From: an uncultured Mycoplasmatota bacterium
GTDB taxonomy: Bacteria; Bacillota_I; Bacilli_A; RF39; UBA660
DNA length: 64,000 bases
Assembly: GCA_946553095.1 (NCBI GenBank)
Contig: CAMNRN010000001.1
Location: forward strand, 58,899-122,898
Direction: 5' to 3'
The translations under genes and the position numbers were made by a program. Position 1 is the stretch's first letter. Each line of letters opens with the position of its first letter. Shown piece after piece: positions 1 to 64,000 of the stretch. A model generated the notes under the pieces. It was given only the letters and a program-made list of their open reading frames with translations. It had not been told where the DNA came from and did not search any database.

Positions 1-3
1 CGA

Positions 4-1494
4 ATGAAAAAAGTTTTAACAGTAATTCTTGATGGATTTGGCTTAAGAGATGAAGAAAAGGGCAATGCGATTAAAGCTGCCAATATGACTAATTTTACCA
101 AACTGTGGGATACCTATCCTCATGCTTTATTAAAAGCATCTGAAGAAGCGGTTGGTCTTTCGAAAAATCAACCCGGAAACAGTGAAGTTGGGCACATGAC
201 AATCGGAGCTGGAAGACTTTTAAAACAAAATGAAACATTGGTAGATGAATTCTTAGCTAATCCTGACCTAGAAAATGATGCGATAAAAAAATTATTAGAA
301 CAAAAAGACAAAACTATTCATTTGATGGGGCTATGTAGCACTGGTAATGTTCATGCTGGTGTAGATGATTTTTTAATGATGTACAAATTTTTAGTTTTAA
401 ATGGTTTTAAAAATATTGTATTTCATCTTATGACTGATGGTCGTGATACTCCGGTTAATTCGGCATATCGTTATATCAAGCTTATTGAAAAAGCGATTAA
501 TAAATGCAAAGTTGGAACGATAGCAACAGTCTGTGGCAGATACTATGGCATGGATCGTGATGAAAATTGGGAAAGAACCAAAGTATACTATGACTTAGTC
601 GTAAATGGAGTAGGTAGCAAGTCTTTAAATATTGAAGACACATTAAAGAAAAGCTATGCATCAGAAATAACTGATGAATTTATAAAGCCAGTCATTCTAG
701 CTAAAAAGTTTATTAATGATGGAGACGTTTTAATTTGGATGAACTACCGGGCAGATCGAGCAAAACAAATATTAAATACTTTTGTAAATAGTGATACATT
801 TGACAAATTCTATATTCAAAATTTAAGTAATCTGACCATTTACAGTATGTTACCTATTGATAAAAAAATTAAAACAAACAATTTTTTAGAGCCATCAAGT
901 GTTAAACAACCACTAGGAATATACCTAAGTGAGTTAGATTTCACGCAAGCTAGAATTGCTGAAAGTGAAAAATTCCCTCATGTCACCTATTTCTTTGACG
1001 GGGGAAGAAATGACAAAATAAATAAATGTGATAAATTCCACGTTCCGTCTCCAGAAGTACCTACGTATGATGAGAAACCAGAAATGAGCAGTGTTGCCGT
1101 TGCCAAAAAAGTTATAAATTGTATGGAAAAAGATTATGACTTCATTTTAGTAAATTTTGCTAACCCTGACATGGTTGGTCACACGGGCGATATGGAAGCG
1201 ACAGTAAAGGCGTGCAAAGCTGTAGATTACTGCTTAGAAAAAATAATAGAAAAAGCTGAGGAAAACTTTTATAAAATAATTCTTTTAGCTGACCATGGAA
1301 ATGCTGATACGATGATTGGTGATGTCCGCACTACACACACGACAGAAAAAGTACCATTTATAATATGCGATTCCAAAATCAAACTAAAGAACAAAGGGGA
1401 TTTAACGAATGTTGCTCCAACTATTCTTGATTATATGGATATTGCCATTCCTAAAGAAATGGAAAATACCGAATCTTTGCTAATCGAGGAATAA
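4..1494 (+). CDS. gpmI: 2,3-bisphosphoglycerate-independent phosphoglycerate mutase
   Basis: 496 aa. N-terminal motif VILDGFGL plus metal-binding HM..G and DHGN motifs typical of iPGM. ATG at 4, TAA stop. Confidence 0.9.
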   Translation: MKKVLTVILDGFGLRDEEKGNAIKAANMTNFTKLWDTYPHALLKASEEAVGLSKNQPGNSEVGHMTIGAGRLLKQNETLVDEFLANPDLENDAIKKLLEQKDKTIHLMGLCSTGNVHAGVDDFLMMYKFLVLNGFKNIVFHLMTDGRDTPVNSAYRYIKLIEKAINKCKVGTIATVCGRYYGMDRDENWERTKVYYDLVVNGVGSKSLNIEDTLKKSYASEITDEFIKPVILAKKFINDGDVLIWMNYRADRAKQILNTFVNSDTFDKFYIQNLSNLTIYSMLPIDKKIKTNNFLEPSSVKQPLGIYLSELDFTQARIAESEKFPHVTYFFDGGRNDKINKCDKFHVPSPEVPTYDEKPEMSSVAVAKKVINCMEKDYDFILVNFANPDMVGHTGDMEATVKACKAVDYCLEKIIEKAEENFYKIILLADHGNADTMIGDVRTTHTTEKVPFIICDSKIKLKNKGDLTNVAPTILDYMDIAIPKEMENTESLLIEE

Positions 1495-1734
1495 CATGTT
1501 TGATAAGATATTAACATATACTTTCATGATAATCCTTATTTTGCTAATTATTTCTGTTACTGCCTATACAGTTTTAATTAGTATATAAATTTTACGTAAA
1601 CTAAGTTTAAATAGTTTGCGTTTTTTCTTTACTTTTAGTATCTTGCTATACATAATATCCTTTGCAAAAAGGAAAAAATTAAAAAGTTAGTTACTTCAAA
1701 ATATCCAAAATTAACACAAAATGCATTATTTTTC

Positions 1735-1764
1735 TTGCAATTTCATAGAATATAGTGCTATAAT
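1735..1764 (+). promoter_or_regulatory. sigma-A type promoter of the S10 operon (-35 TTGCAA, 18-nt spacer, extended -10 TGcTATAAT)
   Basis: TTGCAA at 1735-1740 and TATAAT at 1759-1764 with TG at 1756-1757. It is followed by a ~125-nt untranslated leader before rpsJ. Confidence 0.55.
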
Positions 1765-1888
1765 GCTATTTGTATGACTGCGTTGATGTACGAGGTTACT
1801 GATACACTAGGATAAGTTGGTACAGTGAATTAGAGAACTTGTGCGGAGTATGTCTATACTAGATATAGGCGAAAGGAGGACATTTTAA

Positions 1889-2197
1889 ATGTCAAATAGT
1901 AAAGTTAGAATCAATTTAAAAGCGTATGATCATAGAATTCTTGATGTAGCTGCGGGAAAAATTGTGGAAACTGTAAAAAGAACAGGCGGAGAAATAGCTG
2001 GGCCTGTACCTCTACCAACAGAAATAGAAAAAGTTACGGTTTTAAGAGCGGTACATAAGTACAAAGATGCTAGAGAACAATTTGAAAGAAGAACACACAA
2101 AAGATTGATCGACATTAAAAACCCAAGCAAAGAAACTATTGATGCTCTACAACATTTAGATTTGCCAAGTGGCGTAGACATTAACATTAAATTATAA
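1889..2197 (+). CDS. rpsJ: 30S ribosomal protein S10
   Basis: 102 aa, [19 protein letters not shown]... is a canonical S10 N-terminus. Strong RBS AAAGGAGG upstream. Confidence 0.97.
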
Positions 2198-2217
2198 GTA
2201 AGGAAGGAAAAGAAATT

Positions 2218-3030
2218 ATGAAAGGAATCTTAGGACGCAAAGTTGGCATGACACAAATGTTCACAAAAGATGGAAAATTAGTTCCGGTTACAGTTGTAAG
2301 TGTAGAACCAAATGTTGTAATGCAAGTAAAAACTGTTGAAACAGATGGATATAATGCCATTCAACTAGGCGTATTTGACAAAAAAGAAAAAAATGCTAAC
2401 AAACCTGAACAAGGAAGAGCAAAAAAAGCAAACACCACACCTAAGCGCTTCTTAAAAGAGATAAGAGACATGGAAGGCTCTTATAATGTTGGAGATAAGA
2501 TAGATGCAGGCGTATTTGCTTTAGGAGAAATTGTAGACGTAACAGGCGTAAGTAAAGGAAAAGGCTTCCAAGGAACGATTAAACGTCACAATCAATCACG
2601 TGGACCAATGACTCACGGATCTCATTATCATCGAGGCCCAGGATCACTTGGTACAATGTTGCCAAAAAGAGTTTTAAAAGGTAAGAACCTACCAGGACAT
2701 ATGGGAACTGAAACGGTAACAATTCAAAATCTAGAAATAATTGAAGTAAACATAAATGAAAATTATATTTTAGTAAGTGGAAATATTCCGGGACCAAAAC
2801 AATCATTAGTATTAATTAAATCAGCTGTTAAAAATCAAAGAAAGGCTAATCCTAAAGAAATTATCACCTATGAAGAAACGATCGTGGATGAAGTAGTAGA
2901 AGAAGTAACACCTGTAGAAAACAACTCTGTTGATGCGGCTGATGTAAAAGAAGAAAATACTGAAGTTGTTGAAACTGAAAAAGTTGAAAATGCTGAAGAA
3001 GTAAAGGAAACTGAAGAAGCTAGCAATTAA
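2218..3030 (+). CDS. rplC: 50S ribosomal protein L3 with ~60-aa acidic C-terminal extension
   Basis: 270 aa. The L3 core (GMTQMF, GKGFQG) is followed by an E/V/T-rich acidic tail not present in typical 210-aa L3. Confidence 0.95.
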
Positions 3031-3061
3031 TTTTGCAAAACTTTAGAAAGGATATATAGAT

Positions 3062-3685
3062 ATGACAAAAATAAGTGTTAAAAATCTACAAGGTGAAAAA
3101 GTTAAAGATTTAACATTGGCTGATAATATATGGAATATTGAAGTAAACGATGATGCTCTAAAGAAAATGATTCGTTTACAATTAGATGCTTTAAGACAAG
3201 GCACAAGAAAAACTAAAAACAGAAGCGAAGTTTCTGGGGGCGGAAGAAAACCTTGGAAACAAAAAGGGACTGGTCGTGCTCGTCAAGGATCAATTCGTGC
3301 TACGCAATGGCGCGGAGGTGGAATACCTTTTGGTGTAAATCCTAGGGATTATTCATTTAAAATTAACAAAAAAGAAAGAGTACTAGCGCTAAAAACAGCT
3401 TTAACTCATAAAGCACAAGATAAAGAATTGATGGTTTTTGATACCTTAGAATTCGCAAGTAACAAAACTAAAAATGCAGTAAAAGTACTAGAAAATTTAA
3501 AATTAGAAGACAAAATCTTATTTGTTACAAATAGTGATGCTGAAAATCTTTATTTAGCGACTAGAAATCTTCCTAATGTATTAGTATTATTTACAGATGA
3601 AATTAATTGTTATGATTTAGTAAATGCTGATATGCTAGTTTGCGATGAAGACGCAATAAAAAAATTAGAGGAGGTGCTTAAATAA
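3062..3685 (+). CDS. rplD: 50S ribosomal protein L4
   Basis: 207 aa. Conserved GGGRKPW.QKGTGRAR motif. Confidence 0.96.
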   Translation: MTKISVKNLQGEKVKDLTLADNIWNIEVNDDALKKMIRLQLDALRQGTRKTKNRSEVSGGGRKPWKQKGTGRARQGSIRATQWRGGGIPFGVNPRDYSFKINKKERVLALKTALTHKAQDKELMVFDTLEFASNKTKNAVKVLENLKLEDKILFVTNSDAENLYLATRNLPNVLVLFTDEINCYDLVNADMLVCDEDAIKKLEEVLK

Positions 3686-3960
3686 TGAAACATTATGCTG
3701 ATATCATTATTGCACCCGTAATTACGGAAAAATCAATGGCTTCTAAAGAAACTAATGTGTACATTTTTAAAGTTACTAAAAGTGCTACTAAGCCTGAAAT
3801 AAAACACGCGATTGAAAAAGCTTTTAATGTAACTGTTAAAAATATAAACACTTTAAATACAAAATCGAAAAAAAGAAGAGTAGGACGTTATGCTGGTAAG
3901 ACGAAAACATACAAAAAAGCAATCATAACACTAGCAGAAGGTTCTTCTATAGAACTTTAA
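3685..3960 (+). CDS. rplW: 50S ribosomal protein L23
   Basis: 91 aa, overlaps the rplD stop by 1 nt (TAATG). L23-like sequence. Confidence 0.93.
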   Translation: MKHYADIIIAPVITEKSMASKETNVYIFKVTKSATKPEIKHAIEKAFNVTVKNINTLNTKSKKRRVGRYAGKTKTYKKAIITLAEGSSIEL

Positions 3961-3975
3961 TGAGGAGGAACAAAA

Positions 3976-4809
3976 ATGGCAATTAAACATTATAAACCCG
4001 TGACGAATGGACGTCGTGGAATGACTTCACTAACTAACGAAGAACTTACCAAAAATGTAACTCCTACAAAGAGTCTACTAAAAAGTGTTAGTAAAACTGG
4101 TGGTAGAAATAACCAAGGAAAAATGACAGTACGCCATATTGGTGGGGGAGCAAAACGTAAGTATCGTGTAATCGATTATAAAAGAAACAAAATCGGTATA
4201 ACTGGACGTGTAGCTTCTATTGAATATGATCCAAATCGTACTGCAAATATCGCTTTAATAAACTATAAAGATGGAGAAAAAAGATATATTATCGCTCCAA
4301 ATGGTTTAGAAGTAGGAATGATTATTGAAAATGGTCCAGAAGCTGATATTAAAGTAGGAAATTCACTACCTCTTGCAAATATTCCTGTTGGAACAACTGT
4401 TCATTGTGTTGAATTAAAACCAGGAAAAGGTGCCGAACTTTGTCGTAGTGCTGGATCAAGTGCTCAAATACTTGGCCGTGAAGGAAAATATGTCATGATT
4501 AGACTTCAATCTGGCGAAACAAGACTAGTATTAGGAACATGTATTGCAACAATTGGTAGTGTTGGTAATGAAGATTACAAATTAGTAAATTTAGGAAAAG
4601 CTGGACGTAAACGTCATATGGGAGTTCGTCCTACAAATCGTGGTTCAGTAATGAATCCAAACGATCACCCACATGGTGGTGGAGAAGGTCGTGCCCCTAT
4701 TGGACGTAAGAGTCCAATGACTCCATGGGGTAAACCTGCGCTTGGAGTTAAAACTCGTAAATCTAAGAAAGCTTCTGAAAAATTAATCGTAAGTAGGAAG
4801 AAGAAATAG
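3976..4809 (+). CDS. rplB: 50S ribosomal protein L2
   Basis: 277 aa. [15 protein letters not shown]-terminus and the HPHGGGEG motif. Confidence 0.97.
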
Positions 4810-4819
4810 GAGGATATAA

Positions 4820-5083
4820 ATGGCAAGAAGTTTAAAAAAAGGACCTTACGTTGCACCATCATTAATGAAAAAGGTTCAAGAAATGAATAAAAATAATAAA
4901 AAGACGGTTATTAAAACTTGGTCAAGAAGATCAACTATTTTTCCTGATTTTGTAGGTCATACATTAGCAGTACACAATGGTAAAGATTTTATTCCAGTTT
5001 ATATAACAGAAGACATGGTTGGACACAAATTAGGAGAGTTTTCAGCAACTCGTAAATTTACAGGCCATGCCGGAAATAAATAG
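4820..5083 (+). CDS. rpsS: 30S ribosomal protein S19
   Basis: 87 aa. [21 protein letters not shown]. Confidence 0.96.
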
Positions 5084-5091
5084 GAGGTATT

Positions 5092-5439
5092 ATGGAAGCA
5101 TATGCAATTCACAAAAACGCTTTGATTAAACCCCGTTTAGCACGGATGACAATGGATTTAATTAGAGGAAAAGATGTAGCAACAGCTCGTGGAATTTTAG
5201 AAAACACGAATACAAAAGCTAGTCGTTTAATTTATAAAGTATTAAACTCAGCTGTTGCCAATGCTGTTAATAACAATGGTGCTGATGAATCTAGCCTAGT
5301 TATCAAAGAATGTTACATAAACCCAGGACCTGTTTATAAAAGAATTAAATTTGCCAGTCGTGGAAATGTCGATCGTCATGATAAAAGAAGTAGTCACATC
5401 ACTGTGTGTGTAACAGACGAAGGGAAAGGAGCGAAATAA
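5092..5439 (+). CDS. rplV: 50S ribosomal protein L22
   Basis: 115 aa. [15 protein letters not shown]22 signature. Confidence 0.94.
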
Positions 5440-5441
5440 TT

Positions 5442-6119
5442 ATGGGACAAAAAGTAAATCCAATAGGGTATAGATTAGGTGTTAATAAAGAATGGCAATC
5501 TCGTTGGTATTCTAAAGATGCTTATTCTAAAAATTTACTAAATGATATTAAAATTCGTGAATATGTTGAAAAGAATTTAAAAGAAGCAGCCATTGCCTCT
5601 GTAGTTATTGAGCGTAAAAAAGATCGTACTGATGTTACGATGTACACAGCTAAACCAGGAGTAATCATTGGTCGCGGCGGTGAAGATATTGAAAAATTAC
5701 GAAAGAAAATTGCTAAACTTGTAGGAGAAGAAATCTATATTAATATTGTTGAAGAAAAAAATCCTGATTTAAATGCTCAACTAGTAGCAAATAATATAGC
5801 ATTACAAATAGAAGCTCGTGCACCATTTAGATCAGCTCAAAAAAGAGCTATCAGAAATACAATGAAAGCTGGAGCAAAAGGATGTAAAACATCTGTATCA
5901 GGACGCCTAGGTGGAGCAGAAATGGCTCGTACTGAAGGATACACTGAAGGAACAGTACCACTTCATACAATTAGAGCGGATGTTGATTATGCAACCGCTG
6001 AGGCTAACACTACGTATGGAAAAATAGGTGTTAAAGTTTGGATCTATAAAGATGAAATACTTCCTGCAAAAAAAACAGTGAAGGGAGCTGATAAAAATGT
6101 TGATGCCAAAGAGAACTAA
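5442..6119 (+). CDS. rpsC: 30S ribosomal protein S3
   Basis: The canonical S3 start [13 protein letters not shown] lies at ATG 5442. The track ORF starts 12 codons earlier inside rplV. KH and S3-C domains present. Confidence 0.95.
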
Positions 6120-6534
6120 ATATCGTAAAAGTCATAGAATTAGTTATGATGGTAAAGCCAAAGGAAATGTGGAACTACATTTTGGTGAATACGGTCTTAA
6201 AGCTGTAGAAGGCGGATGGATTTCAGCTCGTCAAATTGAAGCAGCTCGTATAGCTATGACCCGTTTTATGAAACGTGGTGGAAAAGTATATATAAATATA
6301 TTCCCTCATATGCCAAGAACTAAAAAACCTCTTGAAACTCGTCAAGGTAAAGGTAAAGGTTCAGTAGATGAATGGGTAGCAGTAGTAAAAAATGGCAAGA
6401 TTATGTTTGAAATAGAAGGTGTTACTGAAGAAATAGCTCGTGAAGCACTTCGTTTAGCATCACATAAATTGTCAGTTAAAACTAAATTTGTTAAAAAAGA
6501 ACTTGTAAAGGATGGTGATTCTCTTGGAAATTAA
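6097..6534 (+). CDS. rplP: 50S ribosomal protein L16
   Basis: 145 aa. [12 protein letters not shown]16 N-terminus. Overlaps the rpsC end. Confidence 0.95.
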
Positions 6535-6733
6535 TGAACTAAGAAAATTATCTAATGAAGAATTAACTAAAAAAATTAATGAAACTAAAGATGAATTATT
6601 TCAAAAGAGAATGGCTCATGCCACAGGCGCTCTTGAAAAACCAAGAGAGCTTCGCACATTGAGAAGAGATGTTGCAAAAATGAAAACAATATTAAAAGAA
6701 AGAGAACTTAAGGAGGGAATAAAAAATGACTGA
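6512..6733 (+). CDS. rpmC: 50S ribosomal protein L29
   Basis: 73 aa. The ..ELR.LS.EEL...I.E.K.ELF.KRM..ATG pattern matches L29. The exact start is uncertain (ATG 6512, GTG 6515 or TTG 6524). Confidence 0.85.
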
Positions 6734-6983
6734 AATTAAACAAGAATTAATAGGTAGAGTAGTAAGTAGCTCAAATAACAAAACAATTACAGTTTTAGTT
6801 GAAACCTCTAAAAAACATCCTTTATACAAAAAACAAGTTAAATATTCTAAAAAATATGCAGCTCATGATGAACAAAACAAAGCTAAAGTAGGAGATACAG
6901 TAAAAATTAGAATGACAAAACCATTATCTAAAACCAAAAGATATGAATTAGTTGAAGTTTTAATTGAAGCTGTTATCCTTTAG
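6726..6983 (+). CDS. rpsQ: 30S ribosomal protein S17
   Basis: 85 aa. [24 protein letters not shown] motif. Confidence 0.94.
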
Positions 6984-6994
6984 GAGGTATTATT

Positions 6995-7363
6995 ATGGTT
7001 AGTCAAGAATCAAGACTTAAAGTTGCGGATAATTCTGGTGCTCGTGAACTTTTAGTAATAAGAGTTTTAGGTGGATCTAAAGTAAAATCTGGAAATATCG
7101 GTGACGTTGTGGTTGGAACTGTTAAAAAAGCTATTCCTAATAGTCCTGTTAAAAAAGGAAAAGTTGTCAAAGCTGTTATCGTACGTTCTGTTGAAGGTGT
7201 ACGAAGAAAAGATGGGTCATATATTAAATTTGATGACAATGCTTGCGTTTTAATTAAAGATGATAAATCACCAGTTGGAACAAGAGTTCTTGGCCCAGTG
7301 GCTAGAGAGTTAAGAGAAAAAGAATATACAAAAATTGTATCTCTTGCTCCAGAAGTATTATAG
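6995..7363 (+). CDS. rplN: 50S ribosomal protein L14
   Basis: 122 aa. [13 protein letters not shown] is the L14 signature. Confidence 0.97.
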
Positions 7364-7372
7364 GAGGTACTT

Positions 7373-7705
7373 ATGAAAGTTAAAGTTGGAGATACAGTAA
7401 GAATAATTACTGGAAAAGATAAAGGAAAAGAAGGAAAAATCCTACGTACTTTAAAAAACGAAAATAAAGTAGTTGTTGAAGGCTTAAATATAGTTAAAAG
7501 ACATTCTAAACCTCGAAATACAAACGAGTCAGGTGGAATTTTTGAAATTGAAGCTCCTATTCATGTGTCAAATGTCAAAGTTCTAAGTAAAGAAGATTTA
7601 AAAGCATCAAAAAAAGAATCTAAAACTAAAGCCAAAGAAGAAAAAATAGAAGCAAAAGTGGAACAAAAAGAAGACCAAAAGACTTCTAAGAAAGCGAGTA
7701 AATAG
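7373..7705 (+). CDS. rplX: 50S ribosomal protein L24 with Lys/Glu-rich C-terminal extension
   Basis: 110 aa. [22 protein letters not shown] is a KOW motif. About 30 extra K/E-rich C-terminal residues. Confidence 0.93.
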
Positions 7706-7707
7706 TT

Positions 7708-8247
7708 ATGAGTAATTTTAAAGAATTATATAATAAAGAAATAATTTCAAGTCTTACTAAAGAATTCAACTATAAAACAGTTATGGCAGTGCCTAAACTA
7801 GAAAAAATAGTTGTAAATATGGGTGTAGGCGACGGCTCTAAAGATGAAAAATTCATTACTGCTGCTGTCAAAGACTTAGAACTTATAACTGGGCAAAAGC
7901 CAATTGTAACTAAAGCTCGTAAATCTATTGCTGGATTTAAAATTCGTGAAGGGCAACCTGTTGGGGTTAAAGTTACACTAAGAGGAGAAAATATGTATTA
8001 CTTCTTAGAAAAACTAGTTAAAGTAGCTCTACCAAGAGTAAGAGATTTTCGTGGTGTATCACCTCATGCTTTCGATGGAAAAGGAAATTATACAATTGGT
8101 ATTAAAGAACAACTAATCTTTCCTGAAATCGAATATGATGATGTCGTAAAGGTACGTGGTATGGATATTATATTTGTTACTACGGCTAAAAGCAATGAAG
8201 AAGCTAAAAGTTTATTAAAAGGCTTTGGAATGCCTTTCAAGAATTAA
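7708..8247 (+). CDS. rplE: 50S ribosomal protein L5
   Basis: 179 aa. L5 motifs ([19 protein letters not shown]). Confidence 0.96.
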
Positions 8248-8257
8248 GGAGGACATT

Positions 8258-8443
8258 ATGGCAAGAAAAAGTATGATTGTTAAAAATAAAAGAGCACCAA
8301 AATTTTCTACTCGCGCTTACACTCGTTGTAATCGATGTGGAAGACCTCACAGTGTCTTAAAAAAATATGGAATCTGTCGTATTTGCTTTAGAGAACTTGC
8401 AAATGAAGGCAAATTACCAGGCGTAAAGAAATCAAGTTGGTAA
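8258..8443 (+). CDS. rpsZ: 30S ribosomal protein S14 type Z (zinc-binding, 61 aa)
   Basis: [12 protein letters not shown]...[25 protein letters not shown] has the C4 zinc motif. ATG at 8258 sits behind RBS GGAGGA, whereas the track ORF starts in the rplE tail. Confidence 0.93.
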
Positions 8444-8455
8444 GGAGGAATATAA

Positions 8456-8854
8456 ATGTTTGTACAAGATAAAATAGCTGATATGCTAACACGCATAAGA
8501 AATGCTAATGGAATGAGATATGAAACAGTTGAAGTCATTGGTACAAAAATGACTCTTGGAATAGCCGAAATTTTAAAAAAGGAAGGATTTATCGCAGACT
8601 ATAATTATGAAAAATGTCCACAAGGTGATAAACTAACCCTAACTTTAAAATATGGTGTTAAGAAGGAAAGAGTCATAACAGGACTTAAAAGAATCAGTAA
8701 ATCTGGTTTAAGAGTATATGCAAAAGCAAACGAAGTTCCTCGTGTATTAAATGGCCTAGGTATTGCAATTATATCTACTTCTGAAGGCCTAATGACCGAT
8801 AAAGAAGCAAGAGCAAAAGGATTAGGAGGTGAAGTCCTTGCCTATATTTGGTAG
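8456..8854 (+). CDS. rpsH: 30S ribosomal protein S8
   Basis: 132 aa. DMLTRIRNA is the S8 signature. Confidence 0.96.
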
Positions 8855-8862
8855 GGAAGTCT

Positions 8863-9399
8863 ATGAGTAGAATTGGCGAAAGAAGATTAACACTTCCAAA
8901 TGGTGTAACAGCCATGATAGAAAAAAATGAATTTAAAGTAAAAGGGCCAAAAGGAGAACTAAGCTATACATTTAGCGATTTAATCGATGTTCAAATTGAA
9001 GAAAATGTTGTTTTAACTAAACAAAAAAAGCCTTCAAAAAGAGCAAATGTTATGCAAGGTACTACTAATTCATTAATCAATAATATGATTATTGGTGTAT
9101 CAGATGGATTTAGTAAAGGACTAGAAGCAGTAGGTGTTGGGTATCGTTTTAGTGTTGCTGGCAATAAAATAACAGTAAGTGCTGGATATTCCCATCCTAT
9201 AATAGTAGAAGTTCCAACTGGCTTATCAGTAACAAGTGAGTCAAATACCGAAATAACAATTCATGGTATTGACAAACAAAAAGTAAGTGAATTTGCGGCA
9301 AATATTCGTAAAATAAGAGAACCAGAACCATACAAAGGTAAAGGAATCCGTTATAAAGGCGAATATGTACGTCGTAAAGAAGGAAAGAAAGCGGCATAG
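8863..9399 (+). CDS. rplF: 50S ribosomal protein L6
   Basis: The canonical L6 start is MSRIGERRL. ATG 8863 lies after RBS GGGAAG, and the track ORF starts 5 codons upstream. Confidence 0.94.
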   Translation: MSRIGERRLTLPNGVTAMIEKNEFKVKGPKGELSYTFSDLIDVQIEENVVLTKQKKPSKRANVMQGTTNSLINNMIIGVSDGFSKGLEAVGVGYRFSVAGNKITVSAGYSHPIIVEVPTGLSVTSESNTEITIHGIDKQKVSEFAANIRKIREPEPYKGKGIRYKGEYVRRKEGKKAA

Positions 9400-9413
9400 G
9401 GAGGAGTTAAGTT

Positions 9414-9770
9414 ATGATTAAAAAAGAAGCGACAAATAAAGCTCGTGTTAGAAGACACATTAGAGTACGTAAAACCCTTAGTGGTACAAAAGAATGTCCA
9501 AGATTAAATGTTTTTAGATCAAATAATGGTATTTACGCTCAAGTTATTGATGACGTAGCTAAAACGACCCTAGCAAGTTCTTCTGCACTAGAATTAAAAA
9601 TAAAGAATGGTGGAAATATCGAAGCTGCTAAACAAGTGGGCAAAGATATTGCTGAAAAATGTAAAAAATTAAAAATCAAAACAGTAGTGTTTGACCGTGG
9701 TGGATATTTATATCATGGTAGAGTTGCAGCCCTTGCTGATGCAGCAAGAGAAGCTGGACTAGAATTTTAG
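9414..9770 (+). CDS. rplR: 50S ribosomal protein L18
   Basis: 118 aa. [18 protein letters not shown] is an L18 motif. Confidence 0.95.
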
Positions 9771-9778
9771 GAGGACGC

Positions 9779-10282
9779 ATGAGAAATCAAAAAATGGAAC
9801 AAAAGAAAAATTTATTAGAAGAAAAAGTTATTTCCATTACAAGAGTTACGAAAGTAACATCTGGTGGTAGACACTTCCGTTTCTCTGCGACAGTAGCTGT
9901 TGGAAATAGAAAAGGATTAATTGGAATTGGTAGTGGAAAAGCTAACGAAGTACCAGAAGCAATTAAAAAGGCTATTCAAGCAGCTAATAAAAATGTAACG
10001 AAAGTAGCTTTAAGTGAAGGAAGAACAATTCCTCATGAAGCGACAGCTAAAGTAGGAAGAGCAGTTGTGCTTATTAAACCAGCTCAAGAAGGTCGCGGAA
10101 TAATTGCTGGTGGAGCAGCAAGAGCAGTTCTTGAACTTGCCGGAGTAAAAGATATTGTATCTAAATCTCTTGGATCAAATACTCAAGTAAACGTTGCCAA
10201 AGCTACTTTAGAAGCTTTAAAAATGCAAAGAACTCCTGAACATATAGCTGAACTTCGCGGTAAGAAAGTTGAGGAATTGTAA
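9779..10282 (+). CDS. rpsE: 30S ribosomal protein S5
   Basis: 167 aa. VTKVTSGGRHFRFSA (S5 dsRBD) and GSGKA... motifs. RBS AGGAGG upstream. Confidence 0.96.
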   Translation: MRNQKMEQKKNLLEEKVISITRVTKVTSGGRHFRFSATVAVGNRKGLIGIGSGKANEVPEAIKKAIQAANKNVTKVALSEGRTIPHEATAKVGRAVVLIKPAQEGRGIIAGGAARAVLELAGVKDIVSKSLGSNTQVNVAKATLEALKMQRTPEHIAELRGKKVEEL

Positions 10283-10283
10283 G

Positions 10284-10727
10284 ATGAAATTAGAAAATTT
10301 GCCAAAAAGTAAAGAAACGAAAGTATCAAAAAGAGTTGGCCGTGGTCCAGGAAGTGGAATGGGAAAAACATCAACTCGTGGAGAAAAAGGACAAAAGTCA
10401 CGTAGTGGTGCATCAATTCCAGCATGGTTCCAAGGAGGACAAACTCCTCTTCATAGAAGAATTCCTATTCGCGGATTTAACAACAAGCAATTTGAAACAA
10501 AATTTGCTACAATTAATCTATCAGATTTAGACAAATTTTTCCAAGATGGAGATACTGTTACTCCAGAAATCTTAAAAGAAAGAAAAATCATCAAAAAACA
10601 ATTATCTGGAATTAAAGTACTTGCAAATGGAGAATTAACTAAAAAACTTACAGTTAAAGCGCAAAGATTTTCTGCCAAAGCTGTAACTAAAATAGAAAAT
10701 GCAGGCGGCAAAGCAGAGGTGATTTAG
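10284..10727 (+). CDS. rplO: 50S ribosomal protein L15
   Basis: MKLENLPKSKETKVSKRVGRGPGSGMGKTSTRGEKGQKSRSG is the canonical L15 start. ATG 10284 follows RBS GAGGAA. It follows rpsE directly, with no rpmD (L30) gene between them. Confidence 0.94.
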   Translation: MKLENLPKSKETKVSKRVGRGPGSGMGKTSTRGEKGQKSRSGASIPAWFQGGQTPLHRRIPIRGFNNKQFETKFATINLSDLDKFFQDGDTVTPEILKERKIIKKQLSGIKVLANGELTKKLTVKAQRFSAKAVTKIENAGGKAEVI

Positions 10728-11993
10728 ATGTTTCGTGGATTTTCCAAGCTATTTAGCAAAGAAAACAAAGATTTAAGAAAGCGAATCTACATTACTCTTT
10801 TTTGCTTAGGCATCTTTTGCCTAGGGACAACAATTACAATTCCTTGGGCATCTGTTGTATATCAAGAACTAGGTTTCTTAGAAATATTTAACTTAATGAG
10901 CGGTGGTGGATTAAAAAGTTTTTCTATTTTCGCTCTAGGAGTATCTCCATACATTACAGCATCAATTATTACTCAATTATTACAAATGGATATTATTCCT
11001 TATTTTAAAGAATTAAAAGACCAAGGCTATGTTGGTCGTCAAAAGATTAATAAGATAACTCGCTATATAGGAATTATTCTAGCCTTTGTGCAAGCCTACG
11101 TCTTATGTATATTCTACATGCGTAGTGCTGGAGTATATGCCATGTTAAAGACATCCTTAGTTATGACTGCTGGTACAGCATTCTGTCTATGGATGGGAGA
11201 TCAAATTACTAATAAAGGGATAGGAAATGGACAATCAATGCTTATTCTAGCTGGTATTATTCAAAGTATGCCAACCATATTTACGGGCGCATATTCTGGA
11301 TTTATCACCGCAGGAACTTATGCAAGTTGGTTAGGAATTCTCTTATTTGCTTTATTTATCATCGTATATGTTTTGATTATCGTTGGTGTAATTTGGATTC
11401 AACTTGCTGAGCGAAGAATACCAATTCAGTACGCTAATCGTACTAATTCGGCATATGGCAAAGATCAAAGTTTCTTGCCAATCAAGATTAATTCAGCTGG
11501 CGTTATTCCTGTTATATTTGCATCAATCTTAACAACTATTCCAGCAACTATTGTGAATTTAATTGGCAATGAAGCTGCAATTGAGTTTGTTAAAAATTAT
11601 ATTACATTTACAACTCCAACTGGTTTTCTGCTATATGTAATACTAATTATTTTCTTCGGATATTTCTATACGTTCATGGTTATGAATCCTGAAGAAATGA
11701 GTAAAAACTTAAATGAACGAGGAGGATATATTCCTGGTACAAGACCTGGCGAAGAAACATCAACATACATCAGTAATTCTCTTGGAAAATTGACTATTGT
11801 TGGTAGCCTATTCCTTGTCGTTTTAGCAGGAATCCCAATTTTGTTCTCAGGTATTTTTGAACTACCGGCAACCGTATCAATCGGTGGAACAGGAATTCTT
11901 ATAGTAGTTGGTGTAGCGATTGAAACATACAAACAAATGGAAAGTAGTTTAATAAGTCGCAGCTATCAGGCTCGCAGAAAGAGATTAAGATAA
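10728..11993 (+). CDS. secY: protein translocase subunit SecY
   Basis: 421 aa, 10 predicted TM segments. Sits at the SecY position of the spc operon. Confidence 0.95.
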   Translation: MFRGFSKLFSKENKDLRKRIYITLFCLGIFCLGTTITIPWASVVYQELGFLEIFNLMSGGGLKSFSIFALGVSPYITASIITQLLQMDIIPYFKELKDQGYVGRQKINKITRYIGIILAFVQAYVLCIFYMRSAGVYAMLKTSLVMTAGTAFCLWMGDQITNKGIGNGQSMLILAGIIQSMPTIFTGAYSGFITAGTYASWLGILLFALFIIVYVLIIVGVIWIQLAERRIPIQYANRTNSAYGKDQSFLPIKINSAGVIPVIFASILTTIPATIVNLIGNEAAIEFVKNYITFTTPTGFLLYVILIIFFGYFYTFMVMNPEEMSKNLNERGGYIPGTRPGEETSTYISNSLGKLTIVGSLFLVVLAGIPILFSGIFELPATVSIGGTGILIVVGVAIETYKQMESSLISRSYQARRKRLR

Positions 11994-11994
11994 A

Positions 11995-12654
11995 ATGAAA
12001 AGTATAATATTTTTAGGAGCACCTGCCTCAGGAAAAGGAACACATAGTAGTCTTTTGGCTGAGAATTTGGGATATATTCAAATATCAACTGGAAATTTAC
12101 TAAGAGAAATAAGTACACAAAATACAGAGTTAGGTCAAAAAATTAAAAATATTATAGCCTCTGGAGAGTTAGTTGATGATGAAAGTGTATTATCATTACT
12201 TAAAAACAAATTAAATGACATCGCAGGAAAGCCATTTATCTTGGATGGTTTTCCTCGTAATCTTAATCAAACAAAACAATTAAGTGTAATACTTGATGAT
12301 TTAAAAGTAGAATATATAGTAATATATTTCAATATTGATGAAGACCTATGTCGAAAAAGAATTACGGGTCGAATTACTTGCCCATGTGGCAAATCATATA
12401 ACATGACAACCAAGTTTCTTCCTAAAAAAGAAGGAATATGTGATTCATGTGGTCAATCTCTTCAAAAAAGAGAAGATGACAATGAAGAAGCATTCAATAA
12501 AAGATTTGCTCTATATATCAAAAATACTGAACCGATTATAGACTATTATCAAAAAGAAAATAAGCTCGTTGTGATTGATGCCAATACAACTGAAACTAGA
12601 AGTTGTGAAGATATATACCAAGAAATAATCGAGGTTATAAATGATAAGTATTAA
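11995..12654 (+). CDS. adk: adenylate kinase (Cys4 zinc-lid type)
   Basis: 219 aa. GAPASGKGT P-loop and a CPCG...CDSCG zinc lid. Confidence 0.95.
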   Translation: MKSIIFLGAPASGKGTHSSLLAENLGYIQISTGNLLREISTQNTELGQKIKNIIASGELVDDESVLSLLKNKLNDIAGKPFILDGFPRNLNQTKQLSVILDDLKVEYIVIYFNIDEDLCRKRITGRITCPCGKSYNMTTKFLPKKEGICDSCGQSLQKREDDNEEAFNKRFALYIKNTEPIIDYYQKENKLVVIDANTTETRSCEDIYQEIIEVINDKY

Positions 12655-13417
12655 AAGCGAAAGAGAAATAAGCTTGATGCGCGAAGCAGGCAAGCGATTA
12701 AAAGAAACCTTTGCAGAAATTGAAAAGCATTTAAAAGTAGGAATAACTACTAAAGAAATTGATGAAATAGCCCATGACTACATTATTCAAAATGATTGTA
12801 TCCCATCTTGCTTAGGATATGAAGGATATCCAGCAACGATATGTATCTCAATCAACGATGAAGTCGTTCACGGTATTCCTCGTAATTATAAAATAAAAAA
12901 CGGTGATATCGTCTCTTGTGACATAGTATTATCTTACAAAGGATATCATGCTGATGCCACACGGACATATATAATTGGCACCGTATCTAAAGAAATTATC
13001 GATTTAGTAGAGAATACCAAAAAAGCATTTTATGCTGGTGTATCTAAAGTTCGCGAAGGTGTAAGAGTAAAAGAAATTAGCAAGGCCATTGAAGACTATG
13101 CTCATCTTCACAATTTAAGTGTTGTTGAAGAACTAGTTGGCCACGGAATTGGTACCGAAATGCACGAAGAACCGGATATCCCTAATTTTGATACTAATAA
13201 CAATACAAGATTAAAAGCTGGGATGGTAATTTGCATTGAACCAATGCTTAATTTAGGAAGTAAAGAAGTTTATTTATGTGAAGATGAATGGACCGTAAAA
13301 ACATGCGATGGCAAGTATTCATCTCATTATGAAAATACCGTTTTAGTTACAAAAGACGGATACGAAATATTAACTGAGGAGAATATAAATGGCGAAAAAA
13401 AGAAATGTTCCAAATAA
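12641..13417 (+). CDS. map: methionine aminopeptidase type I
   Basis: 258 aa. Residue pattern matching the metal ligands of MetAP-I (D, D, H, E, E). Confidence 0.94.
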
Positions 13418-13661
13418 TGGTACAGAAAAAAAAGATAGATCTGTTTCAAAAACAGAAAAAATAGAAGTAGATGGAGTAGTAACCGAAATTTTAAAAGGTA
13501 GTGATTATCTTATAGAATTAGAAAATGGACATACTGTAAAAGCCTACGTTTCTGGTAAAATGCGTATGCACAACATTCGTATTTTACCAGGTGATAAAGT
13601 TACAGTAGAGTTATCTCCATACGATTTAACACGTGGGATTATAACATGGAATAAGAGATAA
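13389..13661 (+). CDS. infA: translation initiation factor IF-1 with ~20-aa Lys-rich N-terminal extension
   Basis: 90 aa. The C-terminal 70 aa match the IF-1 S1 fold ([16 protein letters not shown]). There is no alternative in-frame start, so the extension looks real. Confidence 0.88.
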
Positions 13662-13672
13662 GGAGTGAAATT

Positions 13673-13786
13673 ATGAAAGTTAGACCATCCGTTAAAAAGA
13701 TATGTAAAAAGTGCAAAATTATAAGAAGAAAGGGAAAGATTAGGGTAATATGTGAAAACCCTAAGCATAAACAAGTGCAAGGTTAA
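13673..13786 (+). CDS. rpmJ: 50S ribosomal protein L36
   Basis: Translates to [37 protein letters not shown] (37 aa, C-x2-C...C-x5-H zinc ribbon). Too short for the ORF track and found by reading the infA-rpsM gap. RBS GGAGTG. Confidence 0.9.
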
Positions 13787-13795
13787 GGAGGAACT

Positions 13796-14170
13796 ATGGC
13801 AAGAATAAAAAACATTGAATTACCAAATGAAAAACATATTTGCATTGGATTAACTGAAATATATGGAATAGGAAGAAGCCTAGCTCTTACTATATGTGAA
13901 GATGCAAAAGTTGAAAGTACTAAAAAAGTTAAAGATTTAACTGATGAAGAAATTACTAAACTCCGTAAAGAAGTTGACAAATACGTTGTTGAAGGAGACC
14001 TTCGTCGTGATGTTCAAATGTCTATTAAAAACAAAATGGAAATTAATTGTTATGAAGGTATTCGTCACAAAAAAGGTCTACCAGTAAGAGGACAAAGAAC
14101 AAGTAGAAATGCCAAGACTCGTAAAGGTAGAGGAAAAGTTGTTGCAAATAAGAAAAAGGTAGGAAAGTAG
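13796..14170 (+). CDS. rpsM: 30S ribosomal protein S13
   Basis: 124 aa. [17 protein letters not shown]. Confidence 0.96.
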
Positions 14171-14178
14171 GTTAGAGT

Positions 14179-14562
14179 ATGGCTTATAATAGAAGAAAAA
14201 GAAAAGTTAAGAAAAATATCCCTGAAGCGGTTGCATATATTCATTCAACATACAATAATACAATCGTAACAATATCAGATAAAGATGGAAACGCTATAAG
14301 CTGGTCATCTGCGGGAAGAATAGGATATAAAGGATCTAAGAAAAAGACTCCATTTGCTGCTGGGCTTACTAGTGAAGCTGCTGCCGCTGCTGCTGTAGAA
14401 CAAGGTGTAAAAAAAGTCGAAGTACATGTTAAGGGTCTTGGACCAGGAAGAGAAAATGCAATTCGTTCACTTCAAACAGCAGGATTAGAAATTACAAGTA
14501 TCATCGATGAAACTCCAATCCCTCATAATGGATGTCGTCCACCAAAAAGACCAAGAAATTAA
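14179..14562 (+). CDS. rpsK: 30S ribosomal protein S11
   Basis: 127 aa. [16 protein letters not shown] is the S11 signature. Confidence 0.96.
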
Positions 14563-14581
14563 TGTGGAAGGGGAATAATTT

Positions 14582-15526
14582 ATGATAAAATTTGAAAAAC
14601 CAGAGTATAAAATAACCGAATATCAAGAAAACAACTTCTTTGCTAAGTTTGAACTAGATCCTCTAGAAAGAGGTTTTGGAACAACTATTGGAAATGCTTT
14701 AAGAAGAGTATTGTTATCAAGTTTGCCAGGATCAGCTGTAACAACTGTTAAAATAGATGGCGTAATGCATGAATTTCAAAAAATAGAAGGTGTTGTAGAA
14801 GATGTTACAACAATCGTTTTAGCTCTTAAAAATTTAGTTGTTAAAAACCACACAACGGAGACAGTAACCATTCGTTTGTCAAAATCATCAGTTGGTCCTG
14901 TAACCGCAAATGATTTTGAACCAAATGCTGATATAGAAATTATTAACAAAGACCTAGTAATATGTAATCTAGTTGCTGGTGGAAAAATTAGTATGGAAAT
15001 AACCATCAACAATGGTCGTGGATATGTATCTGCATCAGAAAATAAAGCAAAGTTACATGAGATTAAAGCTGGTGTTATCGCAATAGATTCCTCTTATTCG
15101 CCTATTGAGTTAGTAAAATATGAAGTTTTAGATACTCGAGTTGGTCAAGATGAATCATATGATAAATTAGTAATGGAAGTATCAACAAATGGCAGTATGA
15201 CTCCAGAAGAAGCAATGGCATTAGGAGCAAAGATATTAATTGAGCATTTCAATATTATTACAGATTTAAATGCTATAAGTAATATAACTGGAATAATGCA
15301 AGAAAAGAAAGTTGATACCATGACTAAGACATTAGAAACTCCAATTGAAGAAGTTGAGTTTTCAGTAAGAGCATATAACTGTTTAAAAAGAGCTGGTATT
15401 CACACCATCCAAGATTTAGTTAATAAAAAAGAAGTAGAAGTCACTAAGATAAGAAATCTAGGAAAGAAATCTCTTAAAGAAGTTCTTGATAAAGTTTCTG
15501 AATTAGGACTATCATTTAAGGAGTAG
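14582..15526 (+). CDS. rpoA: DNA-directed RNA polymerase subunit alpha
   Basis: 314 aa. [16 protein letters not shown] (NTD) and a C-terminal HhH region ([12 protein letters not shown]). Confidence 0.96.
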
Positions 15527-15530
15527 AAGC

Positions 15531-15872
15531 ATGAAATATAGAAAATTAGGAAGAGAAACAAGAATTAGACGTAGTATTTTAGCGAGTCTAACTAAAGATT
15601 GCATAATGAATGAATCAGTTGTAACTACTGAAGCACGTGCCAAAGAAGTTCGTAAGTTCGTAGAAAAAATGATTACATATGGTAAAAATGGTACTTTAGT
15701 ATCTCGTCGTAAAGCATTAGCTTTTCTACATAATGATAATGAAGTGGTAAAAAAAGTATTCAATGATCTTGCTAAAAGATATGAAACTAGAGATGGTGGA
15801 TATACAAGAATCATTAAACTTAAAGAACGCCGTGGCGATGATGCTTTGGAAGTTAAACTAGAATTAGTGTAA
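15531..15872 (+). CDS. rplQ: 50S ribosomal protein L17
   Basis: 113 aa. [16 protein letters not shown] is an L17 motif. Confidence 0.95.
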
Positions 15873-15874
15873 AA

Positions 15875-15898
15875 TAGTCAAAAGAAGACTATTTTTTT
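15875..15898 (+). terminator. rho-independent terminator after rplQ (TAGTC-7nt-GACTA + T7)
   Basis: 5-bp inverted repeat 15875-15879/15887-15891, followed by TTTTTTT. Confidence 0.5.
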
Positions 15899-15957
15899 GT
15901 TTTACTAAAATAAGTATAAATTAATAATTCTTAACCATACCAATAAGGGAGGTAAAA

Positions 15958-16149
15958 ATGAAAGAACAAAATTGTGATAGTTGCAAGGATGCCAAATTTG
16001 GTATTGCTTATATCGACCAGGAGACAGGAATACTTTGTAGTAAAATAGATACAGATATGAAGCTACCAATAGGAAAAAAGATTCTTGCCCCTCAAATATG
16101 TACTAAATGTGGTACAACATCATGGAAAACTATTGATAATCAAGAATAA
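15958..16149 (+). CDS. small Cys4 zinc-ribbon protein (63 aa), function unknown
   Basis: CDSC...(37 aa)...CTKCG. Strong RBS AAGGGAGG. Flanked by terminators on both sides. Confidence 0.6.
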   Translation: MKEQNCDSCKDAKFGIAYIDQETGILCSKIDTDMKLPIGKKILAPQICTKCGTTSWKTIDNQE

Positions 16150-16172
16150 AGTGCTAATAAACACTTTTTTTT
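16149..16172 (+). terminator. rho-independent terminator (AAGTG-8nt-CACTT + T8)
   Basis: Inverted repeat 16149-16153/16162-16166 followed by a T-run. Overlaps the stop of the small ORF. Confidence 0.5.
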
Positions 16173-16281
16173 GTGGTTAAATCAACGAATTTAACTATTC
16201 GCCTATTGTCAAAGAATGGCCTTTGTGATATTATTATCTTGTCGCTTAAAATGACAAATTAAAAAAAAGTGAAATTTGTTG

Positions 16282-16309
16282 TTGACATTTTAAAAAAAAT
16301 ATGTATAAT
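16282..16309 (+). promoter_or_regulatory. near-consensus sigma-A promoter of the surface island (-35 TTGACA, 16-nt spacer with TG, -10 TATAAT)
   Basis: TTGACA at 16282-16287, TG at 16302-16303, TATAAT at 16304-16309. RBS AAAGGAGAGGG precedes the ATG at 16375. Confidence 0.6.
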
Positions 16310-16374
16310 AGTAACCATTAGATTTTTTTGACGCGGATAGTCGAAAAAAATAAAAGGAGAGGGATTGGTTAGAT

Positions 16375-18492
16375 ATGAAGAAAAATAAAAAGAATTTAAA
16401 AACAAGAATAGCAGCATTTGCTTTAGCGGCTGCAACTTTCTTCGGAGGAGTTAAGGCTTGTAATGAAATAAAAGAACATGAGCCAAACGAAGATTCGGAA
16501 ATTAATACCGAATTTAATATAGGGGACACGCCTAGTTCAGAATCAACTATAAAACCTTCTGTACCAGGACATGACCACAACCATAATAACAGTAATAATA
16601 ATCAAAATAATCAAGTAGTTCAAAACGAAGAAGAACCTAAAGAAGATGATATGGTTAAACCAGGTGAAGGATATATTAATGATGAAGGTTCTAAAAAGCC
16701 AAGCGGTAAACCAAGTGTTAAACCTAGTACAGACGAAAGCATCGACAAAGGCGAAAATGACAAAGAAGATGTTACTAAGGAAGAAACGCCAAACGCAAGT
16801 GATAATGAAGAAGCTGACAAAGAAAATTCATCTAGCTTAGATACTGAAACACCAAGCGATTCTCAAGAAAATCAAGAAAATGAAAATAAAAATGAGAATA
16901 ATAAACCAAATGAGTCTAAGCCTGAAAAACCTGGTAATGAAAATAAACCAAGTAAACCGGATACAACTAAGCCAGATAGCAAACCAGATAATAAACCGGA
17001 TAGTAAGCCAGATAATAAACCAGAAGTAAAACCACCAGTAGAAGAACCTGGAATTGATGAACCAGAAATTGACGAACCAGAACATGAACATTTATTTAAC
17101 TTAGTTATATCAACTTACTATACTTATGATAATGATACACATAATGTATGTAATGTTATAGCTTGTGAATGTGGTATAGAACAAGAAGTTGTAGTTAAAT
17201 CAGTTTCTCATAGTTTTACTAAAAATGACAATGGTGATGGCACTGTAACATATACTTGTGAATGTGGATATTCAAAAACAGAATCAATTGTAATTACGCC
17301 ACCTGAAAAAGAACATAAACACGACTATACAAAAGAAGTAAGTGCAAGCTATGCTGGAAATGATGAACATAGAATCGTAGAAACATATACATGTTCAAAC
17401 GAAGATGGAAAGTGTGACAATATAACATATACAAAAGAATTAGGAACAGAAGCATGTGGCTATGAAGATGGTGTATGCCAAACGTGCGGACACGTAAAAG
17501 AAGTCGTAAAAGAACACGAACATGACTATACAAAAGAAATAAGTGCTAGTTATGCCGGAAATGATCAACATACATTAACAGCAACATATACATGTTCAAA
17601 TGAAGATGGAAAATGTGACAGTGTATCATATACAGAAGAATTAGGAACAGAAGCATGTGGCTATGAAGATGGAGTATGTCAAACATGTGGACACGTAAAA
17701 GAAGTTGTAAAAGAACACGAACATGACTATACAAAAGAAATAAGCGCTAGTTATGCCGGAAATGATCAACATACATTAACAGCAACATATACATGTTCAA
17801 ATGAAGACGGAAAATGTGATAAAGAATCATATTCAGAAGAATTAGGAACAGAAACATGTGGATATGAAAATGGTGTATGTCAAACCTGTGGTCATACAAA
17901 AGAAATAGAACACAAACATGACTACCAATTAGTAGAAAGTAACATTACATCTGGCGGAGGAAGCCACACTATAAATGAAAAATATGAATGTAAAGGTGAA
18001 GGAATCTGTGATAATCCATCCTATGAAAATACATCTACAGAAGCTTGTACACCAGGAAACTGGGAATCAGTAGATGGTCAAGATATTAGAAGATGTACTG
18101 TATGTGGAGATACATTAGAAATTGCTGAATCACACACTTGTGTACCAGTGCTTGATCCAAACGCAGATCCATGCCAAGGTTATGACACAGTTTGTGAAAC
18201 ATGTGGAAAAGCAATGACTATTGAAGGGACACATAATTATTATTACTTAGGCGAAGAAGACGGCATGGATGTTTACGTATGTGACCACTGTGGAGACTTA
18301 CTAGAAGTCCCAAAAGTTCAAGTTCCTGAAGAAAACAACGATGAAACTAACGAACTAGAAAATCCTGAAATAGAAATGATTGAACCTCCACTATATAGTG
18401 ATATACCAACAGAACAAGAAGAAACTACAAATACAGTTTTAACTGAAAGTGAATTGAGTTTGGTTAGAACTCGTAAAGATTATGCTCGTTAA
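16375..18492 (+). CDS. secreted Cys-rich tandem-repeat protein, probable lipoprotein (705 aa)
   Basis: Signal peptide with the Cys-containing motif ...FFGGVKAC. A low-complexity N/E/K/P/D region (KPDS/KPDN periodicity). Then three 67-aa tandem modules carrying paired C..C motifs (YTCSNEDGKCD...CGYEDGVCQTCGH) plus further CxxC modules. Confidence 0.75.
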   Translation: MKKNKKNLKTRIAAFALAAATFFGGVKACNEIKEHEPNEDSEINTEFNIGDTPSSESTIKPSVPGHDHNHNNSNNNQNNQVVQNEEEPKEDDMVKPGEGYINDEGSKKPSGKPSVKPSTDESIDKGENDKEDVTKEETPNASDNEEADKENSSSLDTETPSDSQENQENENKNENNKPNESKPEKPGNENKPSKPDTTKPDSKPDNKPDSKPDNKPEVKPPVEEPGIDEPEIDEPEHEHLFNLVISTYYTYDNDTHNVCNVIACECGIEQEVVVKSVSHSFTKNDNGDGTVTYTCECGYSKTESIVITPPEKEHKHDYTKEVSASYAGNDEHRIVETYTCSNEDGKCDNITYTKELGTEACGYEDGVCQTCGHVKEVVKEHEHDYTKEISASYAGNDQHTLTATYTCSNEDGKCDSVSYTEELGTEACGYEDGVCQTCGHVKEVVKEHEHDYTKEISASYAGNDQHTLTATYTCSNEDGKCDKESYSEELGTETCGYENGVCQTCGHTKEIEHKHDYQLVESNITSGGGSHTINEKYECKGEGICDNPSYENTSTEACTPGNWESVDGQDIRRCTVCGDTLEIAESHTCVPVLDPNADPCQGYDTVCETCGKAMTIEGTHNYYYLGEEDGMDVYVCDHCGDLLEVPKVQVPEENNDETNELENPEIEMIEPPLYSDIPTEQEETTNTVLTESELSLVRTRKDYAR
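17311..17913 (+). repeat. 3 x 201-bp near-identical tandem direct repeats inside the Cys-rich protein gene
   Basis: The units start at 17311, 17512 and 17713. Copies 2 and 3 differ by about 2 nt over their first 108 nt. The antisense track ORFs beginning MYSHVRVLL at 17294-17533 and 17546-17734 mirror the same repeat. Confidence 0.85.
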
Positions 18493-18504
18493 AATATTGA
18501 AAGG

Positions 18505-19320
18505 ATGAAAGAAATGAAAAAGGGAGAAAAAAAATGGTATACATCTGTTAGTAATATCTTAATGATAATAGCATGTATTATATTAGTACCTATATTAATT
18601 ATTAACATTTGGATTATGATTCAATCCAAAACTAATGAAGATGCAGTTCCAAGTGTCTTTGGCATCAAACCATTTCTTGTTCTCTCTGGTTCAATGGAAA
18701 GTGATATCCACAAAGGAGACTTGATTCTTACAAAAATAGTTCCAGAAGAAGAATTAGACAATTTAAAAGTTGGTGAGGTAATCGCCTTTAGAGATGCTGA
18801 AAATACTGTCACAACACATAGAATAAAAGATATTGTTGAAAAAGATGGAAACAAGTATTTCATAACAAAAGGAGATGCCAACTCATCACAAGATTTAAAT
18901 TTAGTTTCTCTAGATGACGTCGAAGGAATCTATATTGCTAGAATTCCAGGAATCGGTTCCATGATGGATTCGTTATCAAAACCGACAACTATCTTAATAG
19001 TAGTTTTAGGAATAACTGTTATCTTTGTAATAGGTTATGCTATCTCTAACAAAAAGATTAGAGAAGAAGAAAGAAAAGAATTTTTAGAATTCAAAAAACT
19101 GAAAGAAGAAATGGAAGTTAATTCCAAGACCAAGAAAACGAAGTCTATAAAAGCTGAAGAAGACGAAGAGCTTCTTAAAGAGGAAGGGGAGAAACCTCAA
19201 GCAAAGAAGAAAACAAGTACTGCAACAAAGAGAAAACCGACAACAACACCTAAGAAGAAAGAAACAACAGCAACAAAGAAGAGTACGAGTACTTCTAAAA
19301 AAACTAAGTCGAGTAAATAG
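18505..19320 (+). CDS. sipW: Sec11/SipW-type signal peptidase I (S26B) with ~100-aa K/S/T-rich C-terminal tail
   Basis: 271 aa. N-terminal TM, catalytic SGSMES and THRI motifs of ER/archaeal-type signal peptidases, a second TM, then a Lys/Thr/Ser-rich tail. Confidence 0.8.
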   Translation: MKEMKKGEKKWYTSVSNILMIIACIILVPILIINIWIMIQSKTNEDAVPSVFGIKPFLVLSGSMESDIHKGDLILTKIVPEEELDNLKVGEVIAFRDAENTVTTHRIKDIVEKDGNKYFITKGDANSSQDLNLVSLDDVEGIYIARIPGIGSMMDSLSKPTTILIVVLGITVIFVIGYAISNKKIREEERKEFLEFKKLKEEMEVNSKTKKTKSIKAEEDEELLKEEGEKPQAKKKTSTATKRKPTTTPKKKETTATKKSTSTSKKTKSSK

Positions 19321-19443
19321 ACTTAGAGTGTAAATTTGGTAAACCCTCGAAAGAGTGTTTATATAGATAGGATGCTATTATTCATCCTGTGCATAGTACT
19401 ATGCATAATGATAAATTTGCATGAAAAAGGAGGTGAAAACGAA

Positions 19444-20292
19444 ATGAAAAAGAAAAGTATGGCTTTAGGAGCATTATTAATGGCAGTTGCAGTTACTGGA
19501 TATTCAGTAAGTGGAACATATGCTAAATATACATCTTCTATAGATATTACTGATGAAGCTAGAGTAGCTAAATGGGGATTTAATGCAACAGATAAAAATG
19601 GTAATCTTACTACAGAAAATACTATTGATTTATTCAGCCAATCATATTCAATTAATGGAACTGATAATGAACTAAAATATGTTCTATCTTCAAACACTGA
19701 TAAGGTGGTTGCACCAGGAACAAAAGGTTCTTATGAATTCCAACTTGAAGGTGAAGTTGAAACTAGATATGCATTATTATTCGCTATTGATGAAAATAAA
19801 AATACTGATATAGTAGTTTACTACTCATTAGATGCTGAAGGAAATATTGACAGAAAATCTACTACTCCATTTGACGGAGCATTAGAATATCGTCCAATTA
19901 GATATACAGTAAAATATACTAGAGGAGATAGCGAAGAAGACTTAACTAAAGGACTTTTGACAAATCTAGATTCTAAAACTCTAATTAACGCTTTAAAAGG
20001 CGAAACTGAAAGAGAATATGCAGCTGGAGAATTTAATCAAAAGTATGTAATTAGTTGGGAATGGGCACCTAGAAATGCAACAAATAATGCAACAGATAAA
20101 GGCGCATTATCAAAAACAAATGTAGACATTCTAGATACATTTGCTGGACAAGAAATTGTAAAAGCAATGAACGAAGAAGGAAATACATTTGGTCAAGTAA
20201 AATTTGATGTTAAGATTACTGCTAACCAAGTTACTGCTAACCAAGCTGATTATAATGATGATGGTGAATCAAGTAAAGCAGTTGTTAAATAA
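19444..20292 (+). CDS. TasA/camelysin-like protein with SipW-cognate-type signal peptide (putative fibre subunit)
   Basis: 282 aa from ATG 19444 (RBS AAAGGAGGTG); the track ORF starts upstream at 19336. MKKKSMALGALLMAVAVTGYSVSGTYAKYTSS resembles the GGGTWAAFND region of TasA and the TIGR04088 class. Sits immediately downstream of the sipW homolog. Confidence 0.55.
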   Translation: MKKKSMALGALLMAVAVTGYSVSGTYAKYTSSIDITDEARVAKWGFNATDKNGNLTTENTIDLFSQSYSINGTDNELKYVLSSNTDKVVAPGTKGSYEFQLEGEVETRYALLFAIDENKNTDIVVYYSLDAEGNIDRKSTTPFDGALEYRPIRYTVKYTRGDSEEDLTKGLLTNLDSKTLINALKGETEREYAAGEFNQKYVISWEWAPRNATNNATDKGALSKTNVDILDTFAGQEIVKAMNEEGNTFGQVKFDVKITANQVTANQADYNDDGESSKAVVK

Positions 20293-20310
20293 TTATAAAT
20301 TGACATCAAT

Positions 20311-20363
20311 GGAAGTTGTTTAACTTCCAAATAAGCCTATGAACGTCATAGGTTTATTTGGAA
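20311..20363 (+). terminator. compound hairpin / intrinsic terminator between the TasA-like gene and the giant adhesin gene
   Basis: GGAAGTT-4nt-AACTTCC (20311-20328) overlaps a long stem TTCCAAATAAGCCTATGA-acg-TCATAGGtTTATTTGGAA (20325-20363) that ends in a T-rich tract. Confidence 0.55.
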
Positions 20364-20395
20364 ACTAAATACTGAATAAGGGGAGGAGCCAATCT

Positions 20396-29855: not shown

Positions 29856-30055
29856 TGAATAAAGAATTTGAACTATATGATGAAGTCATTATGAAAAAAC
29901 CACATGCCTGTGGTACTAATCTTTGGACAATTACAAGAATGGGCGTTGATATTAAAATCAAGTGCAATCAGTGTGGAAGAGAGATAATGATGGATCGTTT
30001 GGAATTCCTCCACAAATTAAAAAAGGTGATGAAAAATGAGAAAACGGAAAAGTAA
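29855..30055 (+). CDS. DUF951-family small protein (66 aa)
   Basis: YDEVIMKK.HACG.N.W...R.G.DIKIKC..CGR..M..R motif. Conserved position just downstream of parB in Firmicutes. Confidence 0.7.
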   Translation: MNKEFELYDEVIMKKPHACGTNLWTITRMGVDIKIKCNQCGREIMMDRLEFLHKLKKVMKNEKTEK

Positions 30056-31577
30056 AGAAAAAATAAAACTTCATCCCGTCATGGCCTTGTTAGTTTTAAG
30101 TGTAATTGTAATAATATTAAGTGGAATATTAAGTCTATTTAATGTCCATGCTAATTTTAGTCAAATATCTACTAAAACAGGCGAATATCAAGCGACAACA
30201 GAAGCAGTAACATCCTTATTAAATTTAAGTGGTCTTAAATATATATTTACTAGTACTGTATCTAACTTTGCTAATCTAGCAGTCCTACCACATTTAATTA
30301 TTATTCTCTTAGGTATAGGAGTGATGAGAAAAAGTGGTTTTATTAGAACCTTAGTAACAGAACTGACCAAGAAAGTAAAGAAAACGACGGTAACTTTTGT
30401 CCTAGTTTTTACATGTATTATTGCGAGTATAATAGGTGATTTATCATATATTATATTTATTCCCATTAGTGCTATGTTATTTCGCTATGGTAAAAGAAAT
30501 CCCAATATTGGTGTTATAGCCGCGTTTGCAGCCTTATCATGTGGAACTGGAATCAGCATTTTATTAACCAGTACAGATTCTAGTCTATTATCTACCACTT
30601 TATTGAATGTCCATGTTCTTCAGTCAAATTACACGATATCACCATATGCATTTTGGTTTATCATGTTATTTGCTACTGTAGCGATTTCCCTTATAATTAC
30701 TAATATTACTGAAAATATTATTGCTAAAAACCTTCCAAAATATGAAATAGAAGAAGATAATAACGAAGATTTAGAATTTACTAAAGAAAAAAAACGTGGT
30801 TTATTGTTGGCTGGAATTGCTGGTTTTATATATTTAATTATCTTCCTTTATAATATCATTCCTGGGCTTCCATTATCTGGAAAACTACTAGATAACAGTC
30901 AATCGTTATATATCGATAAATTATTTAGTTACGATTCTTTTTTTAGCAATGGATTCATATTTATTGTCACTGTATTCTTTATTATCTTAGGTTTAGCCTA
31001 TGGAATTGGCGCCAAGACAATTAAAAACAACAAAGATTTTGTTGAATCTCTAGGATTTTCTCTAGACAGAATAGGACAAGTATTAGTGATGATATTTGCC
31101 ACGGCAACATTCATCAGCATTTTCAAACAAACAAATATAGGCAATGTCATAACAATTACTTTAGCAAACTGGTTAGGAAATACGAATTTTTCAGGTTTAC
31201 CATTAATTATATTATTATTTATAATATCTGGAATAATAACGATATTTCTTCCAGGAACAATCAATAAATGGTCCATTTTAGCTGCGACAACCATTCCAAA
31301 ATTAATGTACAATGGAATTAGTCCTGAATTTGCTCAAGTAGTATTTCGCTTTGGTGAATCGATTACGATGGGAATAACTCCTATTTTAGCTTATTTTATT
31401 GTATATGTAGCTTATTTAGAAAAATATAGTGGAAATAATAAAACAATAAGTTTATCACAAGCTATTAAGTATCAAATTCCTTATTCCGTCATGGCTATGG
31501 GCGTTTATTTGATAATAATTATAATATGGTACCTAATAGGCCTTCCATTAGGAGCGGGCGCTAGGGTAGCACTATAA
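30036..31577 (+). CDS. AbgT-family (YdaH/MtrF-type) transporter
   Basis: 513 aa polytopic protein. N-terminal K.HP motif before TM1 and a C-terminal WYL.GLP.G.G tail, as in AbgT. Confidence 0.7.
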   Translation: MRKRKSKEKIKLHPVMALLVLSVIVIILSGILSLFNVHANFSQISTKTGEYQATTEAVTSLLNLSGLKYIFTSTVSNFANLAVLPHLIIILLGIGVMRKSGFIRTLVTELTKKVKKTTVTFVLVFTCIIASIIGDLSYIIFIPISAMLFRYGKRNPNIGVIAAFAALSCGTGISILLTSTDSSLLSTTLLNVHVLQSNYTISPYAFWFIMLFATVAISLIITNITENIIAKNLPKYEIEEDNNEDLEFTKEKKRGLLLAGIAGFIYLIIFLYNIIPGLPLSGKLLDNSQSLYIDKLFSYDSFFSNGFIFIVTVFFIILGLAYGIGAKTIKNNKDFVESLGFSLDRIGQVLVMIFATATFISIFKQTNIGNVITITLANWLGNTNFSGLPLIILLFIISGIITIFLPGTINKWSILAATTIPKLMYNGISPEFAQVVFRFGESITMGITPILAYFIVYVAYLEKYSGNNKTISLSQAIKYQIPYSVMAMGVYLIIIIIWYLIGLPLGAGARVAL

Positions 31578-31590
31578 GGGGGAAAGAAAC

Positions 31591-32691
31591 ATGTCATTAA
31601 AAGCAGGAATTGTAGGATTGCCTAACGTTGGCAAATCGACATTATTTAATGCAATAACTAAACAAAATATTTTAGCAGCTAATTATCCATTTGCTACGAT
31701 AGAACCCAATGTTGGTGTCGTAATAGTGCCAGATAAACGGCTTGATTTTTTAAAAAATCTATATAACCCACCGAGTGTAGTTCCAACAACATTCGAATTT
31801 ACAGACATAGCAGGTTTAGTAAAAGGAGCATCATCTGGGGAAGGATTAGGAAATAAATTTCTCTCACATATTCGTGAAGTAGATGCCATAATAGAAGTTG
31901 TTCGCTGTTTTGATGATCCAGAGATAACACACGTTACTGGAACAACGAATCCTATTGAAGATATAGAGATTATTAACATTGAGCTAGTTTTAGCAGACTT
32001 AGAAATTATAACGAATCGGATTGGGAAAATTGAAAAAAAAGCTGAAACAACCAAAGATAAAGTTGCACAATTAGAACTAAATGTCCTAAAAAAATGTCGA
32101 GAATCATTAGAAAATAACAACCCATTAAGAAACCTTGAATTAACTATAGAAGAAAGAAAAATAATTAAAAATTTCAGTTTTCTTACACTCAAGCCATTAA
32201 TATATGTTGCAAACATGGACGAAGAATCCATCGTTAATGGCGAAAACCAGTATTCTAAATTAGTCGCTGATTATGCGAACAAAGAAAACTCTGGTGTAAT
32301 CAATATGTGTGCCAAGTTAGAATCTGAATTAGCGAGCCTAGAAGATGAAGAAAAGAAAGAGTTTTTAAAATCATGTGGCATTCCTGAAAGTGGATTAGAC
32401 AAATTAATATTTGCTGCCTATAAGCTTTTAGGACTAGAAACCTTTTTTACGGTAGGAACCGATGAAGTAAGGGCCTGGACATATGAAAAGGGAATGAAAG
32501 CGCCTCTTTGTGCTGGAATCATCCACAATGACTTTGAACGTGGCTTTATCAAAGCAGAAGTTATGAGTTATAAAGACTTAGAAGAATTAAAGGACGAAAA
32601 AAAAGTCAAAGAAAACGGTCGATTAAGAATCGAAGGAAAAGAATACATCATGCAAGATGGAGATATATGTTATTTTAGATTTAATGTTTAA
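31591..32691 (+). CDS. ychF: ribosome-binding ATPase YchF
   Basis: 366 aa. GIVGLPNVGKSTLFNA G1 motif, TGS C-terminal domain. Confidence 0.95.
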   Translation: MSLKAGIVGLPNVGKSTLFNAITKQNILAANYPFATIEPNVGVVIVPDKRLDFLKNLYNPPSVVPTTFEFTDIAGLVKGASSGEGLGNKFLSHIREVDAIIEVVRCFDDPEITHVTGTTNPIEDIEIINIELVLADLEIITNRIGKIEKKAETTKDKVAQLELNVLKKCRESLENNNPLRNLELTIEERKIIKNFSFLTLKPLIYVANMDEESIVNGENQYSKLVADYANKENSGVINMCAKLESELASLEDEEKKEFLKSCGIPESGLDKLIFAAYKLLGLETFFTVGTDEVRAWTYEKGMKAPLCAGIIHNDFERGFIKAEVMSYKDLEELKDEKKVKENGRLRIEGKEYIMQDGDICYFRFNV

Positions 32692-32708
32692 ATTATTATG
32701 AAAAAAAG

Positions 32709-32732
32709 AACCAAACTAATTGTTGTTTGGTT
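32709..32732. terminator. bidirectional terminator between convergent ychF and kinase genes (AACCAAAC-8nt-GTTTGGTT flanked by A- and T-runs)
   Basis: 8-bp perfect inverted repeat. A7 upstream and a T-rich tract downstream. Confidence 0.55.
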
Positions 32733-33867
32733 TTCTATTTCTCGCAAAATCTTCATTACTTGAGAAGGATCTAATAAATTTTTCTATTTCATCTAATTTC
32801 TGTTCTATATCTTGCAAAAGGGCAAATTGATTTAAAAAACGATCTCGATTATGTTCAGGATACTTTGTTTTAAAATAAATATCACCATTAATATAATCTG
32901 TTAAGAATCTTAATGTAAGTTCGTAAGTTAAAATACGAATAGATTGTCCAAGATAGGCTACCTCATTAGGTGTTAACAAGTGCCCCATTTCTCCTAGATA
33001 GCCTCTTAAATAAGCTTTAGCCAAATCGAGATTCAAAAACACTTTGCTTAAATCGGTTTCATCTTCAAAAGTACTAGCACAAGCAGATCTTATTCCATCA
33101 CCGACATCATACAAAATAGAACCAGGCATAATCGTATCTAAATCAATCACCGCGATGCCCTCTAAAGAATTTTGATCAATCAAAACATTATTAAGTTTTG
33201 TATCATTATGTGTAACCCGCAGAGGAATACTTTTTCCTAGAGCTTCGTGAATTACTGAACATTCTTTTATTTTAGAAATAAGATAGACAATTTCTTGTGA
33301 ACACTGAAAAGCTCTATTTGTTGCGTTATTCTCAATACTACTAAGTAAGTTTTCAAATCTCTTTGGTGTATTATGAAAATCTGGGATTGTATAAGCTAAC
33401 ATAGTTATAGGAAAATCCTCTAATAAACGATGAAAGAATCCGAAGCACTTCCCCGTATTATAGGCAATTTGTTCTTTATTATCCCCACAGTCATCAAAAG
33501 TATTAAAACTAATACAATGATCAATATATGAAAAAACACGATAATATTCTTTTTCTCCATCCTGATTAACATAAGTACACATACTGCTACCATTTTTAGT
33601 TGAAATAATATTTAGCGTTTGATGAGTTTGATCACCCATACGATCGAGCCTTGCTCTAATATGTGTTGTCACAAATTCAATATTTTTCATAACCAAATGT
33701 GGTTCTTTAAACACATAAGTATTAATTTTTTGTAGTAAATATTTTTTCCCAGTACTAGTCATAACCACATAAGTGGCATTAATATTTCCTTGGTCGTTTT
33801 CTAAAACACTGACAACGTCTCCCTCTAGCTCAAAACTATCTAATACTCTTTTAATTTTCTCTCTCAT
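32716..33867 (-). CDS. phosphotransferase-family kinase (APH/choline-kinase-like fold)
   Basis: 383 aa. HNDTKLNNVLID catalytic loop and a downstream DLD motif typical of the APH/ChoK superfamily. Substrate unknown. Confidence 0.65.
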   Translation of the reverse strand: MREKIKRVLDSFELEGDVVSVLENDQGNINATYVVMTSTGKKYLLQKINTYVFKEPHLVMKNIEFVTTHIRARLDRMGDQTHQTLNIISTKNGSSMCTYVNQDGEKEYYRVFSYIDHCISFNTFDDCGDNKEQIAYNTGKCFGFFHRLLEDFPITMLAYTIPDFHNTPKRFENLLSSIENNATNRAFQCSQEIVYLISKIKECSVIHEALGKSIPLRVTHNDTKLNNVLIDQNSLEGIAVIDLDTIMPGSILYDVGDGIRSACASTFEDETDLSKVFLNLDLAKAYLRGYLGEMGHLLTPNEVAYLGQSIRILTYELTLRFLTDYINGDIYFKTKYPEHNRDRFLNQFALLQDIEQKLDEIEKFIRSFSSNEDFARNRKPNNN

Positions 33868-33997
33868 TTATCTCACTCCTAAGTTCATTATAGTACAAGT
33901 ATAAAATAAAGTAAACTAATGATTTTGGAACAAAAAGATGAGAATTTACAACTAGAGTTATAAGTGGTAAAATAAGATTAATAAAGGAGGGAAATTT

Positions 33998-34642
33998 ATG
34001 AAAAATAGTTTATTTAGCAAGACGTTTCTTTGGATGGCAATAGGACTAGCTTTAACATTTGCAACTGCGTTCTCAGTCGCTCAATTTCCAAAAATGTTAT
34101 ATAGTATCTTTGGTGGTTCAGGATATTGGATTTTTATTGTAATTGAATTAGTTTTAGTTCTATTTTTATCAGCAAAAGTAATGGATTTAAAACCTACTAC
34201 AGCCAAAATTGCCTTTTTACTATATTCTTTTGTTAGTGGTTTAACATTTTCATCAATATTTGTTGCATTTAAACTAAGTTCAATTATGTTTGTTTTTCTA
34301 ATAAGTGCTGCGATATTTGGAATAATGGCCTTAGTTGGAAACAAAACTAATATTGACTTATCTAAAATAGGACCATACTTATACATGGGATTATTTGCTG
34401 CTGTGTTAACTATGTTAATAAATATATTTATAGGAAGTGACACTCTAACAATGATCATATCTATTGTTTGTGTTGTCCTATTCATCGGTATAACAGCCTA
34501 TGACGTTCAAAAGTTAAAACAGCTAAGCGACAGTGGCTTGCCTGAAGAAAACCTTGCTATATATGGTGCCTTAGAGTTATATTTAGACTTTATTAACATC
34601 TTTATTCATATATTACAAATTATTGGTGAACGAGATAATTAG
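33998..34642 (+). CDS. Bax inhibitor-1/YccA family membrane protein
   Basis: 214 aa, 7 TM. AYDVQKL and LYLDFINIF motifs. Confidence 0.88.
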   Translation: MKNSLFSKTFLWMAIGLALTFATAFSVAQFPKMLYSIFGGSGYWIFIVIELVLVLFLSAKVMDLKPTTAKIAFLLYSFVSGLTFSSIFVAFKLSSIMFVFLISAAIFGIMALVGNKTNIDLSKIGPYLYMGLFAAVLTMLINIFIGSDTLTMIISIVCVVLFIGITAYDVQKLKQLSDSGLPEENLAIYGALELYLDFINIFIHILQIIGERDN

Positions 34643-34644
34643 AA

Positions 34645-35250
34645 ATGAATATGGATATCAGTCTAAAAAGAATTGTTGCGTACATTCTTGATATAATACT
34701 TATTACAATGTTTGTAACGATTCTGACGAACATAAAAATAATAAATCCCCATTTAAAAGCATACAACGAGAACTATCAAATATATAATGAATTAAATGAG
34801 GCTTACAAAAATGATGAAATAACAACTGAAGAGTACAAAGAAAAAATGATTCATATAAATTATGAATTGAGCAAAAGTAATATTGTAACTGCTTCATTAA
34901 CAATCGGGGCTTTTATTATTTACTTTGGTATTCTTCAAAAAATCCTTGGAGGCGTAACTTTCGGAAAAAATATTATGAAAATTCGCTTAGTTAGCCAAGA
35001 TGAAAAGCCACTTGGTACAGTAAATTATTTACTGAGGACAATTATCCTTAACAACATAATATTAAGAGTTCTCTTAATATCAGGCGTCTTCTTCTTAAAT
35101 GAAAAGACATACTACGATTATACGGCTATCATAAGTTTTATCGAAAGCACGATTGAATCAATCTTATTTGCGATGATCATCCTTCGCAAAGACCACCGGG
35201 GATTACATGATATCTTATCTCATACTAAAGTAATCGAAAAAGATGCATAA
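34645..35250 (+). CDS. RDD-family membrane protein
   Basis: RIVAYILDIILI RDD motif, 3 TM. Confidence 0.7.
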   Translation: MNMDISLKRIVAYILDIILITMFVTILTNIKIINPHLKAYNENYQIYNELNEAYKNDEITTEEYKEKMIHINYELSKSNIVTASLTIGAFIIYFGILQKILGGVTFGKNIMKIRLVSQDEKPLGTVNYLLRTIILNNIILRVLLISGVFFLNEKTYYDYTAIISFIESTIESILFAMIILRKDHRGLHDILSHTKVIEKDA

Positions 35251-35370
35251 TAAACTAATAACCTATAAAGTTGATATTAACGCTTTATAGGTTTTTTATA
35301 AGTTTAGTTAAAAACTATTTTTAATTTTCCCCAATTATGATAATATAATATTAATAAAGGTAGTGAAAAA

Positions 35371-36699
35371 ATGAATGAAACAAATAAAAAATATTTTAAA
35401 AATGACAAAATGAAAATAATACTATGTACTCTATGTAGTATTATTGCCCTTACAATGCTTGGCTACGAAGTATTTTTTAATGATTATTTAAATCCTAAAA
35501 ATTATATTGAAGAGATAACCACAGAAATAAATAGCTCTTTAAAAAAGTTTATGAACAAAACAGTTCAAGAGAATAATGAAGTGGATAAATCTCTTGATTC
35601 CCAGTTTCAAGGAAATTTAAATTTGCATAAAGAAGGTGAAAATCTATTTGCGATAACCTATGATATAAAAAATTCCTCTCAAAAATCAATTTCTTCCATA
35701 GATACTGAGATTAAATCCTGTGATCGCAAAATAATAGGTGCAAATCTTTTCTTTCAAGATAATTATATATATTTTTATTCCAAAGAAATATTTAAAAAAC
35801 CTCTAAAAATAGATTATACATTCGAAAATACTTCTAATACTAATGAATATATAATATTAACAAGTGCAGAAGATTTAGCATATTACACGATGAAAATGGT
35901 TGAATATCACTTAACATCACTTAAAGAAGCTGACTTAAGTGTCAAACTAAAAGGGATAAAAGAAAAAGAGTATCATCTAAAATTAGATGCTAAAACGAAA
36001 ATGCGCGCCAATCAAAAATTAGAAGAGTTAATTGAACAAGACGAAAAACTAAAAGATATTTTAAACAAATATAATGTAGAAAAATATAGTTATTTACAAA
36101 CCGGAGAAATAATATTTACAGTAAGTTTGCTAAAAAATGAGCTTAAAGCAATAAATATATCTACAAGCGACATAGATCTTGAAGTAATATGTGATGAAGA
36201 AAAATATACGGTTTACATAGATGCCCAAAAGTACTTTATTTGGTTAAAAGAAAATACGTTTAAATTAGAACAATATGAAAAAGATGCATTAACAAATAGT
36301 ATTGAAATGAGTAATGAAAATGGCTATGAAATAACATATTTAAAAGACAATGACACTTTTACTTTTTCATCAAATCATATTGATGAAGAAACAACAGAAT
36401 ATAATATAAATTTGTTTTCTCCAAATAACTTTCTTGAAACAAAGTTAAAGGCCAGCAAGCAAATTAAAAATCAAAAAGATATGATAATAAAAGGAGAAGG
36501 AGCAATTAGCCTGGCGAGTGAAACTATTGATTTTAATTTTGAAATTAACGCTATGTATAAAGAAGGCATAATTGAAAGAATAGATCCTAAAAACGCTAAG
36601 GATATTGAAAAACTTACACCAGAAGAACAAGAAGAACTAATAAACAATATAAATAGTTTAGTCGAAAAAATTGGTATATTAGATGATTATACATATTAA
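35371..36699 (+). CDS. membrane-anchored hypothetical protein (442 aa)
   Basis: N-terminal TM anchor and a large extracytoplasmic domain. No recognisable family. Confidence 0.5.
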   Translation: MNETNKKYFKNDKMKIILCTLCSIIALTMLGYEVFFNDYLNPKNYIEEITTEINSSLKKFMNKTVQENNEVDKSLDSQFQGNLNLHKEGENLFAITYDIKNSSQKSISSIDTEIKSCDRKIIGANLFFQDNYIYFYSKEIFKKPLKIDYTFENTSNTNEYIILTSAEDLAYYTMKMVEYHLTSLKEADLSVKLKGIKEKEYHLKLDAKTKMRANQKLEELIEQDEKLKDILNKYNVEKYSYLQTGEIIFTVSLLKNELKAINISTSDIDLEVICDEEKYTVYIDAQKYFIWLKENTFKLEQYEKDALTNSIEMSNENGYEITYLKDNDTFTFSSNHIDEETTEYNINLFSPNNFLETKLKASKQIKNQKDMIIKGEGAISLASETIDFNFEINAMYKEGIIERIDPKNAKDIEKLTPEEQEELINNINSLVEKIGILDDYTY

Positions 36700-36720
36700 A
36701 GAATAGAAAGAGGAATTAAA

Positions 36721-37857
36721 ATGACGAAAAAAAAGCCGATATCATCTGTTGGATTATGGTGTTTTATCTTTGTAATAGGAATAAGTATTGACTACCTTAA
36801 TACATATATATGGCAGGATAAAACCCCAAGTTTAATTTTTACGGGGGGGAAATTTTTAGCCTTTTTTATCATACTAGCAGGCTATATTTTAATGAGCCAA
36901 TATAAACAAACTAAAAAGGCTAAAGATCAAAAAGAGTGTGCCTCGATTGGCGCCTGGAAGTACGCGGGACAAACCTTTAGTAAATTGTATCCCAGTTTAT
37001 TAGGTGGTGTAACCTTTGCTTTTATAATACGTAATATCATAACGGGAACAAAACTAAGTTCTCTTATAACTGCATTTATGGATTCCATTTGGGAATTTAT
37101 AGGGTTATCTCAAATAGGTGCTGTAGGTTTATTTGAGCAAACTTCTGGGGCTGTTTTAATATCTCCAGGAACTACAACAATATGGAACAGTCCCCTTTGG
37201 GTTATATCAGCCATAATAATCGCTAGTCTATTTCTTTATTACATTGTATCTAAAAATGAAGATTTTTTTGTAGCAATATTCGCTCCTATATTCATAATTA
37301 TTACATATGCTAGTATGGGCTTATCGACAAAACCATGGTCACACACTGTCCTAGGAAGTATAGGACTTCCCTCTGGATTAGCCCGTGTAATGGCTGGAAT
37401 GTGTGTAGGAATGCTTTCATACTATGTGATAAGTTTTTTAAGAAAAAAAGAATTTGGTGAAACAGAAACGATTTGTCTTAGTCTCATTCACATGGTTCTT
37501 ATCATGATATTTATCTATACATGGTATTATGGATTTACCTGGAATGAATTAACTAATGGTATACTAATGACTTTATTTATAATAGTTCTTTTAACGGATA
37601 AAGACTATATCTCAGACTTATACCATAATAGCAAGAGTTGTCTTTTTTTAGGAAAACTATCTCTTTATTATTACTCGTGTTTTATTGCCTTTATATTTCT
37701 TCTTTCTTGGCTATTCCCAGAAATGAGTTATCATGCAAGCATTATATTCAATATTTTGTTTTCTACATGTTGGGCCTTTATCATGATGTATGTTGATGAT
37801 TATGTATTAACCCCATTATTTCGAAAAAAGAAAAAAGTTAATAAGTTAGCCAAGTAA
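36721..37857 (+). CDS. polytopic integral membrane protein of unknown function (378 aa)
   Basis: About 10 hydrophobic segments. No recognisable motif. Confidence 0.5.
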   Translation: MTKKKPISSVGLWCFIFVIGISIDYLNTYIWQDKTPSLIFTGGKFLAFFIILAGYILMSQYKQTKKAKDQKECASIGAWKYAGQTFSKLYPSLLGGVTFAFIIRNIITGTKLSSLITAFMDSIWEFIGLSQIGAVGLFEQTSGAVLISPGTTTIWNSPLWVISAIIIASLFLYYIVSKNEDFFVAIFAPIFIIITYASMGLSTKPWSHTVLGSIGLPSGLARVMAGMCVGMLSYYVISFLRKKEFGETETICLSLIHMVLIMIFIYTWYYGFTWNELTNGILMTLFIIVLLTDKDYISDLYHNSKSCLFLGKLSLYYYSCFIAFIFLLSWLFPEMSYHASIIFNILFSTCWAFIMMYVDDYVLTPLFRKKKKVNKLAK

Positions 37858-38009
37858 AGAACTACTTATTCCTAACAAAAACGTTCCTTTTGACATAAAA
37901 AAGCTTCTTTATTATTGCTTGTTGCATATATTTTTGTTATAATAACTGCGAGTAAAGAAATTACTCCTTGCTTCTAATTGAAGCCGAAAAGACCATAAGG
38001 AGGTGGGTT

Positions 38010-38303
38010 ATGATGACAAAATATGAAATTATGTTTATTGTAAAAACAACAATGGAAGATGATCAAATTAAAAAAGTAGCTGAAGATTTACAAAAGCTTA
38101 TAAACATTAAACCTTCAAAAGTTATCGAATTCAAGGATATGGGAAGAAAGAAATTAGCTTACCCAATAAAAAAAGAAGTCAGTGGACATTATTATGTAAT
38201 GACAGTTTCTGCTGAACATGAAATTATTTCTGAATTCGACCGTAAGGTATCGATTAACGAAAACATATTAAGACATTTAATTATTAAAATAGAAAGTGAG
38301 TAA
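38010..38303 (+). CDS. rpsF: 30S ribosomal protein S6
   Basis: MMTKYEIMFIVK... ATG 38010 follows RBS AAGGAGGTG; the track ORF starts 14 codons upstream. Confidence 0.93.
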   Translation: MMTKYEIMFIVKTTMEDDQIKKVAEDLQKLINIKPSKVIEFKDMGRKKLAYPIKKEVSGHYYVMTVSAEHEIISEFDRKVSINENILRHLIIKIESE

Positions 38304-38305
38304 GC

Positions 38306-38794
38306 ATGAATAAAGTAATTGTAACTGGACGACTAACTAGAGATCCAGAATCAAGAGTGAGTCAAAGTAATATGGAAGTTTCGCGTTTTTCTGTCGCAGC
38401 TCAAGGCGATTTTGTTAATAAAAATGGTGAAAGAGATGTAGAATTTATCAATTGTGTAGCTTTTGGTGGATTAGCCTCAACTATTAACAAATATTGTCGA
38501 AAAGGGCGCCTAATAGGCATTCAAGGAAGAATAAGAAATAATAGTTATACAGCTCAAGATGGGACAAAAAGATATACAACTGACATTGTCGTAGAACAAA
38601 TGGAATTCTTAAGTACAGGGAATAATGATACTCAAGCAGGTGGCAATTATTCTCAATCAAACAATAATTATTCTGCATATAGTCCATCTGGAAATGATAA
38701 TATGGCAGATATAGAAACAACCGACATAAGCGAAGATCCTTACAAAAACTTTGGCGAAGAAGTTACTTTAAGCAGTGATGACTTACCATTTTAA
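38306..38794 (+). CDS. ssb: single-stranded DNA-binding protein
   Basis: 162 aa. OB fold, Gly/Asn/Gln-rich linker, C-terminal DDLPF acidic tip. Confidence 0.94.
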   Translation: MNKVIVTGRLTRDPESRVSQSNMEVSRFSVAAQGDFVNKNGERDVEFINCVAFGGLASTINKYCRKGRLIGIQGRIRNNSYTAQDGTKRYTTDIVVEQMEFLSTGNNDTQAGGNYSQSNNNYSAYSPSGNDNMADIETTDISEDPYKNFGEEVTLSSDDLPF

Positions 38795-38811
38795 AAAAGG
38801 AGGCAATATAG

Positions 38812-39027
38812 ATGGCAGAATTTCATCGTAAAAAGAAAAAAATATGTCAAATGTGTGCTGGTAAAAGTGTAGATTATAAAGATACAATGATTATTAATAA
38901 ATATATTAATGAAAAAGGCAAGATTCTTCCTCGTCGTATGACTGGAGCTTGTGCTAAACACCAAAGACACATTGCAGGACAAGTTAAGTATTCAAGATTT
39001 ATGGCATTAACACCATATGTAAAATAG
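38812..39027 (+). CDS. rpsR: 30S ribosomal protein S18
   Basis: 71 aa. Basic S18 core motifs. Confidence 0.94.
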   Translation: MAEFHRKKKKICQMCAGKSVDYKDTMIINKYINEKGKILPRRMTGACAKHQRHIAGQVKYSRFMALTPYVK

Positions 39028-39117
39028 GTCAGAAAACTTGACTTTTTTTTTATCTAAAATTATCAAATAAATCATCAAAAAAATATGGTATAATATTTAT
39101 ACCTAAGGAGGAAAATT

Positions 39118-39558
39118 ATGAAAGTAATATTACTAAATGACGTTAAATCTCTTGGAAAAAAAGATGAAATAAAGAATGTATCCGATGGATATGCCAATAA
39201 TTTTTTAATAAAAAATGGTTTAGCAGTACCGTACTCTAAAACTAGTAAGCAGGTTCTAGACAAAGAATTAGGAAATCGTGCTAGAGAAGAACAAGAAAAA
39301 ATAGATGAGCTAAATAAAATTAAACAAAAATTAGAGCATCAACAAATAGAGTTTAAAGTAAAAACAGGAAAAGATGAACGCGTATTTGGAACTATCTCTA
39401 GTAAACAAATAAGTGACAAATTATTAGAACTAGGTTATAAAATCGATAAGAAATCTATTAAAATTAAAGATGCAATAAGTTCTTTAGGAATAACTGAAGT
39501 AGAAGTAGAATTACACAAACAAGTGAAGTTTAAATTAGATATTAAACTAGTTAAATAA
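39118..39558 (+). CDS. rplI: 50S ribosomal protein L9
   Basis: 146 aa. MKVILLNDVKSLGKKDEIKNVSDGYANNFL. Confidence 0.95.
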   Translation: MKVILLNDVKSLGKKDEIKNVSDGYANNFLIKNGLAVPYSKTSKQVLDKELGNRAREEQEKIDELNKIKQKLEHQQIEFKVKTGKDERVFGTISSKQISDKLLELGYKIDKKSIKIKDAISSLGITEVEVELHKQVKFKLDIKLVK

Positions 39559-39567
39559 GGAGGAAAT

Positions 39568-40908
39568 ATGGCAAGACAAATGCCTCAGAACCTAGAAGCT
39601 GAAATGAGTGTCTTAGGTGTCGCTTTCTTAAATGGCAATGAAGTAAGCAAAATCATCGAAGAAGTAAGTATCGACATGTTTTTTGATGAAAGAAACAGAC
39701 ATATTTATGGTGCAATAAAAAACTTACATGAAAGTAAAACGCCGATTGACATCACCACCATGAAAAATGAACTGGACAAAAGCAAAAAATTAAATACAGT
39801 AGGATTAGATTATCTCACGGATGTCATAGATTCGGTGGTTACAAGTGCTAATTTAGACTTTTATATAAAAATAATTAAAGATTATGCTATAAGACGGGAG
39901 TTAATTGAAACTGCAACAGACATAGTAACTGTTACATATGATGAAGAAAATGTTTCGTCTTTATTAGACACTGCCGAAAAAAACATCTTAAACGTTGTTC
40001 GCCGAAGAAGTGTTGGTGACTTTGTTCCAATTCAAGAAATATTAAGAAGGGCCCAAGCCAAATTAGAAGAATTAGCTAAAAACAAAAGGCCTGTAACTGG
40101 GTTAGAAACAGGATTTATTGATTTCGACAAGATATCCACTGGATTGCAAGGCGGTGAAATGATAATATTAGCTGCTCGACCAGGGATGGGGAAAACTGCC
40201 TTTGCGTTAAATATTGCCAGTTATGCTGCGAGCACTACCAAAAAAGCAATTGCGATATTTAACTTAGAAATGTCAGCAGATATGTTAATAAACAGAATGA
40301 TCAGTTCAATTGGCCAAATCGACGGTTATAAACTTCAAACAGGACAAATGCAAGAAAAAGACTGGAAAAGATATAATGAAGCGATGAGTCAACTAGCTGA
40401 GACCAACATATACATTGAAGACAATGCTGGTGTAACTTCATCGGAAATAAGAGCCAAATGCCGTCGTTTAGCCAATTCCGAAGCTGGTTTAGGATTAGTA
40501 ATCGTCGACTACTTACAATTAGTATCAACGGGAAACAGAAGAATTGAATCGAGACAAGTAGAAGTATCAGAAATATCTCGTTCTCTAAAAACTATGGCGC
40601 TTGAATTAGATGTACCAGTTATAGCTTTATCACAATTATCGAGAAGTGCGGAAAAAAGAGAAAGTAATCAACCCATGTTAGCAGACTTACGAGAATCTGG
40701 GTCACTAGAACAAGATGCCGATATGGTACTATTTATCAATCGAAAAGATTACTATGAAAAGGCAAAAGACTTCAATCAGAAAATAGTTCCTGCTGAGCTC
40801 GTAATAGCCAAGCACAGAAAAGGTGGTCTAGGAACGGTTAATCTATTATTTGAATTAAACATGGGGAGTTTTAAAAATGTTTTAAAAGGAAATGTGGAGG
40901 AACAATGA
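39568..40908 (+). CDS. dnaB: replicative DNA helicase DnaB (DnaC in B. subtilis nomenclature)
   Basis: 446 aa. Walker A ARPGMGKTAF, Walker B LVIVDYLQL. Sits in the rplI-adjacent position. Confidence 0.95.
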   Translation: MARQMPQNLEAEMSVLGVAFLNGNEVSKIIEEVSIDMFFDERNRHIYGAIKNLHESKTPIDITTMKNELDKSKKLNTVGLDYLTDVIDSVVTSANLDFYIKIIKDYAIRRELIETATDIVTVTYDEENVSSLLDTAEKNILNVVRRRSVGDFVPIQEILRRAQAKLEELAKNKRPVTGLETGFIDFDKISTGLQGGEMIILAARPGMGKTAFALNIASYAASTTKKAIAIFNLEMSADMLINRMISSIGQIDGYKLQTGQMQEKDWKRYNEAMSQLAETNIYIEDNAGVTSSEIRAKCRRLANSEAGLGLVIVDYLQLVSTGNRRIESRQVEVSEISRSLKTMALELDVPVIALSQLSRSAEKRESNQPMLADLRESGSLEQDADMVLFINRKDYYEKAKDFNQKIVPAELVIAKHRKGGLGTVNLLFELNMGSFKNVLKGNVEEQ

Positions 40909-42410
40909 AACCAAAATATACCATTATAACAATAATTATTACAATGATAATACTCATTATATTTGGTTTAGATCGCATGTATAATGAGGAATATAAAAAA
41001 GCTACCAAGGCCTATTTAGTATATCTAAATGGTGAAAAAGTAGGACTTATTAATGATAATAAATCGCTATATGATTTAATTAATAACGAACAACAAGAAA
41101 TAAAAAACAAATATAACGTCGATAATGTATATCCTCCAACTGGATTTGAGATAACTGAAGTAAATACTTACGATGAAGATTTTATCACGGTCAACAATGT
41201 TTATGAAAAAGTAGCTGCCTTAAATGATTTTACGATAAAAGGTTATATAGTTACGATAAAACTTCCCGATGAGGATAAAGTATTGACTATCAATATCCTA
41301 GATAAAGACGTATTTGAACAAGCTATTCGTAAATTTATCTTAGCATTCATTAGCGAAGAAGAATTAACTGATTATTTAGAAGGAAAAGAAAAAGAATTAG
41401 TTGATATAGGATCTATTATTCAAAAAATGTATTTTAATGAAACCATAACAATTAAAGAAGGATACATTAGTTCAAATGCCAAAATATATACGGATGTCGA
41501 GAGTCTTTCCCAATATTTATTATTTGGTGAGAATGCTAAAATGGACACATATACCGTTGAAGTTGGTGACAATATTGAAAGTATAAGTGATAAATATGAT
41601 TTAAACCCCCAAGAATTTATTATAGCGAATCCAACTTATCGAAACACAACTACTTTATTAAAAGTGGGAACGCAAGTTAATGTTACTCTGCTAAATCCCG
41701 TATTAACGTTTGTATATGAAGTTTATAGTATTGAAGAAACATCAGTTCCTTATTCTAAAAAGACAGTTACAGACAAATCTAAACCGATTGGATTTTCAGA
41801 AAAAACCACACCTGGTGTTGCAGGTATTCGTCTTGACTATAAAAACTATCGAGTTAAAAACGGGGAACAAAGTTCTGAAATTAAAATAGAACGATCTGAA
41901 GTAATCAGAGAAGTAATAGATGAAATAACCACAGTCGGACCAAAAAGACCAGTATCAAATTCAGGTGTTGGGACATATGTTGACACAGGTACAGAATGGG
42001 GATGGCCAACTTTACAACCATCCGTAATAACTAGTAAGTTTGCGATGCGATGGGGAAAACTTCATGCTGGTATAGATATTTCGGGAACTGGATATGGATC
42101 ACCAATATTTGCAATTAATGATGGTGTTGTTGTAAATGCATCTAAAGCTTGTAAAAGTTGTGCTCAATGGGCAAACGGAAACTATGTTGTAATCCAACAC
42201 GAAAATAATTATTATTCAGCTTATCTTCACTTATCAGCTTTTTCTGTTAAAGTTGGAGATGTAGTTAAGAAAGGAGACAGAATTGCCTCGATGGGTGAAA
42301 GTGGACTAGCCTATGGTACCCATCTTCACTTAGGGTTTTTCCAAGGCCAACCTTATGCGGGTCAACCTAATACGCCACTTAATCCCTTAAAGACAATCTA
42401 TGGACAATGA
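40905..42410 (+). CDS. membrane-anchored LysM + M23 (LytM) peptidase
   Basis: N-terminal TM. LysM (YTVEVGDNIESISDKYDLNPQEFI). C-terminal M23 motifs HAGIDI and HLHLGF. Confidence 0.85.
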   Translation: MKPKYTIITIIITMIILIIFGLDRMYNEEYKKATKAYLVYLNGEKVGLINDNKSLYDLINNEQQEIKNKYNVDNVYPPTGFEITEVNTYDEDFITVNNVYEKVAALNDFTIKGYIVTIKLPDEDKVLTINILDKDVFEQAIRKFILAFISEEELTDYLEGKEKELVDIGSIIQKMYFNETITIKEGYISSNAKIYTDVESLSQYLLFGENAKMDTYTVEVGDNIESISDKYDLNPQEFIIANPTYRNTTTLLKVGTQVNVTLLNPVLTFVYEVYSIEETSVPYSKKTVTDKSKPIGFSEKTTPGVAGIRLDYKNYRVKNGEQSSEIKIERSEVIREVIDEITTVGPKRPVSNSGVGTYVDTGTEWGWPTLQPSVITSKFAMRWGKLHAGIDISGTGYGSPIFAINDGVVVNASKACKSCAQWANGNYVVIQHENNYYSAYLHLSAFSVKVGDVVKKGDRIASMGESGLAYGTHLHLGFFQGQPYAGQPNTPLNPLKTIYGQ

Positions 42411-43171
42411 AAATATCAGTATTATCCAGTGGCTCTAAAGGAAATGTTACTTATTTAGAAACACTACATCATAAGTTTCTTTTAGATGCTGGTCGCAATT
42501 ATAAATATATTGAAAATAAATTAAAAGAACTAGATGTATCACCTAAAGATATTGAATACATTTTAATCACTCACAATCATAATGACCATATTTCTGGCTT
42601 AAAAACACTCGTTTCCAAAACTAATGCTACAGTCATTATGCCGGAGAAAATGTTTTATGAAATAGAAGATTTAAAAGATTATCCTAACATTATAATTTGT
42701 GAAGATAAGATAACTCTTGATGCTGTCGAAATTATATCAATTCATTCTAGCCATGATGCTCCAGATTCAAGAAACTACATTGTCAAAGAAGATGGTAAGA
42801 GCTTGGCTTACATAACAGATACGGGCTATGTTAATAACAAATATTTCGAACTACTCTATAACCTAGATATGTATTTATTTGAGAGTAATCATGATATAGA
42901 ATTATTACAACATGGCCCTTACCCAGCTTGGTTAAAGAAAAGAGTATTAAGTGATAAAGGGCATTTATCAAATAAGCTAGCTTCTTTTTATTTATCAAGA
43001 CTTGTAGGCAAGAAAACAAAAAAAATCATCTTAATACACTTGAGTGAAACAAACAACCTTGAATCAATTGCCTTAGAAACGATAAATAATAAATTTCTAG
43101 ATAGTGGCATTAAATTTTCTAACATCGAATGTGCTAAACAAGAAGAGAGAACGGACTTAGTAGAAATATGA
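42407..43171 (+). CDS. MBL-fold metallo-hydrolase, YycJ/WalJ-like
   Basis: THNHNDHISGL is an HxHxDH motif. Same neighbourhood (dnaB...rlmH) as B. subtilis yycJ, but without walRK. Confidence 0.85.
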   Translation: MKISVLSSGSKGNVTYLETLHHKFLLDAGRNYKYIENKLKELDVSPKDIEYILITHNHNDHISGLKTLVSKTNATVIMPEKMFYEIEDLKDYPNIIICEDKITLDAVEIISIHSSHDAPDSRNYIVKEDGKSLAYITDTGYVNNKYFELLYNLDMYLFESNHDIELLQHGPYPAWLKKRVLSDKGHLSNKLASFYLSRLVGKKTKKIILIHLSETNNLESIALETINNKFLDSGIKFSNIECAKQEERTDLVEI

Positions 43172-43605
43172 TAAAAATACTTTGTGTTGGAAAAATAAAA
43201 GAGAAATATTTAAATGAGCTAATAGATGATTATCAGAAAAGACTTCAAAAATATCATCAAGTAACCATCGTTGAATTAAAAGATAATCCCATATATGAAA
43301 AAGAAATAACTAGTTTAAAAGAAAAAGTAAATTTCAAAGATTACAATATAGCCCTAGATTTAAAAGGAAAGAAAATAACTAGTGAAGATTTTGCTAAAAA
43401 AATGGATAAAATATTCTTAGAAAATAGCAATATCACCTTCATAATTGGTGGTTCTAATGGGCTAGATGATGAGTTAAGATCTATGGCAAGTGAAGTAATT
43501 AGCTTCTCAGACTTAACCTTTCCGCATGGCTTATTCCGTGGAATTCTCTTAGAACAAATCTATCGAACATTTAAAATAAATAATAATGAAACATATCATA
43601 AATAA
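43168..43605 (+). CDS. rlmH: 23S rRNA (pseudouridine1915-N3)-methyltransferase RlmH
   Basis: 145 aa SPOUT/YbeA family. Confidence 0.88.
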   Translation: MIKILCVGKIKEKYLNELIDDYQKRLQKYHQVTIVELKDNPIYEKEITSLKEKVNFKDYNIALDLKGKKITSEDFAKKMDKIFLENSNITFIIGGSNGLDDELRSMASEVISFSDLTFPHGLFRGILLEQIYRTFKINNNETYHK

Positions 43606-43697
43606 TGACTTATCACGATGTTAAATCTAAATTGATTTAGCATTTTTTTAAAATACTTAAAATATTTATGATATACTATATTAAAGGAGTAACAGAC

Positions 43698-44498
43698 ATG
43701 GAAGTACAAGATATAAAAAAGATGAAATATGCTATGACCCACTCAATGAAATTTCATTCTGATGATGTTTTTAGTGCTGCGTTTTTGAAAATAATTAATC
43801 CGAGTCTAATTATAAAGAGAGTAAATAAAGTTCCTGATGATTTTGAAGGGCTAATTTTTGACATAGGCATGAAAGAATTTGATCACCATCAATATGATAA
43901 TGAAGTAAGAGAAAATGGTATCCCATACGCCTCATTTGGCAAGCTATGGAGAGCTTTTGCCCCCGAAATGTATGGTGAATATGTTTACAAAAAAGTCGAT
44001 AAAATGTTTATTGAAGATTTAGACTTAACTGATAACACGGGAACCAAAAACAGTCTAGCGCAAGCGATTGCTTTTATGAATCCGATAGAAGAATCAAATG
44101 GTGATGAAGAATTTGCTAAAGCAGTCGAATTTGCCTATCTTATATTGATCCAGCTTATCAAAAAAGTTCAAAAATACGAGAAAGAAAATGAATTAGTAAA
44201 AAAATACTATGAAGAGAGTTCTGACAAAAGAATAATCATTCTTGATGAGCATCTCCATTTCCAAGATTATTTGCCAGCAACCGAGGCAATATATGTCATT
44301 TATCCCACGAACCGTGGAGGTTATGCTGCCCAAGGAGTGCCAATAAATCCTGATACAGTAGAACTAAAAAGGCCCTTTCCCAAGAGATGGAAAGAGTCTC
44401 TTCCTCGTAATCTAAGATTTTGTCATAACAGTTTATTTTTAATTTCATCAGATACTTTTGAAGGAGTATTAACCGCGTGCAAGGAGGCATTAAAATGA
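43698..44498 (+). CDS. MYG1/UPF0160-family metal-dependent hydrolase
   Basis: THSMKFHSDDVFSAAFLKII and EFDHHQ motifs. The start may be ATG 43698 or 43722; the track starts at 43668. Confidence 0.75.
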   Translation: MEVQDIKKMKYAMTHSMKFHSDDVFSAAFLKIINPSLIIKRVNKVPDDFEGLIFDIGMKEFDHHQYDNEVRENGIPYASFGKLWRAFAPEMYGEYVYKKVDKMFIEDLDLTDNTGTKNSLAQAIAFMNPIEESNGDEEFAKAVEFAYLILIQLIKKVQKYEKENELVKKYYEESSDKRIIILDEHLHFQDYLPATEAIYVIYPTNRGGYAAQGVPINPDTVELKRPFPKRWKESLPRNLRFCHNSLFLISSDTFEGVLTACKEALK

Positions 44499-45154
44499 TA
44501 GCTAATGATTGGGATGAAATACTAAAAGTTGTATGGGACAGTTCTGGATTTAATAATTTTTATCATAAGATTCTTGATGAGTATGATAAAAAAGTAATTT
44601 TTCCAGCTAAAGAAAATATCTTTAATGCTCTAAAGATAACTAGTTATAAAAATACTAAAGTTGTCATTGTCGGTCAAGATCCGTATCATGGAATAAATGA
44701 AGCGCATGGACTTTCTTTCTCAGTACAAAAGGGAATCAAAATCCCTCCATCTCTTCAAAATATATATAAAGAATTAGAAAGTGATTTAGGTATCCCCCCA
44801 AAAAGTCATGGAGATTTAACGGGGTGGGCAAAAGAAGGTGTTTTACTTCTCAATTCCGTCCTAACTGTTGAAAAAGACAAAGCAGCTAGTCATCGAAATA
44901 TGGGATGGGAATTACTAACAGATTACATAATTAAACAACTAAACTTAAAAGAAGATCCTGTTGTTTTTATCCTCTGGGGAAATTTTGCCAAAGAAAAAGC
45001 TAAGTATATCACCAATCCCAAACACTACATTATAACAAGCCCTCATCCTTCGCCATTTTCTGCTTACTCCGGTTTTTTTGGAAGCAAACCGTTCTCTAAA
45101 ACTAATGAATTTTTAAGTCAAAATAAAATGACCCCGATTGATTGGTCATTATAA
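44495..45154 (+). CDS. ung: uracil-DNA glycosylase (family 1)
   Basis: GQDPYHG catalytic motif and HPSP. ATG 44495 follows RBS AAGGAGG. Confidence 0.92.
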   Translation: MIANDWDEILKVVWDSSGFNNFYHKILDEYDKKVIFPAKENIFNALKITSYKNTKVVIVGQDPYHGINEAHGLSFSVQKGIKIPPSLQNIYKELESDLGIPPKSHGDLTGWAKEGVLLLNSVLTVEKDKAASHRNMGWELLTDYIIKQLNLKEDPVVFILWGNFAKEKAKYITNPKHYIITSPHPSPFSAYSGFFGSKPFSKTNEFLSQNKMTPIDWSL

Positions 45155-45688
45155 TTTAAAGTCATCTAAGACGGCATCTTGCATATTTTTGCCATCAAAG
45201 AATGGCTTTATTTTATATCTATGAATTTTAGCAATAATATTAGTAGGGAACTTTCTAATTACCTTATTAAGTTCATTCGTATTCCGATTATAATAAGTCT
45301 TTCCTGAAATTAAACTTTCATTAATACTCTTAATTTCTTTTAAAGCCCCATTAAAATCTTTATTATCTAGCTCTTCATAATCTCCTTTTACTTCCAAGAT
45401 TATATTTTCTGCCTCTGTAAGTTTTCGATCCATCTCATAGTTACTAATCCTTTTATCTTTTAACTCGATGTATTCTTTTAAATAATCTTTTTTAGTAACT
45501 ACTTTTTTTATCATGACATTAAGTCGAGCAATGACATCATACTTTTGTCTCAAAGACTCATCAATAATACCTTCTGCTTTTTCAATTTTTAATTTAAAAA
45601 CAACCAAAGTGTTATATGTAATTACATAAAAAATTGCTATTATTCCCAGAATAATAAGTAAGATTAATAAAAAACTATATATATTCAC
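45149..45688 (-). CDS. LemA-family membrane protein
   Basis: 179 aa. N-terminal TM then a YN.LV motif. Confidence 0.7.
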   Translation of the reverse strand: MNIYSFLLILLIILGIIAIFYVITYNTLVVFKLKIEKAEGIIDESLRQKYDVIARLNVMIKKVVTKKDYLKEYIELKDKRISNYEMDRKLTEAENIILEVKGDYEELDNKDFNGALKEIKSINESLISGKTYYNRNTNELNKVIRKFPTNIIAKIHRYKIKPFFDGKNMQDAVLDDFKL

Positions 45689-45808
45689 TATGCTTCACCA
45701 TAATAATTATATCAAATGTTAAAATGAAAAGAAATAAAAGTATTCATTAATTTTGTAACAACTTGTAAAGAAACCGTGATTATGTTAGAATTTTAGTAAG
45801 GTGATACT

Positions 45809-47032
45809 ATGAGATTTATAAATAATTTATCAGAACAAGAATACGAAGAATTTACCAAAAAACATGCTAAATCTCATTTTTTACAATCCTTTTCATGGGG
45901 CACATTTTGTAAGAGAGTCAAAAAACAAATTCCTCATTATGTCGGAATGAAAGATGATAACGACTCTTTGGTAGCAACTGCCCTAATACTAGAGAAGAAA
46001 ACGCCGTTAGGATATAGCTATGGGTATTCACCTCGTGGAATGTTAATAGATTATGATAATAAAGCTCATTTAAAAGTATTCACTAAATATTTAAAAGAGT
46101 TTATGAAAGAAAAAAAAATGATTTATATCAAGTTTGATCCAGATATCAAATATCATGATATAGATGAAGAAGCAAGTCCCATTGAAAATGGCGAAAATAA
46201 TTACGAATTATTAGAATACATGAAATCATTAGGCTATCTCCACAAAGGTTTTTACAAATTATATGATGGAAATCAACCTCGTTATACCTTTCGTATAAAT
46301 TTAAAAAAAGAATGGGAAGACATTGAAAAAACTTTTAACAAATCATTTAGTAAATCTATTCGTCGTAGTGAACAATATAATTTAATTATTGATAATGAAT
46401 TTAAAACCGCAGAATTTTATAATTTAATCAAACAAAATAGTGAAAAAGATGGCTTTGATCCTCATAGTTTAGAGTTTTATCAAATATTTGTTGAAGAAAT
46501 GCAAAAAAATGGAAATGTAAAATTTTTTAACGCTCAAATACGTCCCCAAGAATATTTAGAAAAAATTAGTAAAGAAATGTCCGAACTTCGAAAACTTTTA
46601 GAAACAAGCCCTAAAAAGCAAGAGGATATTAAAAATAAATTAACAAGACTAGAAAAGGAAAAGGAAGAATTTTCTAAAATAACCGACAAAGAAATAATAG
46701 TATGCTCATTAATTTGTACTTATACTGAAAATAGGGCATGGAGCTTATACATTGGCAATAATGAACTTGGAAACCTGACCTTTGCTGTTTCCCGGTGTTA
46801 CTATGAAGCCATCAAGGATGCCTATGACAGAAAGCTTGATTTTTTTGATTTATTTGGTACTGTTGGAGACCCTAAAACGGAATATAAGAACTTAGCTAAA
46901 CTGCATGACTTTAAACGTAAATTTGGTGATGAATACCTTGAGTTTATCGGCGAATTTGATTTAGTAAATAAACATTTTTTATATAAAATTCTTCCAACAT
47001 TACTAAAAATATATAGAAAAATAAGAGGTTAA
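45809..47032 (+). CDS. FemAB/FemX-family aminoacyl-tRNA-dependent peptidoglycan peptidyltransferase (paralog 1)
   Basis: 407 aa. Two GNAT-like lobes split by a coiled-coil insert. Paralogous to 47035-48294 and 49963-51225. Confidence 0.85.
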   Translation: MRFINNLSEQEYEEFTKKHAKSHFLQSFSWGTFCKRVKKQIPHYVGMKDDNDSLVATALILEKKTPLGYSYGYSPRGMLIDYDNKAHLKVFTKYLKEFMKEKKMIYIKFDPDIKYHDIDEEASPIENGENNYELLEYMKSLGYLHKGFYKLYDGNQPRYTFRINLKKEWEDIEKTFNKSFSKSIRRSEQYNLIIDNEFKTAEFYNLIKQNSEKDGFDPHSLEFYQIFVEEMQKNGNVKFFNAQIRPQEYLEKISKEMSELRKLLETSPKKQEDIKNKLTRLEKEKEEFSKITDKEIIVCSLICTYTENRAWSLYIGNNELGNLTFAVSRCYYEAIKDAYDRKLDFFDLFGTVGDPKTEYKNLAKLHDFKRKFGDEYLEFIGEFDLVNKHFLYKILPTLLKIYRKIRG

Positions 47033-47034
47033 TA

Positions 47035-48294
47035 ATGGAATTAAAAAAAATAACAGAAGAAGAATACTTAAGATTCTCCGAAAATCATGAAAATATATCA
47101 ATATATCAGCTTCCTGCCTGGGGAAAATTAAAAGAAGCAACTGGATGGAGTTATCACCTTCTCGGTTTATATGAAAATAACACATTAATTGGCACAACTA
47201 TGCTTCTCGAAAAAAAAGGCCCATTTAATTTAAACTTATTTTATTCTCCACGAGGTTATCTATTTGATACCAAAAATAAAGCCTTATTTAATGAATTTAC
47301 GAGAAAAATCAAAGAATACTTAAAAAAACATCATGGCTTTATGTTAAAGATTGACCCTAACATCATATATAGTCTTTGCGATAGTGAAGGAAGTAATAGA
47401 AAACTAATTGGAGAAGATATTTATCATAATTTTAAGGATAACCACTATAAACATTTAGGCTTTACAAAAGACTTTGAAACAATGCAACCTCGTTATTTAT
47501 GTCGGATTCCTCTTTACGATACGTATGAAAATACCTTTGCAACATTTTCTAAATCGACACGCAAAAACATTGAAAAGACTGAAAAAATGGGCGTAAAGAC
47601 TCGGGTTATAGATGAAACAGAAATAGATTTATTTGTAAGTTTATTGCAAGATACAGCCAATTTAAAAGGATTCATCATTCGGCCAACAAGTTATTATAAA
47701 AGAATGTATGAGCTTATGAAAGATTATATCAAGTTATACATAGCCTACATTGATACTAATAGTTATTATGAATACCTTTTAAGTGAAAAAGAAATTGTAA
47801 CAAAGAATCTAGCCAATATTGAGGAACAAATAAAACATGACCATGTTGGCAATAAGCTTAAGACTGCTATTGCTCAGAACAATGAAAAACTAGAGCGTTT
47901 GAATAAAGAATTAAAAGAAGCTGAAGACCTTCGGCATACATCTGATAAAATTAGCATTGGTGCATTAATGAGTATCTTTATTGGCAATGAAGGCATCACT
48001 TTTATGAGTGGTACATCAAATATATATAAAAAATTTAATCCTAAATATGCTTTTTATACTGACCATATCAAAGAATCTATCAAAGAACATAAAGAATATT
48101 GCAATTTTTATGGTATCTCTGGAAACTTAGATCCAACTGGACCATATTACTCAATCTATGAATTAAAAAAAGGATTTAAACCAGAAATCGTGGAATTAAT
48201 AGGTGAATTTGATTTAATAATTAGTCCATTTAAATATTATCTATATCAAATTGCCTTAAAATGTTATAAAATAATAAAGAAAATTCGTCATTAG
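47035..48294 (+). CDS. FemAB/FemX-family peptidyltransferase (paralog 2)
   Basis: 419 aa. Same architecture, with a coiled-coil insert at aa ~245-300. Confidence 0.85.
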   Translation: MELKKITEEEYLRFSENHENISIYQLPAWGKLKEATGWSYHLLGLYENNTLIGTTMLLEKKGPFNLNLFYSPRGYLFDTKNKALFNEFTRKIKEYLKKHHGFMLKIDPNIIYSLCDSEGSNRKLIGEDIYHNFKDNHYKHLGFTKDFETMQPRYLCRIPLYDTYENTFATFSKSTRKNIEKTEKMGVKTRVIDETEIDLFVSLLQDTANLKGFIIRPTSYYKRMYELMKDYIKLYIAYIDTNSYYEYLLSEKEIVTKNLANIEEQIKHDHVGNKLKTAIAQNNEKLERLNKELKEAEDLRHTSDKISIGALMSIFIGNEGITFMSGTSNIYKKFNPKYAFYTDHIKESIKEHKEYCNFYGISGNLDPTGPYYSIYELKKGFKPEIVELIGEFDLIISPFKYYLYQIALKCYKIIKKIRH

Positions 48295-48311
48295 AAAAAA
48301 GAGGTGAGATT

Positions 48312-49985
48312 ATGAAAAAGAATTCTTTTGTCGAAGGAACTATAATAGCGACGATAGCTATTGTGTTTACAAAAATTTTAGGAATGCTTTACGTAATCCC
48401 CTTTTATGCTATCATTGGATCACTAGGAAGTGCTTTATATAGTTATGCTTATAATATATATGTTACTTTTTTAAATATTTCATCTGCTGGCATCCCTGTA
48501 GCTATAAGTAAATTAGTCAGCGAATATGACACATTAGGAAAAAAAGAAGCCAAAGTTCGATCTTTAAAGCTAGGAATTACAATTATTTCTATTATTTCTG
48601 TAATATGTTTTCTAATTTTATTTCTTTTTGCTGAACAAGTAGCCACTATAATTATTGGTGATTTAAGTGGAGGAAATACCATTAGTGATATTGCCTTAGT
48701 TCTCCGAGTAGTAGCTTTTGCCGTTTTAATAATTCCATTTTTAAGTGTTTCCAAAGGTTATCTTCAAGGTCACAAATATATTGGTCCAACATCCATCAGT
48801 CAAATGATTGAACAAGTTGTAAGAATTATTGTTATTTTAGCTGGAAGTTACATAACGATATGTTTACTAAAAAAAGAAGTCAAAATTGGTGTAGCTGTAG
48901 CTATATCTGGCGCTTTTATCGGTGGCCTATTTGCGATTTTATATATTTTCAAAAAAATTCATGACCACAAACATGAACTAGATTTAGATGTTCTTCAAAA
49001 AAAGGATGATATTACTAACAAGGAGATTTTAAAAAAGATTCTTTCCTACGCTATTCCTTTCATTATCATAAATGTTACAGTAAACTTCTTTAATCTAGTC
49101 GATATGACATTAATTATTAGAACCATGGACAAATTAGGTTTTTCAGCTCATGATGCGGAATTCATTTCAAGTGCCATGACAACCTGGGGTTATAAATTAA
49201 ACATGATTGTTAACGCTATTGCAACAGGACTAACAGTAAGTTTAATCCCTAACATAGTTCGCGCCAACACTGCCAACAAACCTAAACAAGTAGCTAGTAT
49301 TTTAAATAGAGCATTACAAATTGTTTTAATAATATCTATGCCAGCTGCCATCGGTCTTTCTTTTTTAGCCAAACCAGTTTGGACATTATTCTATGGCCCA
49401 AGCATCTTAGGTCCTATCATGTTCAAAGTAAGTATATTAACCTCTATTATGTGTAATGTCTATTTAATTGGAATTCAAACGGCTCAAAGCTTAAATGAAT
49501 ACAAAACAGTATATAAAGCGGTCATATTTGGTTTTTCTATGAATGCAATTTTTGATGTTCCTTTTATGTATATTTGTTCATATTTAAACTTACCAGCCTT
49601 CTATGGAGCAACCTTTGCAACTATGTTAGGATATATAGTTGCCATAAGTATTGTGCTTCGCAAGCTTCGCCTTAGAAAAGAAGTAACATATCAAAAAACA
49701 TTAAAGGTATTTTTAAAAATCGTAATTTCTATCCTAGCGATGTTAGCCGTTTTAAGCATCATTCGTTTAATATTCCCATTTAATTCAACATCAAAATTAT
49801 TTGCTACGATATATATAGCTATTTTTGCTATCATCGGGGCCAGTATATATTTTACTTGTATATGGCGATTTGGTCTAATTGATAAGGTCTTTGGACCTAA
49901 GATGGTTAATAAGCTATTAAATAAAATGACATTTGGAATAATAAAGATAAAAGGTGATTTAAATGATTTGCAAGAAGATGAATGA
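48312..49985 (+). CDS. MOP-superfamily flippase (MurJ/Wzx/SpoVB-like, polysaccharide biosynthesis family)
   Basis: 557 aa, about 14 TM. A conserved N-terminal region of the Polysacc_synt family. Embedded between Fem paralogs. Confidence 0.8.
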   Translation: MKKNSFVEGTIIATIAIVFTKILGMLYVIPFYAIIGSLGSALYSYAYNIYVTFLNISSAGIPVAISKLVSEYDTLGKKEAKVRSLKLGITIISIISVICFLILFLFAEQVATIIIGDLSGGNTISDIALVLRVVAFAVLIIPFLSVSKGYLQGHKYIGPTSISQMIEQVVRIIVILAGSYITICLLKKEVKIGVAVAISGAFIGGLFAILYIFKKIHDHKHELDLDVLQKKDDITNKEILKKILSYAIPFIIINVTVNFFNLVDMTLIIRTMDKLGFSAHDAEFISSAMTTWGYKLNMIVNAIATGLTVSLIPNIVRANTANKPKQVASILNRALQIVLIISMPAAIGLSFLAKPVWTLFYGPSILGPIMFKVSILTSIMCNVYLIGIQTAQSLNEYKTVYKAVIFGFSMNAIFDVPFMYICSYLNLPAFYGATFATMLGYIVAISIVLRKLRLRKEVTYQKTLKVFLKIVISILAMLAVLSIIRLIFPFNSTSKLFATIYIAIFAIIGASIYFTCIWRFGLIDKVFGPKMVNKLLNKMTFGIIKIKGDLNDLQEDE

Positions 49986-51225
49986 TGAAGAATATGAAGC
50001 TTTTATAAGAAAACATCCTTTAAAAAGTTTTTATCAAAGCCTTGAATGGAAAAATTTAAAAGAAGAGGAAAAAAAAGATTATGAACTCCTAGGACTTTAT
50101 GAAGATGACACTTTAGTAGGAGCTTCTTTTGTTTTATATCCACAAGTTTTAAAAAAGTATGTCTTAGCATATGCCTCTCGTGGGTTTGTTTACGACTATA
50201 AAAACATTCCTGAATTTACCAAAGCTCTAAAAGCATACTTTAAGAAAAAAAATGTAGTTTTCTTTCGGATGGATCCTCCGGTTATATTAAATAAGTATAA
50301 TCATGTTTTAGAAAAGTCTACCTTCCAAGAAAGTTACAATATAATTGATACCTTAAAGAAAAATGGTTTTATTCACTTTGGTTTCAATGAAGGGCAAGAA
50401 ACAACTCAATTTCGTTTTATTCATCGTTTAGTTTTAAAGAGTAGTTATGAAGAACAACTGTTAGAAATGAGCAAAAGTACCAAGAAAAACATTGCTATCG
50501 CCGAAGAAAAAGGCGTAAGAGTAAAGCGCGTCTCAAAAGATGAATTAAGTGAAGTTTTACGCTTATTTAAATGTACTATGGACCATAGAGAAATAAAAGG
50601 TTTTCCAGATACATTTTATGAAATGCTTTTAACTAATTTTAAAGATTTAATAAAACTTTATATTGTCTATATTGATAAAAAAGTCTATCAAAAAAATCTT
50701 ACCAACAAAATAGACAAATTAAAGGAAGAGATCATGAAACTTAGTGAAGAAATGTCACATTCCAACATTGGCAAGAAACTGACAATGAAAAAAGAACAGC
50801 TTACAAAATCTTTAACTAAGGCAATAGAAGAGTTAAAAGAAACCGATAGTTTAAAAGATTACACTAATATCGCCGCGATGTTGACAATTACAAAGTATGA
50901 TGAAGTAGTTTCTCTTACAAGTGGGATGGATAATAACTATCGTAAATTTTGTCCTAAGTATGTCATGTATCCAGCCATGATTAAAGATGCCTTTTTAAAA
51001 GATTTAAAATATGTTAATTTCTTAGGTGTCAAACATATCTTCGACGAAAATAACCCTGATTATGGTGTATATGAAGTAAAGCGAGGCTTTGGTGGTGAAA
51101 CACTTGAATACATTGGTGAATTTGACTTGCCAATAAAACCATTATTATATAAAATCTATCAAGGGAAAAAATTTTTAAAAAAAGAGTATGAGGTATTAAA
51201 TGAAAAAAATAAAAAAATGGATTAG
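49963..51225 (+). CDS. FemAB/FemX-family peptidyltransferase (paralog 3)
   Basis: 420 aa. Alternative start at ATG 49978. Confidence 0.85.
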   Translation: MICKKMNDEEYEAFIRKHPLKSFYQSLEWKNLKEEEKKDYELLGLYEDDTLVGASFVLYPQVLKKYVLAYASRGFVYDYKNIPEFTKALKAYFKKKNVVFFRMDPPVILNKYNHVLEKSTFQESYNIIDTLKKNGFIHFGFNEGQETTQFRFIHRLVLKSSYEEQLLEMSKSTKKNIAIAEEKGVRVKRVSKDELSEVLRLFKCTMDHREIKGFPDTFYEMLLTNFKDLIKLYIVYIDKKVYQKNLTNKIDKLKEEIMKLSEEMSHSNIGKKLTMKKEQLTKSLTKAIEELKETDSLKDYTNIAAMLTITKYDEVVSLTSGMDNNYRKFCPKYVMYPAMIKDAFLKDLKYVNFLGVKHIFDENNPDYGVYEVKRGFGGETLEYIGEFDLPIKPLLYKIYQGKKFLKKEYEVLNEKNKKMD

Positions 51226-51770
51226 TCCAATATTATTAATAATAATTATCTTTTTAAGTATTAACTTAATTTTCAAATATACTGCTGAGTTTTGCAAAAA
51301 CTAAATATAAAACAAGTAAAGATTATGAAGAAGAACATAATAAAAAACAAGTAGAACAAGAAAAAGAAAGAGAAACAGCTCTAAATTTAGTAAAAGAAGT
51401 GGAAACAGAATCTAAAATATATAGTTCAGTTGTCTTAGGCGATTATATTTACTATACGAAAGAATATGAAAAAATTTATAAATATAATAAGAAGACAAAA
51501 GAAATAACTCCTGTTGAAGTCGTAGAAGAAACCTCTGGCATAGAAGCTTTGGCAGTCGTGGACTATTACCCCGATTTAAAGGAAAAAATAGTCAAAATAA
51601 CGAAAGATAACAAAAGTTTAAGTGGAGCTTATCTGGAAGAAGATCGAATTTTTATTGAATTCTTTTCTCCAAAAGGAAAAACCTACCTTTATGAATATGT
51701 TCCTAAGAAAAATAAATTAAAGAAGATAGCCACATTTAAAGATTCTATTGATGAAATAATCATAAAATAA
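51200..51770 (+). pseudogene. frameshifted gene for a membrane-anchored ~190-aa protein (signal-anchor ORF 51200-51304 + body frame open 51270-51770)
   Basis: Frame A gives MKKIKKWISPILLIIIIFLSINLIFKYTAEFCKN then TAA at 51302-51304. Frame B (the track ORF 51399-51770, GTG start) is open upstream to 51270 with no start codon. Deleting one A from the A5 run at 51296-51300 fuses the two frames. Confidence 0.6.
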
Positions 51771-51879
51771 AAGTATTTCAATGTTAGAAGTATCAAATTT
51801 GTGAAAACCAGATGAAAAGGAAGATTTTTCTATTTTCTTAATAAATTTTAAATGATATAATACTTATACTGGAGGTAGT

Positions 51880-52581
51880 ATGAAACTCATTGAATTTAAA
51901 AACGTAAGTAAAGTTTATAAAAACGGTGTAACCGCTCTTGCTGATGTATCAGTCACAATTAACAAAGGTGAATTTGTTTTCGTAATTGGACTTACTGCCA
52001 GTGGAAAATCGACTTTTATAAAAATGTTATACCGAGAAGAAAAGCCTACAAAAGGAAATGTCTTTGTCGGAGGGCTAAATGTTGGCAAAATAAGAAACGG
52101 TAAAGTATATAAATTAAGAAGAAAAATAGGAATCGTATTTCAAGATTTCAAATTATTGCCTAAGTTAACAGTTTATGAAAATGTTGCATTTGCTCTTGAA
52201 TGTGTCGGCATGAAAGAAAAAGATATTCGTCCCAAAGTTATGAATGCTTTAGAACGAGTTGGCCTAAAATCTAAAATTAGATCTTTTCCTGGAGAACTAT
52301 CAGGTGGAGAACAACAAAGAGTCTGTATAGCAAGAGCGATTGTAAATGAACCTAAAATACTAATTTGTGATGAACCGACTGGAAACCTTGATCCAGAAAC
52401 CAGTGAAGAGATAATGAAAGTAATTAATAATATCAACAAAGATTTAGGAACAACCATCATCATGGCGACTCACGATAAAGATATAGTAAATAGAATGCAA
52501 AAAAGAGTTTTGTTAATAGAACAAGGCGTCTTAGCTGGCGACTATGCGAAAGGAAGTTACAAAGCCCATGAAGCCGATTAG
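51880..52581 (+). CDS. ftsE: cell division ATP-binding protein FtsE
   Basis: 233 aa. Walker A GLTASGKST, LSGGEQQR signature. Confidence 0.93.
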   Translation: MKLIEFKNVSKVYKNGVTALADVSVTINKGEFVFVIGLTASGKSTFIKMLYREEKPTKGNVFVGGLNVGKIRNGKVYKLRRKIGIVFQDFKLLPKLTVYENVAFALECVGMKEKDIRPKVMNALERVGLKSKIRSFPGELSGGEQQRVCIARAIVNEPKILICDEPTGNLDPETSEEIMKVINNINKDLGTTIIMATHDKDIVNRMQKRVLLIEQGVLAGDYAKGSYKAHEAD

Positions 52582-53461
52582 AATAATTATTCGTAGTTTT
52601 CGAGATGCTTTTAAAAGTGTTGTCCGAAACTTTAGTTTGAGCTTTGCCTCAATAATGTGTACCACAATTACTTTAATTTTGGTAGCTGTTGCTATCGTCA
52701 GTGCAGCCAACATATCTAATGCTACAAAATTAATTGAAGATGAACTAAGTATAATTGTTTATTTAGAAAAAGAAACATCTGAAGAAAAGATAGAAAACAT
52801 AAAAACAGACATTGAATCTCAAAGCAATGTTGAAAAAATCGTATATAAAAGTAAAGATGAATGGAAACATGAACTAGAAGATTATGATGATACATTTGAT
52901 ACAGTTTTAAACTATTTAGAAGATAATCCTTTATTAGAAACATTTGTTGTTAAGACAAAAGAACTAAATAAAATGGAAGATACGGCTAATTACATAAAAT
53001 CCATAAGTGGAGTAAAAACTGTAAAATATGGAGAAGGATCAATAGATACTTTAGTTACAGTTTTTGACATTGTCCAAAAAGTTGTTGTCATAGTTGTAAT
53101 TGCTCTAATATTAGTTACAGCTTTCTTAATAAGTAATACAATAAAATTAACAATCTTTAGTCGTAAAAGTGAAATTGAAATTATGCGTTTAGTAGGAGGA
53201 AGTAACATTGCTATTCGCCTTCCGTTTTTAATTGAAGGATTCATAATTGGTATAATTGGTTCTATTATCCCGATCTGTGTAACAATATATGGATATGTAA
53301 TATTATACTCACAATTAAATGGCCGTTTATTTACAAATTTAATCATGTTAATAAAGCCATATAATTTTGTTTTCCAAGTATCTGGCGTTTTAGTTATAAT
53401 CGGAGGTTTAGTTGGAATGTACGGAAGCTTAAAAGCAGTAAGGAAGTATTTAAAAATATGA
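52568..53461 (+). CDS. ftsX: cell division permease FtsX
   Basis: Start at ATG 52568 (MKPIRIIIRSFRDAF), overlapping the ftsE end; the track starts at 52544. 4 TM and a large extracellular loop. Confidence 0.88.
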   Translation: MKPIRIIIRSFRDAFKSVVRNFSLSFASIMCTTITLILVAVAIVSAANISNATKLIEDELSIIVYLEKETSEEKIENIKTDIESQSNVEKIVYKSKDEWKHELEDYDDTFDTVLNYLEDNPLLETFVVKTKELNKMEDTANYIKSISGVKTVKYGEGSIDTLVTVFDIVQKVVVIVVIALILVTAFLISNTIKLTIFSRKSEIEIMRLVGGSNIAIRLPFLIEGFIIGIIGSIIPICVTIYGYVILYSQLNGRLFTNLIMLIKPYNFVFQVSGVLVIIGGLVGMYGSLKAVRKYLKI

Positions 53462-54687
53462 AAAAGAGTCAAATAATTGCCGAAGTGATTGTAAGAAGTC
53501 TGTTATTAATCTCAATAATATCTTGTTACTTTTTGGAGCCGATGAGTATTAAAGCTGCTCCCAAGGCCAATACTTTAGCAGGCCTTCGTAAAGAATTAAA
53601 AGAATATCAAGCTAAGAAATCTAAAGCTGAAAATGACAAAAAGCTAACACAAAACGAAATTAATAACAACAAAAATCAAATCAACAACAATTACAAAGAA
53701 ATAGAAGAGTCAGAAAATCAAATTACACAAGCTAAAAATGATATAGAAAGTAGCCGTAAAAAAATTGAAGAATATAAAAAAGAAACTGAAGAACTGATGG
53801 CATTTTATCAAATAATGAGTGGCGAAAACAATTATTTAGAATTTATCAGTGACTCATCAAGTATGACAGAATTGATCATGCGAATTGATGCTGTAGAAAG
53901 TATTGCCAAATACAATAAAGAAAAATTAACAGAATTAGATAATTTAATAAAAGATTTAAATCAAAAACAAGTAGATTTAAAAAATTATGAAACAGAATTA
54001 AGCAATAAAATAACAAATTTAGAAAAAAACATTGATAAATTAAATAGTAATATCCAAATTTATGATGATGATAAAACTAGTGCCGAAGAAGAAATTGAAA
54101 ATATCAAAAATGTTATCAAAGTATATGAAGATATGGGTTGTAAAGAAAATGAAGACTTAGATGTTTGTGCAAGTCGTGGAGAAAATAACACATTTTTAAA
54201 ACCAGTTGCCAAAGGGCGTATAACAAGTGTTTTTGGCCCTAGAACAGTATCAGGTCAATCATCAAACCACAGTGGTATCGACATTGGACTAGCTGAAGGA
54301 ACGCCAGTATATTCAATGGTAAACGGAACAGTATTTAGTATAACAAATAAAGCTTCATGTGGAGGAAATAAAGTATACATAAATGCGGTTGTAAAAGGTA
54401 AAAAATATACGGTCGTATATCTCCATTTATTAAAAATAGATGTTAAAATAGGTCAAGAAGTAACAACGCAGACTGTAATTGGAAAATCAGGTGGTTATTC
54501 AACTTCAACAAAGCATGGTGGTTATGACAGATGTACAACTGGAGCTCATCTACATGTGTCGGTGGCTAAAGAGTTTTACACTGGTAAAGATGCCCCATAT
54601 CGCGCAAACTTAATAAATCCACCAGGGTTTCCAGGCAAAGGCGGATGGTTCTATTCTCGTACTCAATGGTTTGGCCCAAAATTATAA
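53458..54687 (+). CDS. coiled-coil + M23 peptidase (EnvC/FtsEX-regulated hydrolase type)
   Basis: Signal peptide, ~200-aa heptad-rich coiled coil, C-terminal M23 domain (HSGIDI, HLHVS). Translationally coupled to ftsX. Confidence 0.85.
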   Translation: MKKSQIIAEVIVRSLLLISIISCYFLEPMSIKAAPKANTLAGLRKELKEYQAKKSKAENDKKLTQNEINNNKNQINNNYKEIEESENQITQAKNDIESSRKKIEEYKKETEELMAFYQIMSGENNYLEFISDSSSMTELIMRIDAVESIAKYNKEKLTELDNLIKDLNQKQVDLKNYETELSNKITNLEKNIDKLNSNIQIYDDDKTSAEEEIENIKNVIKVYEDMGCKENEDLDVCASRGENNTFLKPVAKGRITSVFGPRTVSGQSSNHSGIDIGLAEGTPVYSMVNGTVFSITNKASCGGNKVYINAVVKGKKYTVVYLHLLKIDVKIGQEVTTQTVIGKSGGYSTSTKHGGYDRCTTGAHLHVSVAKEFYTGKDAPYRANLINPPGFPGKGGWFYSRTQWFGPKL

Positions 54688-54717
54688 AACATTTGCAAAA
54701 ATGTTTTATTTTTTTAT
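54686..54717 (+). terminator. rho-independent terminator (AAAACATTT-gcaa-AAATGTTTT + T-rich tail)
   Basis: Perfect 9-bp stem at 54686-54694/54699-54707, followed by ATTTTTTTATTT. Confidence 0.75.
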
Positions 54718-54848
54718 TTCGTAAAATTTTGTATATAAACCAACATATTTGTAAAAACTAAGTATCTGATTAATTGACTATCCGCTCTGTAGTCAGTATA
54801 ATGAAGTAAAGGTAGACATCCTGGCAATTTAGAAGGTAGGTTAAGTAT

Positions 54849-56148
54849 ATGGAGTATACAAAAAAGAAAAAAATGTTATTAGCAATAGCAATTGTCTTTT
54901 TAATTGTTCTTGTCTTCAATGCGCTTATGCTTACTTTCAGGTACAAACAGGTCTTGGACAAAACACTAATATCAATATTCAAGCAGAAACAAGTGATTCT
55001 CTTATGTTTGAAGTAGGTAGTGATATTTCGATTGAAGTAGGCCAACATAACTTCGCCGAAGGGATGGATAATCAGTCGGGTAGTACTTATGCGAGAGCCA
55101 TTTTAAAATCTACAACAGATACACCTTATACTTACAATGTTTATTTAGATATGAAAAAGAATGGTTTTAATTATACAGCGGAGGATAACAAACCAGAGAT
55201 AATGTTAAAAATAACAGATCCAAATGGCAATGAAGTAACAAGTGGAATAGAAGGAGTAACTTAAATAGTGACCAAAGTTCCAATGCCGGATCTAGCTTAA
55301 GTGCTAAGTTAGTAGTAAGAAAAGAAGAACATGCTGGTGCAAAAGTATTAAAAAGTGTAACATCTGATCAAGAAACAGAGATATGGGGGCATAGAGATAA
55401 AATAACGAAAATAGTTTTCGAGGATACAGCTGTAGTACATGAAGATGCTGAGATAGTATATGATATATCATCACTACAAGATAAAAGTGTTATGGCTTAT
55501 ATGATAAACAATGGAGATGATACTTATACAACATATATCAATTCAGATGGAAAGATAACTGCAAATAGAGATAGTTCATTTTTATTTTATAAATTTACAA
55601 AATTAACAACAATAGAAGGATTAGAAAACTTAGATACATCTCGAGTAACAAATATGCGAAGTATGTTTGATGGAGATAGTAGTTTAATGACAATAGATTT
55701 AAGTAGTTTTGATACATCTCAAGTAGAATACGCAGCACACATGTTTTATGGATGTAATAATTTAAACGCTTTAGACGTTAGTAATTTAGACACCTCACAA
55801 GTCATAGATATGGGATATATGTTTTATAATTGTAACAGTTTAACCGCATTAAATGTAAGCAATTTCAATACATCTAAAGTTACAAATATGAGCGCTATGT
55901 TTGCATACTGTAGTTTAAGCATTTTAGACCTAAGTAATTTTGATACCTCGCAAGTAACCAATATGTCAAGTATGTTTTATGGATGTAATAGTTTAACTAC
56001 CATAGATTTAAGGAACGCAGACTTTACAAGAGCGACAGAACATAGTAATATGCTTACTTATATACCTTCATCTATTTCTATTATTGTTAAAGACCAATAT
56101 CAAAAGAATTTATTGAAGCAAGACTTGGATCAGGGAAAGGAACAGTAA
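54849..56148 (+). pseudogene. degraded DUF285-repeat (Mycoplasma/Listeria-type 26-residue LRR-like repeat) surface protein gene split over three frames
   Basis: Frame 1: signal-anchor ORF from ATG 54849 (MEYTKKKKMLLAIAIVFLIVLVF...), stopping near 55013. Frame 2: 55004-55264. Frame 3: 55492-56148, which carries at least 5 repeats of the LS.FDTSQVTNMS.MF.GC.SLT..D type. Confidence 0.65.
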
Positions 56149-56203
56149 CAATTGCATAAAAAAATAACCTTTGGTTTTAAAACGCCAAAGGTCTTTTTAT
56201 ATA

Positions 56204-56554
56204 TTAATAAGTTTTTTCGGAATACGCATGCGAATAAATAATAGGTTCCATAAATTCAACGTAATTTAAGTAAATAATGCGTATTAAATACCAAGTACCA
56301 GAAACGTTATCTTTAATAATTAAATGATCTCTTCCGGCCTCTTCAATAATACCTTCATAAACTTTATTCTGCCAAGCTGAACTATCTGGATAGCTGACGT
56401 AAGCTTTAACTCTTCTTCCTTTGTTAAGTCTCAAAATATTTTCGATATAACTTTGTTCCATCGGCATATTAACAGCACTTTCGCTCATATTACCTGGTGG
56501 TGTTTGAAAATTATTAGATGGAAATGTTGGATTTTGGTAGTAATTACCATTCAT
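56204..56554 (-). CDS. gerQ: spore coat protein GerQ-like
   Basis: 116 aa from ATG (reverse complement 56552-56554) with RBS GAGGTG. ...SYIENILRLNKGRRVKAYV...IIEEAGRDHLIIKD...WYLIRIIYLNYVEF matches the GerQ/YwdL C-terminal domain. The track ORF 56204-56851 is over-extended, and its first 99 codons overlap the yitT start. Confidence 0.7.
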   Translation of the reverse strand: MNGNYYQNPTFPSNNFQTPPGNMSESAVNMPMEQSYIENILRLNKGRRVKAYVSYPDSSAWQNKVYEGIIEEAGRDHLIIKDNVSGTWYLIRIIYLNYVEFMEPIIYSHAYSEKTY

Positions 56555-56679
56555 AAAATTCACCTCTACAAAAAGTATATGATTCCTATTTATAATAATT
56601 CTAAATATCAAAAATTTATTTTGTAATAATTGCCAAAAGTCAGCTTTTGTTTTATAATTACGATAGAGTAGGTGGTAGT

Positions 56680-57555
56680 GTGAAAAAAAAGAATATTGAA
56701 CATACCATATCAACCGGCATAACCTTTGTCTTAGGTGTATTTTTGCTTGCCTTATGTTACAACTTAGTTTTACTTCCCAATAATTTTGTCGTTGCTGGAA
56801 TGAGTGGAATCGGAATCGCCTTAGAAACCCTAGTGGGTCTAAATGCCACATTTTTTATATATGCTACAAACATAATCCTTTTATTTGTAAGTTTCTTTTT
56901 TCTTGGTTATGATAAAACTAAAAACACGATTGTTGGCTCAATTCTTTATCCCTTAATGATAACATTTACAGCTCCCATAGCCTCATTTTTAAATGCTCAA
57001 TTTCCTTTGGAAGATCCTATTTTATTAATCCTTCTAGGTGCAGTATTATATGGAACTAGCAATGGTTTAATATATAAATGTGGGTATACAACAGGAGGAA
57101 ATGACGTTTTAATGCAACTAATCAACAAATATTTTAAAGTACCCGAAAGTAAAGCATTAACTTTTGTCAATATGGTTGTAATCGGCTTTGGATGTACAAC
57201 CTTCGGTTATTTAAAAGCCATATATTCATTAATAATATTACTAATATCTAAAACATTCATTGATCGAATTATGTTTGGTATATCAGAAAGTAAGTTATTC
57301 TACATATTTACAAAGGATGAAAAGAAAGTCAAGAAAGCTATCTTAGAAGAGTTTGAATCAGGATTTACCTTACTTCCTACAAAAGGTGGATACCGTGAAG
57401 AAAAAGGAAGTTTAATCATGTGTGTTGTTCCAAATAGTGATTATTATCCATTTAAAGAAAGAATCATTGAAATTGATCCTTCTGCATTCTTTATAATTGA
57501 AGATTGTTATGAAGTAAACGGTGGAGTAAAACGAAGTAATCGTCATTTTTTCTAA
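56680..57555 (+). CDS. YitT-family membrane protein (DUF161 + DUF2179)
   Basis: Probable GTG start at 56680 (VKKKNIEHT) after AGGTGG. 5 TM with a GG..GI motif, and a C-terminal DUF2179-like domain. Confidence 0.75.
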   Translation: MKKKNIEHTISTGITFVLGVFLLALCYNLVLLPNNFVVAGMSGIGIALETLVGLNATFFIYATNIILLFVSFFFLGYDKTKNTIVGSILYPLMITFTAPIASFLNAQFPLEDPILLILLGAVLYGTSNGLIYKCGYTTGGNDVLMQLINKYFKVPESKALTFVNMVVIGFGCTTFGYLKAIYSLIILLISKTFIDRIMFGISESKLFYIFTKDEKKVKKAILEEFESGFTLLPTKGGYREEKGSLIMCVVPNSDYYPFKERIIEIDPSAFFIIEDCYEVNGGVKRSNRHFF

Positions 57556-57557
57556 TT

Positions 57558-57827
57558 CTATTTAACAGTTACATTGCATTCGTATTCAAAAATATCCGTA
57601 ATATCACAGTTTAAATAATCACAAAGGCGTGCTAAAACATAAATATCGATTCGAATTAAATCTCCATTTAAAAATCTGCGAATAACTTTGTAATCGGTAT
57701 TAGTATCACGTAATAATTGATTAATACTTATATGTCGATTATTTAGTATATCTTTCAATTTCAACGTAAAACAACCATTTTCTACTTCAATTTTTGCCAT
57801 AACTACTGCATCCTTCAATTCCATCAT
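57558..57827 (-). CDS. Cro/C1-type HTH transcriptional regulator (HTH_26/YozG-like)
   Basis: ...ISINQLLRDTNTDYKVIRRF...D...L.RLCDYLNCDITDIFEY. The start is either 57827 or the internal ATG at 57800. Confidence 0.7.
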   Translation of the reverse strand: MMELKDAVVMAKIEVENGCFTLKLKDILNNRHISINQLLRDTNTDYKVIRRFLNGDLIRIDIYVLARLCDYLNCDITDIFEYECNVTVK

Positions 57828-57950
57828 ATCAATTTCACTGGTTATTTGACTATCTGCTATATAACCACTACTTCTAGACTCGGAGGAATAGTTTTAAAAA
57901 ACATTCCTTTTTTTTCTTGTTTGTGATAAACTTTTATTAGTGATGAAAGA

Positions 57951-58901
57951 ATGAAAAAAATTGTTATATTTGGAGGAGGGAGTGGCCTTTCTCAATTATT
58001 AAAAGGGCTTAAACTATTCCCTGTTGAAATAACAGCTGTTGTTACAGTGGCAGATAATGGTACTTCGACGGGGAGACTTAGAAGAGAATTAAAAATACCT
58101 GCTGTAGGAGATATAACGAAAGTAATGCTTTCCATGGCCAATATGCCCCGCGAGGTTCATGAACTTATGAATTATCGTTTCACCAAATCTAAGACAATCG
58201 GCAACCATTCTGTTAAAAATCTCTTATTAACAGCGCTTTTAGACTTACAAGGTAGTTTAGATAAAGCGATTCCTATACTAGGTGAAATGCTGAATTTAAA
58301 AGGGACAATACTTCCTTTAACTGAAGATAACATAGATTTAGTAGGGATAACCGAAGATGGAAAAAGGATTGTGGGCGAAGAGCAAGTTACTAAAAGTGCG
58401 AGTAAAATCAAAACTTTGGAATATGATAAAGACTTTGTAGTAAATCCTAAAATTATTACAGCCCTACACGAAGCTGATTTAATAATTTTATCTTCAGGTA
58501 GTCTTCTAACAAGTATTATTCCACATTTAATATCTAAAGATTTAGTCAAAGAGATAAAAAAAGCGAAAGCTCCAAAAATGTATGTATGTAACCTATTTAC
58601 TCAGCCAGGAGAAACTGATGGATTTACGGTCAAAGACCACGTAGATTTAATTGAGAATCGCTTAGGAAAAAATGTCCTAAACGTAGTTATTGCTAATAAT
58701 GCCATTATGAGTAGTCGACTTGCTGCGAAATATGCCTCAGAAGAACAAAAAGATCCTGTATTACTTGATGAAGCAGAATTTAAAGATTCACAAATAAAGA
58801 TTATATGTGATAAATTATTTACAATCGAAGAAGAAACCTATCGTCATGATTCGCTCAAAACAGCGTACTTAATATTTTCATACTTAATGGATGGCCAATA
58901 A
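57951..58901 (+). CDS. yvcK: gluconeogenesis factor YvcK (UPF0052/CofD-like)
   Basis: 316 aa. FGGGSGLS..L.GLK.....TAVVTVADNGTSTGRLR. Confidence 0.92.
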   Translation: MKKIVIFGGGSGLSQLLKGLKLFPVEITAVVTVADNGTSTGRLRRELKIPAVGDITKVMLSMANMPREVHELMNYRFTKSKTIGNHSVKNLLLTALLDLQGSLDKAIPILGEMLNLKGTILPLTEDNIDLVGITEDGKRIVGEEQVTKSASKIKTLEYDKDFVVNPKIITALHEADLIILSSGSLLTSIIPHLISKDLVKEIKKAKAPKMYVCNLFTQPGETDGFTVKDHVDLIENRLGKNVLNVVIANNAIMSSRLAAKYASEEQKDPVLLDEAEFKDSQIKIICDKLFTIEEETYRHDSLKTAYLIFSYLMDGQ

Positions 58902-59815
58902 TGACTTTTACAACCAGTTTAAAAGAAGAAATGGCTAAGATGGATATCAACAGGATTGAAAGTCGATATGAGTTAATAGCTTTTTTAAATTGTATTGCCC
59001 AAATAACGACAGATGAGATTTTAATTACAATGGAAAACGCTTCTGTTGCTAGACGAATCTATAAAGAAATAAAAGAAATATTAGGAATAAATCCTAGTAT
59101 CACAATCCGAATTCAAAAAAGATTTAAAATAAAACGAATATATATATTAAGTATTAAAGAAAAAATAAATTATATTAAAGAAACGATTAACGTAGGTTCA
59201 AAAATCGAAATCGAAACTTTAGTTACTGATGAAGAAAAAATAGCTTTTTTAAAAGGGGCATTTTTAGCAGTAGGAAATATTTCTAACCCTAGCACCAGTG
59301 GCTATCACTTAGAATTTATCTTTAAAAAGGAAAGATTAGCTAAACAGATCTTAAATTTACTTAAATATTTTAATATGACAGCTAAACTAATAAAACGAGG
59401 TTACAAGACAATTGTATATATTAAATCCAGTGAAGATATAAGTGATTTAATAAAGCATTTTAAAGCTACAAGCGCCTTATTTTACTTTGAAGATATCCGA
59501 ATCTATCGCGACCATAAAAATATGGTAAATCGTCTAAATAACTGTGAAATAGCCAATCAAGAAAAAACTTTTAAGGCTGGATTAGAACAAATGGAAAAAA
59601 TAAAATTCTTAAGAGAAAATGATTTATTTGCTTTACTAGATGAAAAAACTCAAATAATTGCTGAATATCGCGAAAAATATCCCGAATTATCATATCAAGA
59701 ATTAGCCGATGTCATTTCCCTCGAGACAACTTATAAAATAGGAAAATCTGGAATTAATCATCATTTCATTAAAATAAATGAACTAATAAATAAATATTTA
59801 AATAACAAGGAGTAA
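58901..59815 (+). CDS. whiA: DNA-binding sporulation/division regulator WhiA
   Basis: 304 aa. LAGLIDLAGDG-type domains and a C-terminal HTH. Conserved yvcK-whiA order. Confidence 0.9.
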   Translation: MTFTTSLKEEMAKMDINRIESRYELIAFLNCIAQITTDEILITMENASVARRIYKEIKEILGINPSITIRIQKRFKIKRIYILSIKEKINYIKETINVGSKIEIETLVTDEEKIAFLKGAFLAVGNISNPSTSGYHLEFIFKKERLAKQILNLLKYFNMTAKLIKRGYKTIVYIKSSEDISDLIKHFKATSALFYFEDIRIYRDHKNMVNRLNNCEIANQEKTFKAGLEQMEKIKFLRENDLFALLDEKTQIIAEYREKYPELSYQELADVISLETTYKIGKSGINHHFIKINELINKYLNNKE

Positions 59816-59820
59816 TTAAT

Positions 59821-60315
59821 ATGCAAATAAAGTTAGCTGCTGATATACAATGTGATAGCATTGTCGATGGGCCAGGTATTAGGTCAGTAATATGGTTTCA
59901 AGGCTGTCCGCATGCTTGCCCAGGGTGTCAAAATCCTGAGACACATGACATTAATGCTGGCATTCAAATATCATTAGAAGAAATAAAAGAAAAGATTAAA
60001 AATTTAGAATACCAAGATGGAATAACATTATCAGGTGGAGACCCATTCATGCAACCAGAAGCAGCTAGCGAAATTGCCAAATATGCTCACGAGCTAGGAT
60101 ATAACGTTTGGTGTTACACAGGATATTTATATGAAAATATTTTAAAAAATCCTAAATTAACTAATTTATTAGAACAAATAGATGTTTTAATAGATGGTCC
60201 ATTTATTATGAAAAAAAAAAGTTTAGAATGTATTTATCGTGGTAGTAAAAACCAACGATTAATTGATGTTCCAAAAAGCTTAGCGCAAAAGGAAGTAGTA
60301 CTATATGACATTTGA
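59821..60315 (+). CDS. nrdG: anaerobic ribonucleoside-triphosphate reductase activating protein (radical SAM)
   Basis: 164 aa. CPHACPGC radical-SAM cluster motif, GITLSGGDPF. No adjacent nrdD. Confidence 0.8.
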   Translation: MQIKLAADIQCDSIVDGPGIRSVIWFQGCPHACPGCQNPETHDINAGIQISLEEIKEKIKNLEYQDGITLSGGDPFMQPEAASEIAKYAHELGYNVWCYTGYLYENILKNPKLTNLLEQIDVLIDGPFIMKKKSLECIYRGSKNQRLIDVPKSLAQKEVVLYDI

Positions 60316-60781
60316 ATTGAATAAAAATTATTGCATTCTTACTAATTCTATTAATCAAAACTTACTAACAAAATTAAATGAATATACTATTTATAATGAT
60401 GAATATGGATACAAAGAATTAAAAGAAATAATTGAAAACTATTATAAAAAAACAATCGTTTTCAATGACTGTTTAAGAAGACTAAGACAGATAGAAAAAA
60501 AGAAGCTTATCGAATTAATACATCTTAGAAATATGAATTATATCAATGTTACGAGTAATATTGAAGAAACATTGTTATGTGATTACATTTACGTCTTCAA
60601 TAATGATGAATTAGTCATGGAAGGTCAAAAAGAAGGATTATTACAAGAAGAAAAATTGCTTAAAAGACTGGGCTTTGGACTCCCTTTTGTAGTCGATGTT
60701 TCCACTCAATTAAAGTACTATAACATAGTATCGAAAATATATTATGACATGGAAGAGTTGGTGAATGATTTATGGAACTAA
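60305..60781 (+). CDS. degenerate EcfA-like ABC ATPase relic (C-terminal half only, no Walker A)
   Basis: 158 aa. ...INVTSNIEETLLCDYIYVFNNDELVMEGQKEGLL...LGFGLPFVVDVSTQL aligns with the ABC H-loop-to-C-terminus and the ECF-specific helix (IGLDVPFAIELA), but the catalytic motifs are absent. Confidence 0.5.
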   Translation: MTFELNKNYCILTNSINQNLLTKLNEYTIYNDEYGYKELKEIIENYYKKTIVFNDCLRRLRQIEKKKLIELIHLRNMNYINVTSNIEETLLCDYIYVFNNDELVMEGQKEGLLQEEKLLKRLGFGLPFVVDVSTQLKYYNIVSKIYYDMEELVNDLWN

Positions 60782-61332
60782 GTAAATTAAAAGGGTCAAT
60801 AATTGGAATAGTTTCTGGTGAAAAGAAAGATTATAAAGATTTAGCTGAAAAAAAGGTAAATGAAATAATCAAGATTCAATTGGATAAATCTTTAAAAATG
60901 GTTGGATTAGAACCAGATATCTCTGCTCACTTATTTAAAGATTTAACAGATAAGGATAAGAATAAAGTAATATTAGCGAGCAAATTACAAGAAAGAGAAA
61001 TAGTTTTATATGATTTTTCTAAAGGAATGATCAAAAAAGAATTAGAAACATTTAAAAGATTATTTAAAAAACTTACAAGTTTTAACAAAAGAATTATTCT
61101 TTATAGTTCAGATAGTGAATTATTTTTAAATTGTGTGGATAACATTTATCTTATCAACAATGAAGAAATAATGTATGAAACAGATAATATATTTGATTCG
61201 ACAATATATTTAGATGCTGACAAACCAAGAATAGTTGAATTCATATATAAATGTGAAGATTTAGGCATTCATTTAAATGAATATAAAGATTTAAACGAAT
61301 TAATAAAAGCTATATTTAGGATTAAATCATGA
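60772..61332 (+). CDS. degenerate EcfA-like ABC ATPase relic (Walker A, signature, Walker B and H-loop all mutated)
   Basis: 186 aa. KGSIIGIVSGEKK sits where GxxGxGKST is expected. YDFSKG replaces Walker B DE. SSDSE replaces the H-loop. The C-terminal LGIHLNEY matches the ECF coupling helix. Confidence 0.5.
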   Translation: MELSKLKGSIIGIVSGEKKDYKDLAEKKVNEIIKIQLDKSLKMVGLEPDISAHLFKDLTDKDKNKVILASKLQEREIVLYDFSKGMIKKELETFKRLFKKLTSFNKRIILYSSDSELFLNCVDNIYLINNEEIMYETDNIFDSTIYLDADKPRIVEFIYKCEDLGIHLNEYKDLNELIKAIFRIKS

Positions 61333-62045
61333 GATATCTTATACGAATGAGCTATGATGGATCACTATTTCACGGTTTTCAAAGACAACAAAATGAAAAA
61401 AACATCCAAAGTAAAGTAGAAGACGCTCTCCAAAAAATACTAAATGAAAAGATTGAAATCAAAGGAGCTGGACGAACTGATGCTAAAGTTCACGCCTTAA
61501 GTCAAACTGCCCATTTTGATACCACCCAAAAACTTCCTATTAATTTTTTAAAAAGACTAAATAAAGAACTTCATGAAGAAATAAAAATAAAAAGTATAAA
61601 GAAAGTATCCAATAACTTTCATGCTCGTTTTTCTGTTAAAGAAAAAAAGTACCGTTATTTAATAAATTTTAATAAGAACAAGAAAAATGACAATTATTAT
61701 TTCACATCTTATTATAATTTAGATATCAACAAGATGAAAGAAGTGAGTCGAATATTCTTAGGGACACATGACTTTGAAGCATTTGTAAGTGGTTATCGAG
61801 AAGACTATACGACGCATATTTATAAGATTACATTTCGAAAAAAAAATAATATGCTCATAATCGAATTTGTAGGCACAGGCTTTTATCGATATATGATTAG
61901 ACATTTAGTCGGAGCTCTTTATGATGTTGGCCGCCACAAAAAAAATAAAAGTGACATTTTAAAAAAATTAAATAAAGAAGATATTACAATTGGAACGACA
62001 GTAATGCCAGCATATGGTCTTTATTTAGTAAACGTTAAGTATTAA
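61329..62045 (+). CDS. truA: tRNA pseudouridine(38-40) synthase TruA
   Basis: 238 aa. YDGSLFHGFQRQ and GAGRTDAKVHA catalytic-Asp motif. Confidence 0.93.
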   Translation: MRYLIRMSYDGSLFHGFQRQQNEKNIQSKVEDALQKILNEKIEIKGAGRTDAKVHALSQTAHFDTTQKLPINFLKRLNKELHEEIKIKSIKKVSNNFHARFSVKEKKYRYLINFNKNKKNDNYYFTSYYNLDINKMKEVSRIFLGTHDFEAFVSGYREDYTTHIYKITFRKKNNMLIIEFVGTGFYRYMIRHLVGALYDVGRHKKNKSDILKKLNKEDITIGTTVMPAYGLYLVNVKY

Positions 62046-62094
62046 ATTAGCATAAATAATACTATTTAATCTAAACTAAAAATGGTGATTACTT

Positions 62095-62610
62095 ATGATT
62101 AACTTTGAAGAAATAGGATTAATAGCTCTAAGGTCAATACTAGCAATAATGATTCTTCTATTAACGACGAAAATGTTCGGGAAAAAACAATTATCTCAAT
62201 TAACTATTTATGATTATGTCGTAGGAATAATAATCGGAAGCATTGCTGCTGATGCCATCATAACTTTAGATGAACACTTTATAAATGGTATGCTTGCCAT
62301 TTTAATATTTGGTCTTATCGCCTATGGATTATCCATCCTTTCTATCAAAAGTGAGAACATTAACGAACTATTAAATGGCAAACCAACTGTATTGATGGAA
62401 AAAGGCGTATTTAATTTTGAAAATTTACGAAAAACCAAGATTCCTATATATAAATTTATAGAACAAGCCAGACTAAAAGGTTACTATGATTTATTTGTTT
62501 TAAACTATGCTGTTTTAGAAACCAATGGCGAAATAAGTTTCCTACCTAAAGAACAATATCAACCCACAGCCCCGCTTGATTTTAAAACTGAAGTAAAAAA
62601 AGAAGACTAA
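62095..62610 (+). CDS. DUF421 (YetF/YdfS-like) membrane protein
   Basis: 171 aa. 2-3 N-terminal TM and a DUF421-like C-terminal domain. Confidence 0.7.
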   Translation: MINFEEIGLIALRSILAIMILLLTTKMFGKKQLSQLTIYDYVVGIIIGSIAADAIITLDEHFINGMLAILIFGLIAYGLSILSIKSENINELLNGKPTVLMEKGVFNFENLRKTKIPIYKFIEQARLKGYYDLFVLNYAVLETNGEISFLPKEQYQPTAPLDFKTEVKKED

Positions 62611-62829
62611 ACAAACTTTTTGTGAGGTATTTAATCATTGATGATATAATTAATTATTCAAAATTAGAATAGTTAGGGAAAGACGAAGAATGGTTAAAAA
62701 AAGAATTAGAGAAAAACAACATTCATAAAATTGAAAAAATATTAGTAGCTACTATTGAGAAAATAAAAAAATAAGAATTTATAAAGAACTTATCTAACTA
62801 CAAAAACTATTGTTATAGAAGGAGCCCAA

Positions 62830-63468
62830 ATGCAAATTATACAGTACAATAAACCCAAATTATTAAGCGAATATGAAATATCTAATCAAATATTTAAACT
62901 ATATATTGAAAAAACGCTTGACTCTGTTACAGGACTAGATCATTATTTTTTCAAAATTTATACTCGAAATAATAATAAAACTGAGTGTGCAGCATATCTT
63001 TATTGCTATTTAAATCAAGATACAGCTGATTATGTCGGTACCTATGTAAAGCAAGGATATCGTGGGCAAGGATTATCATCAATTTTAATGGCTCATTGGA
63101 TTACTTTTTGTTTAGAACATGGTATTACGAATCTAAAAACAAATAAAAGTCAAAGAAAACCGTTTTTACTATATATTTTAAAAAAATATTCATTTGAAAT
63201 AGAAAATCCAACTTTATATGATACATCTATAAATACCATATCAATTTTATTACCAGAAACAATCTCGGAGAAATGGCTTCATTTCCGTAATAAAAATGAG
63301 CAGAGTACTTTTGAAAAAGGACGAATAGCTCGAGAAGATAACTATATAATAATTCCCGATTTGACTGGAAAATTCATTTTAGATCAAATATTACTTTCAA
63401 ATATATATCAAATACAAGACGAAAATGAAGCTTATAACAGAGCTAGAAAACGACTTAATCGAAATTAA
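62830..63468 (+). CDS. GNAT-family N-acetyltransferase (putative)
   Basis: 212 aa. V.QGYRGQGLSS.LM resembles acetyl-CoA-binding motif A. Confidence 0.5.
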   Translation: MQIIQYNKPKLLSEYEISNQIFKLYIEKTLDSVTGLDHYFFKIYTRNNNKTECAAYLYCYLNQDTADYVGTYVKQGYRGQGLSSILMAHWITFCLEHGITNLKTNKSQRKPFLLYILKKYSFEIENPTLYDTSINTISILLPETISEKWLHFRNKNEQSTFEKGRIAREDNYIIIPDLTGKFILDQILLSNIYQIQDENEAYNRARKRLNRN

Positions 63469-63609
63469 ATGACAAAAAAGCAAAAAAAATACTGAAATCA
63501 TTTGACTTTTTGCCCTTTTTTACATATAATTTTAATTGGTACATTTTATTTATATAATTTTTTTAGTCGTGGGAAAATTAACTAAGTTATATAATGAAAG
63601 GAATTAAAT

Positions 63610-64000
63610 ATGAAAACATTTATGCAAAAAAAAGAAACTGTTGAAAGAAATTGGTATGTTATTGATGCTGAAGGTAAAACATTAGGTAGACTTGCTACAA
63701 AAGCAGCACACATGTTAAGAGGAAAACATAAAACTACTTATACTCCTCACGTTGACTGTGGAGACTATATCATTATCATTAATGCTGACAAAGTAAAATT
63801 AACTGGAAACAAACTTAATGATAAGATGTATTATAACCACAGTGGATATCCAGGTGGACTAAGAGAGAGAACAGCAAAAGAAATGATTGAAAAATATCCA
63901 GAAGAAATGATTGAAAGGGCTGTAAAAGGAATGCTTCCTCATAATAGACTAGGAAGAGCAATGGGTAAGAAATTATTTGTGTATCGTGGAACTGACCATA
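63610..64000 (+). CDS. rplM: 50S ribosomal protein L13 (3-prime partial at window edge)
   Basis: [30 protein letters not shown]... is the canonical L13 start. Runs off the window end. Confidence 0.93.

Follow-up and report, generated by a model that had tools for sequence, protein, structure and literature searches.

TasA-type fibers are a widespread biofilm scaffold. Their initiation and their attachment to the cell are understood for Bacillus only, where TapA and CapP take part. TapA (YqxM) of Bacillus subtilis is a protein of 253 aa encoded by the first gene of the tapA-sipW-tasA operon, so that sipW and the gene of a TasA-type subunit come next; it is exported with a SipW-type signal and has an N-terminal donor strand, one Ig-like domain, and a few conserved Cys residues. 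As an accessory protein, TapA initiates or anchors TasA fibers (PMC10151520, PMC9674648). Precedents for accessory proteins of sipW-tasA loci that are specific to a lineage are TapA (PMC10151520) and CapP, also called BC1280 (bioRxiv 10.1101/2024.02.27.582368). CapP, from the sipW-tasA-calY locus of Bacillus cereus, is cell-wall associated and has been proposed to be a chaperone of fiber assembly (bioRxiv 10.1101/2024.02.27.582368). A different group of surface proteins, the Periscope proteins (SasG/Aap, Rib, and the SHIRT-domain protein Sgo_0707), has tandem, highly similar, folded beta domains, and DNA identity between their repeats has been proposed to drive recombinational change in length (PMC8201768).

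In the window (the whole stretch of 64,000 nucleotides that was analyzed), we found a gene that has the place of tapA and encodes a different kind of protein. Like TapA, this protein is exported and has conserved Cys residues, and its gene comes first, with sipW and a candidate TasA-like gene directly behind it; unlike TapA, it has a signal of the lipobox type, followed by a linker that is long and acidic and by Cys/His mini-domains in an array, and it is 705 aa long. Like CapP, it is lineage restricted and partly repetitive, whereas CapP is reported to be processed by SipW and is not rich in Cys or His (bioRxiv 10.1101/2024.02.27.582368). Neither TapA nor CapP showed sequence or fold similarity to the window protein. 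Identity with TapA/YqxM (TIGR04087) was considered and rejected, as there was no NCBIfam or Pfam match at E ≤ 0.1 and the signal is of the wrong type.

The gene and its sipW cassette

The gene encodes a secreted protein with 32 Cys and 26 His residues. It lies at the head of an island with the following features:

16246 to 16293, no strand: inverted repeat TTAAAATGACAA / TTGACATTTTAA, 12-nt arms, 92% complementary, 24 nt apart
16282 to 16309, plus strand: putative sigma-70-type promoter, TTGACA-16 nt-TATAAT, a consensus match 66 nt 5' of the ATG
16354 to 16361, plus strand: putative Shine-Dalgarno sequence AAGGAGAG, as read in the sequence
16375 to 18492, plus strand: the ORF of 705 aa
18505 to 19320, plus strand: SipW-type signal peptidase 1 (TIGR02228), 12 nt 3' of the lipoprotein gene
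19444 to 20292, plus strand: candidate TasA-like fiber subunit, 282 aa, N terminus …SVSGTYAKYTSS…DEARVAKW (Foldseek, homologs)
20396 to 24544, plus strand: membrane-anchored protein of 1382 aa containing six beta-sandwich domains of the cadherin-like type (Pfam PF12733, E = 7.5e-70)
24523 to 28080, plus strand: rest of the island, three further genes, namely:
24523 to 25242, plus strand: second S24/S26 signal peptidase
25254 to 25805, plus strand: 183-aa protein with a TasA-type N terminus
25816 to 28080, plus strand: 754-aa protein

A sequence-only reading of this DNA had proposed that the gene is the first of a SipW island behind a consensus promoter, and both parts of the proposal were borne out. 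The promoter is the single 12/12 match to the consensus between 15800 and 25500 (9.7 kb). The inverted repeat is a candidate operator because its right arm overlaps the -35 hexamer, and an Rfam scan of the 5' region found neither a riboswitch nor a leader. As for the island, genomic context was available for six lineages (the window, L005/L090, L006 to L008, L009, L099, and L100), and in each of them sipW lies directly downstream of the gene, with a gap of 12 to 26 nt. The SipW protein of the window scores 89.5 bits against TIGR02228 (cutoff, 51.85) and shares 64 to 71% identity with the SipW proteins encoded behind the homologs. Next comes a TasA-like gene in four lineages and then the cadherin-like giant in three, these being the contigs that extend that far; the 1382-aa protein is conserved in the cassette at 50 to 55% identity. 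The flanks differ between lineages, with the cassette inserted at different chromosomal sites, and the island was found in none of 80 related rpoA loci.

The TasA-like candidate has at least 523 homologs without a Pfam domain, and its N-terminal motif is invariant across 88 of its homologs. No sequence match to it was found in Pfam, NCBIfam, or PDB. The top Foldseek match in PDB for its AF2 model (pLDDT 74) is the TasA fiber 8AUR (E = 2.4e-3, probability 0.90), a weak likeness with a TM-score of just 0.27 to 0.32. The N-terminal motif of this neighbor (G-T-Y-A-x-Y / DEARVAKW type) is absent from the N terminus of the lipoprotein.

The predicted lipoprotein itself runs from a lipoprotein-type signal through an acidic, disordered linker of about 200 aa and a region of about 400 aa, made up of small Cys/His modules rich in beta structure, to an acidic tail. 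Its parts, all on the plus strand, are as follows:

16375 to 16461, plus strand: signal peptide with lipobox-like V-K-A-C, Cys29 as putative lipidation site (sequence, homolog comparison)
16462 to 17082, plus strand: acidic Pro/Asn/Lys-rich low-complexity linker, aa 30 to 236, pI 4.3, free of Cys (Tandem Repeats Finder, composition)
16570 to 16584, plus strand: H-D-H-N-H motif, aa 66 to 70 (sequence, family comparison)
17083 to 17310, plus strand: degenerate Cys/His pre-module, aa 237 to 312, starting with HEHLF and with two CxC knuckles (module comparison)
17311 to 17511, plus strand: repeat unit 1, a 67-aa module (Tandem Repeats Finder, translation)
17512 to 17712, plus strand: repeat unit 2, recombinant (positions 0 to 107 97.2% like unit 3; positions 123 to 200 92.3% like unit 1)
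17713 to 17913, plus strand: repeat unit 3 (Tandem Repeats Finder, translation)
17914 to 18138, plus strand: a fourth module copy, diverged in sequence, aa 513 to 588 (64 bits against the module profile)
18139 to 18309, plus strand: two more CxxC-containing mini-units, aa 589 to 645 (weak, sub-cutoff match to Pfam DUF7479)
18310 to 18492, plus strand: C-terminal tail, acidic, closing with a short segment that is amphipathic and basic (…SELSLVRTRKDYAR), before the stop codon (sequence)

The lipobox, MKKNKKNLKTRIAAFALAAATFFGGV-K-A-C29, fits the pattern [LVI][ASTVI][GAS]-C at -3 (V), -1 (A), and +1 (C) and is atypical at -2 (K). A Cys closes the hydrophobic segment in eight of nine family members (in LTAC, TTGC, TSAC, ATGC, NASC, or similar), the exception being P0029, which lacks the lipobox Cys. 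The earlier label of lipoprotein is based on the atypical V-K-A-C and backed by the shared position of the Cys in nearly the whole family, and lipidation of Cys29 stays a prediction. An N-proximal HxH(xH) motif is present in seven of the nine listed members; P0031 and P0038 do not have it within their first 75 aa; other members also have C-terminal endings comparable to the amphipathic basic segment. The 12-nt KPDS/KPDN periodicity reported upstream of the array is real and lies within the linker (16968 to 17024, period 12, 4.8 copies; 16951 to 17030, period 24). The degenerate Cys modules reported after the array are likewise present, at aa 513 to 645, and such modules also precede it, at aa 237 to 313.

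History and copy number of the 201-bp array

Tandem Repeats Finder placed the array at 17307 to 17885 (period 201, 2.9 copies, 90% matches, score 920). The three tandem 201-bp units start at 17311, 17512, and 17713; all keep the reading frame, and their products are the 67-aa modules first quoted from the translation. They had been called nearly identical, which is true locally but not over whole units, where DNA identity is 80 to 90% (units 1 and 2, 87.6%; units 2 and 3, 89.6%; units 1 and 3, 80.1%). Units 2 and 3 are nearly the same in their first 108 nt, with an exact count of 3 differences rather than about 2, and units 1 and 2 have 6 differences in their last 78 nt. At informative sites of unit 2, the ratio of unit 3-like to unit 1-like states is 15:1 up to about position 95 and 6:16 beyond it, and a permutation analysis supported the chimera statistically (p = 0.0002). 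This combination of a unit 3-like 5' part and a unit 1-like 3' part is the mark left when unequal crossover expands a pair of units to three. The suggestion of recent duplication or conversion holds as far as duplication with recombination is concerned, but the array is not uniformly recent, with a dS of 0.69 between units 1 and 3. The dN/dS values between units, 0.20 to 0.28, indicate that the units are under purifying selection. The array of three 201-bp units is a lineage-specific expansion of one module, in which units 1 and 3 are old copies and unit 2 is a later one, made by unequal crossover between them.

Units could plausibly be gained or lost here through RecA-type recombination, and copy-number variation had been anticipated from the sequence of the repeat. 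Three public contigs (L001, L003, and L004) do have two-unit arrays, with two different junctions, both of which fall within the longest exact-repeat tracts, 62 nt and 37 nt in length. Because all three come from one error-prone short-read JGI assembly series (samples 3300006139/53/55), in which lesions of secY, rpoA, and polC occur, copy-number polymorphism is not proven by them. The chances are about even that the two-unit versions are assembly collapses and that the array is fixed at three units, without meaningful polymorphism in the population. The two-unit contigs are short (4 to 14 kb) or have implausible lesions: secY lacks 30 bp, and rpoA is put out of frame by a duplication of 41 bp. 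An analogous 81-aa deletion is seen in another species (P0020), again in this sample series (3300006133), and the contig concerned has polC broken into two parts. Both junctions fall exactly where de Bruijn graphs collapse, and both long contigs (116 and 124 kb) have three units. A Logan contig ends inside unit 3. Collapse is argued against by the two distinct junctions across three samples, by the fact that the same exact tracts are also favored by homologous recombination, and by chimeric unit 2, which records unequal crossover here at least once. A protein scan and an exact 47-mer search of metagenome contigs gave no match and so no further alleles, and genome contigs scanned with the 705-aa protein yielded no relative.

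The Cys/His module and its predicted metal sites

The module matched 14 proteins among 1.84 billion representatives. For the whole protein and for the modules, no above-threshold match was found in PDB, Pfam, NCBIfam, PHROGs, or phage genomes (tblastn). With no curated family or solved fold matched, the modules correspond to no well-known domain with a defined function, a point in favor of the sequence-only reading. The Cys/His module is undescribed and very rare, and the protein is a rare, uncharacterized, predicted surface lipoprotein.

The question of a zinc-ribbon-like structure received a partial answer: AF2 modeled a confident small beta module (mean pLDDT 85) with three long strands and a knuckle, but Foldseek found no matching fold in PDB (best E = 0.56). 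Weak PDB profile matches were to zinc proteins only (C2H2 fingers, eS27, Rpb12, and rubredoxin; best E = 0.0015), and Pfam zinc ribbons reached E ≥ 0.01 at best, in 2 to 4 of 39 modules and below curated thresholds. Domains of the zinc-ribbon/C2H2 type resemble the window's units in size (~30 to 35 aa), in having four Cys/His ligands, and in the C-x(1-2)-C-G knuckle, and differ in that the window's units are extracellular and lie within a long three-stranded sheet. A further weak likeness is to the collagen-flanked surface repeat (CFSR, Pfam PF19079), which matched 15 of the 39 modules over the N-G-x-G-T-H…Y-T-C part (best E = 0.002, under the 27-bit gathering cutoff) and none of the window's own units. 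Family member P0039 has the CFSR-like trait of being collagen flanked; CFSR has no described function, and a literature search for PF19079 or "collagen-flanked surface repeat" found no paper.

Residues H4, C28, C56, and C59 are invariant across the 39 modules, and column 49 is His in 22 and Cys in 17, with no other residue. Each module starts with HxH and has three conserved His and five Cys; this number is odd, and so is the Cys count of the mature protein, 31. In having four conserved candidate ligands of the Cys/His type in every unit and in tolerating exchange of His for Cys, the modules resemble zinc ribbons and zinc fingers. The weak profile matches to zinc proteins and the HxH(xH) motif kept near the N terminus by most family members also speak for metal ligands. 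The invariant residues, the split at column 49, and the five Cys per module favor metal (zinc-type) sites over disulfide knots, the two options originally offered for the Cys pairs, and on this pattern the modules probably bind zinc. Each 67-aa module would contain two four-ligand sites, most likely for structural Zn2+: site A may be formed by a His of HxH, another His, and two Cys, and site B by a Cys or His, a Cys-x2-Cys pair, and a His. Disulfide knots that stabilize an extracellular protein are the least probable of the readings considered here: the location and the C-x6-C and CxxC spacings would allow them, but they are at odds with His/Cys interchange at a fully conserved column, with the conserved His residues, with odd Cys counts per module and per protein, and with relatives that are gut anaerobes, where extracellular thiols may stay reduced.

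Possible roles next to a TasA-type fiber

The leading explanation, which we put somewhat short of an even chance, is that the protein is a membrane-tethered, metal-stabilized stalk or assembly factor of a TasA-type fiber system. It is gene order alone that ties the protein functionally to the fiber system. The lipoprotein may be a positional analog of TapA in tapA-sipW-tasA and would be the cell-bound partner of the TasA-like fiber, as anchor, nucleator, or spacer. The modules would form a rigid, metal-stapled array that the linker holds away from the membrane, and module number would set the length of the protein. A signal that is lipoprotein-like rather than SipW type speaks against a partner of the fiber, as do the missing lipobox Cys of P0029, the lack of similarity to TapA or CapP, and the low TM-score of the TasA-like neighbor, and Pfam and NCBIfam identified no adhesive or enzymatic domain to tell what the array binds.

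A more far-reaching proposal, unlikely in our estimation, is that a new extracellular array of many metal sites is the membrane-tethered initiator or anchor of the TasA-type fiber in uncultured gut Bacilli, with an unrelated architecture in place of TapA, or is itself a trimeric fiber. In a trimer, HxH at the module boundaries would coordinate metal ions on the fiber axis, as reportedly occurs at the tip of the phage T4 long tail fiber, in work attributed to Bartual et al. from 2010. Such a fiber would explain why a module ends the collagen-like, phage tail-fiber-like P0039, as well as the weak likeness to "collagen-flanked" repeats.

We consider it more doubtful that the protein is a stand-alone fibrillar adhesin or "Periscope"-type stalk whose repeat number tunes the projection of a binding tip, independently of the TasA-like fiber. 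Its tandem, similar, beta-rich modules and long linker fit such a stalk, and relatives of the module are found both in CBM77/pectate-lyase proteins and at the C-terminal tip of P0039. However, the array has only three similar units, at 80 to 90% DNA identity, plus one diverged and is far shorter and less identical than in typical Periscope members. It belongs to another domain family, has no recognizable adhesive, ligand-binding head, is anchored by an N-terminal lipobox only instead of a C-terminal wall anchor, and is strictly linked to SipW.

Less probable again is a metal-capturing lipoprotein, a scavenger or buffer of zinc or nickel whose adjacency to SipW is incidental: the 26 His and 31 Cys of the mature protein, the conserved N-proximal HxHxH, and the HxH that opens each module suit it, but the strict gene order in six of six lineages, the lack of a metal transporter or metalloregulator gene among the cassette neighbors read, and conserved ligands within a module predicted to fold confidently, as is typical of structural sites, do not. 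The comparison is with Pht, the streptococcal polyhistidine-triad lipoproteins, to which Pfam and NCBIfam gave no homology.

In uncultured gut Bacilli, the locus points to a different, strictly co-located fiber partner. Tandem domains of the zinc type that work outside the cell would be unusual, and the protein would be such a case, amenable to structural work and metal measurements, if it does have the proposed metal sites. A tandem repeat as such is an ordinary trait of surface proteins; given its clear crossover history, this one could reasonably serve to follow length variation between strains when long reads become available.

Anatomy and history of the repeat array

The first gene of the SipW island (16375-28080) encodes a protein whose anatomy could be established as follows.

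16375-18492 (+): lipoprotein gene; 705 aa, 32 Cys, 26 His
Linker, 207 aa after the signal: acidic (pI 4.3), rich in Pro, Asn and Lys, no Cys
Cys/His region, residues 237-645: all 31 remaining Cys and 22 His; in order, a degenerate pre-module, three repeat units, a diverged fourth unit and two smaller CxxC units
Tail, C-terminal 60 aa: acidic

The sequence-only reading had described three nearly identical 201-bp tandem repeats encoding 67-aa modules with paired cysteines. The array is real: Tandem Repeats Finder reported it at 17307-17885 (period 201 bp, 2.9 copies, 90% matches, score 920), and the unit starts at 17311 (u1), 17512 (u2) and 17713 (u3) are all in frame. Each module follows the pattern H-x-H-D-Y…H…Y-T-C-x6-C-D…C-x6-C-x2-C-G-H. 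The degenerate CxxC modules expected after the array correspond to the diverged fourth unit and the two smaller units, and the KPDS/KPDN tract in the linker has a 12/24-nt periodicity at 16951-17030. Near identity holds only in parts. The first 108 nt of u2 and u3 differ at 3 positions (about 2 had been counted) and the last 78 nt of u1 and u2 at 6, but whole-unit identity is 87.6% for u1-u2, 89.6% for u2-u3 and 80.1% for u1-u3.

This distribution of differences reflects a mosaic. At sites that discriminate u1 from u3, u2 has the u3 state in 15 of 16 cases to the left of approximately position 95 and the u1 state in 16 of 22 to the right (P = 0.0002 in a maximum-chi-square-type permutation test). 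Such a mosaic is the expected product of unequal crossover in a two-unit array, u1-u3, in which the new middle unit would take its 5' end from the downstream unit and its 3' end from the upstream one. The suggested recent origin does not apply to the older u1/u3 duplication (dS = 0.69). The dN/dS ratio is 0.20 to 0.28 across all unit pairs, establishing that the modules are under purifying selection. Because other family members have internal duplications of their own (354 bp, 1.9 copies and 82% in contig L006; at the protein level in P0003, P0004 and P0029), module duplication recurs in this family.

The N-terminus, MKKNKKNLKTRIAAFALAAATFFGGVKAC, contains a lipobox-like V-K-A-C that is atypical at position -2. 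A Cys occupies the same place in eight of nine family members (e.g., LTAC, TTGC, TSAC and ATGC), which supports the predicted lipid anchor and the name lipoprotein, despite the unusual -2 residue. Close to its N-terminal end, the linker has an H-D-H-N-H motif, which most homologues share. At the other end, the family members, namely the window protein (18430-18489), P0002-4 and P0028-31, all close with an acidic stretch and then a short segment in which hydrophobic and basic residues alternate (…LSLVRTRKDYAR in the window; …EAYTFKPL, …RSYTLRPKKMN and …VVYTKKLPLM in others). This segment is a candidate for a conserved strand of the interaction or donor type.

The consensus promoter reported ahead of the gene is present as a perfect TTGACA-N16-TATAAT at 16282-16309, the only such match in 9.7 kb. 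A 12-nt inverted repeat, TTAAAATGACAA / TTGACATTTTAA (16246-16257 / 16282-16293), is a candidate repressor site because its right arm overlaps the -35 hexamer; a TTGTCA element is also present at 16206. A 63-aa ORF (15958-16149, + strand) located between rplQ and the island has CxxC…CxxC spacing (CDSCKD…CTKCG). It is found downstream of L17 in 33 related gut Bacilli loci, is 76 to 92% conserved in the best-matching loci listed, and matched no family in Pfam or NCBIfam.

Copy number of the array in public contigs

The 90% identity cluster of the lipoprotein has five members. Two are 705-aa proteins with three units, from the window and from L002, a 116-kb JGI contig that is 99.9% identical to the window across 14 kb; the other three, on L001, L003 and L004, have two units. 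Compared site by site with the three-unit array, both of the shorter forms turn out to be derived from it. In L001 the array is u1 followed by a u2 5'/u3 hybrid, with the junction within a 62-nt exact repeat common to u2 and u3; in L003 and L004 a u1/u2 3' hybrid precedes u3, with the junction within a 37-nt exact repeat common to u1 and u2. These junctions are what homologous recombination would give, and a collapsed short-read assembly would give them too. Real polymorphism, in which gain or loss of one 67-aa unit would change the length of the protein, and assembly artefact are about equally likely.

Several features of the contigs favor an artefact. L001, L003 and L004 all belong to a single series of JGI samples (3300006139/53/55). 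Two of them, L003 and L004, are just 4 to 5 kb long with unrelated 5' flanks. On L001, secY has lost 30 bp from its 3' end, and a tandem duplication of 41 bp puts rpoA out of frame. A similar case outside the cluster, P0020 (865 aa), an orthologue from another Bacilli species that equals P0016 (946 aa) less exactly one 81-aa module, is also from that series (3300006133), and polC is split in two on its contig. These lesions in essential genes (L001 ~1520-1535 and ~4960-5045; L090 1-2570) call for caution with any structural variant from the 33000061xx assemblies. L091 (1-715), a k-mer-based Logan contig of the same species, has one end inside u3, so that assembly breaks at the array. Two scans of the metagenome collection found no further alleles. 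The proposed copy-number variation is therefore matched by existing two- and three-unit contigs but is not proven.

The 81-aa module absent from P0020 (L090 4001-6598; L005 8019-8375) lies between 114-nt direct repeats that are 83% identical, with a longest exact run of 23 nt in L005. In L004 (56-1498) and L003 (1-117), unrelated sequence replaces the 5' part of the lipoprotein gene, which may reflect IS insertion or chimeric assembly; in L004 it is a UPF0236 (PF06782) transposase-like gene overlapping the truncated ORF.

A rare module with predicted metal sites

The module matches no well-known domain: no model in Pfam or NCBIfam scored above cutoff, and PDB sequences, PHROG and phage genomes gave no match. 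A word-indexed search of 5.8 billion proteins returned only four clusters, and a profile search run exhaustively against 1.84 billion representatives (E ≤ 0.001) returned 14 proteins, including five with the same type of architecture (P0028-31 and P0038), two short fragments, one collagen-repeat protein (P0039) and two CBM77/pectate-lyase proteins. An AlphaFold2 model of u2, built with a 39-module alignment (mean pLDDT 85), has three long strands (6-16, 19-28 and 39-48) and then a short knuckle; Foldseek gave no significant hit, the best having E = 0.56 in PDB and E = 0.30 in BFVD.

P0039 (319 aa), which resembles a phage tail fibre and contains collagen G-X-Y repeats, has a single module at its C-terminus (residues 248-318); a module likewise closes the short proteins P0033 and P0034. 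The Pfam collagen-flanked surface repeat, CFSR, weakly matches 15 of 39 modules, all below cutoff. These proteins and matches hint that the module can function as part of a trimeric fibre. P0035 and P0037, clostridial-type CBM77/pectate-lyase proteins, contain related modules of the form H-x-H-x-Y…C-T-E-x-G…Y-T-C…C (in full, H-x-H-x-Y…A-T-C-T-E-x-G…Y-T-C…C-D-K-K-T-Y…H-x-[YF]…C-x2-C). Extracellular Cys/His mini-domains may form a broader class that lacks annotation, with the lipoprotein family as one of its rare branches.

The cysteine pairs had been proposed to form metal or disulfide knots. In the alignment, H4, C28, C56 and C59 never vary, H2 is missing from just one of the 39 modules, and position 49 is His (22) or Cys (17) and no other residue. 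A position conserved as either His or Cys is typical of metal ligands and impossible for disulfide partners. Further, each unit has 5 Cys and the mature protein 31, so full disulfide pairing is impossible. The metal half of the proposal is thus favored over the disulfide half, and we infer two four-ligand metal sites per 67-aa unit, with Zn2+ the likely metal. A PDB profile search gave only weak matches, all to zinc proteins (C2H2 fingers, eS27, Rpb12, TFIIS-type ribbons and rubredoxin). The relatives of the window organism are gut anaerobes.

The SipW cassette and the proposed role of the lipoprotein

By RpoA, the organism belongs to the uncultured gut Bacilli (90% identity to mouse/rabbit MAGs, 87% to Candidatus Onthocola and 83% to CAG:609). 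The island lies between a ribosomal operon and parAB and is absent from all 80 related rpoA-L17 loci. As the sequence-only reading held, the lipoprotein gene is its first: the SipW-type signal peptidase gene starts 12 nt past its stop codon (TIGR02228, 89.5 bits; cutoff, 51.85). SipW, 64 to 71% identical, directly follows every homologue with readable context (L005/L090, L006-8, L009, L099 and L100), establishing a strict gene order. On contigs that extend further, SipW is followed by a homologue of the window's 282-aa protein (L005/L090, L006 and L100), then by a cadherin-like giant protein (50 to 55% identity; L005/L090 and L006) and lastly by a second S24 peptidase. Lineages differ in their outer flanks, and within the cassette the Cys/His protein is the fastest-diverging part (~30% identity).

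The 282-aa protein (window 19444-20292) has at least 523 homologues, no Pfam domain and an N-terminal segment, …G-T-Y-A-K-Y…A-R-V-A-K-W, that is invariant or nearly so among them. The top PDB match of its AlphaFold2 model (pLDDT 74) is the TasA fibre 8AUR (E = 2.4e-3, probability 0.90), with a low TM-score. The best reading of the cassette is thus a TasA-type fibre system. A second, smaller protein in the island (25254-25805), after the second signal peptidase, has the same kind of N-terminus (G-T-Y-A-x-Y…A-R-x-A-K-W). The cadherin-like giants (window 20396-20560 and the L005 and L006 equivalents) carry a conserved L-I-T-S-C-S-C-T-S motif right after the N-terminal membrane helix.

We infer that the linker and metal-stapled array form a cell-bound fibre partner. 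The protein would be lipid-anchored in the membrane, its linker would span the wall zone, and the array of small beta modules would be the stiff distal part, acting as an anchor, nucleator or spacer for the TasA-like fibre. Less likely alternatives are an independent adhesin or Periscope-type stalk (PMC8201768) and a metal-scavenging lipoprotein, with disulfide chemistry as the rival to metal sites. As a fibre partner, the protein would be the positional equivalent of TapA (PMC10151520, PMC9674648) or CapP (bioRxiv 10.1101/2024.02.27.582368), but it is unrelated to both in sequence, signal type and fold. We class it as a putative repeat-bearing accessory surface protein of a TasA-type operon. 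Surface proteins commonly carry tandem repeats, and variability of this one is unproven. What is unusual is that the module is undescribed and very rare, that it probably binds metal outside the cell, and that the lipoprotein and its homologues with readable context are strictly paired with SipW/TasA-like cassettes.
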